In this document: piece after piece, positions 1 to 32,000 of the stretch
Numbering within the stretch: position 1 is the stretch's first letter
Layout of the letters: each line of letters opens with the position of its first letter
Assembly: GCA_003144275.1 (NCBI GenBank)
Contig: NJBF01000038.1
Span: forward strand, 1-32,000
Direction: 5' to 3'
DNA length: 32,000 nucleotides
DNA from: Candidatus Heimdallarchaeota archaeon B3_Heim
GTDB lineage: Archaea > Asgardarchaeota > Heimdallarchaeia > Hodarchaeales > Hodarchaeaceae
The notes under the pieces: model-generated
What the model was told of the DNA's origin: nothing
Databases searched by the model: none
What the model saw: only the letters and a program-made list of their open reading frames with translations
Position numbers and translations under genes: made by a program

Positions 1-96
1 TTTCGCGAAATTTCTAAATTTATTGTTTCAATAGTGGCTTGTGGATCATTTATTACTGCTATGGAAGGATTAACGTTAATTATTGAACAGCATTGA
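1..96 (+). CDS. 3' end of a probable membrane protein (partial, runs in from the left edge)
   Basis: Frame 1 is open from base 1 to TGA at 94-96 and reads FREISKFIVSIVACGSFITAMEGLTLIIEQH*, which is hydrophobic. No family recognised. Confidence 0.35.
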   Translation, partial: FREISKFIVSIVACGSFITAMEGLTLIIEQH

Positions 97-160
97 AGAG
101 ATAATAGAACGATAATGAGAAGACGTTGAAAAACGGAGCGTAAACTCGAAGATTGCCAGT

Positions 161-796
161 TCACGCTAATCCTCCCTTCTTCAAAGTGAAAATCCATTTA
201 AATGCATTCATTACCGTCTCAAGATCAAATGAGCTGTTTTTTAGTTCCAATATAAACAGAAAACAAATGAAGATGAGTATTATTTTACACCCAAGACATA
301 TGCGCTGATTTATTCTCCGACTGTCGCGTGAAAGTCTATCGGTAGAAAAACGGATCCTCATTCTAGGTTTTGTGGGTGTATTGAATACATAATTTTTCGT
401 GGGATCTTGTGTAAACAACGTTGGGATGAATCCTACTGGAATCCCTTCATGAGAAAAGATGTCCAGAAAAAGATGAGAACCATAGGCAAGAACAATAGCG
501 CTCATCATAAAGTTGTACCAATCGTAGCCATCAGTGCCAAGTATTAAGATAAAACTCAAGAGGAGCAAGGCGAAGGGACTGTGAGTAGCAGGGTGGCGAC
601 ACCGTTCGGTACAGGTATGAGTTTTGCGATGCACACAGAAATATTTATCCAAAAAATTTGGAATGAGAGCAATGAAACTGAAAAGAACAACCCAAGGAAT
701 AAGGAAGAGCTGGTCGATTACTGAGAATGGACTAAATATAATCATATTGCCTAGAATACAGACAAACGCAAACCAGAAATGAGTATGATTTTTCAA
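161..796 (-). CDS. Membrane-bound metal-dependent hydrolase (YdjM/DUF457-like)
   Basis: Several TM segments with the family His motifs HTH near the N-terminus, HPATHS (cf. HRGxTHS) and GSHLFLDIFSHEGIP (cf. SHLxLDxxTxxGVP). Confidence 0.7.
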   Translation of the reverse strand: MKNHTHFWFAFVCILGNMIIFSPFSVIDQLFLIPWVVLFSFIALIPNFLDKYFCVHRKTHTCTERCRHPATHSPFALLLLSFILILGTDGYDWYNFMMSAIVLAYGSHLFLDIFSHEGIPVGFIPTLFTQDPTKNYVFNTPTKPRMRIRFSTDRLSRDSRRINQRICLGCKIILIFICFLFILELKNSSFDLETVMNAFKWIFTLKKGGLA

Positions 797-942
797 TTCC
801 TATCAATAATAATTGCTAACATCGTTTATAAATGCAAAATGAAGGTTCAGAACAGGTTTTCCTCACTTATCCTAATTTCAGATATTTAAAGTCTATCCCG
901 AATCAGATATGAAGACTTCTATGTTTATTATGGGGATAATCT

Positions 943-3204
943 TTGGAATCTACAGTAGTTCACTCCAGTAATGTAAATGTGAAATTTTACCAGGAAGATG
1001 TACTGGCTGTCAGTACAGTTAGCCCTCAGAGATCTTTCAAAAAAGATATAGTGTTACTTTCAGTTGTAGCTCTTTCTGCGCGGGAATTAAGCCAGTTTTC
1101 CTTACTTCACAAGGTGGTGGAAGATCACACGGGTATATCAACTTGGAGATCAAACCAGATCACCGAAGAACCGAAGAAATCGCAAAAAAATCCAATCGAA
1201 ATAATCCATACGCATAATTATTTAATCATCAAAGAAAGTTTCTGTGCATATGGCCTTCTACCTGAATTTTTAGTGAAACGAGTATACGAACGGTTACTCA
1301 CCAAACGAACAACAGTACTTAGCACCTTAGCAACTGGATTTAATATCAAAATTTTAGCTAATAATGAATTAATAAAGGTTTTCCTTCAAAAAGCGAATAT
1401 TAAGGCTACTGAACAGTTTATTCCATTTGATAAAGCGTTTCTCCGTCCAATAGTGGAATTAGAGCGAGTTCCAAAACGCCTGTTACCCGATTTGCCATTT
1501 AGTAATAATCCAGTAAATTTTCCTTTAGGAACCCATTTTCTTAATGCACAGAAAGCTGTTGGCCTTACTCAGCAACCAGGGTTGATCATTTTCGGTGGTT
1601 CTGAACAACATTTGTTATTAGCAGCTTTACAGCATTATATCCAGTCCCTGGCGATTACAGGAAAAAAAGTTGTTATTCTAGATTTCGATAATGAGTTAAA
1701 TGGATTTATTTCTGCTCTTGCTCTGCGACAGGTCGAAAATCTTCCCGTCACCGTCTTTCAACTAGGACGAAATCTCAATCTAAATCTTTGTGGAATTGAC
1801 ACCCCTATATCTTTGATATCTCGTAAGAGTCAGCTCACCTATCAAGCTACCGTTTTAACTAATATTTTAGCATTTGCTAGTGGAAATAGTGATATTCAGG
1901 CTAATCTTTCACATCTCCAGATGAAAATTCTGGAAACAATCGAAATTCTCCCTCTAAGAGAACGTTCGTTGAAAAATATTCTCTTCTCAGACAAATTTAC
2001 AGATTCAAATACTGATCTAGAATTTACACTCATGGAGCAGCTCCAGGCTGGTTTACGTCTGTACACGGAATTTCCCGAGCTCAATTCTCACGCTTTCACA
2101 CAAGAGTACGCAACACGACTGACCCCTCAACCTGGCGTGACGCTTTTCCAATTTCCTGTCCCGCTTTTATCAATCAAACGGGTTATTTTTGCCTTTTTGA
2201 TGCACACTTTGGCAATGCGGTGTGATCGAGAAACAATTGTTATTGTAACAAATGCCTCTCAGATTTTTACACAAGAGTATGGAGAAAGAGAGGGCATAAG
2301 TGCCAAACTCTATACTGAAGCACTTGGCAATTCGTTTTCTCAAATAACACGGTTGAGTTGCTTAACCCTTGTCACTTATTCTTTAGTTCGTCTTCATCTC
2401 GATATTCAGCAAGCAAACAATACTGGGATTTACTTCAGATTTAGTAGTAACGAGGATAGAGAATGGATTGCTCGTAGGTATGCCCTCACCCGCTATATGG
2501 AGGATCCAAATAGGTTTCTCCAGAGTCTAGATGGAGAAGGATTGTTATTGAATCAAAGCACTCCTAATACTATTAATCATTTTGTCCCTTATACATTATC
2601 CCCAGTCATTTTAGACCCGTCTTTTACAGAGCGGGTTTATCTGTTATCAGAATCAGAGGAACTCACGAAGAAACAATTTGTTAATTTAATGATAATCTTA
2701 GAACTCCTAACTAAAACAGATGTAGAGAAAGCCCTTCTCCTCCATCAATTAACTGGTTCTGGAATTAAAACTCCCTCTGCTCAGTTGCAGGAGTTCAAAA
2801 AAAGAGGGTACATAATAGAACAGATTCAGGGAGAGAAACATCTATTTTCGATTTCAGAACTAGGAAACACTCTTTTTCAAAAATATAATGATCAAATTGT
2901 CCACCTTCCCCCTTCCCTAAATTCAGATGAATATAAACTTGCCAATATTAAGGAAAACCTGCGAGAACGAGTACATAACATCGAATTATTTGATGATAAT
3001 GAATATCAACAACTAGTGCAGGATATTCAAGAATTTATCGGAGCGTTATTACGTGAATTCTTCTCTACTCAAAATAAAATTGATTGGGGGGTGTTTAGGG
3101 ATTATATTACTTTACTGGATATTGAGGACGAAACTGACAGATTGTTAATCCAGCGAATGGAGCTGTTAGAAAGGATATATTCTGATCTACACAGTAATCG
3201 ATAG
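943..3204 (+). CDS. HerA/VirB4/TraD-like P-loop fold protein with degenerate Walker motifs and a C-terminal winged-helix-like region
   Basis: Motif order matches the HerA/FtsK superfamily: LIIFGGSEQ (Walker A position), KKVVILDFDNEL, VFQLGRNLNLNL, IVIVTNASQIF (Walker B position), LTLVTYS...NTGIYFRFSSNEDREWI...LDGEGLLL. TTG start; the true start is uncertain. Confidence 0.6.
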   Translation: MESTVVHSSNVNVKFYQEDVLAVSTVSPQRSFKKDIVLLSVVALSARELSQFSLLHKVVEDHTGISTWRSNQITEEPKKSQKNPIEIIHTHNYLIIKESFCAYGLLPEFLVKRVYERLLTKRTTVLSTLATGFNIKILANNELIKVFLQKANIKATEQFIPFDKAFLRPIVELERVPKRLLPDLPFSNNPVNFPLGTHFLNAQKAVGLTQQPGLIIFGGSEQHLLLAALQHYIQSLAITGKKVVILDFDNELNGFISALALRQVENLPVTVFQLGRNLNLNLCGIDTPISLISRKSQLTYQATVLTNILAFASGNSDIQANLSHLQMKILETIEILPLRERSLKNILFSDKFTDSNTDLEFTLMEQLQAGLRLYTEFPELNSHAFTQEYATRLTPQPGVTLFQFPVPLLSIKRVIFAFLMHTLAMRCDRETIVIVTNASQIFTQEYGEREGISAKLYTEALGNSFSQITRLSCLTLVTYSLVRLHLDIQQANNTGIYFRFSSNEDREWIARRYALTRYMEDPNRFLQSLDGEGLLLNQSTPNTINHFVPYTLSPVILDPSFTERVYLLSESEELTKKQFVNLMIILELLTKTDVEKALLLHQLTGSGIKTPSAQLQEFKKRGYIIEQIQGEKHLFSISELGNTLFQKYNDQIVHLPPSLNSDEYKLANIKENLRERVHNIELFDDNEYQQLVQDIQEFIGALLREFFSTQNKIDWGVFRDYITLLDIEDETDRLLIQRMELLERIYSDLHSNR

Positions 3205-3390
3205 AATTAGAAAGAGTACGTATGCACTCTCTCCAACTGAAAGCATTTGATATTCTCATGTTCACAGGGGGCCTGTCTTTTTGTAAAACTAGATTAGGTC
3301 AATGAAGACATGTTAAAGGAAATTCTTAAATAATTACGTGAATATTAAGAATAACAATCTTAGTAATCAAACCTAGGAAAGGTTCACAAA

Positions 3391-4251
3391 GTGGAGATGA
3401 AAGCACGATCTATTGCTAAACACACACAAATATTATTATTTATTATAATTATTAGTCAAATTACTTTTATAAAAGCTGAGACAACCGAAATCAGAACTGA
3501 TGTTTGGGATGAAGGGGATTGGTTAATATATGAGTATATAGCTGGAATAATTGGAGCAAAATATTCTTTCATTGTTACAAGGGTTACAAACGACTACATT
3601 GAATTTACTATAGATATAAATACTTCTTCTGTATTCAAAATAAATACTACATCAGGTGAGATCATAGAACCTTCTCTATCAGGTGAGGTCAACGAACCTT
3701 CTTCAGATCAAAATCAAAGTTCTATTACTGATCTAGGATACTATGGAATCTATCCTAATTTTACAGAAATTATCACTCAATCCAAGATAGAATTTGCAAA
3801 TAATACACTTCTTCACCATTCCCTCTATATATCTCAAGCTCTTATGCGTTTGGAAGGACAACCAGTCGTAATTCCAGTATCAGGATTACTAATAGAAGGG
3901 GCAAATTTTACTAAAATTGATTTCTATAATTATACTTCCGGAATGAACGAAACAACCTGGCAATGGCAAAACTTTACCTTGACAATTGAAGTCCATACCC
4001 CGACCGGTATTTTAATTAATACAATGATATCTGTATTTGGTGGACTGCTCTTTATGGATCTAATAATGCCTCCATATCAAGGATTTGGAACCCTTTTACA
4101 AGCTGTTGATTCTTCTGGGATATTTGAGGTGAGTAATAAAATAGATACTTCTCCCAGTTCGAGCACAACGGGCTTTTTGATAAGTGTAAGTATCTTTCCC
4201 TTCATAATACTGATTTTAATCAATCGAAAACTCAAAAAGAAAATTATTTAA
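3391..4251 (+). CDS. Secreted/surface protein with signal peptide and a PGF-CTERM-like C-terminal anchor
   Basis: N-terminal basic plus hydrophobic signal (KARSIAKHTQILLFIIIISQITFIKA), many N-x-S/T sequons, a Ser/Thr linker, then TTGF + TM helix + RKLKKK. ATG at 3397 is an alternative start. Confidence 0.7.
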   Translation: MEMKARSIAKHTQILLFIIIISQITFIKAETTEIRTDVWDEGDWLIYEYIAGIIGAKYSFIVTRVTNDYIEFTIDINTSSVFKINTTSGEIIEPSLSGEVNEPSSDQNQSSITDLGYYGIYPNFTEIITQSKIEFANNTLLHHSLYISQALMRLEGQPVVIPVSGLLIEGANFTKIDFYNYTSGMNETTWQWQNFTLTIEVHTPTGILINTMISVFGGLLFMDLIMPPYQGFGTLLQAVDSSGIFEVSNKIDTSPSSSTTGFLISVSIFPFIILILINRKLKKKII

Positions 4252-4694
4252 CATACATTATCGGCTATCATATCTATCAACCAATCGAGATAAGCAGCCA
4301 AGCTAATTATGTGGCCTGATTCACAGTATTCCAGATAATGTTTGAGGAGGCGATTGTGGCGGAGAACAAGCTGACCATTACAATACGCACAAAAGGGAAT
4401 AGAACTGAAGACATATACTCCTAAGACAGGACTCCCCATTACATCAGGAGGATAGATCATATCTTCAAGCTCTAGGTACAAATGTGCGTCATCAACGAGT
4501 AATTCTTGGGGGGGCACGCGGTATATCGCCTTGCAATCCATACATTGAAATACTGCTTTTTCTTCTGGTTTATTCTGGAAGCTACTTTTTGGCTCAATAG
4601 AATGTGAAGGTTCCTTTATACTGGCATTTAGCTTCGTTATGAGGTCTTGCACCTCTGGCGTGTGGAAGTTTTTTATATTCATCGAATTCCTCAT
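4248..4694 (-). CDS. Hypothetical protein with two CxxC motifs (possible zinc ribbon)
   Basis: 148-aa ORF with CMDC and CAYC. Its stop overlaps the stop of the convergent gene by 4 nt. Confidence 0.55.
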   Translation of the reverse strand: MRNSMNIKNFHTPEVQDLITKLNASIKEPSHSIEPKSSFQNKPEEKAVFQCMDCKAIYRVPPQELLVDDAHLYLELEDMIYPPDVMGSPVLGVYVFSSIPFCAYCNGQLVLRHNRLLKHYLEYCESGHIISLAAYLDWLIDMIADNVC

Positions 4695-4780
4695 CTAGCA
4701 TAGTCGTTGAACCTTTTATACTTGAAAGGTCTCAGTATTATTAAATACCCAGTTTTTTTCCTCTATGAGGAGTTAATTCT

Positions 4781-5986
4781 ATGCGTGTATATATCATCCG
4801 CTTTACCTTCCCAAGAAATGTTTTTGAACTGTGTATGGATTTTGAGAAAAACTTCAACAATCTAGCAATGATTTTGGAGGAAAAAGATCTTGGAGATTCT
4901 CACGGTAACTTATTAGAGGCAAACTACTCTGATCTGGAATTTATACAACTTGAACAACAGTTGGGAGGCACAGGAATTTGGACTTTACCCAAAAGTGTAT
5001 TACAGGGGGATATTCTCCTCTTCCAATATAGTCTAGGGAGTCGAAGACGCTTTTTACAGGTGAAAAAAGAACTCTACATAAAAGGTTTAGATCAAAAATA
5101 TGATTGGGCATCTCTTCAGTTGTTTGAATACTCAGGTATAATTGAGCAAGCTCGGGAATATGTAATAGCACAAGAAGAAATTGTCCTCAAACACTGTGGG
5201 AAATATCTTGCCTCAGCAGTAGTTACTGGTTCCTCTTTTTATTATGTAGATGATTATGTACAACAGGGAGGACGTATCTTTGCCTCATATGGCCAGGTTC
5301 ATCTCTTTGAAAATCCCCTTTCTGTTGTTGGTCCTACTTCATTGGTTAAAGAATTGCCTGAATTTGCCAGTCATGGTCCAGTGTCATTCCGTGTCTTCAA
5401 ATCACAAAAGAATCTTGATTTTTTGTTAGAATGCTTAAGAAAAACGAATAACACACTCCCAGATTATCTTACTGGGATTGATTTGTCTCCATCACTAATG
5501 GGGACGAAAATTACCAAACATAATTGGCTTGATCTCTTACCTACGCTTCGAGGATTCCTTTACGAAGACCAAATGAGATTTATGTTTACCGATTTCTTCC
5601 TAAAAGCGTTAGCAGATGGAAAAGTGTTTACTGAAAAAACCGTGGTGAAACCGAGATCCAAAGGAATAGTTGATTATATTATCCAAATTGGGGATATCTT
5701 AATTCCGATAGAAATTAAACTCAACATCCAAACCGAGGCTGATTTTCTAGAGCAGATACTCAAATATACTGGCCCAGCGAAAATCCAATTAACCAATTCC
5801 GAGTCTATATCGTTAGAACACTCAGTTGTAGTAGCCATTGATCAGAATGGTGTGTATTTCTTAAAGGGTGGACATTTTGATGGATGTTCTTCGTCCTTAC
5901 CGATCCTTCCAATTAGCGAGATTACTCCACAGTCAATATTACAGCTAAGAAGGAAAATTAAGGATATATTAAATTTTCCCAAGTAA
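4781..5986 (+). CDS. EVE/PUA-like domain fused to a PD-(D/E)xK nuclease (putative modification-dependent restriction enzyme)
   Basis: N-half has WTLPKSVLQGDILLFQYS...YLASAVV...FENPLSV (EVE-like pattern). C-half has EKTVV...GIVDYIIQIGDILIPIEIK (D...ExK catalytic motif). Confidence 0.6.
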   Translation: MRVYIIRFTFPRNVFELCMDFEKNFNNLAMILEEKDLGDSHGNLLEANYSDLEFIQLEQQLGGTGIWTLPKSVLQGDILLFQYSLGSRRRFLQVKKELYIKGLDQKYDWASLQLFEYSGIIEQAREYVIAQEEIVLKHCGKYLASAVVTGSSFYYVDDYVQQGGRIFASYGQVHLFENPLSVVGPTSLVKELPEFASHGPVSFRVFKSQKNLDFLLECLRKTNNTLPDYLTGIDLSPSLMGTKITKHNWLDLLPTLRGFLYEDQMRFMFTDFFLKALADGKVFTEKTVVKPRSKGIVDYIIQIGDILIPIEIKLNIQTEADFLEQILKYTGPAKIQLTNSESISLEHSVVVAIDQNGVYFLKGGHFDGCSSSLPILPISEITPQSILQLRRKIKDILNFPK

Positions 5987-5990
5987 GAAT

Positions 5991-6216
5991 TCATTCCATT
6001 ATGATTGGTTCATTACAAATAGGACAACGCCCTTTTTGTCGGATCCATTCACCAAAATGACCTACATGAAATAATGTAGAACAGCTAGGACAATTTTTTT
6101 AAGAAGCCATCCCCCTTGGACCAGTTAGTTCTCAAGTAAGTTCTTGTTCTAAGGATAAGTGGTAAAAAACAAGTACATTTTTTCCGCACCAGTAATAGTG
6201 TTAAATTCCCTTCCAT
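5991..6216 (-). pseudogene. Small RING-finger-like gene, frameshifted or degraded (not in the ORF track)
   Basis: Minus strand 6092-5991 reads CPSCSTLFHVGHFGEWIRQKGRCPICNEPIIME*, a RING C-terminal ligand pattern. An ATG at 6216 opens a frame (MEGNLTLLLVRKKCTCFLPL...) that joins it if one base is removed from the minus-strand A7 run (plus-strand T7, 6094-6100). Confidence 0.6.
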
Positions 6217-6298
6217 CTGATACCTGAATAATATCTTTTAGGTTTATAAATCACCAACTTTAATAATATCAGTTACTAAGACTCTAGTTGAGTCCGAC

Positions 6299-7156
6299 TT
6301 GAGAATCCGAGATCAAAAAATGTCAATTCATTATGAATCATATATATCGCGTCTACGGTCCATCTGGGAACGTTCTGATAGTGAAAGAGAGCGAATCATT
6401 AATTTGATGAACTCTTTTTTTAATTTAAAGGGTTCTAATTCCTTAGTAAATCTACCACCTTGCTTTTTTAGTGGAAATATTAAATCTCAAGGTAGAATTT
6501 TCCTACTGACTGCGAATCCAAAATTCACACCTATTAGTACTCCTAATGAAATAAAACAGCATGCCATGACAAAATCAACCCGGTGGGATTTTACTAGATG
6601 GACAGATTACTGCTTAAATCGATTTCTAAAATACAAGAAAGAACAAGAAGTTCATCCAATATATAAAGAGGCAATAAAGGTAATTCTTGATTGTTCTTCA
6701 ATAAAGGAATTAAGGAGAAAATTTGGTGATTCTCGAATTGTACTACAAAACAATTTAATTAATTTGGATTGGTGTCCATATTATTCATCTAGCTTTTCGT
6801 CATCCAAATTTCCGTTACAGATTTTGCATAAACAAAAGGCAGAATACGAAAATGTCAGTTCGGAAATCAGTTTATGGAACGAATTATTATTAGATGCAAT
6901 TTCCCTTAATCAACCAAAGTATGTCCTAGTGTTTGGTAAGAATTACGATTTCTGGCTACGATCAATAGCAGATATCGATGATGAACCATTGGTTCGTAGT
7001 CATTCAACAGCCACTATCAATAAGGGATATTTTCGGAATAAATATCACACACCGTTAATTTACACAAATACTAGTCTAAGCGGATCAAATAAAGAATATA
7101 TGCCTTTTATACGAAAAAGACTTCCAACGGTTTTAAACGCTCAGTTTAAGCCTTAG
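6299..7156 (+). CDS. Uracil-DNA-glycosylase-like fold protein, uncharacterised
   Basis: PPCFFSGNIKSQGRIFLLTANPK (cf. PxPFxG...LxxNP), LDWCPYYSSSF and PKYVLVFGK motifs typical of UDG-superfamily proteins. ATG at 6320 is a possible true start. Confidence 0.55.
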   Translation: MRIRDQKMSIHYESYISRLRSIWERSDSERERIINLMNSFFNLKGSNSLVNLPPCFFSGNIKSQGRIFLLTANPKFTPISTPNEIKQHAMTKSTRWDFTRWTDYCLNRFLKYKKEQEVHPIYKEAIKVILDCSSIKELRRKFGDSRIVLQNNLINLDWCPYYSSSFSSSKFPLQILHKQKAEYENVSSEISLWNELLLDAISLNQPKYVLVFGKNYDFWLRSIADIDDEPLVRSHSTATINKGYFRNKYHTPLIYTNTSLSGSNKEYMPFIRKRLPTVLNAQFKP

Positions 7157-7331
7157 TTTTTTGTCTTGATAATGCCGTTATTGAGCTACTTTGGAGAGTC
7201 CTACTTACTAAGATAGGATTCCAAAGGCTACATACAGCTTCATAAGTCTGCGATTTTATGAATATATAAGGCATTTATCCTATCCTCATTGAATATTCCG
7301 TTAAAAGAAGATCGCAAAGAGGGGCTAAAAG

Positions 7332-10300
7332 ATGTCCACAGAAGAGGAAATGCCAGAAAAAGAAAAGAAAAAGGAACGAGAGGAACAAACAGAGGAGCAG
7401 AGAGAGATATTCACTGAAATAGAGGAAAAATTACTTGCTGAAGGCCCATACAACGATCAAACCATCGTTGAAGCGGAAAATATGGAAATTTCCGAGTCAT
7501 CCCCTCCGGAAGAGATTAATGAGAAGCCTATTGATGACCAAAAAGAGCAGAACATTGAGGATTATGCACTGCGGGAGAATCAAAAGGAAGAAATCAAAAA
7601 GATAGAAGCTAGCTTAGTAACCATGGCAGAGGAAGGGTTTAACGATCAACAGGTAATTTATGAGGAGGAGAGAGAGGAATCAACAAGTGAGCATGTTACA
7701 TCCCAGAAGGAGCAGTTAGGGGAGCAGATAGAAGAGAATAATGAAAAAGTACAAGGAATTGAAGAAATTCCACTTACCCCAGAAAAAAATAGAGATCAAA
7801 TTCAGGAGGAGGTGGAAACACCAAACGTTTTGGAGGTAGAAAGACGTGGAGAAGGTTTAGAAGAATTAGAGACAGTCGTATCAACACAGGAACGCTTCAC
7901 TGATCAACAAATTGTCTGGGAGGATGAAACGCAGAAAGATAGAGTTGTAAAGCTTAGGATCCAAGATAAATCAGATAAAAAAGATATTTTGTTTGAAAAG
8001 AACAGGAGAGAAGCAAATAAGGAGGATGAGAGGCGGTCGCAAAGCCAGATAGTACAGGAGGCTCGTGGACTAAGTAGAGAGGAAACAAAACAGAAAAATA
8101 TCAAACAAAAATCAACACACAAAGAAGAAAACGATACTAGACTATCAGTAATTCAAAGTGGACAACAAGCAACCCAAACAGGGACACACTCAGATCTTAC
8201 AATCCTAGCAAGAGAGTGGAATCAATACATAACAAATGGAGGAAGAATAACAGTAGATATGTGGGAGATATATAACAATATACAGGAGAAGTACAATAAG
8301 CCAATTGTCTTGTACAAAGAAGATGAGGAAATAAATACCTATAGAATGAGCCCAAGTGGGAAATTGTTTTCCCAATTAGATGCTAGTCTATTTAATGAAC
8401 GATTAAGTAACCCCTCCAAACAAATTTCCAAATTACTTGATTATTGGTTAATCCAGAGAGGGAAAAAGGAAGGAATCAAACCGTTTTTTGAAGTTACAAT
8501 TGAGAATCCCAATACTAAAGAAATGGAAACATATTGGATTCCGAATGCGAGACAAAGGGTTTGGAACCCATATGAAGGGAAGGATCAGCGTTTTTTCTAC
8601 GGCCCTCGTTCTGCTGGACGGATGATTACAAATTTCCTGACTGATAAGGTAAGATTATCTCAAAGCAACTTCAATGTGTACTTAAAGTTGGAAGAGAATT
8701 TAAGAATGAAATTCCCTAAATTGGGTATTCAGACTGGAAATATGAGTTTTAACGGCCAGAAAATCTTGTTCAATACGTTTAATAGGTTAAAATATTCAAG
8801 AGAGGTGACAGAAGAAGTAATTCAACTGTTATTCTGGAAATATGTCGATTCACACTCCAAAAGATATATTCAGAATTCTTCTCTCAAAATATCAGAATTA
8901 GTGGAATACTGCAAAGAAAATGAAATTACAGGGAGAAAAAACATTACTCAGATGAAAATATTCGTTCCCAAATCTAATCCTGTTATTCTAAATAATACAA
9001 TGGAAAATAAATTAAATAATGCAATGAATAAACCTTCGACTTCAGGTAGAAATAATGAGCTAACACACAAACCTAAGCTACAAATTGTAACAAAACCGAA
9101 AGATACAGAGGCCTATATAAGTTCTAGACCCATTGTGAAAAACTTATTAACAACTCTTAAGATAATTGAGGATAATTTTGGAATAAATGGTCTTTCACCA
9201 GCATATAAACCACCTAAAAATCTTATCCTCAGTTATGATAATTCTAACAAGAATAAATTAATTATAAACGCAGAATCTGCTGATGATAAAGATCTAGCCC
9301 ATTTTCTACTTGAAGGATTTCAATTGTCATCTAGAAGTAAGACCGCAAAAGGAGCCTTTTGGTTTGGAAAAATTATGCATCCAATGAAAGGAAAAAGTAA
9401 AAATGAGTGGCACAAATTTACGAGCTTTTTGAAATCACGTTCTGAAAGAAAGATTGAGAATCATGATAAATGGTACTCTAGTAAACATGCGGGAGGAGAG
9501 AAAACTGTGAGAAGGAGAATAAATGTTGAAATCGATATTAACGGGTTTAAATTGCTAAAAGCAGAATTAATGGATAATGCGGTATCTCTGGCGAATGATA
9601 GCAGCCATAGAATATGGGTGAAACAGACTCGAGCTGATGCTAGAAGGAATAAAAATCCTACTGATGCACTTAAGCGGGCTGAGGAAAACATTCAATGGTG
9701 GAACAGCATTCGTACATTAGTACCAATTGGTTCTGAGAACTATCAAGAACAAGCATTATTGTATCTTATGAATATTAAAAAATCAGCCGATGAGAGTCTT
9801 GGTAGAACCATTATATCTCAGAAACTTACTAATATTGAATTTTCAAAAATAACACAGGAATTAGAACAAATTTCAATCAGAGAGGTGAAAGACGTAAAAA
9901 CTTCTAAGTTAATGACATTGCATGAGGTGATCCCAGTTGAAGAGAGTCATCGTATAGGATCAATGGGATATGCCTTTGATGTTTTTAACGAACATCTCGG
10001 TGCAAATATTGGTTTTAAGGCTCAATTAGCTTTTATGAACAAGTTTTGTCCTTCTCAAAGTCCACTAGCTGAATACTTGGGATTGGATAAGATTAAATTA
10101 AGGGGTTGTGAAATTGAATTAAAATGGGGTGATCGTAAAGGATATGCAAATACTGGTTTAAGCATGACTGACACTTTCGCTCCAGACGTAATCATAAAGG
10201 ATAAATCAGGAAATCTGTTAGCTGTTATCCAACTGAAGGGTTATTCACAAACTAGAACTAGTATACAACCCAATGTTTCAGTAATCCAATTATTAGAACT

Positions 10301-10850
10301 TCTAAAATACAGAAAAAACCCAGCTATTAAAACAGCTTTAGTCAATGTTGATCAAATTGATGATTTCATAAGATATGAATGGCTTGTATCTGCAAAATAT
10401 CAAACTCAACAAACAGATCAAGTTATGGAAAGAATCAATCTTTTAAAAGATGGTTTCAGCAAACATCCTGAAATTGACCCTCTCATTCCTAAGAATTTGA
10501 GAAAAAGAGCATTTATCGAAGGTATTTATGAAAAAGCAATCGATGCAGACTCACAATATATATTTGAGAAAGAAATGGACAATATAAAAACCCAGATTCA
10601 TTCCTCCGAGGAAAATTTCAACCTATTTATCGGACAGAAGGGGAAAAATACAATAACTGACAAAGTAGTAGAAAATTATATTGGAGGCATTCAAGAGAAA
10701 CTGCAAAAATTAATTAACCAGATAGGCCAACCTGATGGAATTGAGTCCATTGGGCAATTTAGGTATCATTGGGGGAAGATTGTGACCTTGGATTATTATA
10801 GGAGAATTCAGAAGTATTTTCGGATTTTTCCCCAACAAGATAAAAAATGA
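7332..10850 (+). CDS. Large hypothetical protein: Glu-rich disordered N-terminus, basic middle, C-terminal PD-(D/E/Q)xK-like nuclease domain
   Basis: 1172-aa ORF. The first ~280 aa are very E/Q/K rich. FAPDVIIKDKSGNLLAVIQLKG at 10176-10241 resembles a PD...QxK (Mrr-type) catalytic motif. Confidence 0.55.
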   Translation: MSTEEEMPEKEKKKEREEQTEEQREIFTEIEEKLLAEGPYNDQTIVEAENMEISESSPPEEINEKPIDDQKEQNIEDYALRENQKEEIKKIEASLVTMAEEGFNDQQVIYEEEREESTSEHVTSQKEQLGEQIEENNEKVQGIEEIPLTPEKNRDQIQEEVETPNVLEVERRGEGLEELETVVSTQERFTDQQIVWEDETQKDRVVKLRIQDKSDKKDILFEKNRREANKEDERRSQSQIVQEARGLSREETKQKNIKQKSTHKEENDTRLSVIQSGQQATQTGTHSDLTILAREWNQYITNGGRITVDMWEIYNNIQEKYNKPIVLYKEDEEINTYRMSPSGKLFSQLDASLFNERLSNPSKQISKLLDYWLIQRGKKEGIKPFFEVTIENPNTKEMETYWIPNARQRVWNPYEGKDQRFFYGPRSAGRMITNFLTDKVRLSQSNFNVYLKLEENLRMKFPKLGIQTGNMSFNGQKILFNTFNRLKYSREVTEEVIQLLFWKYVDSHSKRYIQNSSLKISELVEYCKENEITGRKNITQMKIFVPKSNPVILNNTMENKLNNAMNKPSTSGRNNELTHKPKLQIVTKPKDTEAYISSRPIVKNLLTTLKIIEDNFGINGLSPAYKPPKNLILSYDNSNKNKLIINAESADDKDLAHFLLEGFQLSSRSKTAKGAFWFGKIMHPMKGKSKNEWHKFTSFLKSRSERKIENHDKWYSSKHAGGEKTVRRRINVEIDINGFKLLKAELMDNAVSLANDSSHRIWVKQTRADARRNKNPTDALKRAEENIQWWNSIRTLVPIGSENYQEQALLYLMNIKKSADESLGRTIISQKLTNIEFSKITQELEQISIREVKDVKTSKLMTLHEVIPVEESHRIGSMGYAFDVFNEHLGANIGFKAQLAFMNKFCPSQSPLAEYLGLDKIKLRGCEIELKWGDRKGYANTGLSMTDTFAPDVIIKDKSGNLLAVIQLKGYSQTRTSIQPNVSVIQLLELLKYRKNPAIKTALVNVDQIDDFIRYEWLVSAKYQTQQTDQVMERINLLKDGFSKHPEIDPLIPKNLRKRAFIEGIYEKAIDADSQYIFEKEMDNIKTQIHSSEENFNLFIGQKGKNTITDKVVENYIGGIQEKLQKLINQIGQPDGIESIGQFRYHWGKIVTLDYYRRIQKYFRIFPQQDKK
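7449..7928 (+). repeat. Three dispersed copies of a short peptide motif in the acidic N-terminus
   Basis: YNDQTIVEAE (from 7449), FNDQQVIYEEE (from 7638) and FTDQQIVWEDE (from 7896). Confidence 0.6.
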
Positions 10851-10909
10851 GATAAACTTAACTTTGAGCTGAATATTTACAAAAAATAAATTGTATGTGG
10901 AGAATAACA

Positions 10910-12127
10910 ATGGAATTAACATCTGAAGAACAAGAGATGGCGGCAGGGAAACATGGCAAAGCGGCTCAAACGGCCATGAACATTTTAGTAACCTTGGGTG
11001 AAATTTACGGTGCGAAAAAACTTATTGATATTACCTCGGTTCAAATAGCTGGCGTAAGCTACGCAAATTTGAATGAACCCGGGTTAGCATGGTTAGAAGA
11101 AATGGCAAAAGACGGAAAAGTTAGAACTTTCACCACTTTAAATCCTGCTGGAAAACTTAATAGCTAGACAATAGCTATTAGGTCCAGAATGGATTTAGAG
11201 GAATGGCGTAAGTTAGCTATAAGTGAGGAGTTTGCAGAGAACCAGAAAAAGGTCGTAGAGGCATTTGGAGCCCTCGGAGTTATTACTACCTGCTCATGTA
11301 CTCCCTACCTATATGGTAATCTTCCTGCATACGGCCAGAATATCGCATGGAGTGAAAGCTCTGCTGTTTGTTACGCTAATTCTGTATTAGGTGCAAAATC
11401 CAATCGTGAAGGTGGACCAAGCGCCTTGAGTGCAGCACTTGTCGGAAAGACTCCTGAATATGGATTTCACCTTCATGAGAATCGTCAACCAGAAATCAAA
11501 GTCGATGTACAGTGTGATGTGAAGAGTACGTTTCGATTTGGTGCCTTAGGAAAAGTACTTGGAGATCGTTTCGGTAAAAAGATTACGTATATTGCTGGAA
11601 TCTCCAAGGCTTCGGTTGAAGAGCTAAAATCATTTTGTGCCTCATATGCCACTTATGGTGGTGTTGCATTATTTCACATGGAAGATATTACTCCGAATCG
11701 AGTTGATAAAATCCCTGATACGGTAGAAACTGTTACTGAGGATGATATGAAGAAGGCTCTTGGAGATTTAGACGATGAAACCGAAATAGATTTCATCAGT
11801 TTGGGTTGTCCTCATGCTTCACTAAAGGAATTGGAATACATCGCCAAGAAATTGGAAGGAAAATCCATTAATCCAAAGAAAGAAGTATGGATCACCACTG
11901 CTCGACCAACTAAGCAAATCGCTGACCGAATGGGATTTACAAAACTAATTGAAGATTCTGGTGCCAAAGTTGCAGCAGATACATGTTGTGTTGTAGCACC
12001 AATCAAAGGTCGATTTCACGGTTTAGCGTCTGATTCGGCGAAAATGTGTTATTATGGATCTGGACGCAACAAGTTCGCGGTAAAATTAATGTCAATGGAT
12101 GAATGTCTAGAGGAGGCTTTATCATAA
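10910..12127 (+). CDS. acnX1: Phosphomevalonate dehydratase large subunit (aconitase X, AcnX type II), join(10910..11153,11190..12127), 393 aa after removing a 36-nt insertion
   Basis: The two track ORFs (10895-11167, 11189-12127) are in the same frame. Motifs: SVQIAGVSY, TTLNPAG|MDLEEW, Fe-S ligand motifs TCSCTPY, LGCPH and DTCCVV, and NREGGPSAL. GTGGAG SD-like sequence precedes ATG 10910. Confidence 0.92.
11154..11189 (+). other. Candidate bulge-helix-bulge/loop (BHB/BHL) pre-mRNA intron, 36 nt
   Basis: Exon-exon helix 11136-11145:11191-11200 (10 bp, one G-U); 2x3 internal loop UG/AAU; 4-bp central helix CUGG:CCAG (11148-51:11184-87); 3-nt bulge AAA (11152-54); 12-bp intron stem 11155-66:11172-83 with loop GACAA. 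In-frame TAG at 11165-67. Cutting after the 2nd nt of each bulge gives GCT GGA ATG GAT (A-G-M-D). Confidence 0.85.
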
Positions 12128-12516
12128 TGAAATTAACAGGTAGAAAAATTTTCAAAGGCAAAGCTTCTGGTGAGGCTTTAGTTACAAAGGATAGCATCTC
12201 ATTTTATGGTGGGGTTGATCCAGAAAATGGTGTTGTCGTTGAAAAAGACCATGAATTAGAAGGTATCAATATCAATGATAAAATTCTAGTTTTTCCTTCT
12301 GGTAAAGGATCTACAGTAGGATCTTACGTTATTTATCAAATGGCTATGACAGGAAAAGGGCCCAAAGCTTTAGTACTTAATGATTGTGAAGCCATCGTTG
12401 CAGTAGGGACGATAATTTCGGAGCTTCCCTGTGTAGATCAAATAGATGTCACTAAAATCGAAACTGGAATGCAATTAAACGTTGATGGTGAAAACGGTAT
12501 AGTAGAGATACTTTAA
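12127..12516 (+). CDS. acnX2: Phosphomevalonate dehydratase small (swivel-domain) subunit
   Basis: GEALVTKDSISFYGGVDP and LVFPSGKGSTVGSY motifs. ATG at 12127 overlaps the acnX1 stop (TAATG) and has GGAGG upstream; the track start at 12103 is probably too far upstream. Confidence 0.92.
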   Translation: MKLTGRKIFKGKASGEALVTKDSISFYGGVDPENGVVVEKDHELEGININDKILVFPSGKGSTVGSYVIYQMAMTGKGPKALVLNDCEAIVAVGTIISELPCVDQIDVTKIETGMQLNVDGENGIVEIL

Positions 12517-12523
12517 CATCTCT

Positions 12524-13638
12524 CTACCCTTTTTCTATTTTCATTCCTTCACTCGAAAATTCGATATCAATGGGCATTATCCCATTTTTTATCCATTCCT
12601 TGACAATTAATGCTGCATTAATTGCATTGAAACATACTCCTACACTGCAGTCTCCACCCCCTGCGCCTGAAAATTTTGCCACTGCTCCATATTTTGATGC
12701 TGTATGACTCATAATTTGATGGGCTTCAATTTCTAGGTGACAGGAGCAGGCGAAACTTAATTCTTCTAATAAAATTCTATTTTGGTCGAGTAATTTCAGG
12801 ATAGCTACTTGGTTCTTGGATTGGATGGCTTCAATTAATTTTTCAGTCACATCCGCAATTCTAGAGATAATAGTATAATAACTATCAGGATCTTTTTGCT
12901 TATACAGTTTCATTTCTTGGACTAATTTCTTTGTAGAAGCACTCGTGCCAGTAAATCCTACCATCATAACAAGATCGGCTGGTAAATTAATTGGGATGCA
13001 TTGTAATAGAGGCCATTCTTCATTAACTAAATTACTCTGAGAGTCAGTTGATATCTTTTGTTGTAACCATTCAGGATCAAACTTTCTGTAAATAAGTGCT
13101 CCTCCGAAAGTGGATGCAGCGACATCAAACCCAGATCCGAGTTTTCCTTGCCCCAAGTAATGCGAGATTATACTCAGTTTAAATATTGCTTCTTTATCCT
13201 GTTGTGTGAATGAAGAGTTCGAATGGTATTGAATTACAGCACCAATAATTGCTACTACTGCCGCCGCGCTACTCCCGAATCCTACCTTCATTTCTTTTCC
13301 TGTTTCCTCATTTTTAACCGAGCTGATATCACCCCAGGTTTTCAAGTGGAACGGTTGTATCGGGATGTTTCTTGCCTCGAGATACCGTAGCGCAGATTCG
13401 ATGGCATACTTAGTAAATATAACTCTTGTATCTTCACTATCAATGGAAAGAGTCCCCCCAGAGTAGAAACATTTCGAGGATAAATTGAAATCATTCAGAC
13501 GGATTGAAATATGGTCATCAGGTTGAATTGCAGAAAAACTCTCTGTTGAACTGCAAGGACTATACATCTAACATTTTTCTCTAGGATACTCCATTCACCC
13601 GAGAGCATTAATTTTCCAGGAGCCGAAACTACAATCAT
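12524..13638 (-). pseudogene. mvaK2: Phosphomevalonate kinase (GHMP, Gram-positive mvaK2/ERG8-like) with a single-base frameshift near codon 35; pseudogene, recoded gene or sequencing error
   Basis: The true N-terminus MIVVSAPGKLMLSGEWSILE...LAVQQRVF starts at ATG 13638 (GAGGT SD 6 nt upstream) in a different frame from the track ORF. One extra T in the minus-strand T5 run (plus A5, 13534-13538) joins it to SAIQPDDHI... Body motifs: KVGFGSSAA, GSGFDVAAS, KFSGAGGGDC. Confidence 0.85.
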
Positions 13639-13659
13639 CTAACAACCTCATTTACTCTG

Positions 13660-14652
13660 TCAAAATAAGTGATCCTCGGTTAATCTTGCCTCTTTACCTG
13701 GATGGCAAATAATTATATCTTTAACTAAATTTATTTCTGTTACCCTAGATTTTATTGTTTCTATATCTTTTTGTTGACAGAGAATTTTCACCTGTGGTCC
13801 TGCATCCATAGTGAAGTAGCATTCAATTCCCTCTTCTCGGAGTTTCAGTACCTCTTTCATAATAGACAATGATCCTGCTTCCCAATAAATAATAGGAGGA
13901 GTTGTTGTCTGCATGGTTGCGTGCATTTTAATAGCATTTAATTCAGCGATCTTTCCTAATTGAATAAAATCCTTTTCTGAGATTGCTTGTTTCATTTTCT
14001 CCACATCAGATTCAATCGTGTCTAACCATGCACTATAAAATGGAGAATTCTTCACCGTTTGACTCATTCCTGCACGGGAGGAGACTTTTTTCTCTTCACT
14101 TGAGATAATTGTTACAATCATAGATAATTCTGGCCAATGAGCTTCTTTCTCTATTTGGAGTGCATAGCTATCTGAGCCATCTGACATGGAACCTTTGGTC
14201 CACTCCACAAAGCCTCCTAGAATACTTCTGGAAGCGCTTCCACTCCCTCGTCTTGCAAGAATGCTTAAATCTTTCACGGTGAAATCTTGACCTAAGGCTT
14301 TTGTCCCTGTTAAAGTGAGAGCTGCAAAACCAGAGGCCGAACTAGCTAATCCAGCTTTCTTAGGAAAATTACTTTCACTCATAACCTTAGCAAATATCTT
14401 GTGGGGGGATGATTTTTGTAATAGCTCCAGATGATTCGCTACTCTAGCCAACTCTTCACCTTTTACTACCTTTCTATTGATGGTTACCTCGTACTCTGAT
14501 AAAGTTTTATTAAATTCAACTGTTGTCTTAGTATTAAGATTATTCAATGTCATTGAAACACTCGAATTATAAGGTAAAATTAAATCGGAGTTTCTTTTTC
14601 CCCAGTACTTTACTAATGCAATATTGGAATTTGCAATTGCAGTTGTTTTCAT
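13660..14652 (-). CDS. mvaD: Diphosphomevalonate decarboxylase
   Basis: ANSNIALVKYWGKR, AGLASSASGFAAL, ARRGSGSASRS and YFTMDAGP motifs. Likely start MKTT at 14652. The adjacent PMK favours diphospho- over monophospho-specificity (inference). Confidence 0.88.
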   Translation of the reverse strand: MKTTAIANSNIALVKYWGKRNSDLILPYNSSVSMTLNNLNTKTTVEFNKTLSEYEVTINRKVVKGEELARVANHLELLQKSSPHKIFAKVMSESNFPKKAGLASSASGFAALTLTGTKALGQDFTVKDLSILARRGSGSASRSILGGFVEWTKGSMSDGSDSYALQIEKEAHWPELSMIVTIISSEEKKVSSRAGMSQTVKNSPFYSAWLDTIESDVEKMKQAISEKDFIQLGKIAELNAIKMHATMQTTTPPIIYWEAGSLSIMKEVLKLREEGIECYFTMDAGPQVKILCQQKDIETIKSRVTEINLVKDIIICHPGKEARLTEDHLF

Positions 14653-14786
14653 TAGCATCATAACCATAAAGAATGTGTAGAACAAAGATTAATTAGTCAA
14701 TCTATGTTAAAATGATTTATTCATAATGAAGTTATTTCCGTAGTAGTATTCTATTAAATGTAAGAATTTCTAGTGTTTATTCTGTA

Positions 14787-15380
14787 TTGGAGAATGTATT
14801 CTTGAAATCTAAAAAAATTATTGTCGCTTTAACAGGTGCTTCTGGAATAGATTATGGAATTGAAGCAATTAGGGCTCTATCATCTCATGATGTCGAAACT
14901 CACGTCATTATTAGTAAGTGGGCGAAGCAAGTGATCGAAAAAGAATCATTTAACACATTAGATGATTTTCAAAAGTTACCTGATTACATGTATAAAGAGA
15001 ATGATATGAGTGCAGCAATTTCCAGTAGTTCTACGATACTTGATGGTATGGTTGTGATTCCAGCCACTGTTAAGACTGTTAGCAATATTGCAACAGCTAA
15101 TACTGGAAACTTAATTTCTCGAGCAGCAGATAATATGTTAAAAATGAAAAAACCACTAATTATCGGTATTCGAGAAACTCCGTTAAGTCCTGGATGTCTA
15201 CACAATCTAAATCAGCTTTCCTTGTATGGTGCGATCGTTCTACCTTTGAGTCCTGGATTCTATCACCGTCCTAAATCTATACAGGATTTATTCGATTTTA
15301 TTTCGGGAAAGATATTGGATTGTTTCAATATACCCAATGATAAATATACACGATGGAATAGTGTCATACAATCAGAGTAA
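14787..15380 (+). CDS. ubiX: Flavin prenyltransferase UbiX
   Basis: IIVALTGASG, PATVKTVSNIA, SRAAD, IRETPL and PGFYHRPKSI motifs. TTG start is uncertain. Confidence 0.92.
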   Translation: MENVFLKSKKIIVALTGASGIDYGIEAIRALSSHDVETHVIISKWAKQVIEKESFNTLDDFQKLPDYMYKENDMSAAISSSSTILDGMVVIPATVKTVSNIATANTGNLISRAADNMLKMKKPLIIGIRETPLSPGCLHNLNQLSLYGAIVLPLSPGFYHRPKSIQDLFDFISGKILDCFNIPNDKYTRWNSVIQSE

Positions 15381-15422
15381 CCATTATATTTGACAAGATA
15401 ACCATCAAGAAGTGTACCACAA

Positions 15423-16559
15423 ATGGAATCTAAGACCTCACCTCACGAAATTGATGAGAAAAAAGAAACAACAATTACTTCTGAACGAAAACTTGCCCAT
15501 TTACAGATTTGTCTTGAAAATGATGTTCAAGGCCGTAATATCACCACAGGCTTGGAAGATATTTCCTTTGTGCATCACGCGACTACTGATCTCAATATGG
15601 AGGATATAAATTTATCAATAGAGATTTTCGGGAAAAAATTACGATTTCCAATAATTATTTCGGGAATGACTGGCGGTCATGCCTTTTCCCAGCAGTTAAA
15701 TGATTATCTATCTCAAGTAGCAGAAAAAACACAGATAGGTATGGGTGTTGGAAGTCAACGGGCTGCCTTGGAAGATGCTCAAGCACGTGAGTCGTTTGAA
15801 ATTGTAAAAAATAATGCCCCTACAACCCTTAAGATTGGAAATATAGGTGCAGGACAAATAGTAGATGGTTTAACGTCCCCGGACTTGAAAGACATTGTTT
15901 CTATGATAAATGCGGATGCAGTAGCATTCCATTTTAATCCATTACAGGAATCTATTCAACCTGAAGGTGATACAAACCTTCATGGACTGATAGATCGAGT
16001 TTCACAACTGATCGATGTATCCCCGACTCCGATCATTGCGAAAGAGGTAGGTTCAGGGTTTAGTCGGTTTGATATTGATCGTATAGAGAAATCAGGGTTT
16101 GCAGGAATTGATATTCAAGGAGCAGGGGGTACCTCATGGGCTGGTGTCGAATCTATCAGAGCAGAAGTTCCAAAATATAAAAAAACAGGGGAAATATTTT
16201 GGGATTGGGGATTACCTACAGCTATTAGCACCATTTTTGCAAAGGAATCATTTAATGGACATATTATAGGATCAGGAGGCGTCAGAAACGGATTGGAAGT
16301 TGCTAAACTACTCGCACTCGGAGTAGATGCAGCAGGGATGGCCATTCCATTCCTATTTGCTGCACAGGATCATTCAATAGAAAAATCCCTAAAATATATC
16401 GAAGAAATCGCATATCAAATTCGCCTTGCCTGTTTTTTAACAGGATCCCAAAGCATTGAAGAATTAAAATCCGTTCCTCTTATCATCTCTGGAAAAACAG
16501 CTGATTTGCTAAGAGCTTTTGGAATTGACCCAAGAGAGTACTTTTCTCGACCAAATTAA
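15423..16559 (+). CDS. fni: Type 2 isopentenyl-diphosphate delta-isomerase (FMN-dependent)
   Basis: RKLAHL, ISGMTGG, GVGSQR, HFNPLQESIQPEGD, KEVGSG, GAGGTSW and SGGVRNG motifs. Confidence 0.96.
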   Translation: MESKTSPHEIDEKKETTITSERKLAHLQICLENDVQGRNITTGLEDISFVHHATTDLNMEDINLSIEIFGKKLRFPIIISGMTGGHAFSQQLNDYLSQVAEKTQIGMGVGSQRAALEDAQARESFEIVKNNAPTTLKIGNIGAGQIVDGLTSPDLKDIVSMINADAVAFHFNPLQESIQPEGDTNLHGLIDRVSQLIDVSPTPIIAKEVGSGFSRFDIDRIEKSGFAGIDIQGAGGTSWAGVESIRAEVPKYKKTGEIFWDWGLPTAISTIFAKESFNGHIIGSGGVRNGLEVAKLLALGVDAAGMAIPFLFAAQDHSIEKSLKYIEEIAYQIRLACFLTGSQSIEELKSVPLIISGKTADLLRAFGIDPREYFSRPN

Positions 16560-16660
16560 ATAGAAAATTAAATAGAAATTGGGGTAAAGTCGATTTACGA
16601 ATAAAACTTCAGCTAAAACTTTTTATTTATGAATTTAGGCTGATTCATTTGCCCGACCAA

Positions 16661-16751
16661 GGATTGGGTTGAAATTAAACCAAAATCCGAGAACTTCTAC
16701 ACCATTTTTTTCAGATGCTGTAGAATTTCTTACGTCCTAGACCCTGGAGGT
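16661..16751 (+). promoter_or_regulatory. Structured 5' leader of rpl7ae with a possible k-turn/k-loop over the SD
   Basis: Hairpins at 16661-16688 and 16691-16729, then GTC-CTA-GAC-CCT-GGAGGT (16734-16751), which fits a weak k-turn pattern and includes the GGAGG SD. Confidence 0.3.
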
Positions 16752-16761
16752 CGAAATAAAC

Positions 16762-17139
16762 ATGAGTAAACCATTCTATGTAAATTATGAACAGCCTGAA
16801 GGGCTTGAAAATGATGCTTTAACGGTATTGGAAACTGTTAGTGCTGATCCATCCAATATTCGAAAAGGTACAAATGAAACGACAAAAAGTGTCGAACGTG
16901 GAGATGCTAAGCTGGTATTCTTAGCATTAGATGTAGATCCACCTGAAATTGTAGCACATATTCCCCTCCTATGCAAAGATAAGAAAATTCCATACATGTT
17001 TGTAACAACTAAAGAGATATTGGGAAATGCTTGTAATCTTGGTGTAAAAACAGCCAGCTGTTCAATTGTCAATGAAGGCGAAGTAAAAGCCAAAATCGAT
17101 AATCTTGCAGCCCGAATTAAGGAGCTAGCTGGAATTTAA
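16762..17139 (+). CDS. rpl7ae: 50S ribosomal protein L7Ae
   Basis: IRKGTNETTKSVERG, DVDPPEIVAH and LGNACNLGV motifs. Confidence 0.97.
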   Translation: MSKPFYVNYEQPEGLENDALTVLETVSADPSNIRKGTNETTKSVERGDAKLVFLALDVDPPEIVAHIPLLCKDKKIPYMFVTTKEILGNACNLGVKTASCSIVNEGEVKAKIDNLAARIKELAGI

Positions 17140-17152
17140 GAGGCCTGCATGA

Positions 17153-17368
17153 ATGAGTGAGGATAATATCAGTATTCCAGCTGAAGTACTGCAGATAATT
17201 GGCCGTACAGGCGTAACAGGAGAAATCACTCAAGTTCGTGTACGAGTCTTAGAGGGCCGCGACCGTGGCCGTATTATCGTACGCAATGTAAAGGGACCTG
17301 TACGAAAAGGCGATACACTCCTCTTAAGAGAAACAGAAAGAGAAGCGCGGAATTTAAAGCGCCCGTAA
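17153..17368 (+). CDS. rps28e: 30S ribosomal protein S28e
   Basis: [17 protein letters not shown] and [23 protein letters not shown] motifs. Confidence 0.97.
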
Positions 17369-17387
17369 AAAAAAGAAGGTAGATTAT

Positions 17388-17588
17388 ATGGTACGTTTAT
17401 TTGATTGTGCATATTGCGCAAATAAAATAGAGCCAGGAACAGGCATGTCCTTTGTTCGAAAGAATGGACAACTGGTTCGTTTTTGTAGTCGGAAATGTCA
17501 ACGTTCATTATTGGACTTCAAACGTGACCCTCGGAAGTTTAAATGGACTAAGAAATACGTTCCGAAGATCAAAGTTAAGGCTAAGTGA
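17388..17588 (+). CDS. rpl24e: 50S ribosomal protein L24e
   Basis: CAYCANKIEPGTG, FCSRKC and RDPRKFKWT motifs; conserved L7Ae-S28e-L24e order. Confidence 0.96.
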   Translation: MVRLFDCAYCANKIEPGTGMSFVRKNGQLVRFCSRKCQRSLLDFKRDPRKFKWTKKYVPKIKVKAK

Positions 17589-17685
17589 GTAATGATATCA
17601 TTCCTTTCCTAACTTTCTGCAAAACAATCTAAAAAAGGTGTAAAATTCGGCTGTAAATCTATGCCGAATATCTCATTTTATTTTT

Positions 17686-18438
17686 TTACTCTTCGGAAGG
17701 TGGATCCTCTTCTTTCGCTGGATCTTCTTCGGTTGGTTCTTCTTTTTTCTGATAATCGAAAACATCTTGGAATTTGACAACTTCAAACTCTAGAAACTCA
17801 TGAAGATCCGTTCCCAATGTATATTTTGCTATTGCTAATCCTTCCATGAATATTAAGTAATTTGGTAGAGAAATTACGACAGTTTTTGGTTCTTCTGAAG
17901 TCTCGATGGTGATCTCCTCAAGATTAACACCAGGTAGACGACGAGAGATAATCTCTTTCTGAATATCTTCGACTTCAGCCAGCTGTTCGATTATTGTCAC
18001 ATCAAAAACTAAGTCTTTACCTGCAAGCGGATGATTATAATCAATTCTTGTCCGTCCTCCACCTGCCCAGATGATAGTACCATTTCTACCTGCTAGTTGA
18101 ACACGATTTCCTACTCGTGGATCAAGATTCGCTTTTCTTAGTTTTTTGGTAGGTACCATTTCAATTTTACTTGCGTCTCTGTCACCATAAGCATCTTTTA
18201 CAGGGATTTCAATTTTAAGAGGTTTATCAAGCTCCATTCCTACTAATTGCCGTGCTAATCCAGGGATTAGAAATTTTTCATCCCCTGCTCGACACAGAAG
18301 TGGGTTGTAACCTCTTTTTTCATCAAAGACTTGTTCTTTGCGTGCGACTTCCTCAAGAGTTGTATCAAAAATTTTCGAATTTTCCTTCAAACGGCCAGTA
18401 TAATTAATTTTAATCCAATCATTCTCTAATATAGGCAT
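17686..18438 (-). CDS. slyD: FKBP-type peptidyl-prolyl isomerase (SlyD-like, long archaeal form)
   Basis: DWIKINYTGRL, LIPGL, AYGDRD and IDYNHPLAGKDLVF motifs; acidic tail. Confidence 0.9.
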   Translation of the reverse strand: MPILENDWIKINYTGRLKENSKIFDTTLEEVARKEQVFDEKRGYNPLLCRAGDEKFLIPGLARQLVGMELDKPLKIEIPVKDAYGDRDASKIEMVPTKKLRKANLDPRVGNRVQLAGRNGTIIWAGGGRTRIDYNHPLAGKDLVFDVTIIEQLAEVEDIQKEIISRRLPGVNLEEITIETSEEPKTVVISLPNYLIFMEGLAIAKYTLGTDLHEFLEFEVVKFQDVFDYQKKEEPTEEDPAKEEDPPSEE

Positions 18439-18458
18439 GAATTTCCCTCTGGGGATTT

Positions 18459-18926
18459 TTACGAGTTTGAGTTCTCTATTCTATCAGCAGTAATAAGTTT
18501 TAGTTGATAACCATGAGGACACTCCATCGTATCCTTTGTAATTTCAAGAATCCGTAACTTTTCTCCTTCGGGTAAAAAAGAGGGACGGCAATGATAATAA
18601 TAATTGGGACACTCTATAATGTCGCATTCTCTTGGAGTGAAAGTTATCGTAGCTCCTTCTATTGCTAGTTTAGCCCCGGTACTCACTTGATACGAGGGAT
18701 CAAAAATTTCAACAGTTTTTACTCCCTCATCAAACACATTACAGACATGAATAGTCTCTTTAACATTCTGGACCTCATATACCCTACCTTTCTCGAGTTT
18801 CAAACATGCTCCACGGAGACGACAATCTGAGCATCCTTCGGTTTCACCAACAAAAATAAATTTATTTCCTGGTTTAGATTGTTTAACACCAAGTAACGTA
18901 ATTTTTAATGGTTTATCTGAAGTCAT
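18459..18926 (-). CDS. UPF0179 family protein
   Basis: ITLLG, CSDCRLRGAC, GRVYEV, HVCNVFDEGV and CDIIECPNYYYHCRP patterns. Likely start ATG 18926. Confidence 0.8.
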   Translation of the reverse strand: MTSDKPLKITLLGVKQSKPGNKFIFVGETEGCSDCRLRGACLKLEKGRVYEVQNVKETIHVCNVFDEGVKTVEIFDPSYQVSTGAKLAIEGATITFTPRECDIIECPNYYYHCRPSFLPEGEKLRILEITKDTMECPHGYQLKLITADRIENSNS

Positions 18927-19052
18927 ATGGCGAACACTCAAGAAATGGTCAATATTCAGGGAATTTAAGGCTAAATAGGTATTATTATCAGTTAAACATA
19001 TTTGTTTCTAAACGGATTTTGTTTCATTAAGCAGAATTGTATAGCTTATGAG

Positions 19053-19601
19053 TTAGAAATACTCTTTTTCAACTTGAGCTACTTCATCAGAGTTTGTGCA
19101 AGATAGGTAATCTGTAAGAAGATTTTGATTTAGCAATAAGAATTGATTTCCCCATTTAAAATACGATAGAATCTTTTCTGCTAATTCAGGTGAAGCTAGT
19201 ATGTATAATGAAGCTGCTAGTGCCTCTACACTGCTTAATTTGGCCTGTTTCCCATAATTAACGGGATTCGCAGCAATTAAACGTGGCAGTGATCGTGAGT
19301 TTGGAAAAGTCCGTGAAAAAATATCCTCTGCCTGATTCCATGAGCAGTCAAGTACAGTTATTCCGAATCGGTGATATAGTGACTGATCAGAAATGGTCAA
19401 CTTTGTCTTTGAAAGGGGATTGAGAATAATAGAGAATCTTGGGATTTGTGCAATTCGTGATACTAAGCGCAAACTTTCGATAAATGGAAGTTTGTTTTGT
19501 TTGTAGAGTTGCCAGGTTTTGATTCCAGTACATTTCCGTCGATCACATTGATTTGCATAATAGAGTGTAATCAAATTCCTAGAAGCAATATCACTTCTCA
19601 T
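19053..19601 (-). CDS. tsr3: 16S rRNA aminocarboxypropyltransferase Tsr3
   Basis: QCDRRKCTG, LDCSWN, RSLPRLIAANPVNYG and KLSSVEALAASL motifs. Likely start ATG 19601, overlapping the ABCE1 stop. Confidence 0.93.
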   Translation of the reverse strand: MRSDIASRNLITLYYANQCDRRKCTGIKTWQLYKQNKLPFIESLRLVSRIAQIPRFSIILNPLSKTKLTISDQSLYHRFGITVLDCSWNQAEDIFSRTFPNSRSLPRLIAANPVNYGKQAKLSSVEALAASLYILASPELAEKILSYFKWGNQFLLLNQNLLTDYLSCTNSDEVAQVEKEYF

Positions 19602-21429
19602 AATAATACTCGCCCTGGCTCTTCTGTTCTCGGTCGAGTTTTGAATCAAATTTATTAACTCGGGGACGACCTGTTTTCGGATCTCTTCTAAAAGTAATTT
19701 TTAAATTCCCCAAAAATCGATTCATCCCTTTTCTTACAGCAGAAGGAGCATATGCTCGTCCATACTCACCGGGTGAACCAAGAAAGACAATAATTCGATC
19801 AGAAACGTAATCTTGGGTCACAATATCATGTTCAACTATGAATGCTGAGGCATGATGAGATTGAATCATCCTTCTAATCAATTTTGCAGCATTTAGCCTA
19901 TCTTCAATAGAGAGAAATGCTGAAGGTTCATCAAAAAGGTACAAATCTGCAGATTGAGCTAAAGTTTCCACTATTGCCACTTTCTGTTTTTCTCCCCCAC
20001 TTAAATAACGAACTGGTTGATCAAGAAGGTCTTCAAGTCCGAAAGCTCTAATATTTTCACTTTTAAACTGTGGAGTAGCAACAATTGAACCCCCCTTCTT
20101 AAGCAAATATGTTTCTACTGATAGATCCGAGTCTAAAGAAATATATTGGGGTTTATAGGCAACTCGTAAAACAGAATCCTCTACATCTTCACTACTATCT
20201 ACTGGTACACTCCCCACCAATTTTTGTTTTTCCACAATACCTGTAGAGGGTTTTTCTAGTCCTGCCAACATTTTAATAAATGTCGTCTTCCCAATTCCAT
20301 TAGGTCCGAGAATTCCTATTATCTCATTTTGATGAATTGTGCCTCCTCTGACATCAAGGGAGAATTCACTTTCGTTAAACTTTTTTGAGAGATCTTCATA
20401 GGATAAAAGGGGAGCAGCATCAAGTTGGGCGGTACGATCTGAAGATTTTTTGATTTTTATTGAATAATTACGAAACCGCATATTTTCTGAAGGAATAAAT
20501 CCATCCAAGAAAACGTTAATACCTTCTTTTTCAGAATATGGTAGTGAGCAAATACCATACGATGCGGGGATCCCATAAAACATAGTGATATAATCAGAAA
20601 GGTAATCTAATACAGCAAGATCGTGTTCCACAACAATTACAGTCTTATTATCATCAATCAAATTTCGAATGACTCTTCCCGTACGTAATCGTTCATTTAT
20701 GTCAAGGAATGACGAGGGTTCATCAAAAAGATAGATATCTGCTTCTCGAGTTATTGCCACTGCAATAGCAACCTTCTGCAATTCCCCCCCAGATAAAATC
20801 GCAATTTCTCGATCCCAAATTTTTTCCAGTGCTAAATCCTCCTTAAGCTCATTTAGCACTTGTCTTTCATCAAATTGAGTTAAAACTTCTTTTACAGACC
20901 CCTTCACTTGTTTGGGAATGTTTTCAATGGTTTGAGGTTTTCTGATGCATTTTATTTCTTTGTCCATCATACGTTGGAAGAAATTTTGAAGTTCTGTGCC
21001 CTTGTAAAACTCTTTTACGGTCTCCCAATTAGGGTCTTTGTCTTGTTGCCCAAAATTGGGAATTATATCCCCTGAGAGAATTTTTAATGCCGTTGATTTT
21101 CCTATACCATTCTGACCGACAAATCCATTCACTTTATTAGGTTTAATTATGGGTAGACGGAAAAGTGTAAATCCATTTCTGCCAAATCGTTGTGTTAGAT
21201 CCTTATCAAGTTTTTCCGGAGTATTGATTATCGTAAGCGCATGAAATCGGCACGTGCGTGCACAGATACCACAACCTGTACAGAATTGTTCATGGATGAT
21301 CGGTTGTGAAATATCTGTTGGGAATTCAAACATTTCAGTTCCAGAACGAACAACAGGGCACGAACCCCGACATTCTTTAACGCAACGCTTTGGTTTGCAT
21401 TTATCGGTATTAAGAACTACAATTCGCAT
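19591..21429 (-). CDS. rli: Ribosome recycling/biogenesis ATPase ABCE1 (RLI)
   Basis: N-terminal Fe-S Cys motifs (CKPKRCVKECRGSCP, CTGCGICARTC), two ABC domains (GQNGIGKST, LSGGELQ; GPNGIGKTT, LSGGEKQ) and the TFRRDP..GRPRVNK tail. Likely start ATG 21429. Confidence 0.97.
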   Translation of the reverse strand: MRIVVLNTDKCKPKRCVKECRGSCPVVRSGTEMFEFPTDISQPIIHEQFCTGCGICARTCRFHALTIINTPEKLDKDLTQRFGRNGFTLFRLPIIKPNKVNGFVGQNGIGKSTALKILSGDIIPNFGQQDKDPNWETVKEFYKGTELQNFFQRMMDKEIKCIRKPQTIENIPKQVKGSVKEVLTQFDERQVLNELKEDLALEKIWDREIAILSGGELQKVAIAVAITREADIYLFDEPSSFLDINERLRTGRVIRNLIDDNKTVIVVEHDLAVLDYLSDYITMFYGIPASYGICSLPYSEKEGINVFLDGFIPSENMRFRNYSIKIKKSSDRTAQLDAAPLLSYEDLSKKFNESEFSLDVRGGTIHQNEIIGILGPNGIGKTTFIKMLAGLEKPSTGIVEKQKLVGSVPVDSSEDVEDSVLRVAYKPQYISLDSDLSVETYLLKKGGSIVATPQFKSENIRAFGLEDLLDQPVRYLSGGEKQKVAIVETLAQSADLYLFDEPSAFLSIEDRLNAAKLIRRMIQSHHASAFIVEHDIVTQDYVSDRIIVFLGSPGEYGRAYAPSAVRKGMNRFLGNLKITFRRDPKTGRPRVNKFDSKLDREQKSQGEYYYEK

Positions 21430-21514
21430 AGTTGGTGAAAGCTCCCTGAAGCTAACGAGCAATTCGTCTTTCTACTTCTATATTAAAGTACTTTAGGTAA
21501 AACGTGAGAAGAAA

Positions 21515-21890
21515 GTGAGCATCGCTCCAATGAGTAATCCAGCTTCTGTTCACCTAAATAAGTCACCTAATTTAGGTTCCTGACATCAACCTAAGCGCAA
21601 CTCTCCTAGATCTTGTGAAAGATCAAATGCTCTGCTTGCATTCACCGAGGGTGTTCGTCTCATCGATTCCTTATTCGTCCTCAAGAGCTTAAATAATCGT
21701 GTGTTACCACAGACTTCACTCTATCATCGCCATCTGAATAAGGGCGTGTCGTTTCTGTAACAGAGCCCAACCTCTCGATTGACAAAGATTTTTCCAGGAA
21801 GGAAAAGCCTCTGTTCGGCATGAAAGAATGGCTGGAATTTCCTCAGATTCTCTATGAAATCCGAAGTCAGGCTGTTGCTTCGATGCCCAC
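21515..21890 (-). ncRNA. rnpB: RNase P RNA, archaeal type A (~376 nt)
   Basis: Minus strand: P1 GUGGGCAUCG/CGAUGCUCAC, P2 CCUGAC/GUCAGG, P4 5' GAGGAAAUUCCAGC and 3' AACAGAAGCUGGAUUA, plus ACAGAAACG, GAUGAGACG and UGCAAG conserved regions and a k-turn-like CGAUGA/UGAG in P12. Confidence 0.93.
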
Positions 21891-21912
21891 AAAAGTAAAT
21901 AGAGCAATATAA

Positions 21913-21927
21913 CATTTAAACTTTTTT
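21913..21927 (-). promoter_or_regulatory. BRE/TATA promoter of rnpB
   Basis: Minus strand AAAAAAG-TTTAAATG, with the TATA element about 23-30 nt upstream of the P1 5' end. Confidence 0.6.
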
Positions 21928-21930
21928 GCT

Positions 21931-22476
21931 TTAGAAGGCAGTTTTCTCGGAGCGAAGATAAATACCAATATCAATTATGTTCTTCAGTTGAATATAGTCT
22001 TGTTTGTGTAAAATTTTGGCGTATCCAATAGGAATTCCTTTTTTATTAAACACTAGTACCATTGAACCGTCCGAATATTTCTCTAGACCCTTTTTTGTAT
22101 CATCTAATTTTAAATTTATATCTTTACTATAAATAAAGCGTTCTGCCTGTCTAGGAGAGAGGAAAATTGGATTCTGACAATAATTGGCCAAGAAGCGCAG
22201 CGACTCGATTCCAATCTTAAATTTCCCCCTGATGAAGAATCCCAGCTTTATCTTCCCAGTCAAAATTTTGCAGTTCTTACCTCTGTCACTTGTTATAGAA
22301 CTACTCAGGTAGAGGCTATCTGAATTTTTTATTAAATAGATCTCATCTCTTCTATTTATGATCTTTATAAGAGAATGAGTATCGAGGATTTGGCTTAAAT
22401 CATCCGATTTCAAAATTTCATTGATTACTGTGGACACAGCGACAATTTCCTCATCAGTAAGTTTTGTTATCTGCAT
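21931..22476 (-). CDS. NIP7-like / PUA-domain ribosome biogenesis protein
   Basis: GKIKLG...FKIGIESL, LSPRQAERFIYSKDI and C-terminal VLVFNKKGIPIGYA...NIIDIGIYLRSE; coupled to the upstream m5C methyltransferase. Confidence 0.75.
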   Translation of the reverse strand: MQITKLTDEEIVAVSTVINEILKSDDLSQILDTHSLIKIINRRDEIYLIKNSDSLYLSSSITSDRGKNCKILTGKIKLGFFIRGKFKIGIESLRFLANYCQNPIFLSPRQAERFIYSKDINLKLDDTKKGLEKYSDGSMVLVFNKKGIPIGYAKILHKQDYIQLKNIIDIGIYLRSEKTAF

Positions 22477-23408
22477 TATTCACGCACCTTCTTCATCAGA
22501 GCAATGAAAAATCCATCCATTCCCTGATCGGGGAATATTCTTCTAGTATTACTGATTTGGGAATCATAAACCTTAGTCCAGCGCGTTAAATTTCCTGGAT
22601 TGCCAATATTAATATTAATGGGAAGGACTTGGACTTGTTTTTCATGTCTAGCAAGAAAATTGTTAATTTGAACTTCCCCTTCTTCAGGTTCAAGGCTACA
22701 TGTTGAATAAACAATTGTTCCATCGATTTTCAGTTGTTTCCATGCTTCATCTAATATTTCTCGTTGAATTAAAGATTGTCGAGTGACATCATTAAGTATC
22801 CTGCGTTCTAAACGCTTATTTTTCTTCAATTTAAGTCCTGTTCCTGTACATGGTGCATCTAACATTATATGATCGACTTTAACGTTTAATCCAGGAAATG
22901 ATCTCGCATCACAGTTCAAAATGAATGTGTTATAGATGCCCATCCTGGCAATATTGGACTTGAGGGCTGGAATACGTTTCTTTGCTTTCTCAATCGCGAA
23001 AAGTGTACCAGTGTTCTCCATTACCTCCGCTAGTAAACAGGTTTTTATTCCTGGGGAAGCAGCTAAATCCGCTACTACTGACTCAGAAGAAGGATTCAAA
23101 CATTTTGGGGGTATTAATGATGTTAATGCTTGGATTGTAAACAAACCAGACAGATATTCAGAAGTTGCTACAATGTTAAACGGTTCAAACTCGAGTATAA
23201 GACAGTTAAATGGGGTTTCGGGTGCAAATCTAAATCCTTGACTTTCTAAACTTTCTTGCAGTTGCCTTCTTGTAGTATATAGTGCGTTTGGAGAAATGAT
23301 ACGAGGATCTGATTGCTCTAATTCTCTAAGAATCCTTTCTGTCACATTTTTTCCGTAGAAATTTATCCATCGGTTTTTAAACTCCCTTGATATTATTTGT
23401 TCTGCCAT
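22476..23408 (-). CDS. NOL1/NOP2/Sun (RsmB/RsmF) family RNA m5C methyltransferase
   Basis: ADLAASPGIKT, MLDAPCTG and IVYSTCSLEPEEGE (both catalytic Cys present), plus DGFFIA. Confidence 0.92.
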   Translation of the reverse strand: MAEQIISREFKNRWINFYGKNVTERILRELEQSDPRIISPNALYTTRRQLQESLESQGFRFAPETPFNCLILEFEPFNIVATSEYLSGLFTIQALTSLIPPKCLNPSSESVVADLAASPGIKTCLLAEVMENTGTLFAIEKAKKRIPALKSNIARMGIYNTFILNCDARSFPGLNVKVDHIMLDAPCTGTGLKLKKNKRLERRILNDVTRQSLIQREILDEAWKQLKIDGTIVYSTCSLEPEEGEVQINNFLARHEKQVQVLPININIGNPGNLTRWTKVYDSQISNTRRIFPDQGMDGFFIALMKKVRE

Positions 23409-23432
23409 TCAAGCCCTTTCCTGATTTTTTGT

Positions 23433-23990
23433 TCATTTGTTCAGTAGGAGTTCTAAATAGGATTTTCTTTCGTTTTTTCCATTCCATTTTGGGAATAAAC
23501 CTCGAGTGAATTCAAGCAGTCTTTTTTTATCGTTATGTAAGGTCGAATGGGAATTGGAGGTTAAGATTTCTACTTCTATGAATTTTCCAAGTCCTTCAAC
23601 ATCATCTAAAGAAAGTGTGATTGGTTGTTTCCACCAGTTCGTACGTCTTTTTGAGACTTCCATTACAATGGAAAATCCTAATTGTTCAAGAATTTTAATG
23701 GTCTCGAAATGGCTATCTATTCCAGAGGTGATCTCTTCTCGCACTTTCATTTCTGTACCCATTTTTGGGCCTTTATAAGTTAGCTCTATTCTTTCATTCT
23801 CTCCCTGTGAGAGAATTCGTCTTATACGGAGTGCTTCATCGGTGATATAAAAGTTATTGATGGGACTTTGAAAGTAGGTATCGAATTGTTCAATTTCCTC
23901 TTTTGAGGGGCCTATAGTCTGAGTTATATAAGATTTTGGGTCTCCATCTACGAAAATATCAGCAATTTGGATTTTTAGTTCTGCTTCCAC
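23433..23990 (-). CDS. cyaB: CYTH-domain protein (class IV adenylate cyclase/triphosphatase family)
   Basis: N-terminal EAELK (ExExK), QFDTYF, ALRIRR, LTYKGPK, LDDVEGLGKFIEVE and KSYLELL motifs. Confidence 0.85.
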   Translation of the reverse strand: MEAELKIQIADIFVDGDPKSYITQTIGPSKEEIEQFDTYFQSPINNFYITDEALRIRRILSQGENERIELTYKGPKMGTEMKVREEITSGIDSHFETIKILEQLGFSIVMEVSKRRTNWWKQPITLSLDDVEGLGKFIEVEILTSNSHSTLHNDKKRLLEFTRGLFPKWNGKNERKSYLELLLNK

Positions 23991-24121
23991 ACAATCACAT
24001 CTATGGAGGAGAATAAATTACCCGTATTAATGTATTAATACGTTCGGGTTAGCAGATTTTTTATAGTAGTGCACCCATACTGAATTGGTACACCCCCTCT
24101 ACTCAAAATAGGAATTAGATT

Positions 24122-24835
24122 ATGTCACCCGTCCTTCGTCGACCAAAAAAGAAACAAGCTAGAATTCCAATCACTGATTTACCATCCCCTCCCTCTCTAG
24201 AAGATGAACTATTTGCTGAATCACTACAATATCCTATTCTTTCTCCTCCACCGACATTACCTGAGGAAATATTAACTCGCCCTCCTTTTCTTGAAGAACA
24301 AGTCCACTCTCCTATCGAAACCATTTCGTCAATGTATATTGAGGATGATCTCACCTCAGATATTCTCAGAGAATTAGCGGAGAGTGGTTTCGGGTCATTT
24401 TTATCTAGTGTCCCAGCAAAAAAACCCGTTGTACTACATATTGAAGAATTAGCTATAAAGCAGTTCAGAGCTGCGATAGATGCTTATCTTACTGCTGGTA
24501 AAAAACATTTAGAGCTTAATTTTAATGAAAATGCGAGCAGTCTTTATTCTTGTGCAGTGTTATGTGTATTTCTGAGTGAAGATGCTTTTCAGGCAGCTCA
24601 TTTAATGAAAGAACTTGTGACAAAACTTCCTTCCGAACTAGTAAAAAGTCATATATTTCAAGGCGTAAAATTATTATTGAAAGTGACTCTGCTCAGGGAT
24701 ATTTCCTACTTGAAACGAGCTGAGAAATGGCTGTTTTATGATACAAATCATATGTACAAAGAAGATCAAGAACTCATCCATAGAGCTATTCATGAGTCAA
24801 AATTGGTAATAGAAACTCAAATATTTGACGCTTAA
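24122..24835 (+). CDS. Hypothetical protein: Pro-rich N-terminus plus helical-repeat (TPR/SNAP-like) C-terminus
   Basis: PSPPSLE...SPPPTLPE...RPPF, followed by amphipathic helices (AIDAYLTAGKKHLEL...ASSLYSCAVLC...AAHLMKE). The fold call is pattern-based only. Confidence 0.5.
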   Translation: MSPVLRRPKKKQARIPITDLPSPPSLEDELFAESLQYPILSPPPTLPEEILTRPPFLEEQVHSPIETISSMYIEDDLTSDILRELAESGFGSFLSSVPAKKPVVLHIEELAIKQFRAAIDAYLTAGKKHLELNFNENASSLYSCAVLCVFLSEDAFQAAHLMKELVTKLPSELVKSHIFQGVKLLLKVTLLRDISYLKRAEKWLFYDTNHMYKEDQELIHRAIHESKLVIETQIFDA

Positions 24836-25411
24836 TCAAGTAGCTAGAATGGAGGATTCTCTTCCAAAAAGTGATTTTATTTGATATAATTCCATGGGGG
24901 AATGTTTTCCTTCCTGAATTGCATCAGCTAACCAGTATATTCCTTTATGGATACCTTCACCAGTTACAGCACTAGTTTTGAAAATAGACAGTACTCTACT
25001 CATCTTCTTATTTATACCCATGAAATTTGCTAAATCCTCCTCTGTGCAATCCACCAAGTCTATTTTATTTGCGAAAATTGCCAATGGAATATTTTTCAAG
25101 TGAGTCATTTTCAACATTCTCCAGAGATAATTTCGACTCTCTGGAAATCGGGCTGGATCACTTAAATCGATTACATATATGAGCCCCTTTGAGTTTTTGG
25201 TGTACATTTCCCATAAAGCCCGTCTAAACTGCAATTGGCCTCCTAAATCCCATGCAGAAAAAGTAACATCGCCTATCTGTATCGTTTCAGCGTTCATTCC
25301 AATAGTTGGGGTAGTATCAGGAATCCATCTTCCCGTTTTTAATCTCTGGAGCATTGTTGTTTTTCCAGCCCGATCTAGGCCTAATACACTAATCTTCGCA
25401 TTTTTCTTCAT
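24836..25411 (-). CDS. Arf/Sar1-like small GTPase
   Basis: G1 GLDRAGKTT, switch I PTIG, G3 WDLGGQ, G4 NKID and G5 SAVTG. Likely start ATG 25411; no N-terminal Gly/amphipathic helix. Confidence 0.93.
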   Translation of the reverse strand: MKKNAKISVLGLDRAGKTTMLQRLKTGRWIPDTTPTIGMNAETIQIGDVTFSAWDLGGQLQFRRALWEMYTKNSKGLIYVIDLSDPARFPESRNYLWRMLKMTHLKNIPLAIFANKIDLVDCTEEDLANFMGINKKMSRVLSIFKTSAVTGEGIHKGIYWLADAIQEGKHSPMELYQIKSLFGRESSILAT

Positions 25412-25602
25412 CAAGTAAAACACATCTCCTTATATTTTGCGATTCTGTGTGTCTATCATATAAAGAATCTAGTATGTCCTCTTATATAATTAACGATTCT
25501 AACTATTGGTAAATAATTTAATGAACTGAGTAATCATTTAGAAGGATACTTATGGGGAAGATTTGAACAATTTAAATATTAATGAATTGATGATTATTAC
25601 AA

Positions 25603-26799
25603 TTGGGACCTGCAAAGATGAAAAAAACGGGAATAGTTTGGTCTGACCAATTCACTAAATACAATTTAGGTGAGGGGCATCCAATGAATGCGAGACGGTT
25701 GGATATTCCTTATCAATTATATAGAAATCTCGATTTTCATGATAGTCAATCTTTTGTTGAGTTTTCCCCTTCTGAAGCTTCAGAAGACGATCTCCTACGA
25801 TACCATTCAAAAAACTATATTAAAATGGTCAAATCTCTCTCTAAGGCGGGTGATGGATATTATGGTAGATATGGTCTAGGAACAGGAGACTGCCCTGTGT
25901 TTCCTGAAATGCATGAATCGTCTAGCCTTATTGTAGGTGGAACATTAGAGGGAATCAAGCGTATCATGAATAATGATGTTGACCAAGCATTCTCATTAAT
26001 GGCTGGTTTACATCATGCCTTTGAAGAACGAGCTGCAGGATTCTGTTATTATAATGATGCTATTATCGCAATCAATTACCTTCAAGAGGAACACGGGATT
26101 GAGCGAGTTCTTTATATCGATACAGATGTCCATCATGGAGATGGAGTATTAAATGCCTTCTACTCAAATAGAAATATGCTAGGAATTTCTATTCATGAAT
26201 CACCCCAATTTTTATTTCCAGGCACGGGGTTATCCGATGAAATTGGAAAGGGAGAAGGTTTAGGGTATACGATTAACGTACCACTATTCCCAGGAACTTG
26301 GGATGAACTCTATATTGATCTCTTCGAAAAAATTGTTCCCTGTATTTGGAGGAAATATGATCCTGAGTTTATTATTTGGCAATGTGGTGCTGATGGCCAT
26401 TTTGGTGATATACTAGGCCATTTAAATTTAACCACCAATTTATATAACTTTCTGGGAAAAAGAATTGCAGAATTAAGTGATAATTTCTCTGCGAATGGAC
26501 GATTACTGTTACTAGGAGGAGGTGGGTATAATCCTGACTCTGTTGCTCGTGTGTGGATGGCAACATTAGCTGGAATTAGTGGAATCTCTCTCCCTGAAGT
26601 ATCTCCCCAAGGATGGATTGATTATTGCAAAAAAACCTATCAAATTGATGTGAGTTCAAAATTAAATGATACTAGACTAGACCCGCTAAAGATCGAACGT
26701 CATTCCTTGATTGAAGAAGCAAATTCTCAATACCTCCAAGTATTAAAGGAAGAATTGCTGGAAGTCGGGGTATGGAATCCCTGTGCTGAAAAAATTTGA
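25603..26799 (+). CDS. Zn-dependent histone deacetylase/AcuC-family deacetylase
   Basis: GHPMNARR, GDCP, GLHHA, GFCYYND, DTDVHHGDG, GADGH..D and GGGGY motifs, all intact. ATG 25618 is the likely start. Confidence 0.93.
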   Translation: MGPAKMKKTGIVWSDQFTKYNLGEGHPMNARRLDIPYQLYRNLDFHDSQSFVEFSPSEASEDDLLRYHSKNYIKMVKSLSKAGDGYYGRYGLGTGDCPVFPEMHESSSLIVGGTLEGIKRIMNNDVDQAFSLMAGLHHAFEERAAGFCYYNDAIIAINYLQEEHGIERVLYIDTDVHHGDGVLNAFYSNRNMLGISIHESPQFLFPGTGLSDEIGKGEGLGYTINVPLFPGTWDELYIDLFEKIVPCIWRKYDPEFIIWQCGADGHFGDILGHLNLTTNLYNFLGKRIAELSDNFSANGRLLLLGGGGYNPDSVARVWMATLAGISGISLPEVSPQGWIDYCKKTYQIDVSSKLNDTRLDPLKIERHSLIEEANSQYLQVLKEELLEVGVWNPCAEKI

Positions 26800-26901
26800 T
26801 TACTTAGGATTCTAAAACAATAAAAAACTCTTAAAATAGAAAACAGCTTTGAGTAAACCCAATTATGATTCGATTTTGATTAAGCAAAGGAAATTAGTTA
26901 T

Positions 26902-28125
26902 ATGAATGATAAAAAATCAGTTGATATTATCCAAGAGGCCTTATTTTCATCATCCGTATTTAAAGAAGGAGGAGAAAGAACTCTCAATCAATCTTATATC
27001 CCTGAGTACCTGAATTTCCGTGAAGATCATATTCGGAGAATTTCTCAGAATTTTCGTGAACTCTTTGCTTCAGAAAGAGGGGGATATTCAGGTTTTTCGA
27101 TAAATCTGGCGATTACTGGATCTGCTGGAATTGGTAAGACAGTAACTAGCCGATATACAGTGGATAGGATACAATCCACTGCAGAGAAATATCATCTCAA
27201 ACTTTACACTGAATACAAGAATTGTTGGACTACTCGAACGAAAACGTCTATTCTTAGATCAATCCTACGTGATCAATTTGGTGTGGCAAGCCGAGGATTT
27301 AGTGATGAGGAATCGACGGATATTCTCATAAGACGCTTGAACTCCGAACAAGCTTATCTTTTGTTGATTCTTGACGAAGCTAGTGTCTTAAATCAAAAAG
27401 ATATACGTGGTTTTGTTCACTTATCAGAAGAATTTGGCATGGAACACAGAATTTCACTGATCATGATCAGCCGTCCTACTGAATGGAAAGTGGCTCTTTC
27501 ATCGATGGTTTCCCAAAGGATTTCAGACGTAATTCACTTTCAACCTTATAACTATGAGGAAACCCGTAAAATTCTTGGGTATCGCTCAGAACTTGCATTC
27601 AAATCTTACGCACTATCAGAAGATATAGTCGATATGGTCGCGGAAATATCCGATCAAACAAAAAATTTACGGCACGGGATTGAAACTCTTTATCGTGCAG
27701 GAAGAGCTGCCGATCAAATGAGGATAGATGAAATTACACCTGAACTTATTCGTAGAGCTAAAAACGATGTATATCCCGAAATGCGGGCCGATATTTTAGA
27801 AGAACTAAACCCACACGAATTGTTTGCCACTCTCAGTGTTGCTCGGAGACTACACCATAAGGGAATTACAGCAACAACGATTGAACACTCATTTAAGAAT
27901 TATCGAATCATTTGCGAAGAATGGAATGCTACACCTAATGGGGAAGCAGCATTCAGAAACTACTTATCTACCCTAGAAGCAATAGGTATTTTGGGTAAAG
28001 TTACTAAGGGTGTCAAAGGACGAAAAGGAGTACGAGCACGATTAACAATTCATGATGTTCCTGCTGCAATCCTCATTGAGAGAATAGAAGTTTTTCTCGC
28101 TAAACAATTGAAAAACGAGACATAA
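26902..28125 (+). CDS. cdc6: Orc1/Cdc6 replication initiator
   Basis: SYIPEYLNFRE, Walker A GSAGIGKT, Walker B LLILDEA, FQPYNYEETRKILGYR and a C-terminal winged helix (YLSTLEAIGIL...GKGVKGRKG-like region). Confidence 0.92.
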   Translation: MNDKKSVDIIQEALFSSSVFKEGGERTLNQSYIPEYLNFREDHIRRISQNFRELFASERGGYSGFSINLAITGSAGIGKTVTSRYTVDRIQSTAEKYHLKLYTEYKNCWTTRTKTSILRSILRDQFGVASRGFSDEESTDILIRRLNSEQAYLLLILDEASVLNQKDIRGFVHLSEEFGMEHRISLIMISRPTEWKVALSSMVSQRISDVIHFQPYNYEETRKILGYRSELAFKSYALSEDIVDMVAEISDQTKNLRHGIETLYRAGRAADQMRIDEITPELIRRAKNDVYPEMRADILEELNPHELFATLSVARRLHHKGITATTIEHSFKNYRIICEEWNATPNGEAAFRNYLSTLEAIGILGKVTKGVKGRKGVRARLTIHDVPAAILIERIEVFLAKQLKNET

Positions 28126-28524
28126 ATTCATCTAGTCTGATAAAGGAAAAATAGGGGGTATTTTCTACTTAAAATTGATGCAAGGATTGTTACTTCCTTC
28201 ATATCATCTTCTACTTTATTTTAACTTTCTAGAATGAATCTCACAACGCTTAAAGAGAAGTAATTGTACATATAAGAAGATTGTAAGTTTAAACGCAGAA
28301 TGGGGAAGTAATTTATTTGTAATACGGGAAGGAAGGTCTTTTAACTTAACGCTCAAATAATTCGTTTGTAAAGGGGTTTGTAAAACTGGTCGGATTTCCA
28401 ACACAAATGAATCAACTTCCTGAACTGTGAAGAATAAGCATTTTTCGTGGAGGAAATTTCCATCAATCCAAGTATTTACCTCCCAAGTTGTTGAGGAAAA
28501 TCACCAAAATAATGATGAGTTTAG

Positions 28525-29121
28525 GTGGAGAATATTATCACTGATAAACCTGAGAAAATTCAATCCGAACAAATGGAACTGGAGTTAGAATTAAAGAGAA
28601 TACTGTTTGAGTTCACTGATAGTTCTATTTCAGTGAAATTTACTAGTTCTTTTTCTGGTTTTGAATTTGGAGGGATTAATATCCCATCTACAACAGAAAA
28701 CAGTAGAATAGATATTCCTTATTTTATTGCTGAAATTTTATTAAAAGAAAATCTAATTGAAGATTTTAGAAATGATTTTCCTTTGTCTTTACAAGAGCTA
28801 ACTGCAGCAGTGCGAAAAGAAGTGCGCCATGGGGAAGTTCAACAGCTTCATCCATACTTCTATTCATTGTTCAGTGAGCAGGTTATAAAATCAGACATTA
28901 ACGATTCACATTATGATGAAATAGAGTTAAAACGTCAAAAAGATCGTGTAAAACAATTAATAACCGAAAGACTATCAAAAATCATTAAATTAACCGATAG
29001 TAACGATTTTAATCCTCGGAGACTCAATTTAACTGCATCTGAGGTAATACTTATGACAAAAATACATTCTTGGGTTGTAAACTGGAAATCGTTAATTAAT
29101 CAAGAGGAACGAGGAGTGTAG
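28525..29121 (+). CDS. gins23: GINS subunit Gins23 (Psf2/Psf3-like)
   Basis: IDIPYFIAEIL, LHPYFY, ERLSKIIKL and NLTASE motifs; directly upstream of mcm. Confidence 0.8.
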   Translation: MENIITDKPEKIQSEQMELELELKRILFEFTDSSISVKFTSSFSGFEFGGINIPSTTENSRIDIPYFIAEILLKENLIEDFRNDFPLSLQELTAAVRKEVRHGEVQQLHPYFYSLFSEQVIKSDINDSHYDEIELKRQKDRVKQLITERLSKIIKLTDSNDFNPRRLNLTASEVILMTKIHSWVVNWKSLINQEERGV

Positions 29122-29124
29122 ACA

Positions 29125-32000
29125 ATGAGTTTACCCTTTGATATTAGAGGACGATTTGAATCCTTCATCAATGAATTTGCCGATGAAGCAGGCATGCTGT
29201 GCTATCGTGAAAAAATACGCGATATGCCTCGAAAAGGACTAAGAAGCCTGCCTATTTCGTACAATGATTTGTTACATCACGATCCCCGATTAGCGAGAGA
29301 GATAGTACTCAATCCTGAAGAGTGCTTTAACGAGGGAGAAAAAGTTCTACACGATATCTTAATGCAAATTGATCCCGATTACTTCGATAAATATCGGCAA
29401 GCTCATATTCGAATAGAAAATTTCACTGACAAGGTCCTTCTCCGTACTTTAAAAACTGAACATTTAGGCCAGCTTACGAGTTTTGAGGGTATTGTTATAG
29501 GTGTAACAGAGACAAAACCATTATTAATTGAAGGGCATTTTAAATGTGCATCGTGTGGCCACCACCAAGTGGAGGGATTTCCAGAAGGAATTTACAGCCC
29601 CCCCTATCAATGCGGAGATGAGCATTGTCAGAGAAAAGGTTCCTTGGTACTTCTACTTGAAGATAGCCTGTTCATTGACTGGCAAAAAATCACTATACAA
29701 GAAAAACCTGAAGAGTTACCACCTGGGCAATTACCCCAAAGCATAATGATTCATGTCCTCGATGATCTCGTAGATCAAGCTCGTCCAGGTGATCGTGTCC
29801 AAATCGTAGGAATTTTGAAAGCAAGAGCAACTCGATTGCTGAAAAGAGGCCAATTAGCTACTTATAATAAGTTTTTTCAAGGAGTTAATGTCGCAAAGGA
29901 AACTGCGGAATACGTAGATATCGAAATTACTGAAGAGGATTTTAAACAGATCACGGAATTGTCAAAATCCCCTTATATAATCAAAAAAATACGGGATTCC
30001 CTGGCTCCCTCTATTTATGGACATGACCTAGTTAAGGAGGGCATAGCGGCATTACTATTCGGAGGGAGCGAAAAAATAACACCTGACGGAATGAAAATCC
30101 GTGGAGAATCGAATATACTACTTATTGGTGATCCAGGAGTAGGTAAAAGTCAATTATTAAAATTTGTTTCGAAATTAGCACCTAGAGCGCTATATACAAC
30201 AGGAAAAGGAAGTACAGCTGCAGGCCTTTGTGTTTCGGCCGATAGTGAAGTTCTACTTTCACAAAATATTCTTCCAATTTCTTTATTAGTCGAAAACGAG
30301 ATGAAGAATGGAGGAGTAATCCAGTATAAAGATGATATTGATTATAAGGAAGTTTCTAATTCATTTAATGTATTTCATTCTAAGAATCTCAAGTTAGAAA
30401 CTCAACCGGCATCTAGAGTTTGGAGAATAAAAAGTCCAGAAAAATTATGGAAAATTAGGACTAAGACAGGAAAGGAATTGAAATTAACAGGGCCGACCTC
30501 TTTACTCTCTATCGATAATTTCAGAGGTCTAATATGGAAACCTGCAAACTCACTGAATGTAAAAGATAAAATAGCCAGTCCAAAATATTTTCCAAAGGTA
30601 ATTTCTTTACAAGTGCCTAATGTTTATGATCTTTTGAAGGACTATCCAAAGGATTTCTATATTTATAATCTCTCAGAGAATGTTGAAAGTATACTAAATC
30701 AAATTAAACTGAGATTCGGGATTTCGAATCGTGACATTTCTGATCAGCTCAATATTAATGAAGATACTCTATATCGTTGGAAGAGCAAACAACGAAAAGG
30801 AGGGATTCCTCTAAGGAAATTTGAAGAGCTATGTAAGATTTTGAATAAACCAGTGATAAATTTCCTTCCCAATAATATTATTCTCCAAGTGAAGAGAGGA
30901 CAAACAATCAATATACCATTGAAACTTTCTAAAGATTGGTTTTATATTATGGGTTTGATTATTGGTGACGGACGAATCACTCTTGATCGTAGAATTGATG
31001 GATATGGGGGAGTTACAATAGGATTCTCTAATCAAGAAGAGGTGTTATTAAAAATATTTCAAAGTTTTTTTGAACAATTGGGCTTAAGTGTAAATAGAAC
31101 TCCCAAATCTGAGACAAAACCTTCTGAATATCGAATATTCTCATCCATTATTTTTTATATTCTATCAAAATTCGGATTGTCGCCATCACCAAAATCCAAT
31201 TCAATAAAATTGAATAATGAGCTTCTTTTCTTTCCGGAAAAATTTATTTTTTCTTTACTACGAGGATTATATGATTCAGATGGATGGATATCAATTCGAG
31301 AACAAGGATCTTCTCAAATAGGTCTTTCATCAACGAGTCAAGCGTTAATACGATTTGTTCAACATGCTCTCCTTAAACTGGGAATAATAGGATATTTAAA
31401 GATAAGGAAACCTAAAAAGTCGTTTTTAGCAGATGGAAGGAGTATTGAATCTCGTTTCCCTAGATATGAACTTACGTTTAACGCATATTCCGATTTTCTA
31501 ACTTTTAAAAAGCATATTGGCTTTAATCATCCTAAGAAAAGAGTTAAATTAGAAAAATTTTGTTTGAAAAAGAAAAAATGGCACAGAAACGACGATAATC
31601 TACCTGGAACACGAAATATTCTTAGGGAAATTTTAACTTTTTATAATATTCATAGTAGAGAAATTTTCGGATATAAAGGAGCACTGGCACCCTCAAAAAC
31701 GAACAGAGATTTCTCTCGTCCTTATTTAAAACAAATACTCCGTAATGCACAATTTAAATGGCTAAATCATCGTGTCGTTCTCCCTGATACAATACGAGAT
31801 AACATATATTCCATATTATCTAACAATTTTACTTTTGATCAACTATCAAAGGCATTTAAAATTCCAAAAACTCGTTTATATGAATATTTTAAAAGAAAAA
31901 ACCGAAAAATGAAAATTCCAGTGGGAGTTCTTATTTCTACGAAGAAATTGGTTGGTAAACAGCTGTCAATGGAAATTTCTACCTATATAGATGATTTGAT
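29125..32000 (+). CDS. mcm: MCM replicative helicase, intein-containing, 3'-truncated by the window edge (absent from the ORF track)
   Basis: ATG 29125 with GAGGAG SD; frame open to base 32000. Zn finger CASCGH...CGDEHC, DWQKITIQEKPEELPPGQLP, PGDRV, APSIYGHD, IRGESNILLIGDPGVGKSQLL, YTTGKGSTAAGL. Confidence 0.96.
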   Translation, partial: MSLPFDIRGRFESFINEFADEAGMLCYREKIRDMPRKGLRSLPISYNDLLHHDPRLAREIVLNPEECFNEGEKVLHDILMQIDPDYFDKYRQAHIRIENFTDKVLLRTLKTEHLGQLTSFEGIVIGVTETKPLLIEGHFKCASCGHHQVEGFPEGIYSPPYQCGDEHCQRKGSLVLLLEDSLFIDWQKITIQEKPEELPPGQLPQSIMIHVLDDLVDQARPGDRVQIVGILKARATRLLKRGQLATYNKFFQGVNVAKETAEYVDIEITEEDFKQITELSKSPYIIKKIRDSLAPSIYGHDLVKEGIAALLFGGSEKITPDGMKIRGESNILLIGDPGVGKSQLLKFVSKLAPRALYTTGKGSTAAGLCVSADSEVLLSQNILPISLLVENEMKNGGVIQYKDDIDYKEVSNSFNVFHSKNLKLETQPASRVWRIKSPEKLWKIRTKTGKELKLTGPTSLLSIDNFRGLIWKPANSLNVKDKIASPKYFPKVISLQVPNVYDLLKDYPKDFYIYNLSENVESILNQIKLRFGISNRDISDQLNINEDTLYRWKSKQRKGGIPLRKFEELCKILNKPVINFLPNNIILQVKRGQTINIPLKLSKDWFYIMGLIIGDGRITLDRRIDGYGGVTIGFSNQEEVLLKIFQSFFEQLGLSVNRTPKSETKPSEYRIFSSIIFYILSKFGLSPSPKSNSIKLNNELLFFPEKFIFSLLRGLYDSDGWISIREQGSSQIGLSSTSQALIRFVQHALLKLGIIGYLKIRKPKKSFLADGRSIESRFPRYELTFNAYSDFLTFKKHIGFNHPKKRVKLEKFCLKKKKWHRNDDNLPGTRNILREILTFYNIHSREIFGYKGALAPSKTNRDFSRPYLKQILRNAQFKWLNHRVVLPDTIRDNIYSILSNNFTFDQLSKAFKIPKTRLYEYFKRKNRKMKIPVGVLISTKKLVGKQLSMEISTYIDDL
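30229..32000 (+). mobile_element. Intein with LAGLIDADG homing endonuclease in MCM (C-terminus beyond the window)
   Basis: MCM sequence stops after GKGSTAAGL and is followed by CVSADSEV (block A). Block B region KIRTKTGKELKLTGPT; LAGLIDADG motifs WFYIMGLIIGDG (30937-30972) and LLRGLYDSDG (31255-31284). At least 590 aa. Confidence 0.93.

What the first reader, a model, noticed from the sequence alone, without database searches (positions are those of the whole stretch)
11136..11200. Candidate BHB/BHL pre-mRNA intron splitting the phosphomevalonate dehydratase gene acnX1
Seen in sequence: the two in-frame acnX1 ORFs are separated by exactly 36 nt carrying an in-frame TAG, inserted inside the conserved TTLNPAG-MD motif. 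The RNA folds into a 10-bp exon-exon helix (CUUUAAAUCC:GGAUUUAGAG), a 2x3 loop (UG/AAU), a 4-bp central helix (CUGG:CCAG), a 3-nt bulge (AAA) and a 12-bp intron stem (ACUUAAUAGCUA:UAGCUAUUAGGU) with a GACAA loop. Established knowledge: the archaeal tRNA-splicing endonuclease EndA cuts after the 2nd nt of each bulge. That rule excises 11154-11189 and gives ...AAT CCT GCT GGA ATG GAT..., a 393-aa protein with no extra residues. Protein-gene introns of this type are best known from crenarchaeal cbf5. Inference: one in a metabolic gene of a probable Asgard archaeon would point to wider mRNA splicing in the lineage closest to eukaryotes, hidden by gene callers as split genes. A homopolymer sequencing error cannot create this insert.
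Basis: partly seen in the sequence, partly recalled or inferred. Interest (0 to 1): 0.92.

Follow-up and report, generated by a model that had tools for sequence, protein, structure and literature searches.

The report
tRNA-type intron splitting Asgard acnX gene
A 36-base insert that breaks a mevalonate-pathway enzyme gene (acnX large subunit) in a Hodarchaeales (Asgard) archaeon is very probably an intron cut out of the mRNA by the tRNA-splicing enzyme, a kind of splicing confirmed in the papers I could search for only one archaeal protein gene (cbf5).

Summary
The acnX large-subunit gene (10910-12127) is interrupted by 36 nt (11154-11189) carrying an in-frame TAG. The RNA folds as described (-32.3 kcal/mol, z -6.5). 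Cutting after the second nucleotide of each bulge restores ...TTLNPAG|MD..., giving 393 aa.

I found 14 diverged versions of the insert (29, 34, 36, 37 nt) at exactly this site in Hodarchaeales genomes and metagenomes. At least 16 close orthologues lack it precisely.
- All 14 keep the splice-site core and an inner hairpin, with compensatory changes.
- Both exons are under strong purifying selection (dN/dS 0.02-0.07, dS >1).
- The inserts are better conserved than four-fold degenerate sites in 24 of 24 pairs.
- The three synonymous sites of the last exon-1 codons are frozen only in insert-bearing genes.

The genome encodes an alpha/beta splicing endonuclease pair and RtcB. One sediment RNA library holds a contig with the joined junction. 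It also holds a 99%-identical contig that leaves the genome sequence exactly at the predicted 5' splice site. That is suggestive, not proof.

Caveats: the 3' site is a 2x3 internal loop rather than a clean bulge, and half the variants have a G.A mismatch in the central helix. The main rival is a gene translated as two polypeptides.

Earlier reports of this scan describe similar candidate mRNA introns on other Asgard and DPANN DNA. I found no second case in this genome.

The parts
10910..11153 (+). acnX large subunit, exon 1 (81 codons plus the first base of the Met codon)
   Evidence: Pfam AcnX profile 1-82. The MELT... start is shared with orthologues.
11136..11145 (+). 5' strand of the exon-exon helix h (codons for L-N-P)
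   Evidence: Pairs with 11191-11200 in the MFE fold. The innermost 3 pairs are kept in 14/14 variants.
11146..11147 (+). UG, unpaired 5' side of the 2x3 internal loop opposite the 3' splice site
   Evidence: UG in 13/14 variants, CG in one.
11148..11151 (+). central helix H, 5' strand (CUGG; exon)
   Evidence: Invariant in 14/14 variants. Includes synonymous positions that vary freely in insert-free genes.
11152..11154 (+). 5' bulge AA|A; predicted cut after 11153
   Evidence: The bulge is AAA or AAU in all variants. A-rich bulges of the same kind occur in this genome's tRNA introns.
11154..11189 (+). 36-nt intron (BHB rule)
   Evidence: Exactly absent from insert-free orthologues. Unique in the genome.
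11155..11183 (+). inner hairpin h' (12-bp stem 11155-11166/11172-11183, loop GACAA 11167-11171)
   Evidence: Across the 14 variants 105/137 anchored cells are paired, against 25-43% when the partner is slid.
11165..11167 (+). in-frame TAG inside the intron
11184..11187 (+). central helix H, 3' strand (CCAG; intron)
   Evidence: CCAG in 6 variants, CUAG in 1 (G:U kept), ACAG in 7 (G.A mismatch).
11188..11190 (+). 3' splice-site loop AA|U; predicted cut after 11189
   Evidence: AAU in 14/14 variants.
11190..12127 (+). acnX large subunit, exon 2 (stop included)
   Evidence: Pfam AcnX profile 83-400. PDB 7cnr at 8.7e-75.
11191..11200 (+). 3' strand of the exon-exon helix h (codons for M-D-L-E)
12103..12516 (+). 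acnX small (swivel) subunit gene, overlapping the end of exon 2
   Evidence: PF01989 and NCBIfam PRK03955 above cut-off.

Best explanation
The 36 nt at 11154-11189 are a tRNA-type (relaxed bulge-helix-bulge) intron in the acnX large-subunit pre-mRNA. The exon sequences coding L-N-P and M-D-L are naturally complementary and form the outer helix. CUGG (exon 1) pairs with CCAG (the intron's 3' end) to form the 4-bp central helix. The rest of the intron forms a hairpin. The organism's heteromeric (alpha-beta) splicing endonuclease would cut after the second nucleotide of the 5' bulge (AA|A) and at the symmetric place in the 3' loop (AA|U). RtcB would then join the exons, giving an mRNA for an uninterrupted 393-aa protein and a 36-nt intron, probably circular.

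Shown here: the anatomy, its conservation and covariation, the precise presence and absence among orthologues, purifying selection, and the presence of the enzymes.

Inferred: cleavage and ligation in the cell. The only support for that step is a joined junction in one RNA library.

The intron family is old within the genus that includes Ca. Hodarchaeum. It has been lost precisely, or exchanged, several times.
For: 1. Precise insertion and absence. 36 nt is absent from 14 fully aligned congeneric orthologues and from two further copies seen only around the junction. The more distant class-level relatives have none.
2. Fourteen independent variants at the same site, of 29, 34, 36 and 37 nt. Ten are not multiples of 3. 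In all 14 the BHB cut rule restores NPAG|MD.
3. The core is invariant: CUGG, an AAA or AAU bulge, NNAG, then AAU. The inner helix is paired in 77% of cells, against 25-43% in slid controls, with CG/UA/AU/GC exchanges.
4. dN/dS is 0.02-0.07 in both exons between insert-bearing genes, with dS >1. This includes the two 34-nt genes compared with each other.
5. Only 7 of 117 four-fold sites are invariant among 5 insert-bearing genes, and 3 of those are the adjacent codons CCU GCU GGA at the splice site. None of 98 is invariant among the 14 insert-free genes, where these same three codons vary in 13 of 14.
6. Insert identity averages 78%, against 48% at four-fold sites. It is higher in 24/24 pairs.
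7. The machinery is present. The EndA alpha-like protein is closest to the A. pernix catalytic subunit 3P1Z_B (8.5e-43), aligns without gaps through that chain's N-terminal region, and has Y/H/K aligned. There is also a second, beta-like paralogue and RtcB. Asgard EndA is described as (alpha-beta)2 with the L1 loop (PMC5829648).
8. This genome's tRNA introns obey the same cut rule and have A-rich bulges.
9. RNA run X7. One contig reads AAATCCTGCTG joined to 11187 onward, which is the joined junction. It is 92% identical to exon 2, whereas the 17 other orthologues I aligned are at most 78% identical there. A second contig, 144/145 identical to exon 1, stops matching exactly at 11153, with 6 further letters that do not fit the intron.
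10. The insert is unique in the genome, so it is not a repeat element.
Against: - The motif is not a strict hBHBh'. The 3' cut lies in a 2x3 internal loop.
- The MFE fold prefers a 5-bp central helix, and that register would give a frameshift.
- Seven of the 14 variants have a G.A mismatch in the central helix. The A-to-U change in the bulge that accompanies it favours a shifted 3-bp register, which by the simple rule would not restore the frame.
- The second ORF begins with a native ATG in every variant, and a GGU lies 8-10 nt upstream in most. Translation as two polypeptides therefore cannot be excluded from sequence alone.
- The junction-bearing RNA contig is 92% identical, not 100%, so it could come from an unsequenced insert-free relative, or from DNA in the library.
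- No DNA read of this strain bridging the insert was seen.
- The organism also encodes the classical route (PMK plus diphosphomevalonate decarboxylase), so acnX may not be essential.
Confidence: 0.8

Rival explanations
1. Split gene. The insert is never removed. The enzyme is made as an about 85-aa N-fragment and a 312-aa C-fragment that starts at the native Met (ATG 11189), and the two assemble with the small subunit. The conserved hairpin would then be a structured intercistronic spacer.
For: An ATG opens the second ORF in all 14 variants, and GGU lies 8-10 nt upstream in most. Insert lengths that break the frame are harmless under this model. Both halves are under purifying selection. The central helix is imperfect in half of the variants.
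Against: This model does not explain several observations:
- the freezing of three synonymous sites in exon 1 that pair with the far end of the insert;
- the invariant 4-bp-plus-bulge geometry whose cut rule restores the protein exactly in 14/14 variants;
- covariation in the 5' half of the insert;
- the unconserved, variable tails of the N-fragment (4 to about 15 residues, stop position variable);
- the joined junction in an RNA library.
The break also lies inside a conserved motif, between adjacent Pfam profile positions.
Confidence: 0.12
2. Non-functional insertion. The gene is a decaying pseudogene, or the insert is a small mobile element or an assembly artefact.
For: There is a premature stop. 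One metagenome copy (L047) is truncated after 38 codons of exon 2. A redundant classical pathway exists.
Against: The insert is seen in 14 independent assemblies. dN/dS is 0.02-0.07 with saturated dS in both exons. There are no other disruptions in the full-length copies. The insert is more conserved than synonymous sites and is unique in the genome. G000 has only this acnX copy.
Confidence: 0.03
3. Translational recoding: TAG read-through, or ribosomal bypass of the gap (T4 gene 60 type).
For: In G000 the insert is in frame, and aragorn calls a tRNA with a CUA anticodon elsewhere in the genome. A hairpin follows a GGA codon, as in gene 60.
Against: Ten of 14 variants are not multiples of 3, and G013 has TAA. 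Read-through would put 12 residues inside a conserved motif. The only GGA downstream (11191-11193) is out of frame, so a matched landing would not restore the protein.
Confidence: 0.02

Closest known systems
cbf5 pre-mRNA intron of Crenarchaeota (Desulfurococcales, Sulfolobales; Yokobori et al. 2009, PMC2738675, and the Watanabe/Yoshinari work cited there)
   Same: A short intron inside a conserved motif of a protein gene. A relaxed ('unconventional') BHB at the exon-intron borders, with cuts between the 2nd and 3rd bulge residues. A host with a heteromeric endonuclease. A patchy distribution with gain and precise loss among close relatives.
   Different: A different gene (a metabolic enzyme rather than an RNA-modification enzyme) and a different lineage (Asgard/Hodarchaeales). 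Splicing of cbf5 was shown by cDNA and in vitro cleavage. Here only an RNA-library contig hints at it.
Non-canonical and multiple tRNA introns of Asgard archaea (bioRxiv 10.64898/2026.10.13.758758, which cites Valentin-Alvarado 2024)
   Same: The same presumed machinery and motif. This genome's tRNA introns have the same A-rich bulges and the same cut rule.
   Different: The host RNA is an mRNA, so the exon half of the motif has to be built from codons. The cited work does not report protein-gene introns.
BHB motif in a Haloferax volcanii mRNA 5' UTR
   Same: Action of the endonuclease on an mRNA.
   Different: That site is reported in an untranslated region and does not restore a reading frame.

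Membership tests
Archaeal BHB intron (EndA/RtcB-spliced) | [quoted passage not shown] | tested here: not met
   The 5' half is canonical (CUGG/CCAG, an AAA bulge, a 12-bp h'). The 3' cut lies in a 2x3 internal loop (UG/AAU). Seven of 14 variants have G.A in the central helix.
Archaeal BHB intron (EndA/RtcB-spliced) | Relaxed motif (HBh'/BHL): at least one bulge, a 4-bp helix and a flanking helix, with the second cut at the symmetric position in a loop | tested here: met
   The same architecture is the MFE fold in 5 of the 6 variants folded.
Archaeal BHB intron (EndA/RtcB-spliced) | Cutting after the 2nd bulge nucleotide on both sides yields a functional mature RNA | tested here: met
   It restores ...TTLNPAG|MD... 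and the frame in 14/14 variants of 29-37 nt. The Pfam profile runs 82|83 across the break.
Archaeal BHB intron (EndA/RtcB-spliced) | The host encodes a splicing endonuclease able to take relaxed motifs, and an RNA ligase | tested here: met
   Two PF01974 paralogues. The alpha-like one is closest to the A. pernix catalytic subunit, aligns without gaps through that chain's N-terminal region and has Y/H/K aligned. RtcB is present. The type assignment, (alpha-beta)2 with the L1 loop, follows PMC5829648. I did not locate the loop residues myself.
Archaeal BHB intron (EndA/RtcB-spliced) | The intron is absent from the mature RNA | tested here: inconclusive
   RNA run X7 holds a contig with the joined junction (92% identical to exon 2) and a 99% identical contig that ends its match at 11153. 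Depth is 2, these are contigs rather than reads, and there is no matching DNA control.
Archaeal BHB intron (EndA/RtcB-spliced) | Exact presence/absence polymorphism among orthologues | tested here: met
Split gene translated as two polypeptides | The second cistron has its own start codon and ribosome-binding site, with no constraint linking the two sides of the spacer | tested here: inconclusive
   The ATG is always present and there is a weak GGU upstream. However, the two sides of the spacer do co-evolve, and exon-1 synonymous sites are frozen.
Programmed ribosomal bypass (T4 gene 60 type) | Matched take-off and landing codons flanking the gap, in the frame that restores the protein | tested here: not met
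   The take-off codon would be GGA at 11150-11152. The only downstream GGA (11191-11193) is out of frame.
Group I/II intron, intein, known RNA family | Ribozyme or intein-sized element recognisable by a model | tested here: not met
   The insert is 36 nt. Rfam gives no match at this locus.

The most novel reading that the evidence does not exclude
Endonuclease-mediated mRNA splicing is a regular, evolutionarily dynamic part of gene expression in Hodarchaeales, the archaea placed closest to eukaryotes. On this reading the acnX intron is an ancient, vertically inherited intron that has been lost precisely many times, for example through copies of spliced mRNA. Its splicing may also gate the choice between the two lower mevalonate routes encoded side by side in this cluster.
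Probability: 0.25. Interest if true: 0.85.

Novelty: new member of a known kind. Interest (0 to 1): 0.72.

Why it matters
In the papers I could search, splicing of an archaeal protein-coding mRNA by the tRNA endonuclease is confirmed only for cbf5 in Crenarchaeota (PMC2738675).

A second, well-supported case would matter for several reasons:
- It lies in a metabolic gene of Hodarchaeales. It has 14 diverged alleles and precise presence and absence, which makes it a natural system for studying intron gain, loss and constraint in the closest archaeal relatives of eukaryotes.
- It shows that gene callers hide such genes as fragments. About 30% of the close acnX clusters in public data are annotated as 312-aa proteins.
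- It offers a short, defined substrate for testing the substrate range of an Asgard EndA, including the G.A-mismatch forms.

Tried and rejected
1. Genome-wide scan for further mRNA introns. I looked for BHB-like motifs (4/4-paired central helix, h and h' of at least 4 bp, up to 2 unpaired nt opposite each bulge, 15-100 nt) that join two abutting open frames of at least 70 codons.
- acnX is by far the top hit (h 10, h' 12).
- My first control, shifting both cuts together, was uninformative by construction.
- Against controls with the length changed by 1-2 nt there is only a small excess (30 against about 17 for h+h' of at least 12).
- Five short candidates checked with Pfam were ordinary gene boundaries, for example Top6A ending at profile position 167/170, PEP mutase at 237/240 followed by citrate synthase from position 1, and LMWPc at 143/144.
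- No second case was found. The scan misses relaxed helices and short exons.

2. Sequencing runs. No run holds more than 19% of the sampled words. No DNA contig bridges the insert, so DNA support for this strain's 36 nt was not checked directly.

3. The metagenome pattern scan gave 4 hits, of which 3 were chance matches in unrelated high-GC DNA. The true hit, L047, sits in a gene truncated after 38 codons of exon 2, or in a chimeric contig. I therefore give its 37-nt variant little weight.

4. Aragorn on the whole genome is unreliable for these multi-intron tRNAs. I used only four clear canonical introns from it.

5. P0073 (310 aa) starts at a contig end and says nothing about an insert. P0008 and P0018 returned no DNA.

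6. TAG read-through, ribosomal bypass, assembly error and repeat element were each considered and rejected; see the rival explanations.

Full report
**What is in the sequence**

The window carries an acnX (aconitase X, PF04412) large-subunit gene. It is followed by the small swivel-subunit gene at 12103-12516 (PF01989, NCBIfam PRK03955).

The large-subunit gene is in two same-frame pieces: 10910-11167, ending at TAG 11165-11167, and 11189-12127. The first piece matches Pfam profile positions 1-82 and the second matches 83-400, so the break removes nothing. The closest solved structure to the second piece is 7cnr (8.7e-75). "Phosphomevalonate dehydratase" is an inference from this family and from the gene neighbourhood. 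No NCBIfam equivalog reaches its cut-off for the large subunit.

**The fold**

Window 11126-11210 folds at -32.3 kcal/mol. Shuffles average -14.5 (z -6.5), and none of 200 does as well.

- exon helix 11136-11145 with 11191-11200
- a 2x3 loop (UG / AAU)
- CUGG paired with CCAG
- a 3-nt A bulge
- a long inner stem
- a GACAA loop

The MFE slips one A:U pair, giving a 5-bp central helix with an 11-bp stem. The alternative register, 4 bp with 12 bp, is the bulge-helix-bulge register. Cutting after the second nucleotide of each bulge (PMC2738675) then removes 11154-11189 and gives ...CCU GCU GGA AUG GAU..., a 393-aa protein.

**Taxon and machinery**

The closest relatives are MAGs titled Candidatus Hodarchaeota, Hodarchaeum mangrovi and Heimdallarchaeota. 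The assembly has 103 contigs, 3.95 Mb, and is 94% complete.

It encodes two tRNA-intron endonuclease paralogues:
- The 182-aa protein is closest to the Aeropyrum pernix catalytic subunit (3P1Z_B, 8.5e-43). It aligns without gaps through that chain's N-terminal region and keeps the Y/H/K residues.
- The 215-aa protein is a weaker, beta-like paralogue.

RtcB is present. This fits the published statement that Asgard archaea have an (alpha-beta)2 EndA with the L1 loop that goes with relaxed substrates (PMC5829648). A 2026 preprint likewise found two paralogues in 44 of 60 Asgard genomes (10.64898/2026.10.13.758758). I did not map the loop residues myself.

Four clear canonical tRNA introns of this genome obey the same cut rule and have A-rich bulges: UA|A, AA|A, AA|G and AU|A.

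**Comparative evidence**

In 21 congeneric genomes plus G000, the same site carries an insert in G000 (36 nt), G018 contig 7 (36), G013 (36), G014 contig 145 (34) and G018 contig 158 (34). It is exactly absent from 14 fully aligned orthologues, among them genes 93% and 90% identical in protein to G000, and from two further copies (in G014 and G021) seen only around the junction. Class-level relatives have no insert.

A metagenome pattern scan added a 37-nt variant. That copy lies in a truncated gene or a chimeric contig.

The protein database shows that about 19 of the 63 closest clusters are 312- or 313-aa proteins beginning at the Met of the motif. All eight of these for which upstream DNA could be fetched have an insert at the same site, of 29, 34, 29, 29, 34, 34, 34 and 36 nt.

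In total there are 14 distinct variants, and 10 of them have lengths that are not multiples of three. In every one the BHB rule restores ...TTLNPAG|MD.... This excludes stop-codon read-through and any in-frame insertion.

**Structure conservation**

All 14 variants keep:
- CUGG on the exon side
- a 5' bulge of AAA or AAU
- a 3' central-helix strand of CCAG (6), CUAG (1, which keeps a G:U pair) or ACAG (7)
- the AAU loop
- at least three pairs of exon helix

Anchored at this core, the inner helix is paired in 105 of 137 cells. With the partner slid by 1-3 positions the figure is 25-43%. Exchanges among C:G, U:A, A:U and G:C occur at several positions. On MAFFT alignments of 5 and 6 sequences, four pairs of the inner stem show changes on both sides, and the covariation score exceeds all but 13-21 of 500 shuffles. 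Four of the five other variants folded alone give the same architecture as their MFE.

**Selection**

Between insert-bearing genes dN/dS is 0.02-0.07 in both exons, with dS above 1. The two 34-nt genes compared with each other give 0.041 at dS 1.5. The genes have therefore stayed functional for a long time while carrying the insert.

The inserts themselves are on average 78% identical in same-length pairs, while four-fold degenerate sites of the same genes are 48% identical. The insert is the more conserved in 24 of 24 pairs.

Among five insert-bearing genes only 7 of 117 comparable four-fold sites are invariant. Three of those seven are the adjacent codons 79-81 (CCU GCU GGA), which form the loop, the central helix and the bulge. 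By the hypergeometric formula, the chance that 7 invariant sites out of 117 include these 3 is about 1e-4. Among the 14 insert-free genes none of 98 such sites is invariant, and these three codons vary in 13 of 14. This is the signature of an RNA-level constraint that links exon 1 to the far end of the insert.

**History**

On the protein tree the insert-bearing genes are scattered. G013 is sister to the insert-free G003 (98/97 support), and G014 contig 145 is sister to the insert-free G009. The tree needs at least 3-4 changes. The inserts are clearly homologous to one another, so the pattern reflects either repeated precise loss or exchange by recombination, as was argued for cbf5 (PMC2738675).

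The exon helix exists already in insert-free genes, because the codons for L-N-P and M-D-L are complementary (L005). That may explain why an intron can be maintained at this site.

**RNA evidence**

No public run holds much of this locus. Laying four runs gave two contigs from one sediment metatranscriptome, X7:
- One contig matches 11187-11326 with 11 differences and is preceded by AAATCCTGCTG. That reads as window 11140-11153 joined to 11190 onward, which is the predicted spliced junction. The 17 other orthologues I aligned are at most 78% identical to G000 in that stretch, so the contig comes from a much closer relative than any of them.
- The other contig is 144/145 identical to 11009-11153. 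It stops matching exactly at 11153, with six further letters that do not fit the intron.

This is what splicing predicts. However, depth is 2, these are assembled contigs, the library may contain DNA, and an unsequenced insert-free strain is not excluded. No DNA contig bridges the insert.

**Weak points and rivals**

The motif is relaxed. The 3' cut lies in a 2x3 internal loop.

In the seven ACAG variants the central helix has a G.A mismatch. The accompanying A-to-U change in the bulge allows a shifted register (3-bp helix, GAA bulge), which the simple rule would turn into a frameshift. Those genes are nevertheless under strong purifying selection. Either the endonuclease accepts the mismatch register, or they are not spliced.

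The main rival is a split gene translated as two polypeptides. The second ORF always starts with the native ATG, and a GGU lies 8-10 nt upstream in most variants. I give it about 12%, for four reasons:
- It does not explain the frozen exon-1 synonymous sites.
- It does not explain the exact cut-rule geometry in 14/14 variants.
- It does not explain covariation in the 5' half of the insert.
- It does not explain the joined RNA junction.

Pseudogene, artefact, repeat element, read-through and gene-60-type bypass are each contradicted by specific results.

**Context**

The cluster also encodes phosphomevalonate kinase (TIGR01220, above its cut-off), diphosphomevalonate decarboxylase (TIGR01240), UbiX and a type 2 IPP isomerase. 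A UbiD homologue lies on another contig. The organism therefore seems to have both the classical and the archaeal lower mevalonate routes. For that reason I do not argue from essentiality.

A genome-wide scan for other BHB-joined open frames found only acnX convincingly.

Earlier reports of this scan describe similar candidate mRNA introns in other Asgard and DPANN genomes, including a moxR gene of Hodarchaeales. I did not test those.

**Verdict**

This is a real, conserved, relaxed BHB element at a precise site, and very probably an EndA/RtcB-spliced mRNA intron (confidence 0.8). It is a new member of the kind known from crenarchaeal cbf5, in a new gene and a new lineage. It has unusually rich comparative support and a first hint from RNA.

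Noticed in passing
window 12524-16559: Next to acnX lie phosphomevalonate kinase (12524-13567, -), diphosphomevalonate decarboxylase (13660-14685, -), UbiX (14787-15380, +) and a type 2 IPP isomerase (15423-16559, +). A UbiD homologue is on contig C80. The genome seems to encode both the classical and the archaeal lower mevalonate routes.
   Followed up: partly
window 21523-21882 (-): Archaeal RNase P RNA (RF00373, 128 bits).
   Followed up: no
window 7332-10850 (+): A 1172-aa ORF with a Glu/Lys-rich N-terminal third and no Pfam match at E 0.01.
   Followed up: no
G000 contig C10 37765-37873: Aragorn calls an intron-containing tRNA with a CUA (amber) anticodon. Two alternative BHB registers give different mature lengths, so the anticodon is uncertain.
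   Followed up: partly
G018 (contigs C7 and C158) and G014 (contigs C145 and C358): These two MAGs each hold two acnX copies. G018 has a 36-nt and a 34-nt intron form. G014 has a 34-nt form and an insert-free copy at a contig end. They are either paralogues or two populations binned together (contamination 4% and 8%).
   Followed up: partly
L047 (Ga0114925_10091846), reverse strand about 730-850: The 37-nt variant sits in an acnX gene that ends after 38 codons of exon 2 and abuts an unrelated gene on the other strand. This is either a truncated copy or a chimeric contig.
   Followed up: partly
L043 (CAZJMV010000097.1): An acnX large subunit 58% identical to this one in a MAG titled uncultured Anaerolineaceae bacterium.
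   Followed up: no
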